The position numbers and the translations under genes were made by a program. Shown piece by piece: positions 1 through 64,000 of a DNA stretch of 64,000 bases. Source of the DNA: Octopus vulgaris (lineage: Eukaryota); assembly GCA_951406725.2 (NCBI GenBank), contig OX597829.1, positions 18,476,001 to 18,540,000 of the forward strand. The letters run 5' to 3'. Every line of letters starts with the position of its first letter. Positions within the stretch are counted from its first letter, which is position 1. The notes under the pieces are model-generated. The model worked only from the letters and a program-made list of their open reading frames with translations, made no database searches and was not told the DNA's origin.

Positions 1-440
1 CCTCAATAGCCTCACATGACAGTCTTCAAACCTTTGCAATTATTTCGTCGTTTCTGCTAGTCAATGATCTACCACAACATGGCTCACTCTCCACTGAGGT
101 ATGGTCATCTTTGAACCAGTTGTACTAATCCTTTATTTGTGTTTTTCCCATGCCTCATCTCCAAAGGCCTTCTGAATCTTCTCGATAGTCTGGGCTTGCG
201 TATCACCAAGTTTGCTCAATGCACTCGGTCTTCTTGATTCAAAAAGAAAAATTGCACAGCACACTCTTCACATCTGTACTCAACAAATCACTGCAGGCAA
301 ATGGCGCAACCTACTGAAACGAAAATTTCTGAGCATGTTCAAGAAGGACGCAACCACATAATACCCATGCAAATTTTACTAGAGTATTATTATTTTGTGC
401 AAAAAAAATCAAGGTCGGATACTTCTGACTACACCTCCTA
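1..440 (-). mobile_element. Mariner DNA transposon relic (left end plus N-terminal HTH of transposase, decayed)
   Basis: Minus strand translates, with a frameshift and a stop, as KLGDTQAQTIEKIQKAFGDEA/MGKTQIKD*YNWFKDDHTSVESEPCCGRSLTSRNDEIIAKV, typical of mariner N-terminal HTH; TIR-like end near 410-440. Confidence 0.8.
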
Positions 441-1100
441 CACCATTAATAGGCCAGTTACTGATGTAGTCATCCTAAAATAATAATTCTCATGGACATA
501 CTGTGTTAAAAAACTCAAAGTATTGAAAGGAGACGAGGTTGCCTTAGATGGTTATTTTAATTTAATACTGCCGCAATTGCATGCACAGAATTTTTATTCA
601 GCCAGGTGGCTGTTCACAACATCAGTGAATGTTAGTCATTGTTTCTTATATGAAAGGCAACAAATTCTCTTACAGGTATAGAAGCTGGCTGTGAGTACAC
701 ACCACTGATAAGACCTAAAAAGGCTGAAATGCATCTGGCATTCTTGCTGGTCACTGCTGATGTGACATTTGACAGTACCACATGTCACTAGCTGAGTAAA
801 ACAGTGATATGATGTATACATTTCTTGTTGATATTATGACTTGGATGCACTGTTCTTTTGAAAGCCTATGAAAAAAAAACTTGAATATCTGGTTGGTGGC
901 AAGAAGAGTATCAGCTCATAAAATTTTGCCTCAAATAGGTTCCCATCACATTAATATGGAAAGAAGGGGCACTAAACAAACAATATATATATATATACTT
1001 TTTTTATTTATTATAATCAAAGGAAACAAATTTTATTTCACAAACAATCGATATTTTCTGTTTGGTTGATATTCATGAAGAATCAAAATTTTTAACTAAC

Positions 1101-1282
1101 AGTATATATTAGTTCCTTGACAAGTTTTGGAAGGTTGCTTCCGTTTTCCATCAACACTTCAAATTTGTCTTCATTGATGATAAACTTTTGATCCATAGCA
1201 ACAGGAACAACATCTTTGCAGCCTTTCCATGTTCTGGTTCCAATGTCTGGATTGATGAACTCCCAAAGTTTTACTGAATTGT
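1101..1282 (-). CDS. Internal coding exon (182 nt, phase 1 to 0) of an unidentified gene
   Basis: Polypyrimidine tract plus ctgcAG acceptor (AG = 1284-1283); donor GTTAGT at 1100; open frame (D)NSVKLWEFINPDIGTRTWKGCKDVVPVAMDQKFIINEDKFEVLMENGSNLPKLVKELIYT; phase matches the 2621-2495 exon. Confidence 0.85.
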
Positions 1283-1369
1283 CTGCAGAAGAAAGAAAAA
1301 AAAACAAATACATACACAAGCATTTTATTAAAGAATAATTGTAATTAACAAAAAATTTCTAGAGTCTAG

Positions 1370-1545
1370 CATTGCTTGACAACCGATGCTGGTGTGTTTA
1401 CGTCCCCGTCACTTAGCAGTTCGGCAAAAGAGACCGATAGAATAAGTATTGGGCTTACAAAGAATAAGTCCCGGGGTCGATTTGCTTGACTAAAGGTGGT
1501 GCTCCAGCATAGCCGCAGTCAAATGACTGAAACAAGTAGAAGAGA
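1370..1545 (+). mobile_element. SINE family A, 3' half
   Basis: Matches 3' half of full copies (gcttgacaaccgatgctggtgtgtttacgtcccc...gtcaaatgactgaaacaagta). Confidence 0.85.
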
Positions 1546-1710
1546 AAAAAGAGAATTACATTTGACAGGGTAACCTGAATGGCAAAGAGTTGATTATAAA
1601 AATAAAATATCCTTTTTTTAAATATTGGATGACCAATGAGGATCCATCTCATAAAATAAAATATCAAAGAGGGTCCTTAGGCAAAAAATGGTTAAGAAGC
1701 ACTGGCATTT

Positions 1711-1940
1711 GGCGGTGAGCTGGCAGAAACGTTAGCACGCCAGGCGAAATGCGTAGCTGTATTTCGTCTGTCATTATGTTGTGAGTTCAAATTCCGCCGA
1801 GGTTGACTTTGCCTTTCATCTTTTCGGTGTCGATAAATTAAGTACCAGTTACGCACTGGGGTCAATGTAATCGACTTAATACCTATGTCTGTCCTTGTTT
1901 GTTCCCTCTATGTTTAGCCCCTTGTGGGTAATAAAGAAAT
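1711..1940 (+). mobile_element. SINE family B (tRNA-like head, central ctttgcctttcatcctttcggggtcgataaattaagtacc domain)
   Basis: Closely similar copies at 10542-10772, 16022-16228, 18045-18280, 30300-30532, 54789-55015, 63110-63338. Confidence 0.85.
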
Positions 1941-2256
1941 AGGTATAGGTGGTTATATCGGTCACAGTAATTGATAATTGACAATTAATCAATTTATCTC
2001 ATTAATTCCAGAAGGATGGAAAGCAGAGATGATCTCCAACAATCTCCATGACCGAGGTGACTGGAGATAATTAATGACAACAATAATGATTAAATAATAT
2101 CACTAAAATAGTTTTAATTATCTCTATTTGTATGGATATAATCAGACAACCACCAGTGACAGAATTTTAACCCATGATTGCCTTTAATAAATAGTTCAGT
2201 GTCTCTACCCACAAACCTACTGTAACTGTCACTTTACAATATCGATGTATATTCAA

Positions 2257-2470
2257 GGCAGCAAGATGGCAGAACCATTAGCACGCCGGGAAAAAATCTT
2301 AGTGGCATTTCATTCATCTTTATGTTCAGAATTCAAATTCTGCTGAGGCTGACTTACTTTTCATCCCTTTGGGATTGATAAAATAAGTACCATTTGAACA
2401 TTGGGGAGGTCAAGGTAATCAACTTACCCCCCTCCCCCAAACTTGCTGACTTTGTACCAAAATTTGCGAC
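2257..2470 (+). mobile_element. SINE family B, diverged copy
   Basis: Same head and central domain as 1711-1940; ends about 25 nt from the splice donor at 2494. Confidence 0.7.
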
Positions 2471-2494
2471 CAATGTAAATATATTGCAAATTAC

Positions 2495-2621
2495 CATTTA
2501 ATCCAAATTCTTTGCAGATTCCATCAATCAGGTCCTTTGCTTTATAGCCTTTCTTTATGGGCAGATCAAACTCAAGGGCTGATTTCATGGGTTGGTTATT
2601 TATCATACGGATGGAGGGTTC
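2495..2621 (-). CDS. Internal coding exon (127 nt, phase 0 to 1) of the same unidentified gene; ubiquitin-like/RA-type beta-grasp pattern
   Basis: Acceptor (t)n-gccttcttAG (AG = 2623-2622); donor G|GTAATT at 2494; open frame EPSIRMINNQPMKSALEFDLPIKKGYKAKDLIDGICKEFGLN+G, completing codon GAC with the next exon. Confidence 0.85.
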
Positions 2622-2861
2622 CTAAGAAGGCAAAAAAAAAAAAACAACAACAATAATAATAACAAAAATAATAATGACTAACGAAAAGTTTAGGAAAAAT
2701 AAATAAGTAAATGAGTAGATACCGGTAAGTGTGTTAAATAATAAGGCACTAAAAGAGAATGACTCTCCCCAGACACAACAGAATATGCTTCAATACAAGA
2801 AATCACATAAAGAATCTTGCAAACCAAATCCAAAAATGAAATAATAATAATAATAATAATA

Positions 2862-3292
2862 ATAGTCAGAGATCATGAAGGAAAAAAATGCTTTCTAATT
2901 GATGTATCAATACCGGCAGATGACAACGTGTCTCTAAAAGAAATGGAGAAACTCTCAAAATACAAAGACCTGGAAATAGAGGTAACTAGAATGTGGAATC
3001 TGAAAACAAACAATTCCTATAATAGTAGGTGCATTAGGCATGATAAAAAAATATTCAGACAAATACATAATAAAAACACCAGGACTTACAAACACATATA
3101 ACATACAGAAAATTGCACTACTAGGCACTGCACACATCCTACGCAGAACACTTTCCATACAATAACCATCAGAGCATCACAACAAATCACAGCACATACC
3201 CAAAGGCACACAGAGCGGCGCTCGGTAGTGAAGTGAAAGCACGCTATAAAAATAAAACTACTGAATAATAATAATAATAATAATGATAATAA
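2862..3292 (+). mobile_element. 5'-truncated R4/Dong-clade non-LTR retrotransposon (restriction-like endonuclease C-terminus plus 3' UTR)
   Basis: IVRDHEGKKCFLIDVSIPADDNVSLKEMEKLSKYKDLEIEVTRMWNLKT / TIPIIVGALGMIKKYSDKY...IQKIALLGTAHILRRTLSIQ* (one frameshift); (AAT)n on both sides, the known Dong target. Confidence 0.85.
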
Positions 3293-3531
3293 TTACACAA
3301 ACGGTTTAGCATTCAAGTCATGACAACAGACAGTATATTATTTAGCTAGGAGACCTTAAGAGTCAACAAAGTCATACAAATATTTATATGTAATGTATGT
3401 ATGCATGCAAGCAAGCATGCATGTATGTATATTTGTCATAAGTGTATATTCTATAAGTACGTGAATTACATATGTGACCATGTCCATGTTCCAAACAACT
3501 GAAGGTTTTTTATTCAGAAAGATGTGAGATA

Positions 3532-3921
3532 GGCACAGGAGTGGCTGTGTGGTAAGTAGCTTTGCTTACCAACCACATGGTTCCGAGTTCAGTCCCACTG
3601 TGTGGCTACTTGGGCAAGTGTCTTCTACTATAGCCTCGGGTCGACCAAAGCCTTGTGAGTGGATTTGGTAGATGGAAACTGAAAGAAGCCTGTCATATAT
3701 ATATGTATGTATGTATGTGTTTGTCCCCCCCCCCAACATCACTTGACAATTGATGCTGGTGTGTTTACGTCTCTGTAACTTAGCAGTTCAGCAAAAAGAG
3801 ACCAATAGAATAAGTACCAGGCTTACAAAGAATAAGTCCTGGGGTCGATTTGCTCGACTAAAGGCAGTGCTCCAGCATGGCCACAGTCAAATGACTGAAA
3901 CAAGTAAAAGAGTAAAAAGAG
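3532..3921 (+). mobile_element. SINE family A, full length (tRNA-derived head, internal TA/CA microsatellite)
   Basis: Head ggcacaggagtggctgtgtggtaagtagc...gagttcagtcccactg with Pol III A/B-box-like motifs; many copies in window. Confidence 0.9.
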
Positions 3922-4010
3922 TCTCAAACATGACATTCATCGACGAAACGCAGATTCATATATTAAACTGCATTCCACAGTTAAAGGCAATTAAGCTTCA
4001 ATTAGGTATT

Positions 4011-4411
4011 TACTCTTTACTCTTTTACTTGTTTCAGTCATTTGACTGCGGCCATGCTGGAGCACCGCCTTTAATCGAGCAACTCGACCCCGGGACTTAT
4101 TCTTTTTGTAAGCCCAGTACTTATTCTATCGGTCTCTTTTGCCGAACCGCTAAGTAACGGGGACATAAACACACCAGCATCAGTTGTCAAGCAATGCTAG
4201 GGGGACAAACACAGACACACAAACAAACACACATACACATATATATATATATACATATATACGACAGGCTTCTTTCAGTTTCCGTCTACCAAATCCACTC
4301 ACAAGGCATTGGTCGGCCCGGGGCTATAGTAGAAGACACTTGCCCAAGATGCCACGCAGTAGGACTGAACCCGGAACCATGTGGTTGGTAAACAAGCTAC
4401 TTACCACACAG
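4011..4411 (-). mobile_element. SINE family A, near full length
   Basis: Reverse complement of 3532-3921. Confidence 0.9.
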
Positions 4412-4573
4412 GTATATCTGATTTCTGCAACAAAAGGGTTAAATGGAAGTATCAATTAGCACACCAATAAAGTGAAGAATATAAATGAAAAAAGTGAAAA
4501 GTAACCAAAGAGATAAAGTAAATCTAATTTTAAGAAGGGAACTCAATAGAGGATAGAGGATGTAGTTGTGTTA

Positions 4574-4734
4574 TGGCTGTGTGGTAAGTAGCTTGCTTAC
4601 CAACCACATGGTTCTGGGTTCAATCCCACCGCGTGGCACCTTGGGCAAGTGTCTTCTACTATAGCCTCCGGCCGACCACAGCCTTGTGAATAGATTCGGT
4701 AGACGGAAACTGAAAGAAGCCCGTTGTGTGTGTG

Positions 4735-4779
<45 letters not shown>

Positions 4780-5195
4780 GTGTGTATATGCTTGTGTGTG
4801 TTTGTCCCCCCACAACATCGCTTGACAACCGATGCTGGTGTGTTTACGTCCCCATAACTTAGCGGTTCGGCAAAAGAAACTGATAGAATAAGTACTAGGC
4901 TTACAAGGAATATGTCCCGGGGTCGATTTGCTCGACTAAAGGCAGTGCTCCAGCATAACCACAGTCAAATGACTGAAACAAGTAAAAGAGTAAAAAGAGA
5001 GTATCCTCTACAACAATTGGTGCTGGTGTGTTTACATCCCTGTAACTTAGCAGTTTGGCAAAAGAGAACTATAGAATAAGTTTCAAGCTAAAAAAGAAAA
5101 AGAGTACTAGGTCAATTCATTCAACTAAAATTTCTTTAAGGCAGTGCCCCAACATGGCCACAGTCAAATGACTGAAACAAATAAAAGATAAAAGA
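4574..5195 (+). mobile_element. SINE family A full copy followed by a second 3'-half copy
   Basis: Full copy 4574-5002 and diverged tail copy about 5016-5195. Confidence 0.85.
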
Positions 5196-5892
5196 TCAAT
5201 ATAGATAATAAATGGATCGATCATCTCTGCTAGAAGACATCCTATGTAGGGCCAATGAGAGAGACACTTAAAAAATATTGGCTACACTAGCTTTTTTGGC
5301 AATCCACATAATATGGCTTCTGAGATTAATTAAGGAATTATTTATGCCTCATAATTATTTTGTTTCTTAATTTTGTACGAAATCAGATCATAAAATGATT
5401 TGCTACTGTTAATGATATAAACTAGTTCTACCTGTTTCATGATCAATCTATCAACAGCCAAAACCAGCAATGCTACTTCTATGGTCTTACCCTACAAGGG
5501 AGGATGAACTCAACAAGGAACTAACGGTCACTCCTCAAGCCTACAAATGAAGCAGAGCTCCCATTGAAATACTCAAGCTTTAATATATCATTGACATTTT
5601 TGACCTCTGCAGCCAGTTGTCTCTCTCTCGCTCTCTCTGATACATAATCCTTGTGTTTCTCTGACCCAGGAAGACACAAGTGAGAGAAGCCCATTGATAA
5701 GTGTAAGGACCACTTGAAGTAACTTAACTCAGTCCTGGTTTGGATTATCATCATCTTATCTTTCACATGACAGACACCAGTCCTGCTTCAGCTTATCGTC
5801 GTATTTATCTTTCACATGACTGCCATGTAACATTACTTTTGGCATTTAAAACTGATCATCTATATTTTGAATTTAAGACCACTGACAGCAAC

Positions 5893-6262
5893 TATAATAT
5901 CTCTGGCAGATCCTCCATCTGAAGTGGTTCGACAGAGTGCCGAGCACCAACCTGTGGGAAAGGGCTAACCAGGAGCCCATACATGTTCAGATTAGACAAA
6001 GGAAATGGAGATGGATCAGACACACACTGCAGAAAGAACCCTCAAATGTGACATGACAAGCACTTGACTGGAACCCGCAGGGGAAAAGGAAGCAAGGACG
6101 CCCAAAGCAGAAATTGAAGCGGAGCATTTTGGACGAGCTCAGGACCACCGGCCTGACATAGGAAGCAGCCAAGAAACACGCCAATGACCGCAAAAAGTGG
6201 AAAACAACTGTTGAGGCCCTATGCTCCACAAGGGGCAAAAAGAATTAAGAAGAAGAAGAAGA
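5893..6262 (+). mobile_element. RTE-clade LINE 3' end
   Basis: YLWQILHLKWFDRVPSTNLWERANQEPIHVQIRQRKWRWIRHTLQKEPSNVT*QALDWNPQGKRKQGRPK...DRKKWKTTVEALCS followed by (GAA)n tail. Confidence 0.85.
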
Positions 6263-6894
6263 AAAAGGTGTAGGCAAAGCTGTGAGCTGTGTGATTAAGA
6301 AGTTTGCTTCTCAACCACACGGTTCTGGGTTCAGTCCCACTGTGTAGCACCTTGGGAAAGTGTTTTCTACTATAGCCTCGGGCTGACCAAAGCCTTGTAA
6401 AGTGGATTTGTTAGACAGAAACTGAAAGAAGCTGAGTATCTGTGCATGTGCATGCATGCTTGTGTGTGTATGTATTATTGTGTGTCCACATAGTTGTTAC
6501 AACTAAATGTCATTCATTTTCCAATATTCTGCAAGAACTTGCCTGGCGGCCATGGAGTAAGTGTTACCTTGCTTGGAAACAGGTAAGGGTTGGCAACATG
6601 AAAGAAAGAAATCTACCTCAATAAACTCTGTCCCACCCATGCAACCATGGAAGCATGGAAAAGTGGACATGAAAATGATTATGATGATGATGGCAATGAC
6701 GATGACATGACCGATTCTGAAACCCTCACCACCAACCCCACCCTATCTGAGATTATCTTAAGAAATAAAATACATATTCTAATTGACTCTTTTCCCAGAA
6801 AAATATTACAATACATACTTCCTTGTTACAATATCAGGAATCCTTATCACTGTTCTGGTTTCTCCTCATAAGCAGGATATTATTCTTACCATCA

Positions 6895-6917
6895 TCATCA
6901 TCATCATTACCACCACA

Positions 6918-6968
<51 letters not shown>
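6895..6968. repeat. (ATC)n/(ACT)n trinucleotide microsatellite
   Basis: Directly visible; source of spurious poly-T/poly-L ORFs. Confidence 0.95.
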
Positions 6969-6969
<1 letters not shown>

Positions 6970-7409
6970 TTATTATTTTTATTATCATCAGTGTTATCAT
7001 CAAGATCATTAATATTTTTGTTGAACAGTACAGAATCAAAATTATTTACTAAAACATGAACATAAGAAATACTCTACCAACATTCCTCAACTCATCCCAG
7101 TCTACTTAGCACACACTAAGCACCAATCCTACACCCATTCCTCACAGTTAAGTGATTGGCGAAGAAGAAGAGCATACAGCTGCAAAATACACATATTTCC
7201 AACGAAATATACACTTATCAAAATTTACATGAAGCTGACTGAGTTGGTGTTATTCAAATTTCAAAAACATCTAAACCATCCCATCCATTGTTTTGCTCAA
7301 GTAACAGAGGATACAACGTATTACAAGCACAAATGGGGTCGTGTTTCTTTCTCTCTCTCTTTTTCCCTCTCCCTTTTCGCATAAATCAAATGGAAATTGC
7401 AGTTAAGAT

Positions 7410-7733
7410 AGCCGTGCCGGTGACACATTAAAAGCACAGTCCAAACGTGGCAGATGCCAGCGTCGCCTGACTGGCGTCCGTGTTGGTGACAAGTAAAAAG
7501 CACCAACTGATCGTGGCCGTTTGCCAGCCTCCTCTGGACCCTGTGCCGGTGGCACGTAAAAAGCACCCACTACACTCACGGAGTGGTTGGCGTTAGGAAG
7601 GGCATCCAGCTGTAGAAACTCTGCCAGATCAGACTGGAGCCTGGTGCAGCCTCCTGGCTTCCCAGACCCTGGTCGAACCGTCCAATCCATGCTAGCATGG
7701 AAAACTGACGCTAAATGATGATGATGATGATGA
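7410..7733 (+). mobile_element. SINE/short retroposon family C with (GAT)n tail
   Basis: ggtggcacgtaaaaagcacc internal repeats, ggagtggttggcgttaggaagggcatccagctgtagaaac core, gatgatgat tail; many copies. Confidence 0.85.
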
Positions 7734-8830
7734 CAATGTAAACAAAATAAACTAAAAAATCAATTAAGATACTTATTATTACAGCAAACGTCTGCAGAGG
7801 CATCCAATATTTGGACGCAATGTCAAAAGTTGTACCCTGAGGTTATTGAGTGTTTCAGGTCTCGCAACAATATACCCTCATCTAAATGACCCAATCTAGA
7901 TTAATGAAGCCCTAAGCATGCTGTGTCTGAGTGGCTTTCTACTAATTCCACATAGCAGATCACTTCTTTTAAGCCAGAGCCATTTAGATGTATCAGCAGC
8001 AGCAGCAGCCGTTCAAGAATTTGGACCTGGATATCTCCATTTCCAGCGACTTCGAGGGTCACCTCCCAGTGGTGTCAGGCATCAACGAAGAGCCCTCAAC
8101 TACAACAAGACGACCAAATTTTTTTTTCCCAAGGTCTGGGGTCTCCCGCCCCTAAGCTCTAGACCATCACCTAATCACCCTTACCCGTCTTGTTGCTTAA
8201 CAACAACAACAACAACAGCATCAGTAGCATCTATGTTGCTATTGAATGGCTCTTCTTCTTCATTCTTGTAATGTTCAAGGTTCCACAGGCCTTACATTTC
8301 ATTGACATAAAAGATCTATCATCATCTGATCAAGCTTAGTCAAACATTTTTAACCCATGCATACCATCTACCAAAGTCCGGCATTAGTCTTTGGGAAGGC
8401 ATATAGTGTCTCTGATGAGCAAAAATGAGTAACGCTGCGATGGACTGGCGTCCCGTCCAGCTGGGGAACACATACGCCACAAAAACCGGGAAAGCGGGCC
8501 CATGAACCTGGTTAGGCTTTAAAAAGGGAGCATTTATTATATGTGCATGTCGAAACATGCAACTATATGCATGAGAATACATAGATAAAACAAAACATAC
8601 AAATCTGCACATTAACTTACTCCAAATACTGCACATATACACACACATACATGCACAAATGCCTTGTTAATTGTTGTTGAAATTCCAATGAAGGAGCCTT
8701 GGATCTAGGTTAGAAACCGACTCTTTCTCTATTGGCAAGAAATCTTGAAATAAAACTAAATAATGACACACACACATACGTATATACTTACATACAAGCA
8801 TAAATTCATAGACACATGCAAACATACTTC

Positions 8831-9040
8831 CATCATCATCATCATCATCATCATTTAGCGTCCGTTTTCCATGCTAGCATGGGTTGGACGGTGCAACTGG
8901 GGTCTGAGAAGCCAGAGGCTGCACCAGGCCCAGTCAGATCTGGCAGTGTTTCTACGGCTGGATGCCCTTCCTAACGCCAACCACTCCGTGAGTGTAGTGA
9001 GTGCTTTTTACGTGCCACCGGCACAGGTGCCAGGCGAGGC
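8831..9040 (-). mobile_element. Family C, 5'-truncated
   Basis: (CAT)n then reverse complement of family C core. Confidence 0.85.
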
Positions 9041-9987
9041 TAAAGACTATAATTCAGACAATGTTGTAATTTAGTCATCCAAAGTCTGTTAATATTTTGG
9101 AATAAAATTCCTTCTTCAGATATTCTTAGATGGAGTCGCTGCTATAGTCAGTTTTTAGAAAACCGATTATGGATGGTTAAATTACAACAGGTATATAGTC
9201 TATTTTTTGTATCTGATTGTGGCAGTTGCCAGCCTCGCCTGGTCTCTGTGCGGTGGCACTTAAAGAGCATGATGATCTTTTCTACTGAAAATACAAGGCC
9301 TGAAGTTTGTGGGGAGGGGACTACTCGATTACATATATACATTGAAACATACAAATGTATACACACACACACACACAGATACATATTTGGTAAGAACTTC
9401 TCCTTGTTTCATAACAGAATTGTCAATGTTGAAATTTTCATGGTAACGGACTTTCGATGAGAGTCTTTTGTCTTGAAGACATAGCTTGACATTTTAAATG
9501 AAAAATAATTCTGTTTAAATAAACAATATACTCTTTATTGTGTATTGAGTACGCTCTTATTTCGGTGATAAACAGCAACATTTGAAGATATATGTGTTGT
9601 GTGTATGAGTGAGTGTGTGTGTGTGTGTGTGTGTGTACATACAACTACATCTATGCATAGATATATACATATACGAACATTTGTATATATATCTAATATA
9701 TGTATGTGTGTGCACGCGTACACATATGTGTGCGTTGATATGCATATATATGTGTGTATGTGCATGTATACATATATATTTTTTATATATGTACATGTGT
9801 ATACATGTATGTGTATGCTGTGTGCATGCGTATATATAGAGAATCATAGACATAAAGATATATACATATACGTATGTATATATACATTGATATGTATACA
9901 TATATACATATGGATATCATATATGCATATACATATAAATATACATATAAATAAATATATATATATACATATATACATACATATATA

Positions 9988-10192
9988 ACGGGAAGCTTTA
10001 TGAAAATAAACAAAAGACGAAGGCAAGTGGAATACAAACAAACAATTGTATTAGTATGGCGCTCAGGAATATAAATAAAACAAGTCTTTTATGTTTCGAG
10101 CCTACGCTCTTCAACAGAAAGATACATAGAAAAGAAACACAGAAAGAAACAAGGAGAGAAAAAAAAATGCGTGCAGAGGCTAGCAAATCAAC
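9988..10192 (-). mobile_element. Penelope-like short repeat carrying a minimal hammerhead-like motif
   Basis: Embedded in (TA)n; minus strand 10122-10085 tcttt CTGTTGA a gagc-gtag-gctc GAAA ca ta aaaga; same family as 39725-39978. Confidence 0.6.
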
Positions 10193-10440
10193 ATATATAT
10201 CTATATCTATATATATATATATACGTACATATATATACATATATAGCATAGCTCGACTACGGCTATGCTATAGCATCCATAGCAGTAAGTAATGTTGTGG
10301 ACACTGCTATAAAGACCTATACAAAAGCAAGACGTGCGTATTGTCTTCATAACCAGCATATAAATTCAAACAGAAAGTATTGTAAAAACCACAAGTATTT
10401 GAGCAAAAGGACTTATTACAGGAGGTTTCTCTACACAAAT

Positions 10441-11171
10441 AGACATGGCTGTGTGGTAAGAAGCTTGCTCCCTAACCACATGATTCCAGGTTCAGTCCCA
10501 CTGTAGGGCACCTTGGGCAAGTGTCTTCTACTATAACCTTATTTCTTTATTGCCTACAGGGGGCTAAACATAGAGGGGACAAACAAGGATAGACAAAGGG
10601 ATTGAGTCGATTACATCAACCCCAGTGCGCAACTGGTACTTAATTTATCGACCCCGAAAGGATGAAAGGCAAAGTCGACCTCGGCGGAATTTGAACTCAG
10701 AATGTAGCGGCAGACAAAATGCCGCTAAGCATTTCGCCCGGCATGCTAACATTTCTGCCAGTTCGCCGCCTTTACTATAACCTTAGATTTGGTAGACAGA
10801 AACTGAAAGAAGCTCATTGTGTGTGTATATTGTTGGTTCACGTGGCTCAGTGGTTGGAGCGTCGAGCTTACGATCGTGAGGTTGTGAGCTCGAATCCAGG
10901 ACCGGGCTGCGTGTTGTGTTCTTGAGCAAGACACTTTATTTCACGTTGCTCCAGTTCACTCAGCTGTAGAAATGAGTTGCGACGTCACAGGTGCCAAGCT
11001 GTATCAGCCTTTGCCTTTCCCTTGGACAACATCGGTGACTTGGAGAGGGGAGGCCGGTATGCATGGGCGACTGCTGGTCTTCCATGAAACAACCTTGCCC
11101 AGACTTGTGCCTCAGAGAGTAACTCTCTTGGTGCAAACCCATGGTCAGTGTCTGATCGAAGGGGGTCACTC

Positions 11172-11214
<43 letters not shown>

Positions 11215-11412
11215 TGTGTGTGTATATGTTTGTGTGTCTGTGTTTGTCCCCCCAACATCACTTGACAACCAATGCTGGTGTGTTTACATCCCTGTGACTT
11301 AGCAGTTCGGCAAAAGAGACCGATAGAATAAGTTCTGGGGTCGATTTGCTTGATCGACTAAAGGCGGTGCTCCAGCATGGCCACAGTCAAATGATCGAAA
11401 CAAGTAAAAGAG
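10441..11412 (+). mobile_element. Nested SINE cluster: family A host interrupted by family B (10542-10772, minus) and family D (10836-11168, plus)
   Basis: A head 10441-10541; 13-bp TSD tactataacctta at 10529-10541 and 10773-10785; A resumes, is broken again by tRNA-headed family D, then the A 3' half at 11230-11412. Confidence 0.85.
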
Positions 11413-12584
11413 TAAAACATTTTGTGTATTCTTGTATTGTTTTACTTGTTTCGGTAATTTGACTGAGGCCATGCAAAGGATTTTAGTTGAAGAATTCAAC
11501 TACAGGTCTTATTCTTTGTAAGCCTAGTACTTATTTTATCCGTCTCTTTTGCCAAACTGCTAAGCTACAGGGACGTAAACACACCAACATCAGTTGTCAA
11601 CTAATGGTGGGGGGAAGGCACACACACACAGGACAAACACAGAAGTACAACCAATTTATTGCAGGTAAATTTTAACAGCAAAATTTCATATGTATTGCCA
11701 ACGGGCATATGAACCGAGGTTGAGGACCGACAACTGATCTAATGTGTTATATTTAAAATTGTATAATGTAATTTGAGGGAGACTGGGTCACTATTTCAAA
11801 AAGGTTGAGTGGCCATGCCCAGAGAGAAAGAGAGAGAGAGAAGGAGTCCTTCTTTGGTTTGAATATGTGCAGAGTATAAGGTCATCTGCTGCCAGGTGAA
11901 TGAAGAAGTAATAAATACAGGCAGAATATCAGCAGTTAATGAAAAATGAGAGAAAGCTATTGATTCTGCAGATAGGAAAGCATTATTGATTAGATTTCAC
12001 CGAGTGTTTGCCTAATTAACTCAGAAAATAAGATTACTAACACCCGAACAGCAATGGAAACCTACAGAGTTCAACAACTACATTTTTGGTTTTTTTTTTT
12101 TTTTGCTTTTTTTTTTCCGTCCCCCACCCCATGTTGAATTTCTTCTCAGTCATTTTTCGTTTCCGTCTGCTTTTCTCAGTGAGATGAGAGCGACACCAGA
12201 GATGAATGATTTTATTGGTTAACAAACGTTAAAACTCCCAGAGTTATTGGTTATTGATGAAGGAAATATAATGTTATGTGCAATAAACTAGTGTTACTGC
12301 AATATAAGCTACGACGACTACACTCTTCAAGCCAGCACAATTCTTACACAACATTAATATTATTATTACTATCATCATGATCATTATTATTATCATCATC
12401 ATCATTATTATTATTATTAATAATAATAATAAAAGTGAGATTGTAATAGAAAATTATCACATTCATGTCTTTTTTCTAGGCTATTAGAATTGCATTAATT
12501 AGTATTGCTTCAGCATTGTAATAATTATTTCTAAAAGAAGCATGAATTATGCAATATTAAAAAAAAAAAGCAATTTTCTCTATG

Positions 12585-12878
12585 TGGAGGCACAATAGCC
12601 CAGTGGTTAGGGCAGCGGACTTGCGGTTGGAGGATCACAGTTTCGATTTCCAGACCAGGCATTGTGTGTATTTATTGAGCGAAAACACCTAAAAGCTCCA
12701 TGAGGCTCTGGCAGGGGGTGGTCGCGACCCCTGTAGTACTCTTTCGCCCCAACTTTCTCTCACTCTTTCTTCCTGTTTCTTGAGTAATGCTGCGATGGAC
12801 TGGCATCCCATCCAGCTGGGGGGAACACATACGCCACAGAAACCGGGCCAATGAGCCTGGCTAGGCTTGAAAAGGGCA
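12585..12878 (+). mobile_element. tRNA-derived SINE family E (V-domain-like gcgatggactggcatcccatccag)
   Basis: tRNA-like head agcccagtggttagggcagcggac...gtttcgatttcc; 3' part repeated at about 8425-8530. Confidence 0.7.
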
Positions 12879-14094
12879 CAAAAATTTTTTTCTCTCTATT
12901 TTTTTTTTGCCTCCACTTCTTTTACCATGAATATTAAAACACTGAAGTGTGTAGGAAAACAAAACAGTTCCAACTAGTTATATAAAATACCTATTGATTA
13001 AAATCTTTTATCTTTTACTTGTTTCACTCATTGGAATGTGGCTATGCTGGAGCACACACTGCCTTGAAGGCTTTAGTCAAACAAATCAACCCCAGTTGTG
13101 TCCCCCACCCCAGTGATGACACACACACACACACACACATCAACTGGCCTCCGTGCTGGTGGCACGTAACAAACACCATCCGATCGTGGCCGTGCCAGCC
13201 TCGCCTGGCCTCCGTGCCGGTGGCACGTAAAAAACACCATCTGAGCGTGGCCATTCACCAGCCTCGTCTGGCACCTGTGTCGGTGGGACATAAAAGGCAC
13301 CCACTACACTCACGGAATGGTTGGTGTTAGGAAGGGCATCCAGAGGCATGAAGACACACTTCTTCCAGTTTCCATTAAACAAATCCACTCAGAAGGCTTT
13401 AGTCAGCCTGGTACTAATGTAGAAGGTACTTACCCAGGGTACCACTTAGTAGGACTGAACCTGGAACCATACAACCTTTTGTGTGTGTGTTTAGTAAAGG
13501 AATGAAACTAGGGCAATCAAGGATGTTTCTCAAGTAATAAAAATGAAGAGTTAGCAACAGCAAAAGCACTAAACAATAAAACTTTTAACTGCTTAATTGA
13601 GGAGGTCAAAGATACCCATATGCTCCCCTTAATTTTTCAAGACCTCTGAGACTGGTAACAGGAAAAAGGGAAGAAGTTATTCCCAAATCAGAAAACTAGA
13701 CACTTGCAGCACATGAATGCTAACAACTGTTAGAACATGCTCTGAGTTCAAATCCAGCTAAGGTCACTTTACCATTACACTTTCGGATTTAAGCCAGTGG
13801 TTTTCAACTAGGGTCCATATAAAATATGTCAGCAATAAAGGACATCCAGCTGCAGAAACCATGCCAAATCAGACTGGAACCTGGTGCAGCTCTACAGCTT
13901 ACCAGTTCCAGTCAAACTATCTAACCAATACCAGCATGGAAAGCAGACGTGAAATGATGATGAATTACTAATAATATTCAATTCTAAAAATCTAATAGGA
14001 TTTTTTTCAAAATATCAAATGATTAGGAGTAAAACTGGAACCAAAGGGGTCTACAGGGTAAAATATTAAAAAAAAAATTGAGAAATACTGATTT

Positions 14095-14655
14095 AAGCCA
14101 ACTATATTTGGCCCAAATTATTCTACTTGTTTTATGTTCAGATCTGGCATCTCACACTTACCCTACAATGCCATTCTAAAAAGTAAACAATTACATCACT
14201 GAAATCTCAAAGTTAAGATTAATTGAAAAACAATGCATCATATTCGACAGAGTAATTTAAAAACTAAAGGGTTAAACAACAATAAAAAATAAATATAAAT
14301 AAATAAATAAATATGGCTACTGAACCAACAAAGAAGCTCCTATTCAAGCCAAAGCCAGAACCTCAAAGGCATTACTCAACCCACTAAAAATGCCAATCAA
14401 ATCTCCCTCAAGTAATAGCTTTTGTTCTGAAATGTAGAACAAGTTTTTTTGTTTGTTTGTATTTTAAATGCTTAGTTATTCACATTGCTTTGAATTAATC
14501 ATGCATTATCTCATAGCTCCGAGATTTTGATGATGTGATTGTTTATTTTTAGAATGGCATTAGTAAGACAGGTGTGAGAGGCCAGATCTTGCCAGTTTGA
14601 ACATGAAACAGAGAGAGAATATTTGGGCCAGATATGGCTGGGCCTAAAAGGTTAA
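14095..14655. mobile_element. Two oppositely oriented partial copies of a TTAA-flanked (piggyBac-like) MITE
   Basis: 14095-14274 (minus) and about 14470-14655 (plus) match the roughly 220-bp element at 59300-59528. Confidence 0.65.
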
Positions 14656-15546
14656 ACTTTATCAAAGGCAAAACAGTTATGAATTAAGTGAGTTAATATT
14701 TGCTAATCTATAGGGATGGTCTCATTTTAAAATGTCATCTAAGCTATGTGACCCAACAGCTGCAATGTCTCAGATATATGAGCAATATTCTGAAACAAGT
14801 TATACTTGTGCCTCATCATGGATCAGCAGCTGTTGAGAAGCAGGATACTTGGATGTAAATTTGGTTATATTATTACTGTGTGGTCATTATGAGAGATCAT
14901 CCTTTATTATCAGGCCTAAAACTGTTAAAGTTTGTAGTAAAGGTTTATTGTTGTGAGTTGCTCATGGATAAAGAACAGACAGTTACTGCATCTCTTTGCT
15001 AATAATTAGGCAAGACTAAGCTGCCATATCCTTTTTGGAGGACCTTTCCAAGGTCTTTATTCACAAAAAAAACGGCACATATCTGGAGCGGTGTCTACAC
15101 TGCATGTTGATGATGCTTGTATAGAAAATATGTTATCAAGGAGTTAAGAAGCAGTGACCTCTACAAAGACCCATGTGATTATAAATTGACAGAGATCATT
15201 TATTGACTGGGTAGATGATGGAGTTGGAGTAAGTGAAATCCAAAGTACCATATTTGCACATCTATAAACCACACTATCTTATACTTCATTTTAATTGAAA
15301 AACAAAAAAATAAAAACTGGGGAGTAACTTATACATGGGGAAATGCCAAAATTATAAAGGGAAAGAAATCCTATACCAAGATTTGACACTAAATTAGAGG
15401 TGTGACGAATACTGGAACACAGCTTATACACAAATAAATACAGTACATGAATGTTGATAGAATGCAGGTGAGAGAAAGAGAAAGTGGGTGAGGAGAGGGA
15501 GAGAGAGGACAATGGACAGAGAGAGAGAGAGAGAGAGAGAATGTCA

Positions 15547-15762
15547 TTAACCTTTTAGCATTCAGATTATTCTGTCAGATGTAATCCTTATTTATTCAAA
15601 CTCCTCTCTTGTCTCATAGCTTTGAGATTTCAATGATGTGATTGCTTACCTGAAGAATTACATTGTAGAGTAGGTGTAAGAGGCTGGACCTGGTCGGTTT
15701 CAACATAAAAAAAGAGAGAATATTCAGGCTGGTTATGGCCTGTTTAAATGCTAAAGGGTAAA
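15547..15762 (+). mobile_element. TTAA-flanked piggyBac-like MITE
   Basis: ttaaccttttagcatt...aatgctaaagggtaaa short TIRs. Confidence 0.7.
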
Positions 15763-16021
15763 GGCACACTATGATGGAACTCTCATACAAAAACTCCTGC
15801 TCAAGAGATAAAAGGTTGATGGGCCTTGTATGCAAGCAACTCGTGATCCAACACAGCAGCTTTTAGACTTTGCCAATGTCAAGGGCAACGACATTGCTTA
15901 TGCTGAAGTTCTGAAGAGTGAGAATACCGTGGTATCACTGGAAACAATAATGACTGGTATTGGAAAACCTGGTTTTTAATACATATACCTCTGCAGAATA
16001 GGTGTGAATATTGAAAGAGAA

Positions 16022-16228
16022 AGGCAGCAAGCTGGCAGAATCGTTTGCATGCCGGGCAAAATGCTTAGCAGTATTTCATTTGCTGCTATGTTCTGAGTTC
16101 AAATTCTGCCGAGGTCGATTAAATAAGTACCAGTTACACACTGGGGTCGATGTAATCAACTTAATCCCTTTGTCTGTCTTTGTTTGCTCCCCCTCTATGT
16201 TTAGTTCCTTGTGGGCAATAAAGAAATA
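16022..16228 (+). mobile_element. SINE family B with internal deletion and TSD
   Basis: Flanked by aatattgaaaga direct repeats (about 16008 and 16229). Confidence 0.85.
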
Positions 16229-17175
16229 AATATTGAAAGAAAAAGGAAAGGAATCGAAGTTAATATTGCCCAGGGCTGAAATATTGAAAGATTGGTATTG
16301 TGACATTCCAAAAAAAATCTTTCAAAGAACTCAAAGACAAAATGTAAATAAATTAACTGAATGAAGAATTTTAATACAAAGTCAACAGATGGGAGAAAAT
16401 TAGAATCACATATTTATGACAGAATATACATATACAACATACACACTGATTGCTTATGCACACACACTTGTGTGTGTGTGTGTGTGTGTGTGTATGCATG
16501 TGTGTAAATGTGTATGCATGTATGCACGTGTATGTATATATGTGTGTATCTATGTATGTGTGTATGTGTGTGTATATATATATGCATGTATGTATGCTTT
16601 ATGTATATATGTATGTGTGTGTATGCACACACATACATACGTGACACACAGAAACATTTCACTGGAAGTGTAGAAGTGTGTAAAATCTCTTAAAATACTT
16701 TGCTTTCAATTGCTCCATTTTATATTTCTACGTGCTTATATGAATAACCAACCACACACTCACACACACACACACATGTACGTATGTATGTATGTGAGAA
16801 CACACACACGCACACATCAATCAACAGAAACATTAACAACTACCACCACCACCACAACACATGAATCTATAATGTGCGTCTGGACAAATATTTTTCGGCC
16901 GTTGTACACTAACATTATAAACATAACTGAGAATATTTATTTCATTAAGATGGAAGTCCGTGTCAGGTTTTTTTTTTTTCCTGTTTTCAATTTCCACATC
17001 TACATTGGAAATAACCAAAACAAACACGACGAAAATCAAATTAATTCACAACAAACAGTTTTATTTTCGTTGATATCAAGCATCTATTTTCGTTGCTGTA
17101 TGTGGGGTGGGGTGGAGGGAAGGTTTGCAGTTGTGTAAGTTGACAGAATTTATATACAGGGTTCCATAAAATAGG

Positions 17176-17360
17176 CTTAACTCTTTAGCATTTAAACTGT
17201 CAATATCCAACCAAAATATTCCTCCTTGTTTTATGTTCAAACTGACCAGATCCAGCCTTTCCCACCTACCCTACAATGTCATTCTAAAAATAAACAATCA
17301 TATCACTGAAACCCTCAAAGCTACAAGATAATGCATGATTAATTGAAAGCAGTGTGAACA
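17176..17360 (-). mobile_element. TTAA-flanked MITE, partial
   Basis: Reverse complement of the 15547-15762 family. Confidence 0.65.
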
Positions 17361-17559
17361 AGAGCACTCAGATAGCGCAAACCTTCACCAAGGCGACACC
17401 AACGTCGTCTCAATGGAGAATATTTGAAATAAACTCAACTGCTCTCATAAACGAGAATACTAAAAATGAACCGGACCACTCCCAAAAATTAAATTAAAAA
17501 AATGAAAAATAATCCAAAATCCTTGTCCGGTACCTGACCAATCCCAATTGTAGTCATGG

Positions 17560-17805
17560 AATGTGAAAGTGGATGTGTGGGTTGTATTTGTAATACTGTG
17601 TGTGTGACATCTGCAGCGGGAACAGGGACAGTTTTCTCTATGAAGGCCTTTTCTAGTCTATCCACTAATATAATATCTTTATGACCATTAAGGTCTACAG
17701 TGAAAAGTTTATTCATACATAAAAGAAAACAGAAGGGACCTGCATACGGTGCTGTTAACAGAGGTTTAACAACATCATTGTACACAAAAATGTGAGTCCT
17801 TCAAG
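17560..17805 (-). mobile_element. Ty3/Gypsy integrase C-terminal (GPY/F) relic
   Basis: THIFVYNDVVKPLLTAPYAGPFCFLLCMNKLFTVDLNGHKDIILVDRLEKAFIE resembles the gypsy pattern THVFVRxDxVrkPLqpPYdGPfkV...FtldlnGkxdtVsiDRLKpAf. Confidence 0.75.
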
Positions 17806-18044
17806 GCAGAGCTAGAAATGCAATTGTCAAGTAGGTAAGAAGTTATAAACAGGAGTGATATATTAAAAAATTGGTAAAACTAAAAATTGTCGAGGATAAG
17901 TTAAATGTATTATTGTTACTGAATATGTTATTTAATTTCTGAAAGGTTTTGCTGCCATTTGTTTATGTAGTTTGATTTCTTTATCCATCAGTTTCTTGTA
18001 AGACAGAGACGCAAGTAAAATTAATATATAAATGTTGGTGTGTT

Positions 18045-18280
18045 TATTGCCCATGGGGGGGGGGGTGCTAAACACAGAGGGAACAAAGAAGGACAGACAA
18101 AGGGATTAAGTCGATTACATTGATCCCCCCAGTGCATAACTGGCACTTATTTAATCGACTCCCGAAAGGATGAAAGGCAAAGTCGACACAGGAGGAATTT
18201 GAACTCAGAACGTAACGGCAGACGAAATACTGCTAAGCATTTTGCCCAGCGTGCTAACGTTTCTGCCAGCTCACCACCTT
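18045..18280 (-). mobile_element. SINE family B
   Basis: Reverse complement of 1711-1940. Confidence 0.85.
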
Positions 18281-18323
18281 AATATATACATATATATGTG
18301 TGTGCGTGTGTGTGTGTATATAC

Positions 18324-18364
<41 letters not shown>

Positions 18365-18366
<2 letters not shown>

Positions 18367-18547
18367 CGTTCGTTCGTTTTTAACATCCGTTCTCCATGCT
18401 AGCATGGGTTGGACGGTTCGACTGGGGATCTGGGAAGCCAGAAGGCTGCACCAGGCTCCAGTCTTGGTGCAGCCTTCTGGCTTCCCAGATCCCCAGTCGA
18501 ACCGTCCAACCCATGCTAGCATGGAGAACGGATGTTAAACGAACGAA

Positions 18548-18551
<4 letters not shown>
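18365..18551. repeat. Near-perfect palindrome (arms about 87 bp, 11-nt spacer) made of the family C 3' end, within (TA)n
   Basis: Left arm ends ...ggctgcacca 18453, spacer ggctccagtct, right arm starts tggtgcagcc 18465. Confidence 0.95.
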
Positions 18552-18607
<56 letters not shown>

Positions 18608-19477
18608 ATATATGTATAAATGTATAAATGTATGTATGTGTGTGCGTGCGTGCAAGCGTGTATGCCGATGTGTGTTTGTCTTTGCATGAATTGGCACTGA
18701 TATCAATATGTTTGGCAGCTCAGCTGTTTCGACATGCAAAGATGGAAACAAGCAAAAGTAGACATATGAAAGACCTGTAGAAGAAGAAAAAAAAAAAAAA
18801 TAGAGGTGGAGTAGGGCAGACTGGCTCAAGACATTTCATCCAAATCACGCCAGTATAGGGAAAATGGCACAGATAAGAGAAATGATGATGATGATGATGA
18901 TTGGGATAGTCATGCCAACAACTAGGATGGTAATGATGGTGAATGGGGTGATGATGGGGAAGTAAGGAAGGAAGGAAGGGTGGATGAGAGGGAGGATGAG
19001 TGGGTGGAGGGTGGCTGGGTAGATGAATGGATGGATGGATGCATAGATAGATAGGAACGCATGCAGGCAGTCAGTCAGTCAGTCGAGCAGACAGATAGAA
19101 AGATAGACAGACAGACAGACATGTCTCTTGAAGATCCAAACGAAATTCATCAGTGAATGTATGATTAGTCTTACTGATATGCCTGCTTGACTCATCATAT
19201 CTTAAGACAACAACATACAAGCTGAGGTAACATATTACTAAATGACAACAACAATCAGTGATGCTATATGCTGATTTAATTAACTACCACTATCATCCCA
19301 AAGACAGCTTGAGTGGGGTTGGCTCACGTAACAACAACAACAACAACAACTACTACAACCATTATTTCTCTGGAATTGGTAGAGAGAAGCAGACACTTCT
19401 GATGAAACCCCAATGAGGATCAAAAATGAATTAAGACTGTTTCGTCATTTTTCTCTAAAGTTTATATATATATAGCA

Positions 19478-19860
19478 CCGTGGCTGTGTGGTAAGTAGCT
19501 TGCTAACCAACCACATGGTTCCGGGTTCAGTCCTGCTGCGTGGCATCTTGGGCAAGTGTCTTCTGCTATAGCCCCGGGCCGACCAATGCTTTGTGAGTAG
19601 ATTTGGTAGACGGAAACTGAAAGAAGCCCGTCATATATATGTATATATATATGTGTGTACGTGTATGTTTGTGTGTCTGTGTCTGTCCCCCTAGCATTGT
19701 GTTTACGTCCCCGTCACTTAGCGGTTCGGCAAAAGAGACCGATAGAATAAGTACTGGGCTTACAAAAGAATAAGTCCCGGGGTCGAGTTGCTCGATTAAA
19801 GGCGGTGCTCCAGCATGGCCGCAATCAAAAGACTGAAATAAGTAAAAGAGTAAAAGAGTA
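19478..19860 (+). mobile_element. SINE family A
   Basis: Near full-length match to family consensus. Confidence 0.9.
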
Positions 19861-19861
19861 T

Positions 19862-20685
19862 CTGAACGTGGCCGATGCCAGCGCCGCCTTGACTGGCTTC
19901 TCTGCCAGTGGCACGTAAAAAGCACCAACCAATCGTGGCCACTGCCAGCCTTCCCTGGCACATAAAAAGCACCCACTACACTCACGGAGTGGTTGGCATT
20001 AGGAAGGACATCCAGCTGCAGAAACACTGCCAGATCAGACTGGAGCCTGGCGCAGCCTCCTGGCTTCCCAGACCCCAGTCAAACTGTCCAACCCATGCTA
20101 GCATGGAAAACGGACGTTAAACGATGATGATGATGACATACAAATACATATTGTATATATGTATATATTATATATATATTGTATGTATGTATATATATAT
20201 ATCATCATCATCATCATCATCATCGTTTAACGTCCGTTTTCCGCGCTAGCACGGGTTGGACGGTTTCGACTGGGGTCTGGGGAGCTCGGGACTGCCCCAG
20301 GCTCCAGTCTAGTCTGGCAGTGTTTCTACAGCTGGATGCCCTTCCTAACGCCAACCACTCCGCGAGTGTAGTGGGTGTTTTTTACGTGCCACCTGCACAG
20401 GTGCCAGAGGGGTCTGGCATCGGCCACGTTCGGATGGTGCTTTTTATGGGGGGGGGGGCAGAAATATAGGGGAGCACCAGTGGGAGGGGTGGTTCAGAGG
20501 ACAGGTACTAGGCAAGTAGAACGTAGGATATCGAGAGAGGGGTAATGCATGGTGAAATAGCGTATTGAAGAGGGGGGTTCAAAGAGTAGACACCTATAAT
20601 GGTGGTGGGGGGTGCAGAAATATAGGGGAGCACCAGTGGGAGGGGTGGTTCAGGGGACAGGTTCTAGGCAAGTAGAACGTAGGAT

Positions 20686-20722
<37 letters not shown>

Positions 20723-20945
20723 CCTCGTCTGGCACCTGTGTTGGTGGCACATAAAAAACACCATCCAAGCGTGGTCGTTCGCCAGCCTCGCCTGGCACCT
20801 GTGTCGGTGGCACATAAAATCACCCACTATACTCTCGGAGTGGTTGGCGTTAGGAAGGGCATCCAGCTGTAGAAACACTGCCAGATCTGACTGGCCTGGT
20901 GCAGCTTCGGGCTCCCCAGACCCCAGTTGAACCGTCCAACCCATG
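19862..20945. mobile_element. Three alternating family C copies (19862-20135 +, 20202-20447 -, 20720-20945 +) around a duplicated 80-bp G-rich segment
   Basis: Direct reading of family C core on alternating strands; direct repeat about 20455-20533 / 20610-20690. Confidence 0.85.
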
Positions 20946-21094
20946 ATAGCTCCAGTCCCCTGAGGTTACTAGATTCGATGTGCATATCAACAGAAGGGCT
21001 GCTTGTTTCTCTAAATTGGTGAATTTGAGAATCCTTTCGGTGCCTCAAAAGTAACAGACTGTCTGATATGGTTAAAAATACACTTCTGCTTGTA

Positions 21095-21415
21095 GGAGAA
21101 CTCCGTTGGTTGCAACGACAAGGGTCCCAGCTGATCTGATGAACTGAACAGCTTGCTCATGAAATTAAGGTGTAAGTGGCTGAGCACTCCACAAAACACA
21201 TGTACCCTTAATGTAGTTCTCGGGGAGATTCAGCGTGACACAGTGTGTGACAAGGCTGGCCCTTTGAAATACAGGTACTACTCATTTTTTCCAGCTGAGT
21301 GGGCTGGAACAACGTGAAATAAAGTGTCTTGCTCAAGGACACACCGCACCGCCGGGAATTGAACTCATGACCTAACGATCATGAACCGAATGCCCTGAAA
21401 CACTAAGCCACGTGC
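21095..21415 (-). mobile_element. tRNA-derived SINE family D variant
   Basis: Reverse complement matches 60470-60782 (gtgtccttgagcaagacactttatttcac core). Confidence 0.8.
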
Positions 21416-21466
21416 CTGACAGGTGTAGATACCTGACAAAATGCCAATAAGGGTTGGAAATTGATT

Positions 21467-21680
21467 AGTTAGTTAGTTAGTTAAATTTTGGGCTCAAAAA
21501 GCAAAAAGCAAGGCCATGTAGGGGGACATGGAGTTATGTACAGGGTGGTGTTCATGTAAAGAGTTCAGGCCACTTGAGCTCAAGGGAGACTTTGAACCGA
21601 GCGGTCGTCGGCATCTTCACTATCTCGTCTGGCAGCTTATTCCACGGATCCGCAACCCGGATGGAGAAAGCCCCTCTCCT
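21467..21680 (-). mobile_element. CR1/L2-group LINE 3' end with (TAAC)n tail
   Basis: Minus strand RRGAFSIRVADPWNKLPDEIVKMPTTARFKVSLELKWPELFT*, the FSxRVxxxWNxLP motif; gttagttagttag tail. Confidence 0.8.
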
Positions 21681-22664
21681 TCGATTGAGATGACATCATC
21701 GCAGATAGAGCTTAAGGCTGTTCATAATTTTTTCAATGTAAGGAGGAGTAAATCTGTCATCTTTGTATAACTGCTATGTATATTTACATGTAGTAATCAT
21801 GATTTCAATTCCTGGACCGGATGGTGCATTGTGTTCTTGAGCAAGACACTTCATCTCATGTTGTTCTTTGATCACTTCAACACTTGATGCACGGTACAAG
21901 TGTTGGAGACAGTAAGCTCATGTGTGGCACAAACATTTCATCACTATGTCAAAGCAGACATAGAACTTAGCGGATCCTTCTGGCTTGTCTGTTCTTGTTA
22001 AACTGTCCAATGCATGCCAGCATGGTAAAGTGTACGATAAATGATGATGATGATGATATACACAAACAAAAAGTTTCTTTCAATTTCCATCTACCAAATC
22101 AATTCACAAGACTCCAGTCAGCCCAGAGCTATTGTAGAAGGCACTTGTTCAAGGTGCTATGCAGTAAGATTCATCTTGGAACCATGCAGTTGGGGAGCAA
22201 GATTTTTACCACATAGCCACCACGCCTGTGCCTATTTAAGCGTATAAGTGGAAACATTTTTCTTCCCTATTTTTTTTTTTTTTGCGGAATAATGAGTAAT
22301 AAGTCCCCTCCCTGAATATGAATGAATTGGTGAATTTGAGAATCCTTTCGGTGCCTCTAAAGTAACAGACTGTCTGATATGGTTAAAAATACACTTCCAG
22401 CATTCTTGTCTAGATTTCTTTCTAACCAAAAAAAAAAAAAAAAAAATGATGTGGTAAGCAATAAGCAAGGAAAATGATTCTACCAAGATCATTGTGCAAT
22501 GGAAATGTGATACAAGGGATTTCGGAATGAAAGCATGATGGCTGACTGTTGTAGGATGCTATATCACAATGACCCAGACCGAGTCTACAAGAGAAAGTCA
22601 TTCATAGCACTATTGATGATTTGTATAATGTGTGTGTATATATATATATATATGATTTGTATAA

Positions 22665-22710
<46 letters not shown>

Positions 22711-23544
22711 CAATTACATGTCTGTCTAATTGGATAGACATGTAATTGGTTGTGTGTTATAAAAACGAGGTTTAAATTAATTACATATGAATCGATAAAG
22801 CATAAGCAGTATTTTAGTTTGAGCAATAAATACACTTTAAGTATTGATAAAATTGAGGGGTGGGTGAAGAAACAAACAAAAAAAAAAAAAAAGAGAGAGC
22901 AAAAAAAAAAAAAAAAGAAAACCGTTATATTTCAAAAAAACTAAACTATCAGAGAAAACTAAAGACATGTTTGGAATCAAACTCCAAAATGTATTCAGAA
23001 AAGCTAAGAGCAATGCAGGGTTCAACAAAAAAAAAAAAAAAAAATCTGGTTGACCATACAATCAGATATACTCAAACTAAATCTATCAAATACATACAGA
23101 TACACATGTGCATAGACACACACACACACAGAGACGTGTGTGTGTGCCTTTCTCTCTTTCCCATCTCCTTCCACCATTCATTTTTCCTGCCACACTCTTT
23201 CCTATTCTCTCCTTCCTATTTCCTCCGCCTTGAATTTCCGTCTCGGCTCTCTCCAGATGAGTAGAATGGACACAAGGAAATCCGAAGAAATACAAAGAAA
23301 GTGAGAAAAGAGGGATAGGGGTGGGGAATGGGGGGGGTTAGATGGGAGAATGTAACGCAGGAAAAAAAACAAAGCAAAAAAAAAAAAATGACGGGAGTAA
23401 AAGGTTGCAAAAATAAGGTGGAAGAGGAAAAATACCAGAAAAACACTGAAAAGGAAATCTATTAGGATATTAAGAGATAGGGGACAGATTAAAGACACTG
23501 TATACTTCCATGAAGTGTTTATCCATGGAAGTTTGTACAATAGC

Positions 23545-24665
23545 AGTTCAGTGCATGTTGGAGTTCAGCTTCTGCTGTTACTAATTTGTACACTCTGTCA
23601 TGTAGCATTATACCCATGTGACACACTGTGGCAATAAATGCATGTTGCAGACTGCACTGTTACTATGTCATAACACTCTTCCATGAAGTACTTACCTGGA
23701 GGCAGTGTTTATTCATGTAGTGCAACACGGTAGTAAAGTGCATGTTGAAGTGTGCTCTGTTATGATCAATATTCTGCCATGTAGCATTCAACCATGTGAG
23801 CTTACAAGGAGACAGTGTTTTCCCCCCATGTGGCAATTTGTGATAGTAAGTGCATGTTATATTATGTTCTGTTATGATTTCTACTCTTCCATGTAGCATT
23901 TACTCATGTGAGCTTACACAAAGGCAGTGTTTACCCACGTGGCATATTGTGAAGTGTTCTGTTATAATCAATACTCTGCCATGTAGCATATAGCAATGTG
24001 AGCTTACACAGCCACAGTGTTTCCCCATGTGGTGTATTGTGGTAGTAAGTACATGCTGTAGTGTGTCACTATCTATACTCTTCCATGTAGAATCTACCTA
24101 TGAGAGATTACACTGAGGCAGTGTTTTTCCATGACTTGTATGGTGGTAGTAAGAACATGTTGTAGTATTCTGTTACAATCTGTTACTCTTCCATTTCGCA
24201 TTTATCCATGTGAGGTTACACAGTCAGTGTTTTCTCATGTAGCATATAGTGCCAGTAAGCACATGCTATAGTCTGTTCTACCACTACATTTATACACCCT
24301 GTTATGTAGCATTTATCCATGTGAGGTTACACAGTGGCAGTGTTTTTACCATGTGGCATATTGTGGTAGTAAGTGTATGTTACAGTGTTTCTGTAGTGTT
24401 TACCAATATAAGCTTACACAGAGGTGGTGTTTATCTCATATGACATATAGTGGTAGTAGGTTCATGTTCTAGTATTTCCTATTACACGCCCTGTCATGTA
24501 GCATTTACCTACATGATGTTACACGATGGCAGTCAGAACATGTTATAGTTCAATATGTTACCATACTACTTTGTACACTCTGACATGGAGTGTTCATCTA
24601 TGTGACATTGGCGTTAGTGAAGCGCCTGTTGTAGTTAGCAATATGACTACATGTACACTGTCATT
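23545..24665. repeat. Diverged tandem array, about 10 units of roughly 100-115 bp
   Basis: Recurring catgtagcattta.ccatgtgagcttacaca.aggcagtgttt...catgtggcatattgtggtagtaag..catgt. Confidence 0.85.
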
Positions 24666-24964
24666 TGGTATTTACCGCTGCAAGGTAACTGGCTGAGTTT
24701 ATGCCATCTGCTCCACTTACACATTGCTGACTGAATTATTTCTCCTCTTCTCATCCAACCCTCTCAGGCCCCACACTATCAACTAATCCTTATACTAGTC
24801 CTTCAATCCCTTTAAATTCTTTCCCTGCTTATGACATTCCTGCAGGTGTTGACTTGCAAAAGTTTGAAAGGAAGATTAATTAATTAATTAGTGGCATCAA
24901 TCTTACTTCTCTAGAAGGGCCTGTTTTGGCTATGGGCACTGTCCCATCCTTTGAGTTTAGCAAA

Positions 24965-25590
24965 TTAAACCCTTTAGCATTCAAATTACTTTGTCAAAGG
25001 TAATATTTACTTATTCACATTACCTTGAATTAATCAAGCAGTCTCTCCTAGTTTCAAGATTTCAATGACATGATTGTTTAGTTTTAGAATGACATTGTAG
25101 AATAGGTGTGAGAGACCAGATCTGGTTACTATGAACATAAAACAGGTAGAACATTTGGACTGGATATGGCTGATTTAATCCTTTACTATTCAGATTACTC
25201 TGTCAAACATATTTATTCACATTGATTTGAATAAGCTATGCATTATCTTGCAGCTTTGATATTTCAATGACATGATTGCTTATTTTAGAATGACATTGTA
25301 GGGGTGGTGTGAGAGGCAAGATCTGGCCAGTTTTAACATAAAACTGGTAGAATATTTGGGCCACATGACTGGTTTAACCCTTTAGCATTCAGATTATTTT
25401 GTCAAATGTAATGATCATTTATTCCCATTGTTTTGAATTAATCATGCGTTATTTTACAGCTTCAAGATTTCAATGATGTGATTGTTCATCTTTAGAATGA
25501 GATTGTAAGGTAAGTGTGAGAGGCTGGATCTGGCAGGTTTGAATATAAAACAAGGAGAATATTTGGGCTGAATATGACTGATTTAAATGC
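24965..25590 (+). mobile_element. Three head-to-tail copies of the TTAA-flanked MITE
   Basis: Units start at TTAA 24965, 25175, 25374. Confidence 0.8.
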
Positions 25591-25593
25591 TGT

Positions 25594-25963
25594 TGGCTGT
25601 GTGGTAAGTAGCTTGCTTACCAACCACATGGTTCCGGGTTCAGTCCCACTGCGTGGCACCTTGGGCAAGTGTCTTCTACTATAGCCTCGGGCAGACTAAA
25701 GCCTTGTGAGTGGATTTGGTAGACGGAAACTGAAAGAAGCCTGTTGTATATATATATGTGTGTGTGTGTGTGTTTGTCCCCCCAACATCACTTGACAACT
25801 GATGCTGGAGTGTTTACGTCCCCGTAAGTTAGCAGTTTGGTAAAAGAGACTGATAGAATAAGTACTAGGCTTACAAAGAATAAGTTTCGGGGTCGATTTG
25901 CTCGACTAAAGGCGGTGCTCCAGCATGGCCACAGTCAAATGACTGAAACAAGTAAAAAGAGTA
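25594..25963 (+). mobile_element. SINE family A with TSD
   Basis: Flanked by taaatg(c/a)tgttg direct repeats. Confidence 0.9.
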
Positions 25964-26414
25964 AATGATGTTGTGCTAGAACAAACCCGTCTAACCTTGT
26001 GTATGTAGCATGAATGAGAAAACATGTAAAATGATGATAACGATAATGACTTATATTTAATTAAAAAATTCAGCACAAATGAATGGAGATGTTACATAGT
26101 GAAGCCAGATGATGTAATTTTGTGTTTTCTTGATTACATTAAAAGATAGGTATGATCTAAGGAAGATTTCCTACAAGGATTCTGGCGATAGTGATAGCAT
26201 GACATCCATGTAAAATACATGTGCCACACATATAGATGTAGTGTGCATGTGTGTGTGTGTTAATTAATCAATGTAAACATATTTATGCATCTCTGTTTGG
26301 AAGTATGCGTACTTATGTGTATGTACACATGTTATCTTAATGTATCTATTAAAGTGTATACATGTGCATGTATGTCTGTGTGTTTGTACATTTATGTGTT
26401 TGCTTCTATATGAA

Positions 26415-27160
26415 TGCATACATACATACATACATATGAATACACATACATACAAACAAACATACACACAAATACGCATGCATCCATACACACACACATG
26501 CAAACATACATACATACATACAAATACGCATGCATACATACACACACATGCAAACATACATACATACAAATACGCATGCATCCATACACACACATGCAAA
26601 CATACATACAAATACACATGCATCCTTACACACACATGCAAACATACATACATACAAATACACATGCATCCATACACATACATGCAAACATACATACATA
26701 CATACAAATACACATGCAAACATACACACACATGCAAACATACATACATACAAATACGCATGCATCCATACACACACAAACATACATACATGCAAATACG
26801 CATGCATCCATACACACACATGCAAACATACATACATACAAATACGCATGCATACATACACACACATGCAAACATACATACATACATACAAATACACATG
26901 CATACATACACACACATGCAAACATACATACATACATACAAATACGCATGCATACATACACACACATGCAAACATACATACATACATACAAATACGCATG
27001 CATCCATACACACACATGCAAACATACATACATACAAATACACATGCATACATACACACACATGCAAACATACATACATACATGCAAATACGCATGCATC
27101 CATACACACAGATGCAAACATACATACATACAAATACACATGCATACATACATACATATA
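26415..27160. repeat. Microsatellite-derived minisatellite, unit about 42-50 bp (catgcaaaca(taca)n aatacrcatgcatmcatacacacaca)
   Basis: About 15 tandem units read directly. Confidence 0.95.
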
Positions 27161-27530
27161 TACAAAAGTATATACACACGTACATACATTTGTATAGGAA
27201 CATAAATACAGTAACATGTGCACATACAATCTATATGATAAAATATATATTTGTTATTTTTTTGCTTATATCCTAATTTAAAAGAAAGAAGAAAAAGAAA
27301 GAAAGCATAATTCAAAAATTAACTTGAAACACAGTGAAAAGATGACAAGAAGAAATAGGATGGTAAGGAATGGCCTACACCTAACGGAAAAGAAGGAAGT
27401 GGGCACATTCCAGAAATAACTCTTGATATGAATATACCAAAGTGAAGAACATGGGTATGAGATTTACACTAGGAAAAGGAAATCAGGAGAAAAAGAACAA
27501 TTTCTAATAGTATTCTTACTACTGCCACTG

Positions 27531-27572
<42 letters not shown>

Positions 27573-27739
27573 AAGGAGAGGAGGAAGAGAGAGGGAGAGA
27601 AAGAGGAAGAGATTGGGAAAGAGAGAGAGAGGAGAGCAAAAGAGGGAGAGAAGAAATGAGAGAGGGGTGGGGGGATGGGGATGGAGGGGGAAGGAAGAAA
27701 AAAAAGAGAGAAAGAAAGAAAGCAAGAAAGAAAGGGGAA

Positions 27740-27771
<32 letters not shown>

Positions 27772-27938
27772 AAAAGAAAGAAAGAAAGAGGTGGAAAAAA
27801 AAACCCCTTCATGATAAGTAGACTGGTTCATGTTTAAAATCTGAAATGGAAGGTTAAGATTTTAATCAGAAATCTTTGTGACACATAAGTACGCATACTT
27901 CCAAACAGAGATGCATAAATATGTTTACATTGATTAAT

Positions 27939-27974
<36 letters not shown>

Positions 27975-28317
27975 TACATCTATATGTGTGGCACTTGTAT
28001 TTTACATGGATGTGACCAAGGAAGAGAAAAATGGCAACCAGCGTGAACAGTAAAACTTGCATATTCAGGTTCAAAACTACTTTCATGAAAGCTTTGTGGG
28101 GAAACTGCATAAAAGAGAGGCATCAGATGGGGACCTAATTGTTTTTGGGACTAGGACAAAATGCTGATGTCCTACAGAAAATCATAAACAGACACAAGCG
28201 TGGCTGTGTGGTGAGGAAGATTGCTTTCCAAACCTTGTGGTGTTGAGGTCAGTCCCACTGTACCCAACATTGGGCAAAGTGTCTTCTACTAGAGCACCAT
28301 GCATGCTTGCATATGTA

Positions 28318-28533
28318 CTCTTTTACTGTTTTACTTGTTTCAGTCATTTGACTGCAGCCATGCTGGAGCACCACCCTTAGTTGAGCAAATCAACCCCAGG
28401 ACTTATTCTTTGTAAGCCTAGTACTTTTTCTATCGGTCTATTTTGCTGAACTGCTCAGTTAAGATGATGTAAACACACCAGCATCGGTTGTCAAGCAATG
28501 TTGGAGGGACAAACACAGACCAACAAACTTATG

Positions 28534-28577
<44 letters not shown>

Positions 28578-28730
28578 GCTTCTTTCAGTTTCCATCTACC
28601 AAATCCACTCACAAGGCTTTGGCCGGCCTGGGGCTATAGTAGAAGACACTAGCCCAAGGTGCCACGCAGTGGGACTGAACCTGGAACCATGTGGTTGGTA
28701 AGCATGCTACTTACCACACAGCCACTCTTG
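28318..28730 (-). mobile_element. SINE family A
   Basis: Reverse complement of consensus. Confidence 0.9.
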
Positions 28731-29375
28731 CATGTAGTGAAAATATATAGACAGTACAATGTGTAGATGTGGCTGCATGTATGTTGTTACAAGAGTTCAT
28801 ATGGAGATGAAAGAATAAATTCGAGGTCTATACATAAAAATATATTTAATTCTTCTATCGATGATAATACATGGAATCAAATAGTAGAAGAAAGTTCAGA
28901 GAAAGGAAATGTAGAACAACACTGAAGTGGTGGCTTTCAGTCATATCCGGAATAGAGAAATAGATGTACACAGCAACAACATGAATGGATCTAAGTCTAA
29001 TCGACTAAGAAGCTAAAAGCTGGGTTAGCAAGCTGTTTTTATTAATGGAACGCTAAACATTCTAGAAACATCCAAGAGAAATGTCAAGCTTCTTGAATAA
29101 TTAAGAATCATGGAAGAACCAAACTTGCAAAACAAACTTCTTAACACAACAATGCCGGTACACGTACACACACACACACAGGCATTGGCGTGTGTATGTA
29201 CACATACACACATAATAAATAAATATATATATATATGGTGCCCCAGCATGGCCGCGGCCTTCGGGCTAAAACATTTTTAAGGATTTAAGGATATATATAT
29301 ATATATATATGTATTTGTTTGTATATGTATATGGATTTAAATCTCCCAGAAACCCGCCACTTATATATATATGTA

Positions 29376-29888
29376 CTAGCAGTATCGCCCGGTGTTGCTC
29401 GGGTTTGTAAGGGAAATAACTATATAAGCATTTTTAGAGAGTTACTTCCTTTATAGATGCCAATTCGGGCTTTCTTAGCCATTTCTGTTTTGGTGTCTTC
29501 AAGCCATGAAGTCGTTGTTCTAAAAGAACGCTGGTCTCCTTGACAACGCTTTACGACGTTGATTTCCTTACACTCCCTTCCCCACAGCTTCATGAGGGAG
29601 AGAAGAAGGGGGAGAAGCAAATAGGTGCAGGTGTGACCATGGACGCCAACTCCGCCACCATTGATACACGAAAAATTATGCATTAAAATGGAATAAAAAA
29701 CGATGTTAAATTATTTTTAAAATCGTAGACTCATCATAGACGCGCGCTAATACTCAGACGGGCTCGATATGAATCACGACTATAAGATACCCGAATTTGG
29801 TTAAACTGCACCGCAAAATGTGGGAGCAGTTAGGAATCTAAATCGAAGGGGACAGACACTCACACAACTACAGTTTTATATATGTAGA
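29376..29888 (-). mobile_element. Non-autonomous Helitron
   Basis: Minus strand starts TCtacatatataaaactgtagttgtgtg and ends with hairpin cccgagcaacaccggg plus CTAG, inserted between A and T. Confidence 0.8.
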
Positions 29889-30299
29889 TATATATCCCAA
29901 AAAGAGGAAAGCTGTGTGTGTGTGTGTATTTGGTGATAAGCATATGTACTATATGTACTTTACCGAAAATTTCAAAAAAAAAAAAAAGGCTGAAAATTTA
30001 GACACACACAAACACACACACATGCAAACAAACAAAAACTACTTAAATAAATCTAACTTCATGACACGAATTTAAACTGAAGCTGTCGCATTTTTCCTGT
30101 TATTGTATATATGTTATTTATTTGACAAAACACTAACAAATATTTTACAACTCACACCCCCTACTCTCACATACTTAACATCCTTGATGAATCGATAAAC
30201 GGTTTTCACAATATGTAAACAAATTCTTTCATTTAAATTACACACACACACACATATCATTATCATCAGCGTTATTCATTTTTAAAGGTGTGGATGTTT

Positions 30300-30532
30300 T
30301 CTTATTTCCTGTTGCCCACAAGAGGCTAACATAGAGGGGACAAACAAGGACAGACAGAGAGATTAAGTCGATTACATCGACCCCAGTGCGTAACTCATAC
30401 TTAATTTATCGACCCCGAAAGGATGAAAGGCAAAGTCGACCTCAGCAGAATTTGAACTCAGAACGTAGCGACAGACGAAATACTGCTAAGTATTTTGCCT
30501 GGCATACTAACGTTTCTGCCAGATCAGCGCCT
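30300..30532 (-). mobile_element. SINE family B
   Basis: Reverse complement of consensus. Confidence 0.85.
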
Positions 30533-30825
30533 TATGGACGCTTTCTGATAACCACTGCACCTCTTATGTGTCCATAGTTTGCACTGAGCACAACCATATG
30601 GAATTTCTACCTCCACCATGTCAACATACGAAACAGTCATTTACCCAAAGGGGATTAGTGTCCTGTCTGTCACACACACACATACATTCATACAGATAAA
30701 CCATGTACATATATGTGTGCTCCAGCATGGATGTAGTCAAATGACTGAAACAAGTAATATATATTATAAAAATATATACAGGTCGTCGTTGACTTACGAG
30801 CTATCCAACTTATGACCGATTGACT

Positions 30826-31216
30826 TACTCTCTTACTTGTTTCAATCATTTGACTGTGACCATGCTGGAGCACCGCCTTTAGTCGAGCAAATCGACCCCA
30901 GGACTTATTCTTTGTAAGCCTAGTACTTATTCTATTGGTCTCTTTTGCCGAACTGCTAAATTACAGGGACATAAACACACCAGCATCGGTTGTCAAGCGA
31001 TGTTGGGGGTGGGACAAACACAGACACACAAACACACACACACATATATATATATACAACAAGCTTCTTTCAGTTTTTCATCTACCAAATCCACTCACAA
31101 GGCTTTGGTCAGCCCGAGGCTATAGTAGAAGACACTTGCCCAAAGTGCCACGCAGTGGGACTGAACCCGGAACCATGTGGTTGGTAAACAAGTTACTTAC
31201 CACACAGCCACTCCTA
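30826..31216 (-). mobile_element. SINE family A
   Basis: Reverse complement of consensus. Confidence 0.9.
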
Positions 31217-31396
31217 CGACTTCACGACAATTGACATGCCAGCTCCCAGCAACAATAATAAATAGTTGAGTTGAAATCTAATGGGTTTAATTTCTGAGAA
31301 ATTAACTCGTCTACGGATGATGTCAGCTAACAAACGCTTCTCCTAGGTTTGGTTATCGATAGCCACTGAGTTGGATGACTATCCTGTTGCGGAGAC

Positions 31397-31655
31397 ATCA
31401 TCATCATCATCATCATCATCATTTAACGTCCGCTTTCCATGCTAGCATGGGTTGGACGGTTCAACTGGGGTCTGGGGAGCCCGAAGGCTGCACCAGGCCA
31501 GTCAGATCTGGCAGTGTTTCTACAGCTGGATGCCCTTCCTAACGCCAACCACTCCGAGCGTGTAGTGGGTGATTTTATGTGCCACCGACACAGGTGCCAG
31601 ACGAGGCTGGCGAACGGCCACGCTCGGATGGTGTTTTTATGTGCCACCGACACAT
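31397..31655 (-). mobile_element. Family C
   Basis: (CAT)n tail plus reverse-complement core. Confidence 0.85.
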
Positions 31656-33298
31656 GACTGTTTGAGACTCAGAAATTTTTGTCTAACACCTGTATAAAAG
31701 CATAATGCAGAATGCTGTGTGTGAGTTTTACCTGAGAATGTACCTTAAGAATGTAAAAATATAAAACAAAGATATCTTGACCTATAGACCGACTTACAAC
31801 ACGTATCTCTACATGCACACACACATCACACACACAAACACACACACACGCGTGTGTGTGTGTGTGTGTTTGTATCTCTTTGTCCTGACATCACAAGATA
31901 GATGTAACTAACTGTCATATTTTGCAAGAACATGGAAAAATACATATTAATCGTGCCTGGTAACAGTAAGGGTTGGTAACAGGAAGGGCATCCAGCTGTA
32001 GAAAATCTGCCTCAATAAACTTCATCCAAGCCATATATGCATGGAAAAGCTGACATGATGATGATGATGAGGAGGAGGAGGAGGAGGAGAGGACGACGAC
32101 AACAACGACAATGACAACGATGTTACACATGCACTTATACACACATAAATATACACATTATTATACATTCTGGACTGCATCTAAAGAAAGACCATTTAAC
32201 TGATCGGCATAAATCATTCAGAAATATGTTCTGGCTTCTGGTTCACAGGCATGCTGTCTTCATTCTCTCGTCTTTTCTATCATTACTACTGTGCCTCTGT
32301 TCCTTGGTGTCGGCTTGTCTTCTGCTTCCTCCACCCATGCACCCTTATCTTCTCACCTCTACTCTTCTTATTATGTTTCTTGCAGCCACCCCCAACCCCC
32401 AAGACCCTGAACTAACCACTAAATCCAGTCCTTACTGTATTGGTAATACCTTTAAAAAAAACAGAAAAGTGAGAAGTGTTGTCAGTTCATTTAATATTTG
32501 TTTTTATTCTGGAAAAATTGAACTGACAAAATATTCCAAGACCCTTTTGCTGACAGAATGTGTTAAGAGAGAGAGAGAAAGAGAGAGAGGGGTAAAGAGA
32601 GAGGTGAAGGAAGAAAAAAAGAAATACAAATAGCAAAAGATAAATAAATAATTAAATAAAAAAAAAGTCTGACTGGTTTGATGATGAAGTATTTAAATAA
32701 TCCTCTTTTAATTTTGAATGACTTGACTCATTATTAATTTTGTCACCGAAAACTCCACTGGAAAAATATCACAAAGAAACTGTATGAAAGAACACTCATC
32801 ACTTTGTCAGAAGAATCCTTACTCGATCCCCCATCCATTGACAAACCCATGATAATTGAAGCATCCACTCAATCAAAAGAAACATTCCACCTACTACTGC
32901 TACTACTACAAAGATTAAATGTCGGCATTAACAAAGGTGTTGAAAGCAATCAAGAGAACACTCAATAATCTCATGATCAAATAGACGGTGGGGCAGAGAA
33001 GAAACAATGTGCTTTGAATTTAGTGGATATAGGAACTGTTTACTCGCAGAAATTGTCCCTTCTGCTCTCTGCACAATATACTTCCTCGACGTTCTCAACG
33101 GTAGAATTCTTCACTACAAAATTGCAAACAATTTTGAGTGGCAGACAACATCATCATCATCAACAGCATAAGCTTCGGTTCCGGGTCCTACTGCAGCCTT
33201 GAGCCAACCTTGTGAGTGGATTTAGCAGACAGAAACTGAAAGAAGCCCGTTGAGTACACACACACACACACACACACATATATATGTGTGTATATATG

Positions 33299-33335
<37 letters not shown>

Positions 33336-33517
33336 TCTTTTACTTGTTTCAGTCATTTGACTGTGGCCTTAGTCGAGCAAATCGACTCCAGGACTTATTC
33401 TTTGTAAGCCTAGTACTTATTCTATTGGACTCTTTGCCGAACCACTAAGTTATAGGGACGTTAACAAACTACCATCGGTTGTCAAGCAATGTTGGGGGGA
33501 CAAACACAGACACACAA

Positions 33518-33565
<48 letters not shown>

Positions 33566-34015
33566 CAGGCTTCTTTCAGTTTCCATCTACCAAATCCACT
33601 TACAAGGCTTTGATCAGCCCGAGGCTATAGTAGAAGACACTTGCCCAAGGTACCACACCATGTAAAAACCATGCCCAAACTGACATGGTGCCACATAAAA
33701 AGCACTCAGCTTTGGGGTTAGTAGCCTGCGCTCCTAACCACTACGCCATATGCCCGTGGTATGTGGCGTGGCGTAGTGTGTGTGACACATTCTAAATTAT
33801 ATATATGTATGTGTATGTACTAATTATGCCATATGCCCACAGGCATATGGCATAATTAGTAGCACTTGCCCTTTGCGGTTGTTGTTAGGAAGGACATCCA
33901 GCCATAAAAACCATGACAAAGCAGACACAGTAGCCTGGGGTAGTCTTTTTACCTGACCGGCTCCTGTCACACCATCCAACCTATGCCTGCATGGATGACA
34001 GGCGTTAAATTATAA

Positions 34016-34071
<56 letters not shown>

Positions 34072-34090
34072 TCCATATAAATGCATTTAT

Positions 34091-34151
<61 letters not shown>

Positions 34152-34164
34152 CATATAAGCATAT

Positions 34165-34830
34165 ATAAGGATTGGCTGAAAAGTTTGTAGGCTGACCAAG
34201 ATATTCTCATGGAATGTGATCAAATGAGGTTTATTTTTCAACAGTCTCCCTTGCAGTCCACACACCTCTTCCATTGGTCTTGCAGTGCTTGGATCTCATC
34301 GGTGAAGAAATTTTCATCGCTGCAATATTAATTCCCAGTCAAGTGTTTGCTCATGTTTGAGAATAGATGATAGTCAGATGGGGCTCAAATCAGGGTAATA
34401 GGAGGGTGATCAACCAGTTCAAAACTACAGGCACTCAACTCACAGCAGCCATTGAAACCAAGGTCTTGTGCGCTAGAACATTGACCCCATGAAACAAGAC
34501 CCACTTCATCAGTTTTCCTGACTACTTTGTCTTAATGGCATTTCATAACTGCCTCATCAACTTGGCATTGTACTCTTCATTGATGGTGAGGCTCTTTTGA
34601 AGATAGTCAATAAACACAATACCTTTAGTGGTCATCATTTCCCTTGCAGATGAAATGACCTTGGCCTTCTTTGGAGCAGGTGAGAAGAGATGTTTCCACT
34701 ACATGGATTGTCGCTTTGTCTCTGGCTCAAAGTTATGAACCTAACACTCATCCTGGCTTAGTAAACATCCAAGAAAATCAGCCGGATCTGCCTCAAACTA
34801 TGCTAGATTTTCTAGTGATGTGATCACTTT
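34165..34830 (-). mobile_element. Mariner transposase catalytic-domain relic plus right end
   Basis: Minus strand gives ...FELVDHPPYYPDLSP... (YSPDLAPSD motif) and ...FFTDEIQALQDQWKRCVDCKGD.. across frameshifts; TIR-like ggctgaaaagttt next to TA. Confidence 0.85.
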
Positions 34831-34984
34831 TGCACTGTTAATAAAGTTGGAGCATCATCTCCTAAAGTAGCAATCACATCAACATAAATGTCCCTGGGGG
34901 GCTAAACCCTTTTTCTAGACGTACTTGAAAACACCAAGATATCAAACTTTGTCATTTTCCTTCAAGAGAAGTTGCTACTAATTA

Positions 34985-35360
34985 TGCCATATGCCTGTGG
35001 GCATATGGCGTAATTAGTACATACACATACATATATATAATTTAGAATGCGTCACACACACACACACACTACGCCACGCCACATACCACGGGCATATGGC
35101 GTAGTGGTTAGGAGCGCAGGCTACTAACCCCAAGATTCCAAGTTCAATTCCAAGCAGTGACACCGTCGTCATCGTCATCATCATCATCAAAAAATACCTT
35201 ACGAATGAGAACCCAGGTTCAAAATTTCCCCAAGACACCTGAAGAAGGCTGGAGGGTATATCAGCCAAAATGTTGTGTTAGCAACAAACAAGACGAGGAC
35301 AAATATCTGTCAAATGTAAATAATGTACATAATTCCTCATCTCTTAAATACAGAACTGTA
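34985..35360 (+). mobile_element. tRNA-headed short retroposon with Penelope-like tail and decayed hammerhead motif; 13-bp TSD
   Basis: Head gggcatatggcgtagtggttaggagcgcaggctactaacc...gttcaattcc (35090-35160); acac CTGAAGA aggctg..cagcc aaaa tg tt gtgt (35235-35278); ttgctactaatta at 34972-34984 and 35361-35373. Confidence 0.7.
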
Positions 35361-35529
35361 TTGCTACTAATTAGTTTTGAAGTTTTCTCTGAACAGTCGG
35401 ATGTCAGTTTACTCTGAAAGAAACAATGCAGTTATTAATAAGAAGAGTTGAAATTAATGCATGCAAGATTTCACAGTTCTAGCATCACTTTAGGATGCTA
35501 GTCAGCCTATGAACTTTTCAGCCCACCCT

Positions 35530-35573
<44 letters not shown>

Positions 35574-35655
35574 GCATATATGTGTGTATAAATACACACA
35601 CATATGTATGTGGAGAGATAAGGACAGTCAATCAAACATATATATACATACATAC

Positions 35656-35703
<48 letters not shown>

Positions 35704-36075
35704 ACTTTATTTAAAGCAGCAGAAAATTCAAAATAAAGCATATTACTCTACCACTGGTATTTGAGTACTCTTTTTTCCACCTTGTTTCACATTTATGTGT
35801 TTACTCCGGTATATATATATATACATACATACATACATACACACGTGTGTGTGTGTATATACAGACATATACACATATACATACATACATGCAGATATTC
35901 ACACACACACACACACACACAAATCATATTGTACTACCATCACCAGCACACTTCAGTTTAACATTTAGGGTATGGCGCACTTTTGTTGCCATGGTCACAA
36001 TCACAAGCATCACAGGCGCACACACAAACTTACACACTGTCACATACACGCACGCACTTGAAAAGTACAAATTGA

Positions 36076-36114
<39 letters not shown>

Positions 36115-36429
36115 ACACTCAGAGAAGCAGAATGATAGTTCATTGATTGGTATACGAAGAATGTCTCTTGCAGCACAGGAAAAGAACTGCAGTAGTAGCT
36201 AATGGATGGGGAGCAGGTTAGAACAGTAATAATAACACCCGATATAGACAGCCGAGACACATTGTGTGTGTGTGTATGTGTTAGGAGTGGGGGAGGCAGT
36301 GCCATAGGAGGTTACAGAGACAGAACGGACAGATTTAATAGCCAGGCAGTTTGATGATATGTCAAATGGACAGTTTAGGCACATAGTCACAGAGCTCATA
36401 GACAGGAGCATGTAGACAGACGTTCTAAA

Positions 36430-37002
36430 TGTATGTGTGTATGTATGTATGTATGTATGTATGTATGTATGTATGTATGTGTATGTCTGTATGTATGTGT
36501 GTGTATGTATGTGTGTGTGCATGCAAGTATGTATGTATGTATGTGTGTGTGCATGCAAGTATGTATGTATGTATGTGTGTGTGTGTGTGTGTGTGTGCAT
36601 GCAAGTATGTATGTATGTATGTGTGTGTGCATGCAAGTATGTATGTATGTATGTATGTGTGTGTGTGCATGCAAGTATGTATGTATGTATGTGTGTGTGC
36701 ATGCAAGTATGTATGTATGTATGTGTGTGTGCATGCAAGTATGTATGTATGTATGTATGTGTGTGTGTGCATGCAAGTATGTATGTATGTGTGTGTGCAT
36801 GCAAGTATGTATGTATGTATGTGTGTGTGCATGCAAGTATGTATGTATGTATGTGTGTGTGCATGCAAGTATGTATGTATGTATGTATGTGTGTGTGTGT
36901 GCATGCAAGTATGTATGTATGTGTGTGTGCATGCAAGTATGTATGTATGTATGTGTGTGTGCATGCAAGTATGTATGTATGTGTACATGCAAGTATGTAT
37001 GT

Positions 37003-37034
<32 letters not shown>

Positions 37035-37090
37035 GTATGTATGTATGTATGTATGCATGCATGCATGCATGTATGTATGTATGTATGTAT
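36430..37090. repeat. Microsatellite-derived minisatellite, unit about 28-40 bp (gcatgcaa(gtat)n(gt)n)
   Basis: Read directly. Confidence 0.95.
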
Positions 37091-37349
37091 ATTGAAAGAG
37101 ATAGAGAGAAAATAATAGACAGATGCTACGATACAGATTTCTTATACCTAACCAGACTTATTCTATACCCCCCTCCCCCCCACACACACAGCCACAAAGA
37201 GACCGTGGACCATTATCGAACAGGTTAGACAGGTTAGATAGATAGACTGATGAATAAAGTGATAGACAGATGTTAAACGATGATGATCACACACACACAA
37301 ATGTATATATGCATTTATATATATACATATATATGTATGTGTGTGTGTA

Positions 37350-37641
<292 letters not shown>

Positions 37642-38224
37642 CATACACACACACAGAGAAACAGACAGACAGACGGATAGAAATAGGCCACCATTTTGTA
37701 CCTAGGTAACTCAAAGTGTACATTTGGGTACATTCTTTGAAAAGAAGGTAATAAGCTATGTGATATTTTTCAGACACTTCTTATATACCTAATCAAAGCC
37801 AGGTACTGAGCTGATATATATACATACATTAGTAGACACACACACATATATGTATATTATATTTATGTATGTTTCTATGTATGATTCTATATATATACAC
37901 ACATTAGTAGACACACACACATATATATACACACGCACACTCAAATACATATATGCATACACACACATATACAGACACATACACACACATAGGTATGTAT
38001 ATATACATACATGTACACACACACACATATATATATATATATAAGCATGCATAGATATATATGCATATACTTAAATATATGTATATTTATATTTAAGTAT
38101 ACGTATGTTTATATGTGTATATATATATATATATATACATACATATATATACACACACACACATTCAAATACATATATGCATACACACATATATACACAC
38201 AAATAGGTATGTATATACATCCAT

Positions 38225-38263
<39 letters not shown>

Positions 38264-38894
38264 AGCATGCATAGATATATATGCATATACATAAAGGCAT
38301 ATGTGTGTGAGCATGTGTATTCACTATAGATATACACACACAAACACACAGAGATGCTGATGCACATGCATGCACACAGACATGCATGTACACACATATA
38401 CATGGACATACACTCACACACACACACACACACATACACACATGTATATGCAGCAGAAAGTGAATAGTAGTTGTGAAAAGAGGGAGTACCACGAAGAAAG
38501 CATGAAGAAGAGAAAGAGAGAGAGAGAGAAAGGTGAGAGGTTAAAGTGCAAGAAATGTTAAGTGTGGCAACACTCAGAAGTGTGAAGGAATGAATGAGAG
38601 ATATGTAAGAGGGAAGGAGGGAGGTAGAGAGTGAGAGTGAGTGAATGAGTAGGAATGAATGAGAGAGAGTGAATTACAGAGATAGGCTGGTCATGTGAGA
38701 GATTAGTACAATAAAGGGAGAGTGTGAAAGTGAGAAGGATAAGGAAGAATTGGTGAGAAATGAGAGAAAGGTTAGAGAAAGAGGGGACATTAAAGAGAGA
38801 GAGAGAGAGAGAGATGAAGCAGAGAGACAGACAGAGACGGAAGAGGAGAGAAAAACAATATGGTAGAGGAAGAAAGAAACTATGACGAGGAGGA

Positions 38895-39250
38895 TCATCA
38901 TCATCATCATCATCATCATCGTTTAACGTCCGTTTTCCATGCTAGCACGGGTTGGATGGTTCGACCGGGGTCTGGGAAGCCAGTAGCTGCACCAGGCTCC
39001 AGTCTGACCTGGCAGTGTTTCTACAGCTGGATGCCCTTCCTAACGCCAACCACTCCACGAGTGTAGTGGGTGTTTTTTATGTGCCACCGGCACAGGTGCC
39101 AGGGGAGTCTGGCAGTGGCCACGATCAGTTGGTGCTTTTAACGTGCCACTGGCACGGAAGCCAGTCAAGGTGGCGCTGGCATCGGCCACGTTCGGATGGT
39201 GCTTTTTACGTGCCGCCGGCACAGAAGCCAGTCGGCCACGTTCGGTGGGT
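38895..39250 (-). mobile_element. Family C
   Basis: (CAT)n tail plus core and internal repeats. Confidence 0.85.
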
Positions 39251-39319
39251 GAGAAGACGTATGAATTAGAGAGACTGGATACACACACACGCACACACAC
39301 ACACATATCTCTTTTACTC

Positions 39320-39710
39320 TCTTTTTACTCTTTTACTTGTTTCAGTCATTTGACTGTGGCCATGCTGGAGCACTGCCTTTAGTCGAGCAAATCGACCCCC
39401 AGGTCTTATTCTTTGTAAGCCTAGTACTTATTCTATCGGGTCTCTTTTGCCGAACTGCTGAGTTATGGGGACATAAACACAACAGCATCGGTTGTCAAGT
39501 GATGTCGGGGGGACAAACACAGACACACAGACATATACATATATATGATGGGCTTCTTTAAGTTTCCATCTACCAAATCTACTTACAAGGCTTTGGTTAG
39601 CCTGGGGCTATATTAGAAGACACTTGCCCAAGGTGCCATGCAGTGGGACTGAACCCGGAACCATGTGGTTTGAAATCAAGCTACTTACCACACAGCCACT
39701 CCTACGCCTA
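39320..39710 (-). mobile_element. SINE family A
   Basis: Reverse complement of consensus. Confidence 0.9.
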
Positions 39711-39724
39711 TATATATATATATA

Positions 39725-39978
39725 TTAAACTTGTTCGCATAAACTGTCCCGTTCGTTTTATTTTTATTTTCTCATATATTCTCCTTCTTTCTGTGTTTTT
39801 TCTCTGTGTATCTTTCTGTTGAAGAGCGTAGGCTCGAAACGTTAAAGACTTGTTTTATTTATATTTCCTGAGAGCAATACTAATACAATTGTTTGTTTGT
39901 ATTCCACCTGCCTTCATCTTTTGTTTATTTCCGTAAACCTGCCTTCGTCTTTTGTCTATTTTCATAAAGCTTCCCGTT
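39725..39978 (+). mobile_element. Penelope-like short repeat with minimal hammerhead-like motif (39811-39848)
   Basis: tcttt CTGTTGA a gagc gtag gctc GAAA cg tt aaaga; in (TA)n; ends ttttcataaagcttcccgttatata like 9988-10192. Confidence 0.6.
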
Positions 39979-40098
39979 ATATATATATATATACATACAT
40001 GCAGAGAGAAAGAGAGAGAGTAGAAACAAAAGATAAAAGGTAACCAGAGAGAGCAAAAATGTTCATCCCAAATTTTCTTGAAGAAAATGAGACGAAGT

Positions 40099-40165
<67 letters not shown>

Positions 40166-40424
40166 CATGAGAAGGGTAGAATTTAGTTTGGTTAGTTTTT
40201 TTTAAAAAAAAAACATATCCACCAAATCATTTTTACTTATATTTTGTTTTTGATAATAACGTTTGTCCCTTTTCATAAATTCCTCACAATATTATTTCAA
40301 GGGAACGGTCGTTATGTGGTTAGTCACTAGACCTAATGCAAAAAACCGGCCAGATTTCTTCAAATTGTACCCTAAAAGAGAAAGGGGTGCATGGAACAAC
40401 ATAGTCCTCTAAGCTAGTTAGTGA

Positions 40425-40456
<32 letters not shown>

Positions 40457-40927
40457 CTAAAATTAAATAAATAAATGAGGATGGTCGTGGTAGGAATGTT
40501 TTTTATGATAAACCTGTCTGCTTGATGGAGATTGACCCCCCCCCCCCCCGCCGAAGCTAAATGACAACTTCCACTTACACACACCTATAAATGCATAAAC
40601 ACATTTTACTTGTGTGTGTATATGTGTATGTGTGTGTGTGTGTGTGTGTGCGCCCACATAGTTTCTAATCCTTTCTTTAATACCTTTACACACCAAAGTA
40701 GATATGATGACAGCCTCAATAACAGTAATGGTAGGGACAATACTAGTGGTGATGATGGTGACGGTGACAGTGGTGATGGTGGCAGGAGTGATGATGATGA
40801 TGGCGGCAGCAGCAGTGGTGGTGGTGGTGGTGGTGGTGGTGGTAGTGGTACAGTGTCTGGTGTAGCAACTTGCACTTCCTCGAAAGCCCACCCAACTCTC
40901 TCCTGTGATAAATGCCCCCACCACCTA

Positions 40928-41003
40928 CCCCAGCCACGCTCCACCCCCAGCCACGCTCCACCCCCAGCCACGCTCCACACCCAGCCACGCTCCACACCCA
41001 GCC
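40928..41003. repeat. 17-18-bp C-rich minisatellite (cccagccacgctccac) about 4 copies
   Basis: Read directly. Confidence 0.9.
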
Positions 41004-41414
41004 TGGCCCTTCTCCACCACACTTGGCATGAGCAGCCACCCCAGGCAGCTGTCAGTGCCCCCCCCCCCCCCCCATCAAGATGAAAAAGCTCAATCACAGA
41101 CTTACAGATCTACTACTCGAATACAAGTCATCACTGTCACCCCCGTGCGCCACCAACAACGATGACGAAGCATCTACTAGTAGTTTCTATAAGGAACCAT
41201 TCGATAGCTTGGAATTTCCTCATGCCAAAAATGCTTCACGATAAACAGAAATAAAAACAAACAAAAAATAAAAATGAAAATAATAATAATAATAATAATA
41301 ATAAGGGTCAGAGCTATGAAATTTTCAGTATGATTTCTACATGCCTCTCTCAGTACAAAACAAACTGGCAACTGTCATACATGGAGAAAGGGAACATGAT
41401 CGGATATAACAATG

Positions 41415-41905
41415 GGTGACCCCCTTTGGTCATGGCTGACCATGGGATTGCACCTAGAAAGTTACCTTCCCAGGCACAAGTTCAGGCAAGGTTGTTTATG
41501 GAAGACCAGCAGTCAGCCATGCATACCAGCCTCTCCTCTCCATGTCAATGTATGTATATAGGGAAAGGGTAAAGACCCCCTTTGGTCATTAATGATCATT
41601 GAATTGCAACTAGAGAGTTCCCCTCTGAGGCAAAGTCTGGGCAAGGTTGTTTATGGAAGACCAGCAGTCAGCCATGCATACCAGCCTCTCCTCTCCATGC
41701 CACCGATGTTATCCAAGGGAAAGGCAAAGGGGCCGATACAGCTTGGCACCTGTGACGTCGCAACTCATTTCTACAGCTGAGTGAACTGGAGCAACGTGAA
41801 ATGAAGTGTCTTGCTCAGGAACACAACATGCAGCCTGGCCCAGGAATCAAACTCACAACTTAACAATCATAAGTTCCTTCCTCTAACCACTGAGCTATGC
41901 GCTTT
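41415..41905 (-). mobile_element. SINE family D with tandemly duplicated 3' portion
   Basis: 41572-41905 matches reverse complement of 10836-11168; 41415-41545 repeats its tail. Confidence 0.8.
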
Positions 41906-42129
41906 CCCCAGATATAACAATATTCAGTTTATATATAACTTGTGTCTTTTACCTTTTGCTCATTTCAATCATTAGACTGCAATCATGTGGGGGGGGGGTT
42001 ACCACCTTGAGGAATTTTTAGCCACATAAACTGGCCCCAGATTTTAATGTAATTTTTTTCTTCTAAACCCTCATATTTATTTAATCAGTCTCTTTTGCTG
42101 AACTGGTAAGTTACAGGAATGTATACATA

Positions 42130-42495
42130 GGTGCAGGCATGGCTGTGCAGTAAGAAGCTTGCTTTCCAACCACATACTACCAGGCTCAGTCCCACTGCAA
42201 GTGTCTTCTGCTACACCCTTGGATCGATCACAGCTTCTGAGTGGATTTGCTAGACGGAAACTAAAAGAAGCCCATCATGTATGTGTGTGTGTGTGTGTGT
42301 ATCTGTTTGTTCTCCCACCATTGCTTGACAACCGATGGTGGTGTGTTTATGTTCCGTAACTTAGCAGTTCGGTAAAAAGACCAATAGAATAAGTACTATG
42401 CTTACAAAAAATAAGTCCTGGGGTCGATTCATTTGACCAGAGGTGGTGCTTCAGCATGGCTGCAGTCAAATGACTGAAACAAGTAAATGAATAAA
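42130..42495 (+). mobile_element. SINE family A, diverged
   Basis: Matches consensus with small deletions. Confidence 0.85.
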
Positions 42496-42544
42496 AGAAA
42501 AAGGAAAGAAAACCAACAGCAATTGTCAAGCGGCGGTAAAAGAC

Positions 42545-42841
42545 AAACAAAAAGTCACACATCGCAAAAATGACATTGGCAAAACTACAGGAGTTGGAGT
42601 TGGAAGTTCTCCATCGTCTACCAAACTCAACTGATCTTACCCTCACTGACTACCACTTCTTCCAGAATTTGGATAACTTTTTGATAGGAAAGGAATTTAA
42701 TTCCAGCGATGCTGAAAAACAGGACTTCCAAGATTTTATTGACAACATGGGTGCATACTTTGATGAATAAAACTATTACTTGTATTTATTAAACATTAGC
42801 AAACTTTTTTCTTTTCTACAAATTTCATAATTGATGACCTA

Positions 42842-42842
<1 letters not shown>
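42545..42842 (+). mobile_element. Mariner transposase C-terminal relic plus right end
   Basis: TLAKLQELELEVLHRLPNSTDLTLTDYHFFQNLDNFLIGKEF...GAYFDE* resembles mariner LxHPPYSPDLxPTDYHFF...GxYFD; ends gacctaaTA. Confidence 0.85.
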
Positions 42843-42891
<49 letters not shown>

Positions 42892-42899
42892 TATAATAT

Positions 42900-43187
42900 A
42901 AAATAAATATAAGAGAGTGGTCACTATATGGCTCACTCTAGCACCAGTTAATCCAAAAGGTTTCAACCACAAAAATACATGTTTCCCATGAAAGTCAGTA
43001 CGATTGTTAGCTCACACGGACAGGGCAAATAAAAAATATTTTTTATTTTTTATTTTTATTTGCCCTGTCCGTGTGAGCTAACAATCGTACTGTTTTCATG
43101 GGAAACATGTATTTTTGTGGTTGAAACCTTTTGGATTAACTGGTGCTAGAGTGAGCCATATAGTGACCACTCTCTTATATTTATTTT
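42900..43187. repeat. Near-perfect inverted repeat, arms about 135 bp, short AT spacer
   Basis: aaaataaatataagagagtggtcac...ggacagggcaaataaaaa / tttttatttgccctgtcc...gtgaccactctcttatatttatttt. Confidence 0.95.
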
Positions 43188-43308
43188 GTAAAAATATTAT
43201 AATATATTATAAAATATTATAATAATCCAGGTTTCTCGGAGCACTAGGCCACTTGGTGTAGAATAGATATACTATTAAATTAGTATCTAATTCTCTCACC
43301 CTTATTAA

Positions 43309-43383
<75 letters not shown>

Positions 43384-43625
43384 GGAGTAAACATAAATGT
43401 GAAACAAGGTGGAAAAAAAAGAGTACTCAAATACCAGTGGTAGAGTAATATGCTTTATTTAAAGCAGCAGAAAATTCTACAAAACCTGTTTGATTACATT
43501 GATCTCAGTCTATCACTGGTACTTAATTTATTGAGTGTCAATTCAGTCAGCTTGCCACCCAATAATAATAATAATAATGGTTTCAAGTAACAGGTTTTGT
43601 AGAATTTTCTGCTGTTTTAAATAAA

Positions 43626-43671
<46 letters not shown>

Positions 43672-44269
43672 ATGTATATGTATCCATATATTTGTGTTTG
43701 TCTCCATCAACAATTGACCACTGGTATTGGTTTGTTAATATTCCCATATCTTAGCAATTTGGCAGGAGTAACCAATAGAATAAAAACTAGGCTTAGACAA
43801 AAAAAAAGAAGGAAAAAGAAATTGAGGGTCAATTCATTTGACCCAAACTTTTCAGTTGTGCCCTAGCATGGCCACAGTCCAATGACCAAAACAAGTAAAA
43901 TATATATAATGTATGTGTGTGTGTGTGTGTGTGTGTATATTCCCTTGTTTTAAGGTCACATGATGATTGTTCTAATCACTGTCATACTGGACAATGATGA
44001 CGGTCATTTCATTTCCTTGTCTTTCGTGAAAGCTAAGGGTGACCATGATGGGGAAACAATAACCTTGTTTGGAAACAGGTGACGGTTGGCAGTGCGAATA
44101 GCACCCACTGTTGAAAATATGCCCCTGACCCATGCAAGCATAGAAAACTGAACGTTATGATGATGATGAGTGAATGTACATGTATATGTAAATATATATA
44201 AATACACACACATATACATATATATGTAAACACTCACACACACACACACACATATATACCACACACAAT

Positions 44270-44339
<70 letters not shown>

Positions 44340-45729
44340 CAATATCAAGCTAGATAGATAGATAGAGACAGACAGAGAATGTATGTATACCATTATCTAA
44401 TTTAAACAGCTTTTAATAGATTGCACAATTCCGCAGACAGTTTGCAAGACTTCCTGCGACTACTGTTGCCTTGGCAGAACCATAATATGGAACAAGCGAG
44501 TAGCCGGTTAAAGATTTAATAGCAGAACTCTGAATCTGCATGCAGGAGCTGCACCAATCTGACCTGATCCAGGTGTACAGTTGGTAACTGCGCAGTGACA
44601 TATTAAGTAGTAGTAGTAGTAGTAATAGTAGTAGTAGTAGTAGTAGCAGCAGCAGTAGTAGTAGTAGTAGTTGTTTGGCTCCACAAAAACTCAACCCACA
44701 TCAAGTTGACTAGACTTGTGATCAGGCCAACGATCAGCCATGATCAACCTGTCTGTTTTAGGTACCCAGGGCTTCATTATCTAATGCGTCCTGTAAGAGG
44801 CTGCAATGGATGATTTTTAGAAGAGAGAAATTGGTTGATATTTCTAGCATGTTGAACAACCATGTATATGCTCTTTCTTTCGGTGGTCATGTTGGTGTTG
44901 ATGGTAACGGTGGCAGCAGTGGTAATGGTGGTGGTGGTGGTGGTAGTAGTTGTGATGGTTGTGGTGTTGCTGTTGGGGTGTTGATAGTGGTTGTGGTGTT
45001 GGTGGTGGTTGTGCTTGTTGTAGTTGTGCTAGTTGTAGTTGTGCTAGTTGTAGTTGTGGTGATGGTGGTTATGGTGGTCATAGCAGAGGCAGTGGGGCGA
45101 ACATAATTTATATAGTTCTCCATGTCATCTCTCTCTCTCTCTCTGCTTTAGCGGAATTGTGGCAGAGAGAGTGACCAGTGGAATGCTAAACACGTAATCT
45201 ATAGATTTCACTTTAGTCAGGTCACTCTGTGACAATGCGACACACATTGTTTGCAGTATGGCAGCAGCTTGAATGCGCTGTTGTGTACGGTCTTCATGTC
45301 GAAGAGTGTCAGTCAGTAGTCACATGATATAGAAGGGTGTGGCATAAAATTAGTACATCTAGCCATAGCCACCTAATTTCATCGTTAGAGAAAAAATTCT
45401 TTCTTTCATTTTTTCTTTTGCCTGATATTTCTGATAATATCTATGTATGTGTATGTATATATATATATATATATGAAAGGAATAGTGAACGATTGTTTGG
45501 ATTACATTTGGACAGAAGCAAAATTACTGGTTGAAGTGATATAAACATATCCTTAAAATCCTTAAAAATGTTTTAGCCCGAAGGCCACGGTCATGCTGGG
45601 GCACCACACACACACACATAAATGCACACATATTTATACAAGTATATATGAATGAAGTTTATTTATATGTATGTGTGTGTGTGTATCTATATATATCTGT
45701 TTATATCACTTCAACTAGTAATTTGAAGA

Positions 45730-45763
<34 letters not shown>

Positions 45764-46107
45764 TCTTTTACTTGTTTCAGTCCTTGACTGTGGCCATGCT
45801 GGAGCACCACGTTTAGTCGACCAAATCGAGCCCAGGACTTATTCTTTGTAAGCCTAGTACTTATTCTATCGGTCTCTTTTGCCAGACCACTAAGTTACAG
45901 GGACATAAACACACCAGCATCGGTTGTCAAGCGATGTAGGGACACAAATACAGACACACAAACATATATTAAAATTATGAAAATGGAGACATAACATTAA
46001 TATAGTTTAACTGCAAAAATTTACTATTCATAAAAAAATAATAATGGGCAATTAACCAATAATTCATTGGATATTTTTATCCCTTAAGGAGGCTATTTTA
46101 GCCTCTA

Positions 46108-46197
<90 letters not shown>

Positions 46198-46246
46198 GTA
46201 TATATATATATGTATACATATCTGTTTGTGTGTTTGTATGTATGTG

Positions 46247-46279
<33 letters not shown>

Positions 46280-46475
46280 ATACATATCTGTTTGTGTGTG
46301 TGTATATAAATATATATATATATATAGTTGATATAAGAATTTATTAACTTTTGAGAAAAAGTAAAATAATTTTCTGTTTGGAACACTTGATCTCTAAGCA
46401 CATCATATAATGCTATAAAAATAACAGCAAGTAAATATTCAGTAAAAAAAAACCTTTTGTAGGGAAAAAGCCAAA

Positions 46476-46547
46476 GACTATCCATGGGGCTTGAACCCAC
46501 ATCTCCTGTAAACGTGACAGGCATGGGTTCAACTACAATGGGCAGCC
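46476..46547 (-). pseudogene. tRNA-Thr-like degenerate sequence / hairpin
   Basis: cctgtcacgtttacaggagatgtgggttcaagcccca resembles the 3' half of metazoan tRNA-Thr (CCTGTCTAGTAAACAGGAGATCCTGGGTTCGAATCCCA); D-arm not canonical; T-runs follow. Confidence 0.35.
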
Positions 46548-47107
46548 TTCAAATTTTTCTAATCAAAAGGGGTTTTTCAACCTAATATGTACACACTATG
46601 ATTCATGGCTTTATTTGCTTCAAGATCCACTGTTCCAAAACAATTATTTCATATTCCCTTGAAGTTTATAAATTCTGATGATGACACCTACCATATATAT
46701 TAAAGTTTCGGATGCCAAGGTGGAAAACCACGCTGCCAGATTTTTCTTTCTGATGGCCGGATAACTGAAGAGATAGCAGGATGGATATCCACCTCGGCAT
46801 CCGAAACTCGGAGTTTTATCATGGCTACCGAATAATTGTCACATATTACATTTACAGATAAATTCCTCTATTTAAATAATATCGAGGTCTCTTTCTTTCT
46901 TATGTTGTCTTACCGTTTTTATCAATATATATATATATATATAATATACATACACACATACATATATAAAATGATGAAGATATATATTCACACACATAAA
47001 ATATATATATATATAATTATAAGGAAGGGTATACATATATGTGTGTATATACATATATAATGACATGTAAATGTAAGATCCAAAGATCTAAGTGTAGAAA
47101 GTTAGTA

Positions 47108-47154
<47 letters not shown>

Positions 47155-47182
47155 TACACAAAGTGATGAGGATATATATATC

Positions 47183-47215
<33 letters not shown>

Positions 47216-47681
47216 ATATATATCACAATTACTGTTTTATATTCACTTTTCTATTTTAGTTTAGGTTGGTCAGTTCATCAAAGAACCAGTCAATCTTATT
47301 CAAAGATACTGCCCATCCAGATGGATTGAAGCTGAGTCACTTTTTTTGTTCCAATTCTATGACTAATAACATGAACCCCTTTACAAAGTTGACTGCACAT
47401 ATTTTATCATGGCATTAACGCTAGAGAGGCTGTCATGTCCTCAGCAAAACTCAAGTGTCCTCTCTGCCTAATGTTGTCTCCATTTATCTACTAACATTAT
47501 TAACAGTCTGCTAACTGGAGCTTTTCCTGATGGCACCCTCTTTGAAAAGATTGTCATGGGGATGATTAAAAAGGACCAGATTGAGAGGGTGATGGAAGAT
47601 AGAATAAAAGAAAAGGTTGACTGGTAGATAGCTACATAATAATTGTTGGTAAAGGGGTTGCACACAAAAAGCATGAACATC

Positions 47682-47739
<58 letters not shown>

Positions 47740-47754
47740 CACACGATGACCGAT

Positions 47755-47935
47755 GACCGCTAACTCCAAAAGATTTTTTATTCTCGCTCTGTTTATTTCC
47801 TCATGGTCCTTTCGGTTGAAGAGCGTACGCTCGAAACATAAAAGACTTCCTCACCTTCCCAAGCATCAAACTAATACACCTGCTTGTTGTTTATACACCT
47901 GTCTTCATCTTTCGTTTTTCTGTAAATTTCAACTA
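47755..47935 (+). mobile_element. Penelope-like short repeat with hammerhead-like motif (47808-47845)
   Basis: cttt CGGTTGA a gagc gtac gctc GAAA ca ta aaag. Confidence 0.55.
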
Positions 47936-47948
47936 TGCACACACACAC

Positions 47949-47981
<33 letters not shown>

Positions 47982-47998
47982 CGCACACACATATATAT

Positions 47999-48258
47999 CA
48001 AGGAGACTTTTCTTTTAAATTACTTTTTTAAAAAAAGTTATAAAATCCTTTATCAGGACGTTACTAACCTTTTTTGGAAGAAGCTTTTCTCCTAGTGTGC
48101 GAGCACTTTCAATCAACCTCTTCAAACATAAATGCTAATCGAAAGTGCTCACACACTAAGATAAATAAAATTCTTCCCAAAAATGGTTAGTAACATCCTG
48201 ATAAAAGATATCATAACTTTTTTTTAAAAAATAATTAAGAAAAAAAAAATCTCCCTTA
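47999..48258. mobile_element. Fold-back MITE with long imperfect TIRs (about 110 bp)
   Basis: caaggagacttt...tttatcaggacgttactaacc...tagtgtgcgagcactttc / gaaagtgctcacacacta...ggttagtaacatcctgataaa...atctccctta; arms diverged, so old. Confidence 0.7.
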
Positions 48259-48301
48259 TACTTAAAAACTGTACTAAGTAATTTTCACAAAGACTTTCAA
48301 A

Positions 48302-48366
<65 letters not shown>

Positions 48367-48898
48367 TATCATCATCATCGTTTAACATCCGTTTTCCGCG
48401 CTAGCACGGGTTGGATGGTTCGACTGGGGTCTGGGAAGCCAGCGGCTGCACCAGGCTCCAGTCTGATCTGGCAGAGTTTCTACAGCTGGATGCCCTCCCT
48501 AACACCAACCACTCCGCGAGTGTAGTGGGTAAACAGAGCCTGAAAGATTGCCTTAAGATACCTGGCATATTTTATAAATATGCCTGTTCATGTATCATAA
48601 TAGCATGAAAGTATTAGTAGCTCTTTTAGTTGTATATTTAATTTTATATATCATTAACATCCGTTGTCGCTGCGCCAGACTCCAGTCTGATTTGACAAGG
48701 TTTTCTATGGCTGGATGCCCTTCGTAATGCGAACCACTCCGAGAGTGTAATGAGTGGTTTTATGTGCCACCAGCACGGGTGCCATTTGCTTGACAAAGGG
48801 GTGCGTTTACATACCACTGGCATGGGTGCCAATATATGTATGTGTGTGTGTATGTGTGTATGTATGTATATGTGTGTATGCATGTATATGTGAATGTG

Positions 48899-48938
<40 letters not shown>

Positions 48939-49412
48939 TTCACATATAATACAGACATACACACATAAACACACATACATACATACATACATACAACACA
49001 TACACACACATATACATGCATATATTTTTCTCATTAACATTATTCAACATCCACTTTTCTACACTTGCTCGAATGAGTCATACAGAATGACATTGGGGGA
49101 GAATTTTCTACAGCCAAATGTCCTTACTGCAAACAAACTTTCGAAAATCTTTAAAAAAAAAAAAGAAAAAAAAAAAGAAAAAAGAAAAGGAAATATCCCC
49201 CACCCTCTGTCATTCATGCATTAAAAGCACGACGACAGGATATATTTCATGACAGATTGTAAACATATGACATGGTTTGTATGACAATTATATTCGTTGG
49301 CGACCATTACGAGGCTGCGACAAGCGGATGCAAACAGACTACATGTATCCAAACACATACACACACACATGCAGCACATCACACATATAAATGTACACAC
49401 ACAGACACATAA

Positions 49413-49444
<32 letters not shown>

Positions 49445-49454
49445 TCTTTCTTTT

Positions 49455-49801
49455 TATTCTTTTACTTGTTTCAGTCATTTGACTGCGGCCATGCTGGAGC
49501 ACCGCCTTTAGTCGAGCAACTCGACCCCGGGACTTATTCTTTGTAAGCCCAGTACTTATTCTATCGGTTTCTTTTGCCGAACCGCTAAGTAACGGGAACA
49601 TAAACACACCAGCATCGGTTGTCAATATATATATATATATGACGGGCTTCTTTTCAGTTTCCGTCTACCAAATCCACTCACAAGGCATTGGTCGGCCCGA
49701 GGTTATAGTAGAAGACACTTGCCCAAGGTGCCGCGCAGTGGGACTGAACCCGGAACCATGTGGTTGGTAAACAAGCTACTTACCACACAGCCACTCCTGC
49801 G

Positions 49802-49803
<2 letters not shown>
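49455..49803 (-). mobile_element. SINE family A, young copy
   Basis: Retains many CpGs; close to consensus. Confidence 0.9.
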
Positions 49804-49834
<31 letters not shown>

Positions 49835-49841
49835 ATGTATG

Positions 49842-49881
<40 letters not shown>

Positions 49882-50015
49882 CACACGTGTGTGTGTGTAT
49901 GTGTATATATAAATATATATGGTGGTTATGATGGTGATGTTATAGCTGGTAGTTGCTGCTATTTCGTCAAGCATTGTTCTTACTGGTACATGTGGCAATG
50001 GCAGTAGTGGTAGTG

Positions 50016-50048
<33 letters not shown>

Positions 50049-50307
50049 ATGCTAGTTGTAATTGTTCTAAATATAGTTGGTGTTAGGAAGGGCATCCAGT
50101 TGTAAAGATCCCTGCCAAAACAGACACAGTAGCCAAGGTTAGTTTTTCTACCTGGCCAGCTCCTGTCAACTGTCCTACCCATGCATGTATGGAATATGAA
50201 TGTTAAACAATGATGATGATATATATATGTATATAGTGGTCTTCTTTCAGTTCCTTCTACCATGATTGAAGCTGTGTGTGTGTGTATGCATATATATAGA
50301 TCTGTAT

Positions 50308-50340
<33 letters not shown>

Positions 50341-50434
50341 CACATAATTTATCATTATTATTATTTTTATTATTCACATACACTTCATAAATATATATAT
50401 ATAATTTATCATTATCATCATCATTTTGACTCAC

Positions 50435-50476
<42 letters not shown>

Positions 50477-51771
50477 TATACATACATACACAAATATATA
50501 TACATATATACACATAAATATATAGATATACACATAAATATATATACACATAAATATATAGACATACACATAAATATATATACATATATACATTATATAC
50601 ATACGCATACATACACACGCACATATAAATATATACTCATTCATATACACACAGACATATACATATATATTGCATGTATTAAAATTTTAACATCTTTTCT
50701 CCATTTTTAACAAATTTGTTGAGTTCTATGGAATACCTTCCCATAAATTCACATAATACACCATATACAAGTATTATTTTCATATTCGCAAACTTACGCT
50801 AGTAAGCTACCAGCAAAATATGAAGCATCTTTATTAGAAATCGCTTTTTCGGAACCCTCCAAATTAAAGGATGAAATATAATTCAACCTTTTCACATATA
50901 CATTACTATATACACATATATATATCCCCATACAGATATATAAAATATTATATGAACTTTCATATCATTCATCTAGAAGCATAAATCACATATATTTACA
51001 TATTAGAGGGAAACCACTATGTGGACACCCTTATGCTAGAAATAGATCCACTATGGTTTTACCACTAAGAAATGTGGTAAATTTAAATGTATGTATGTAT
51101 GTTTGTATGTATGTATATTCATGAGCACAAAGCATTTAATCAATATAGGCGTATGGAGGGACATGCACCCTTCTCTCCCTCCCTCCCTCTCTCTCCCATC
51201 ACCACCATACACACACACACACACACACAAATGCACGCACTCATATACATGCATGCATGCATACATACAAACATGGGGGTGGGTGGGGGAGGAACAAAGG
51301 AAGACAGGGAGTGGAAGGCATGAAATCTGTCTGGAAGGGTTATTCTGAGAATCATCGGCGGTTGATGAATCATCCATCACCAGAGCGAGTTCTTAGATGG
51401 AATCAGGACAATCAGAATAGGCTGAATATTGCAGTGACTCATTGGGTATGCTTGCTATTCTAAAGCAGGATGCGTAAATGGTTGACACTGTCTCTCGCTG
51501 AATATTATTGTGAAGCAGCTTGGTGGTGCAACAACATTAGCAGCAGCAGCAGTAAGAACTAGCACCATGGCCTCTACTACTACTACTACTACTACTACTA
51601 CAGCCAAATTTGAGCAAATGAGGGAGTTTGCCTCTTTCATTGACTCCAATATGGTCACTTTGCTTACTAGAAGATATAACAACTAGTATCTCCCTCAGAT
51701 TGCCTTAAAAAATAAAGTAAAATAAAATTTAGTCTTTAAAAAAAATAAAGTAAAATAAAATAAATAAATTT

Positions 51772-52239
51772 GGCTATGTGGTAAGAAGGTTGCTTCCAGG
51801 TTGCGTGGTTCTGGTTTCAGTCCTATTGCTAGACACCTTGGGCAAGTGTCTTCTACCACAGCCTTGGGCTGACCAAAGCCTCTGAGTGAATTTAGTAGAC
51901 AGAAACTGAAAGAAGCCTGTCGTATATGTGTATGTGTGTGTGTGTGTGTGTGTTTGTGCGCGTACGTGTGTGCATGCATTTGTTTTCTAATCTCATGGTT
52001 CTGGGTTCAGTCCCACTGCTTGGCACCTTGGGCAAGCATCTTCTACTATAGCTCCAGGCTAACCAAAGCCTTGTGAGTGGATTTTGGTAGACAAAAACTG
52101 AAAGAATCCTGTTGTGTGTGTGTGTGTATGTGTGTGTGTGAGTTTGTCTCTTCCACCACTGCTTGACAACTGGTGGTTGGTGTGTTCCCATCCCTGTAAC
52201 TAAACAGTTCAGCAAGAGTCTGATAGAATAATTACCAAA

Positions 52240-52270
<31 letters not shown>

Positions 52271-52365
52271 GAAGTCCTGGGGGTTGGGGGTCAATACGTC
52301 TGACTAAAATTCTTGGAAGCAGTGCCCCAGCATGGCCACAGTCTAATGACTGAAACAAGTAAAAG
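51772..52365 (+). mobile_element. SINE family A, 5' half followed by second near-complete copy
   Basis: 51772-51925 and about 51985-52365. Confidence 0.8.
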
Positions 52366-52858
52366 GATTAAAGGTTAAAGATAAATGAGTAAGCATCGGA
52401 TAATAATGGTTCTGGGTTCCTTGCACATAATGGTGGTAGTGATGGTGGTGGGTGGTGAATTGGAAATAAAAACACAAAGGGATGGTCATGGTTGGTATTT
52501 TAATATATAAGTCTGCTATCTGCTTGATAAGAGCTGGCTTAGGGTTACACAACATGCCCGATAAGAACCACAACACCAACAACGAGGATGCATCTTTATA
52601 TATGCTGCTCTATGTGTAAGAAGAAACAGCAGCCGAAACCTCACTCAACTCAATCGGTACTATCTTTGGAATGGGAGCGCGGGGTGGAAAGAGTGTTATA
52701 ATAACAGTTTCAAATAGGCCCCGAGATGGTCCGCCTCTGTCCCAACCCCCCACCCACCGACCCACCACCACTACCATAAAATTTGGATGGTCATGGATGG
52801 GAAGCCTTTGACCATAGGCCTACTTGATGATCTAGGCTCCCAAAGTTGTAACAACAGT

Positions 52859-52908
<50 letters not shown>

Positions 52909-53097
52909 AGGAGTGATTTAACGATTTCAATAATTTATATTATGACTTTTATAATTTGTATTCTTATCTTATATGTATTGAATTATAAGATATATATGTA
53001 TGCTATTAAGGTTCTCATTTTGTTAAATAAATATGTCAACATTCTAATATCCGAAAGCTGATGAACAAACTAAATTGTTTCTCCATTTTCTTATTTG

Positions 53098-53138
<41 letters not shown>

Positions 53139-53335
53139 CATAATATATATATATACATACATACATACATACATACACATAGAGGCAAGTGTTGCTGCGT
53201 GATAAGAAGCATGCTTCCAAACCACCTAGTTCTGGGTTCAGTTCCACTGAATGGCCAAGTGTCTTCTACTATAGCTTCAGGCTGACCAAAGCCTTCTGAG
53301 AGGATCTGGTAGATGGAAACTGAAAGAAGCCTGAC

Positions 53336-53376
<41 letters not shown>

Positions 53377-54619
53377 AAATTAGAAAATGGTGAAACATAC
53401 TTAAATCAATCAAACATCAACCATCAGATAATACCCAATCAATACTTTATTACACCATTACATAACAGTAAAGGCATTATACAAAATTAGTAGATGGACT
53501 AATTGCTTGGCAATTTTTAACATTTATGTATTAGTCTTGTTGGGTACCTCTCTAGCAGTATATTGGATATATGTTATCCCATGGTGGGTTGAATTTTCAA
53601 CCCCTATCTCATTTTATAAATATATATATATATATATTTGTGTGTCTTTGTGTTTGTCCTTCCTCCATCCCTACTTGACAACCAGTGTTGGTGTGCTTAC
53701 ATCCCAATAGCTTAGCTGTTCGGCATAAGAGACCATTAGAATAAACACCAGGCTAAAAAAGAAATAACAAGTCCTGGGGTCGATTTGTTCGACTAAAAGA
53801 TGATGCCCCAGCATGGTCACAGTCACATGACTGAAACGAATAAAAGAATATACATATAATTCTGATTATAACTACTACTACTACAAATACTAACACTGCT
53901 ACTAATGTTTCCATTCTCACCACTACAACTACTACTACACTGCCACTACTAGAATAGCCATTGCTGCTGCTACTACTACCATTACTACTACTACTGCTAC
54001 AATAACTACAAAATATTACTACAACAGAAACTTACTACTACTACTACTACTACTATTACTACCACTATTACAACTACTGCCGCCATTGACACATACATAC
54101 CATTGAGAACAACCATTTCACAAAATAACAACAACAACAACAACTATCAGCTATAACACCACCGTCACCAGTGATACACAACGTACTAATAATAGCAGTT
54201 ACATCACACCCTACCATATCAAAAATGTGGATGGACACATCAGATAATACAGACCTACATTAGAAAGGCAAGTTGTTCATGGTTGGAATGTCTTTCTTTA
54301 ATAATTGGTCTGCTTGATCGGAGCCCACCTGGGGTACAACAATAACCAATAGCAACAACAACAGTAAATAAGAAAAAGATGTGTAATTTTTTATGATTAA
54401 ATATGTTTTTTTTCTTCTTTCTCTTTTATCATATAGGCATGGGCACAGCTGTGTGGTTAAGAAGTTCGCTTTGCAGCTACTGGGTACCAGGTTCAGTTCC
54501 ACTGCTCAGTACCTTGGGCGAAGTGTCTTCTATGTTAGCCCTATGGTTGACCAATGCCTTGAGAGTGAACTTGGCAGGTGAAAACTGTATGAAAGCTAGT
54601 TATATATGTCTAATACATA

Positions 54620-55275
54620 TTTCTTTATTAGGCCACGCAGGGCCGAACACATAGGAGACAATACAATGTAGAATTTTTCTTTTTCAAAGCCGATCAATAG
54701 GGATTGAAAAACATTTTGGGACATGTAGACAAAGCGATAACAAGGTAATGTTTTAACAACAGAAATTCCCAAAAAAGAATTTCTATAAGGTGGCGAGATG
54801 GCAGAAACGTTAGCATGCTGGGCAAAATGCTTAGCAGTATTTCGTCTGCCATTACGTTCTGGGTTCAAATTCCGCCAAGGTCGACTTTGCCTTTCATCCT
54901 TTCGGGGCCGATTAAAGAAGTACCTGTTACACACTGGGGTTGATGACTTAATCCCTTTGTCTGTTCTTGTTTGTCCCCCTCTATGTTTAGCCCCTTGTGG
55001 GCAATAAAGAAATAAGAAATTCCCAAAAGGGAGAGAAAAAATAACACTGACTAGGGTTATCCATGGAAAGAAAAATCTATGAAAACAAAATCACACTAAC
55101 CTCAGAAAAAATAAACATGAGTGCAAAACACCCTTTCTCTTTTAGTTTTATAGGTTCATGAGGCCATCATTCACATGTACCATCTTTGCTATGTTTAACT
55201 TTCCATTAGGTAAAACTTCCCTCTCTGCTCTCACCTTCTTTTTCAAATGATACTTGAAAAAGTTGAAGAGAGGTA
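54620..55275 (-). mobile_element. L1/Tx1-like LINE 3' end relic interrupted by SINE family B (54789-55015, plus)
   Basis: Minus strand LFNFFKYHLKKKVRAEREVL... then 3' UTR ending aataaagaaat; SINE flanked by agaaattcccaaaa direct repeats. Confidence 0.5.
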
Positions 55276-56359
55276 TCATACAACAGAAAATTCAGGGCTC
55301 CTTAGTAATTGCCCCATATTTAAATTTTCTTTTTAACTGGCCCTTTTGACCTGGTGAAATAAAAGCCACAGACCTACATCTGATTACTGGTTAAATTTGT
55401 AAAATGGTAAATTTGAAGTGTGGGGACTTTATCATAACTCACAGAAAACTCATTTGGAAATTAGAAACAATGTTTAGATTATAGAAACACTGAAAATATT
55501 TGGATTTATTTTTGTGTATGGCGGGAGAAAAAATAAAAAGCAGGCATTTTCATTCAGATTCAATTGTACAGCTTCCATGTCGAAACCATAGCGATACTTG
55601 TAAGGCAGCTGAAGATGGGTGTACATGCTTGATGTGCTTGTTGGCTATGAACCTTTTTTATTTTGTTCGCAGGATTCTAAGCTGACCTTCATTGAAACTC
55701 TACTTCTTACAGAGTTAAACTTGTTTGGATGTGCTTGATCTATAGTGGTTTAATATATATATTATGCCACACACAAAAAATGCCTAAATACCCTTCATTG
55801 GGATTCTTCTTCTGGTATGTGTAATACTTGTTTAGGGGGTATCTAGTTTATGGAGGTCCTGTTGTGCATATACAAATATATATTAAATATCTTCCCTTCT
55901 CCAATTCATTTCATTACAGTTTGAAATGTGGGGTAATAAAGAAACCCCAATAATCAATGTGTATCATATGTGAGATATTTTTTCCCAAGATTTCTTTCCC
56001 TAAAATTACATCTCTACATTATGTGTGTGTGTGTGTGTGTGTGGTTGTGTGCATGTGTACATACTGTAGTTGTGACCATTGCCAGTGTCATGTAAATGGT
56101 ACCTGTGAAATCATGGCTATGGCCGTTATTACTGTTATGTTAAAAACACCTATTACACTCTCAGAGTGGTTGGCATTAGGAAGGGTGTCCAACTGTAGAA
56201 ACCATGCCAAATCAGACTGGCACTAGGTGCAGCTCTCCAGCTTGCCAGCTCCAGTCAAACCATCTAACCCATGCCAGCATGGAAAGCAGATGTCAAATAA
56301 TGATGGTGATGATATATATACTGCATATATATATATATATATATTCTTTTCTTCTATTC

Positions 56360-56577
56360 TTTTGCTTCAGTCATTTGACTCTGGCAATGCTGGAGCACCG
56401 CCTTTAGTCGTGCAAATCAACCCCAGGACTTATTGTTTGTAAGCCTAGCACTTATTCTATCTGTCTCTTTTGCTGAACCGCTAAATGACGGAGATGTAAA
56501 CACACCAGTGTCGGTTGTCAAGCGATGTTGGGGGGACAAACACAGACACACAAACATATACATACACACAAACATAT

Positions 56578-56622
<45 letters not shown>

Positions 56623-56785
56623 CGATGGGCTTCTTTCAGTTTCTGTCTACCAAATCCATACACAAGGCTTTGGTTGACCCGAGGCTATAGTAGAAGACAC
56701 TTGCACAAGGTACCATGCAGTGGGACTGAACCCAGAACCATGTGGTTGGTTGGTAAGCAAGCTACTTACCACACAGCCACTCCTA
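56360..56785 (-). mobile_element. SINE family A
   Basis: Reverse complement of consensus. Confidence 0.9.
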
Positions 56786-57451
56786 AATATATATACTGTA
56801 TGTGTATAAACATATATATATACACGTATACTATATATTGTTGTGTGTGTGTATGTATGTATATATATATACACACACACACATCAAAGTAAACACTGTA
56901 CAGTGAACATGTCATCTGACAGTGATTGGAAAAAGAGTATAATTTTACAAGCAGAATTTGCAATATAATACATTGTCACCAATATTGATCAAATAATTAG
57001 ATTGTGCAAAAAGATTCTTCTCTATCTAGAAATGACACACAAACACAGAAATAAGTCTGCCAGCACAGTAACTACACAAAGCTTTATATATATATTTCAT
57101 TGAAGCAGGCCTGTTGTAGTATGCTGCAACAAGCAGATTAGCGAGTTGATGATAAATAAGATGACTAACACCTCATTCATATCAAATCTAGCTTCCGTTA
57201 CTTCTTTTTTTTTTACCTTCTTTTCTTTTATCTTTGGCCAAACTGCCCCGCCAAAAAATACATTAAGAATGTTGGCTAGAAATAGGTGACACCAAAAAAA
57301 AAAAAATTGACATCCAAACAAAGATGAAGATGATAATGATAATCATGGTTAGTGATAGCAATAAGGACATGGATGACAATAATGATGATGATGATGATAA
57401 TGCTGATAATGATCTTAATTACAGCCATTATACATTATACATGTAGGATGT

Positions 57452-57640
57452 GTCAGTCTCCACAATAATTGCATTGAAGCCACTTCGATAACAGGTGCAC
57501 AAGAAGGAATGTGCTTCCTGATATCTCGCCTGAAGCTGGCTCCAAATGACTCCAACCTTCATTTCATTTCAGAACGAGTTCAGTTCCTTGCAAAGCTGTC
57601 CTACTCTCTGATAATAAATAAGGCACAGGGACAGATATTC
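57452..57640 (+). mobile_element. Helitron PIF1-type helicase fragment
   Basis: VSLHNNCIEATSITGAQEGMCFLISRLKLAPNDSNLHFISERVQFLAKLSYSLIINKAQGQIF* matches the R.QFP..L.aMTINKSQGQT motif region. Confidence 0.85.
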
Positions 57641-58779
57641 TAACAAAATTGTAAATAATAAATATTTAATCAATATATATGTATGAATAAGTTTTATCTT
57701 TAATTCATCTTTTTATTTCCTAAAACTATAAAGCACGTCATATCTATAAAACATATAATACAAGGATGTAAATATTAAATGGCAGGATATCAAATGAAGT
57801 TTTTAAAAACTCCTTGCTTATGTTTAATATATCAACATGTTTTCAATTGTGATGATGACTTATACTGTGGAATTTCCACAGGTCCTGCAAGTTATAATTA
57901 ATCTGTAAATGTCACCTTGGCTGTCATTTAACCCCAGGCTAGATCTGGTTGAACAGATCTGCAATCAAAAGCATTTAAGTTGGCATAATCTCATCTTTTC
58001 AGACTTATCCAGGGTTACTATATCAAATGTTTGCTCTTCTTATGCATGACAGTAGGATAAGATTTGAGGGAAGTTTTGCTGCCATTTCTGGCAGGCCAAG
58101 TAGCCATGTACAGGTTCCTTCCTTATGCTATGCTTCTCTAAATATTTTCATAGACACCACTGACATTGTAGCACTCTACTGTACTGTGAAATCAGTTTGG
58201 TACTTTACTTACGGAAGGGAATACAACCATTGTAATTAACAGAAAATACAAAAAAAAAACATCGAATAATAACGTATAACATATCTATAACAATACACAC
58301 ACACACAAAATGGCACATGAGAAACTCGTCCAATCCATGCAAGAATGAGAAAATGGACAGATGATGGTGATGATGATGACGATAATGGTAGTGGTGATGA
58401 TGATGATGATGATATTACTGAGAAGAAAATTAAAAAATTGGGACATATTAAACTGAACAGATGGTACTAACTAACCACTGTAGTATGATAATGATGATTA
58501 TAATAATAGTTGTGGTATGATGATGATGATGATGATGATGAGTAATGGTAGTGGAGGAATAGTAGCAGCAACAGATTGATGATGGTTATAATGATTAATA
58601 ATACTACTGTGATGATGATGATGATGGTGATGATGGTGGCGATGATGATGATGATGTTTTTTTTTTTCTTAAAGGGAGAGGGGAAGAAAATTCATAACCT
58701 CATCTTTGTAAATTTAACCAGTTAATATCACTTAAATAACATTATCCACTCCCCACCACCCAAAAAAAAAAGCACTGGC

Positions 58780-59140
58780 TGCAGGAGTGGCTGTGTGGTA
58801 AGCAGCTTGCTTACCAACCACATGGTTCCGGGTTCAGTCCCACTGTGTGGCACCTTGGGCAAGTGTCTTCTATGGCCTTGGGTCAGCCAAAGCCTTTTGA
58901 GTGGATTTGGTAGAACGAAACTGAAAGAAGCCCGTCATGTGTCTGTGCTTGTCCCCCGCTCCCCATCATCGCTTGACAACCGATGCTGGCGTGTTTACGT
59001 CCCCGTAACTTAGCGGTTCGGCAAAAAGGAACCAATAGAATAAGTATTAGGCTTACAAAGAATAATTCCTAGAGTCGATTTGTTCAACTGAAGGTGGTGC
59101 TCCAGCATGGCTGCAGTCAACTGACTGAAACAAGTGAAAG
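58780..59140 (+). mobile_element. SINE family A
   Basis: Matches consensus; lacks internal microsatellite. Confidence 0.9.
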
Positions 59141-59299
59141 AATATAAGAATGAAAGAATATCTGCAGATATTTTTTCTTCCACCCTCCAATTTCCAACAC
59201 ACACACACACACATGCACCCACAATTTTAATATCTTCTATTTACTTCTACCACTGCCAAAGGTACTTCCATGATCCACTCTCCCTTTTGTGTTATTGAC

Positions 59300-59528
59300 T
59301 TAACCCTTTAGTGTTCGCATTATTCTGCCAAAATTAATGCTTCTTTATCCAAATTGTTTTGAATTAATTATACATTATCCTGTAGCTATGAGATTTTAAT
59401 GAAGTAGCTGTTAATTTTTAAAACAATATTATAGGGTTGGTGTGAGAGATCAGATCTGGCCAGTTTGAACATAAAACTGGTAGAATATTTTTGGCCGGAT
59501 ATGGCCGGTTTAGATGCTAAAGGATTAA
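59300..59528 (+). mobile_element. TTAA-flanked piggyBac-like MITE, complete
   Basis: TTAAccctttag...ctaaaggaTTAA. Confidence 0.75.
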
Positions 59529-60089
59529 AGGTATCCCTTAATTTTCAGAACCTGGAATTAACCTGTCTGAAGCTTCACCTCACCAAGAAATAAATAAAAC
59601 AAATGATTATATGAAAATATAAATATATATATATATATATATCTTGCCATTAGAGGGGAAGATGGTGGCAGTGGTGGTGATGTTTGGGGGGGGATACAAC
59701 AACAAAAATAAAACTAAACAGTTTCAACAATTACAACGACAACGACATAACAACCAATGCAATTACTGCAGCTGTAGAAAAATCAACAGCAACTTGAGAA
59801 GAAACAGCTACAAGAACTGCAACATTTCAACGTGACAGTAGAAATATTTTACAAACAGCAGCAACTACTACTAATACTGCTGCTACTGCTACTACTACTA
59901 CTACAATAACAACACCAACAACATTAGCAATTGCACTAAAAAATAAATATCTATGGCAGAAATTCGATTTTGTTTTAAGCTAAATGCCATTTCTAGACCA
60001 GCCAAAAAGAATAGAGCATTAATGCATTCATACATATATATATATACACAGACACATATATATATGTATATACACATACACACACGTAC

Positions 60090-60120
<31 letters not shown>

Positions 60121-60128
60121 AATCTACA

Positions 60129-60187
<59 letters not shown>

Positions 60188-60188
<1 letters not shown>

Positions 60189-60378
60189 CATCATCATCAT
60201 CATCGTTTAACATCCATTTTCCATGCTAGCATGAGTTGGACGGTTCGACCGGGGTCTGGGAAGCCAGGATGCTGCACCAGGCTCCAGTCTGATCTGTAGT
60301 GTTTCTGCAGCTGGATACCCTTCCTAACGCCAACCACTCCGTGAGTGTAGTGGGTGCTTTTTACATGCCACCAGCATG
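60188..60378 (-). mobile_element. Family C, truncated
   Basis: (CAT)n plus core. Confidence 0.85.
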
Positions 60379-60380
60379 GA

Positions 60381-60426
<46 letters not shown>

Positions 60427-60469
60427 TCATATATATATATATACACACACACACACATACTTTGTGAAA

Positions 60470-60782
60470 GCACGTAGCTTAGTAGTTAGGGCATTTGGCT
60501 CACAATCATGAGTTCAATTCTCGGCAACGTGTTGTATCCTTGAGCAAGACACTTTATTTCACATTGCTCCAGTCCACTCAGCTGGCAAAAATGAGTAGTA
60601 CCTGTATTTCAGAAATGCCGGTGTTGCTACATCCCATGTCATGCTGAATCTCCCTGAGAACTACGTTAAGAGTATACGTGTCTGTGGAGTACTCAGCCAT
60701 TTGCAAGTTAACTTCACGAGCAAGTTGTTCCGTTGATCGGATCAGCTGGAACCCTTGTCATCATAACCAACGGAATGCTCCT
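60470..60782 (+). mobile_element. SINE family D variant
   Basis: tRNA-like head plus ccttgagcaagacactttatttcac core. Confidence 0.8.
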
Positions 60783-61268
60783 TATACTTATTCTACTTGT
60801 TTCAGTCACTGCACTGCAGCCATGCTTGAGCACTGCCCTCAAGGTTTTACTTAAACATATAAGCCTCCCGGTAGATATTTTTAAGTCTAGTATTTATTCT
60901 ATCAGTCTCGTTTGCTGAAGTGCTAAGTTGCAAGAACATAAACAAACCAAGTGGTTGTAGGGAACAATGACAAACACATACACAACTGAATAAATGACAA
61001 AGGAACAGGAAATTATGCAATGAACTTCAGTGGCTTACAGTTGTTTCTGCTACAGGATGCAGTGCAGTTAGATATGAATGCTTGTGCATCAACTAATAGC
61101 ATAAGAATTTATAAGCTAATAAAGTTTCTTACATAATTTCCTGATCCTTTGACATTTATTCAATTTTATATTACTCTATGTACCCAAATAACCTTTTATT
61201 CCGAAATATATGAATGCTGAGTTTTAACACTGTGTTAATAGTATCACTATGCCTACACAATCTATCTA

Positions 61269-61694
61269 TCTATATATATAAACGGCAGTTTGTCTGTCTG
61301 TGTGTCTGTGTGGCTGTCAGGTTGTACCCTCACCCTGACCACCGCTTTCAACCGATTCTGATGAAACTTGACACACACATAGCCCAATGTCATAATTCAA
61401 AACTAACACAGCGAAAATTTTGAAAAGTTCCCCTAGTTCTGAAAAAAATCGATAAATTCGACATGGGGTTGAGAATCTAAGCTTTTTATATGCAACACAT
61501 TTTCTGTCTAGGGGACACAACTCGACAGCTAGGGACAGCTAGGAACATCGTATACACAGAAGTATTCAAGTGAAGAGAAGACATTGCAACCTACACATGC
61601 GCCTTCGTTCCCAAGAGGGAAAGGACTAGATTGGGATTAGTCGTTGCCTACTAGGGGCTCTTACATACCCGGGCGACGCCGGGCTATGCTGCTA

Positions 61695-61695
<1 letters not shown>
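61269..61695 (+). mobile_element. Non-autonomous Helitron
   Basis: 5' TCtatatatataaacggcagtttgtctgtctgtg; 3' hairpin cccgggcgacgccggg plus CTAG|T. Confidence 0.85.
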
Positions 61696-61738
<43 letters not shown>

Positions 61739-62037
61739 AAAGAGAGAGAGAGAGAGAAAGAGAGAGTGGGAAAGAAAGAGAGAGTTTGGAGGGGTATATT
61801 ATCCAAGCAGATACTGTGGTGGCTCCCGGCTAAGTTCCAGTATAAGGCTAACCACTTTCGATCAGTATTTAACGTCTATGACTACAATTAATTGTCAATC
61901 ATTCTGTGAATTCTTCCAGAGCAAATACTCCAGACTGTGTGTATATATATATATATATATATATTACATAGAGTAATATAAATCCTCCTATATTTTCTTT
62001 TACTCGAAGCCAGATACTTTTCAGTACCCACTCTTGT

Positions 62038-62069
<32 letters not shown>

Positions 62070-62130
62070 TTATTTTTATATATATATATATATATAAATA
62101 AATAAATATATATATGTGTGTGTGTGTGTA

Positions 62131-62345
62131 CAAGAGTGGGTACTGAAAAGTATCTGGCTTCGAGTAAAAGAAAATATAGGAGGATCAGTTAATTATGATT
62201 TCATCCAACATATTCCCCTCTCAGATTCACACACTTATTGCAGCCAATCTTCAGTTTTTTTAAGCCCTGTGAAAGAACTTGGAATCTTTGGCCTCCGACC
62301 AGACATTTTGCAATAACCTTGAAGCCAGGAACTTCTCAGCAACCC

Positions 62346-62349
<4 letters not shown>
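62131..62349 (-). mobile_element. Internally deleted mariner (MITE) with both TIRs
   Basis: TA-caagagtgggtactgaaaagtatctggcttc ... gaagccaggaacttctcagcaacccttca-TA; minus strand CNKCVNLRGEYVG* is a mariner C-terminus. Confidence 0.75.
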
Positions 62350-62435
<86 letters not shown>

Positions 62436-62529
62436 AAAAAGTGCAAGGGTGCAGTGAACTTGGATCTTCCACTCCTCAAGGGAAGTTTACTGTATCCTTG
62501 CGCTTATTCCTATATATTTTTTCAAGACT

Positions 62530-62757
62530 TGCCAATGCAGAGGTACACAAGATTCTTTCGTATTTGCCTGCTATATATTTGCCATGATAGGTTGCTAGCC
62601 ACTAGCGAACTTGTTTCTTTCTGTGTTCCTTTCTGTTGAAGAGCGTAGGCTCAAAATGTTAAAGACTTTTTCACTTTGCAAGTGTTAAACTAATACATCT
62701 GTTTGTTGTCTACACCACATGTCTTTGTCTTTTGTTTTTTTTGTGAATTCTCCCCCT
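62530..62757 (+). mobile_element. Penelope-like short repeat with decayed hammerhead-like motif (62628-62665)
   Basis: cttt CTGTTGA a gagc gtag gctc AAAA tg tt aaag (CpG-type decay). Confidence 0.55.
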
Positions 62758-63109
62758 ATATATATATACACATATACATACACACACAAACATACAACAG
62801 GTTTCCACACAGTTACATCAATCTAATTCACTTACAAGGTTTTGATCAGGTCAAGGGGCCATAACAGAAAACACTTGCTCAAAGTGTCACACCGGAGTAT
62901 TGAACCCAAAAGTATGTGATAGCAAAATAAACTTCCTAACCTCACAGCTATGCCTGTACACCTACAGGTATGTGTGTGTATACAGGCACACACAAACACA
63001 TGCATGTATGTACATATATACATACATACATATATGTATGTACATACATACGTATGCATGTATATAAGGAGAGGATATGACTACAAGTAAGCTGTCACAA
63101 TACTGTCTC

Positions 63110-63815
63110 TGCGAGCTGGCAGAATCGTTAGCACACTGGGCAAAATGCTTAGCGATATTTTGTCTGTCTTTACATTCTGGGTTCAAATTCTGCCAAGGTC
63201 AACTTCGCCTTTCATCCTTTTGGGGTCGATAAATTAAGTACCAGTTATGCGCTGGGGTCGGTGTAATTGACTTAATCCCTTTATCTGTCCTTGTTTGTCC
63301 CCCTCTATGTTTAGCCCCCTGTGGACAATAAAGAAATAAATATTGCTTCCAGTTGATAATTAATTTTTGCATGTGGGGCTTTGTGCTTGGGGGTAGGGTT
63401 TCTCTGGACATTTCCTTTCTTTCTTTGTTTTGGTCTTCCTTCTCAATTAAACATCATTATCGTTAATTTTTATTTCAAACAATTATCACAGCGAAGCAGG
63501 TAAGTAAGAAATTGGCGGGGGGGGGGATAATAATAATAATAATAATATCCTGTAGGAAACCAGAAGGAAAACCAAACAAATGATGATGATAATGATGATA
63601 ATCCTCTCTACTGGGAGCACAAGGCCTCAAATTTAGGGGAAGGGAGTAAGTCGAATACACTGACCCTAGTGCATAACTGGTACTTATTTAATCGACTCAG
63701 GTAGAATGAAAGGCAAAGTTGACCCCGGTGGAATTTGAACTCAGAACATAGCGGCAGACGAAATACCGCTAAGCATTTCGCCTGGGGTACTAACAATTCT
63801 TCCAGCCCGCCGCCT
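63110..63815. mobile_element. Two SINE family B copies in inverted orientation (63110-63338 +, about 63606-63815 -)
   Basis: Direct match to family head and central domain on opposite strands. Confidence 0.85.
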
Positions 63816-64000
63816 TAATGAGAATAATGATGATGATGATGATGATGATGACAATGGTCATCCTCATCCTCATCATCATTAGGATCACAATTGTGATGTT
63901 AAGTAGGAGGGCACAGAAAAAGGGTCAGTAGTAGTAGTGGTGGTGGTGGTGGTGATGGCTTTGGTGGTAGTGGTGCTACAGCTGCTGCTGATGGTGGTGG

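What the first reader, a model, noticed from the sequence alone, without database searches (positions are those of the whole stretch)
20999..35133. Recurrent kilobase-range copy-paste of local DNA with short target duplications: candidate undescribed mutational process
Seen: three independent events within 15 kb share one architecture. A 70-150-bp piece nearly identical to sequence 1.1-1.6 kb away is inserted between 6-8-bp direct repeats (21014-21086 from 22325-22397; 27881-28013 from 26202-26320, inverted; 33712-33864 from 34973-35133, inverted). Several fold-back palindromes next to (TA)n (18365, 42900, 43453, 61982) add to the pattern. Established: polymerase-theta end joining and replication template switching make templated insertions, but usually shorter and closer; LINE/Penelope endonuclease plus RT makes TSDs. 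Inference: a nick-primed mechanism copying nearby DNA or the nascent intronic RNA. It would keep creating unique-sequence inverted repeats, the raw material for ADAR editing structures in cephalopods.
Basis: partly seen in the sequence, partly recalled or inferred. Interest (0 to 1): 0.75.

Follow-up and report, generated by a model that had tools for sequence, protein, structure and literature searches.

The report
Local DNA-repair copy scars in octopus
Three short stretches of this animal genome are near-identical copies of DNA lying 1.1-1.6 kb away, likely patched in while broken DNA was being repaired, a process already described in vertebrates rather than a new kind of mutation.

Summary
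The three donor/copy pairs are real (73, 133, 153 bp; 1.1-1.6 kb apart; one direct, two inverted; each full-length in only two places in the genome). One is bridged by contigs of an independent run. The shared architecture is not: the third 'target duplication' fails a host-repeat test, and in 160 random 10-kb stretches 20 similar pairs occur (median gap 1.26 kb) with no excess of flanking repeats (2 of 20 versus 2.2 expected). Size, distance, microhomology, filler and an occasional target duplication match repair-mediated duplications (Pace et al. 2009: median 147 bp, peak about 1.2 kb, 6 of 39 with a duplication), so the process is described. No poly(A) tail or other retrotransposition mark is present; RNA templating was untestable (no host gene found). 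The (TA)n fold-backs are a separate matter, mostly ends of repeat families with Penelope-type layout. Inverted copies supply about 3% of nearby inverted-repeat bases, so the ADAR argument is weak. Open: whether octopus has more such events than vertebrates (9-13 per Mb here, method not comparable). The scan filed similar repair copies before in other genomes.

The parts
20999..21006 (+). E1 left copy of 8-bp target duplication (CTGCTTGT)
   Evidence: chance 0.007 per site
21007..21013 (+). E1 7-bp filler; equals the reverse complement of 21093-21100 less one base (possible snap-back synthesis)
   Evidence: chance of such a match 0.044
21014..21086 (+). E1 inserted copy, direct, 72 of 73 identical to donor; last base shared with right target copy (1-bp microhomology)
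   Evidence: bridged by X4 contig 20943-21183
21086..21093 (+). E1 right copy of target duplication; ends exactly at the boundary of an older SINE-like repeat
   Evidence: 24 of 24 other copies begin at the same position
21094..21419 (-). Older high-copy SINE-like repeat beside E1 (about 89.6% identical to its best relatives; orientation and right end read from the sequence, tRNA-like boxes recalled)
   Evidence: (depth)
22325..22397 (+). E1 donor, unique sequence
   Evidence: bridged by X4 contig 22075-22600 and X11 contig 22273-22413
26202..26320 (+). E2 donor, unique sequence next to a minisatellite
27877..27882 (+). E2 left copy of 6-bp target duplication (TGTGAC); last 2 bases are microhomology with donor
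   Evidence: chance 0.028 per site
27881..28013 (-). E2 inserted copy, inverted; CA run 14 bases longer than in the donor
28011..28016 (+). E2 right copy of target duplication; first 3 bases are microhomology with donor; right flank single-copy
33712..33864 (-). E3 inserted copy, inverted, interrupting an older SINE-like repeat with no net gain or loss of host bases; the AGCACT pair (33701, 33861) is host sequence plus donor microhomology, not a target duplication
34973..35133 (+). E3 donor: two small hairpins, microsatellite, and the first 48 bp of a high-copy repeat (35086 onward)

Best explanation
These are likely repair-mediated duplications: scars where a broken DNA end in the germline copied 70-150 bases from a template about a kilobase away and then rejoined the other end. 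Shown: the copies, their direction (E3 interrupts a host repeat; E1 and E2 sit between short repeats), microhomology of 1-4 bases and a 7-base filler at the junctions, and a genome-wide class of such pairs concentrated under 2 kb. Inferred: the 3' end invades a nearby duplex (sister or same chromatid, either strand, hence both orientations) at microhomology, a polymerase extends it briefly, the strand is released and joined by microhomology-mediated end joining (synthesis-dependent strand annealing or polymerase-theta type; the enzyme is not identifiable from sequence). Where the break was staggered by 6-8 bases and filled in, a short target duplication results (E1, E2); where it was not, none does (E3).
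For: Pairs and junctions. Two places only. E1 in an independent run. Local excess: 46 within-stretch pairs versus 0.39 expected. In 160 dispersed 10-kb stretches, 20 short sharp-ended pairs (15 after dropping 5 doubtful ones), median gap 1257 bp, median length 92 bp, 11 direct and 9 inverted, 16 of 20 under 2 kb (P 0.0003 against uniform). Pace et al.: donors within 5 kb in 824 of 1136, peak about 1200 bp, median 147 bp; of 39 proximal junctions 31 had microhomology, 25 filler, 6 a target duplication, 0 poly(A); an inverted example is given. Staggered breaks giving small duplications: PMC8355091 abstract. Templated fillers: PMC2943611 abstract. E1 is younger than the adjacent SINE (1 of 73 versus 10.4% divergence, P 0.003), so it is not part of that insertion.
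Against: No empty allele was seen for any event; direction of E1 and E2 rests on their flanking repeats. E2 and E3 were not checked in reads. E1's target ends exactly at a SINE boundary, which hints at a retroelement-related nick. None of the 20 sampled pairs passed the automated host-continuity test, so some may be terminal repeats of rare transposons or remnants of larger duplications; the true rate may be well under 12-16 per Mb, which would make three events in 15 kb a real hotspot (3 expected genome-wide at 3 per Mb, 0.1 at 1 per Mb). The 5 doubtful pairs were dropped by eye.
Confidence: 0.78

Rival explanations
1. Retroelement-nick variant: an endonuclease of an active LINE or Penelope-like element makes the staggered cut, retrotransposition aborts, and the free end copies nearby DNA (by host polymerase or by the reverse transcriptase). 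Same product as repair-mediated duplication but with target duplications more often than in vertebrates.
For: 6-8-bp duplications at E1 and E2 (chance 0.007 and 0.028 per site) and one more in the neighbouring 200 kb (L172); E1 target abuts a SINE end; many recently active LINE, SINE and Penelope families are reported in Octopus vulgaris (PMC13282606); Pace et al. link the rate of these events to L1 activity.
Against: No excess of duplications among 20 sampled pairs (2 observed, 2.2 expected at 6 or more bases; 5 versus 6.5 at 5 or more; none at 7 or more; upper 95% bound 32%); E3 has none; the two targets share no motif; no element sequence was co-inserted; L1-associated templated insertions come from within 15 bp and are fused to L1 (bioRxiv 10.1101/2024.08.27.596794).
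Confidence: 0.13
2. One reading: a nick primes reverse transcription of the nascent intronic RNA in cis, inserting a cDNA of nearby sequence.
For: RNA-templated patches at breaks are reported (templated sequence insertions, PMC5110952); target duplications at two sites.
Against: No poly(A) tract at any of six junctions; donors lie on both sides and in both orientations; class 1 insertions have poly(A) and class 2 come from distant sites; no host gene could be identified (0 of 136 frames above a Pfam cut-off).
Confidence: 0.04
3. Mixed origins: the direct pair E1 is the remnant of a 1.4-kb tandem duplication later mostly deleted, and the inverted pairs arose by replication template switching without a break.
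For: A tandem duplication followed by deletion gives the same E1 letters; contigs of X2 and X20 run from the donor's left flank through the 73 bp into the acceptor's right flank; longer local duplications are common in the sample.
Against: Needs two events at E1; the X2/X20 contigs are also what graph simplification gives when both short unique links beside high-copy sequence are dropped, and X4 shows the window's arrangement; template switching and break repair cannot be told apart from sequence, so this is partly the same model.
Confidence: 0.05

Closest known systems
Proximal repair-mediated duplications (Pace, Sen, Batzer, Feschotte 2009, PMC2671141; read parts 1-5 of 8 and 9 passages, supplements not read)
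   Same: At least 50 bp, single donor within 5 kb, distance near 1.2 kb, 73-153 bp against median 147, microhomology and filler, no poly(A), target duplication in a minority, inverted cases occur.
   Different: Here a mollusc-type genome, not a vertebrate; apparent density 9.5-12.8 per Mb for 50 bp or more against 0.62 per Mb of repeat DNA in human, but by a different and looser method; no outgroup empty site shown.
'Doublets' of Thomas et al. 2004 (paper not held; known only from Pace's discussion, and recall)
   Same: Short local duplications in unique DNA.
   Different: Recalled as mostly same-strand; here 9 of 20 sampled pairs are inverted.
Templated sequence insertion polymorphisms (PMC5110952; 12 passages)
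   Same: Copied patches at breaks; class 2 has microhomology and filler; class 1 has target duplications.
   Different: Donors are distant; class 1 needs poly(A) and a TTTT/A site, absent here.
L1-associated templated insertions (bioRxiv 10.1101/2024.08.27.596794; passages only, supplements closed)
   Same: Under 250 bp of genomic DNA copied at a retroelement nick.
   Different: Template within 15 bp and fused to an L1 insertion.
Penelope-like element insertion layout, Naiad/Neptune (PMC8557442; 12 passages), for the fold-backs only
   Same: Inverted truncated copy at one end, (TA)n target, extension on one side only.
   Different: Reverse transcriptase or GIY-YIG coding sequence was not sought here; the 18364-18550 fold-back is of a SINE end and its centre is single-copy.

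Membership tests
Repair-mediated duplication (Pace 2009) | Insertion of at least 50 bp found at only one other place | tested here: met
   two full-length places each; search scores only best candidates, and 48 bp of E3 are repeat-derived.
Repair-mediated duplication (Pace 2009) | Donor more than 50 bp and less than 5 kb away on the same chromosome | tested here: met
   Gaps 1238, 1560, 1108.
Repair-mediated duplication (Pace 2009) | Microhomology, filler or deletion at the junctions | tested here: met
   E1 1 bp plus 7-bp filler; E2 2 and 3 bp; E3 short match at the right junction.
Repair-mediated duplication (Pace 2009) | No poly(A)/(T) tail of 5 bp or more | tested here: met
   0 of 6 junctions.
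Repair-mediated duplication (Pace 2009) | Empty site shown by host repeat or by an orthologue | tested here: inconclusive
   Met for E3 by host family; not shown for E1 or E2 (no joint listed).
Class 1 templated insertion / target-primed reverse transcription | Target duplication of 5 bp or more | tested here: inconclusive
   Present in E1 and E2, rejected in E3, no excess in 20 sampled pairs.
Class 1 templated insertion / target-primed reverse transcription | Poly(A) tail and TTTT/A site | tested here: not met
   junction print-out.
Class 1 templated insertion / target-primed reverse transcription | Donor is transcribed and copied from RNA | not testable with these tools
   No host gene found; no RNA run was listed.
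Penelope-like insertion (fold-backs) | Inverted copy of a repeat-family end beside (TA)n, on one side | tested here: met
   32 of 46 sampled fold-backs have (TA)5+ at an end (null 10%), 30 at one end only; 30 of the 32 have arm matches elsewhere in the sample (counted by hand); a 20-mer of the 42900 arm has 1098 exact matches, often in 534-bp tandem and inverted arrays.
Penelope-like insertion (fold-backs) | Reverse transcriptase plus GIY-YIG partner or hammerhead ribozyme | not tested
   Not sought for the fold-back families; Rfam gave no hammerhead or tRNA hit in 33600-35500.

The most novel reading that the evidence does not exclude
Octopus germlines make proximal templated copies at ten or more times the vertebrate density, about 25,000-35,000 per genome and nearly half inverted, because abundant LINE and Penelope endonucleases keep making staggered cuts; the subset with 6-8-bp target duplications marks those cuts.
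Probability: 0.15. Interest if true: 0.55.

Novelty: new member of a known kind. Interest (0 to 1): 0.22.

Why it matters
As it stands: three clean examples, plus a first rough density, of a known repair scar in a lineage for which my searches found no report. It would matter more if a like-for-like scan showed a cephalopod excess, because that would tie break rate or repair choice to this genome's retroelement load. For RNA editing the contribution is minor: inverted kilobase-range copies make up 2.7% of bases in nearby inverted pairs, and transposon fold-backs (about 29 per Mb) are more frequent and tighter hairpins.

Tried and rejected
Empty allele of E1: in run X11 (organism C) the donor is covered and the copy has depth 0, but no joint was listed, so this is not used as evidence. 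An exact search for the predicted empty junction found 0 matches, as expected for a single-copy site. Reads for E2 and E3: not obtained. X2/X20 'going-back' contigs: read as probable graph collapse, not as a second allele. Idea that copies are captured at SINE ends during insertion: several sampled pairs abut SINEs, but those examined were long direct repeats round a SINE (L045, L112, L152) or later SINE insertions (L110), and E1 is younger than its SINE. First scan and exact 22-mer scan gave overlapping lists; the final scan misses E2, so its sensitivity on the known events is 2 of 3. Of 55 locus-specific pairs in the dispersed set, 34 were dropped before counting (over 300 bp, gap under 500 bp, or homologous flanks) and two rows were merged. 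Host gene: 136 of 137 candidate frames scanned, none above a Pfam cut-off; only a weak mariner-type transposase fragment. Rfam on 33600-35500: only microsatellite noise. DNA search with the 42900 arm returned nothing, not even itself, explained by its high copy number. Cross-species rate: no other animal genome was available. Thomas 2004 not held. One search was uninformative; one search returned 0. PMC12350158 and PMC11226609 (passages) only confirm that short inverted duplications with microhomology are a known variant class.
Full report
Observation. All three pairs are at the stated coordinates. E1: 21014-21086 equals 22325-22397 at 72 of 73 bases, same strand. E2: 27881-28013 is the inverted copy of 26202-26320, with 3 substitutions and 14 more bases in a CA run. 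E3: 33712-33864 is the inverted copy of 34973-35133, with 2 substitutions and 8 fewer bases in a TG run. Searches of the window's own genome G000 (2.8 Gb) return two places for E1 and E2 and two full-length places for E3; these searches score only the best candidates. The end of the E3 donor is the start of a high-copy repeat, but the 113 bp before it match in full only at the acceptor.

Reality check. In Logan contigs of run X4 (organism B, a different label from the best holders) one contig bridges the whole E1 acceptor (20943-21183, 3 differences) and another the donor (22075-22600), so E1 is not an assembly error and is shared across labels. X2 and X20 hold the acceptor's right junction in contigs that run from the donor's left flank; I read these as collapsed graphs. 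E2 and E3 have no read support here.

Junctions. E1: 8-bp repeat, 7-bp filler that is the reverse complement of the 8 bases just right of the site less one (chance 0.044), 1-bp microhomology. E2: 6-bp repeat overlapping the copy by 2 and 3 bases, which are microhomologies with the donor. E3 lies inside a SINE-like repeat, which gives a direct test: family spacing is 26 in 50 of 57 copies; removing only the copy leaves 26, the duplication model 19 (0 of 57; and arithmetic on its coordinates); the flank-projection test gives net 0 in 5 of 10 comparisons, against -7 predicted. The host copy is diverged, but both tests agree: no duplication at E3. No junction has a poly(A) tract.

Genome-wide sample. 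I took 160 dispersed 10-kb stretches and 20 neighbouring ones. In the first 120, 46 locus-specific pairs lay within stretches against 46 between 7140 stretch pairs, 0.39 expected: local duplication is general in this genome. In all 160, 55 pairs passed the specificity filter; 21 rows, 20 events, were 40-300 bp, 0.5-5 kb apart and sharp-ended, 15 after dropping 5 doubtful ones by eye. Median gap 1257 bp, 16 of 20 under 2 kb (P 0.0003), 11 direct and 9 inverted, 11.7-15.7 per Mb edge-corrected (9.5-12.8 for 50 bp or more). Flanking repeats are at chance level: 2 of 20 at 6 or more bases (2.2 expected), 5 at 5 or more (6.5), none at 7 or more. At these rates a 64-kb window holds about one event and 150-340 tiles of 15 kb in the genome would hold three; the neighbouring 200 kb hold 2. 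Against this: none of the 20 passed the automated host-continuity test, so the sample may include terminal repeats of rare transposons and the true rate may be lower, in which case this cluster is a hotspot. Zero host-verified events in about 0.69 Mb of repeat DNA (43% repeat share measured on 120 stretches) allows up to about 4 per Mb and is compatible with Pace's 0.62 in human.

Mechanism. Shown are copy, direction for E3, microhomology, filler, both orientations, donors on either side, and a distance scale near 1.2 kb. Inferred is repair synthesis: a 3' end invades nearby duplex DNA, is extended 70-150 bases, released and joined by microhomology; fill-in of a staggered break yields the short duplication (small duplications from staggered breaks: PMC8355091, abstract; templated fillers dependent on polymerase theta: PMC2943611, abstract). 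E1 abuts the end of a SINE-like repeat in register with 24 of 24 relatives but is much younger than it (P 0.003); a retroelement nick is possible, not shown. RNA templating could not be tested: no host gene was found.

Comparison. Pace et al. 2009 (PMC2671141, parts 1-5 of 8) describe 824 human events: at least 50 bp, median 147 bp, donors within 5 kb with a peak near 1200 bp, microhomology, filler or deletion at junctions, target duplications in 6 of 39, no poly(A), present in all 10 vertebrate genomes tabulated, attributed to synthesis-dependent strand annealing, and they cite the 'doublets' of Thomas et al. as the same class. The three events meet four of five defining features; the empty site is shown only for E3. 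Their supplementary figure of empty sites was not read. Searches for a cephalopod report found none (0 papers; 19 papers, none on this by title or abstract start); the library lacks most subscription journals.

Fold-backs. The sample holds 46 fold-back palindromes in 1.6 Mb; 32 have (TA)n at an outer end (null 10%), 30 of them at one end only, and 30 of the 32 have arms found elsewhere in the sample, often ending at the same family position. The 43453 fold-back shares its end with 7 sampled copies; the 42900 arm belongs to a family with 1098 exact 20-mer matches in 534-bp tandem and inverted arrays; 4 other copies span the centre of the 61982 one. This is the layout described for Penelope-like elements (PMC8557442, passages), and earlier notes of this scan read such structures the same way; I did not test for the enzymes. 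Only the 18364-18550 fold-back of a SINE end has a single-copy centre. They are not evidence for the kilobase-range process.

ADAR. In 120 stretches 51,618 non-satellite bases lie in inverted pairs within 5 kb at 80% identity or more; the curated inverted copies supply 1,378 of them, 2.7%; in the window E2 and E3 supply about 10%.

Verdict. Real, recurrent, and a new instance of a known process. Confidence 0.78 for generic repair-mediated duplication; interest 0.22. The one open and testable point is the rate relative to other animals.

Noticed in passing
dispersed sample L045-L164, L185-L224; window 42900-43187, 43453-43626, 61982-62185: Fold-back palindromes at about 29 per Mb, 32 of 46 beside (TA)n on one side, mostly ends of several repeat families (Penelope-type layout); a larger source of tight hairpins than the finding itself.
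   Followed up: partly
window 42900-43187: Arm belongs to a family with 1098 exact 20-mer matches, arranged in 534-bp tandem units that flip orientation within arrays (retrozyme-like layout; ribozyme not tested).
   Followed up: partly
window 18364-18550: Near-perfect fold-back of a SINE end with (TA)n on both sides and a single-copy centre; a locus-specific event, possibly a template switch resolved in self-complementary TA tracts.
   Followed up: partly
window 35086-35300; L008-L011, L018: High-copy repeat whose start is a small hairpin; 5 of 13 fetched relatives carry a head-to-head inverted copy directly upstream. tRNA-like and hammerhead-like motifs are recalled impressions; Rfam gave no hit.
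   Followed up: partly
L152 8539-9178; L112 7292-7759; L045 966-1278; L152 7363-7903: Direct repeats of 53-119 bp flanking single SINE-like or inverted-end elements, up to 100% identical: unusually long target duplications.
   Followed up: no
L100 6341-6595 and 7343-7597: 255-bp, 100% identical inverted copy of part of one SINE placed 747 bp away in another repeat; the youngest-looking event of this class in the sample.
   Followed up: partly
L172 1135-1211 and 3295-3371: 77-bp direct copy 2.1 kb away with a 6-bp flanking repeat overlapping the copy end, like E2, about 30 kb left of the window.
   Followed up: partly
window 20451-20690: 84-bp near-tandem duplicate (gap 72) of unique GC-rich sequence inside a repeat, ending in (TA)n.
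   Followed up: no
window 34160-34870: Decayed mariner-type transposon fragment between E3 acceptor and donor (weak Transposase_1 match at 34546-34698, below cut-off; extent estimated).
   Followed up: no
window 3545-4411: Head-to-head inverted pair of SINE-like copies, about 870 bp, 80% identical.
   Followed up: no
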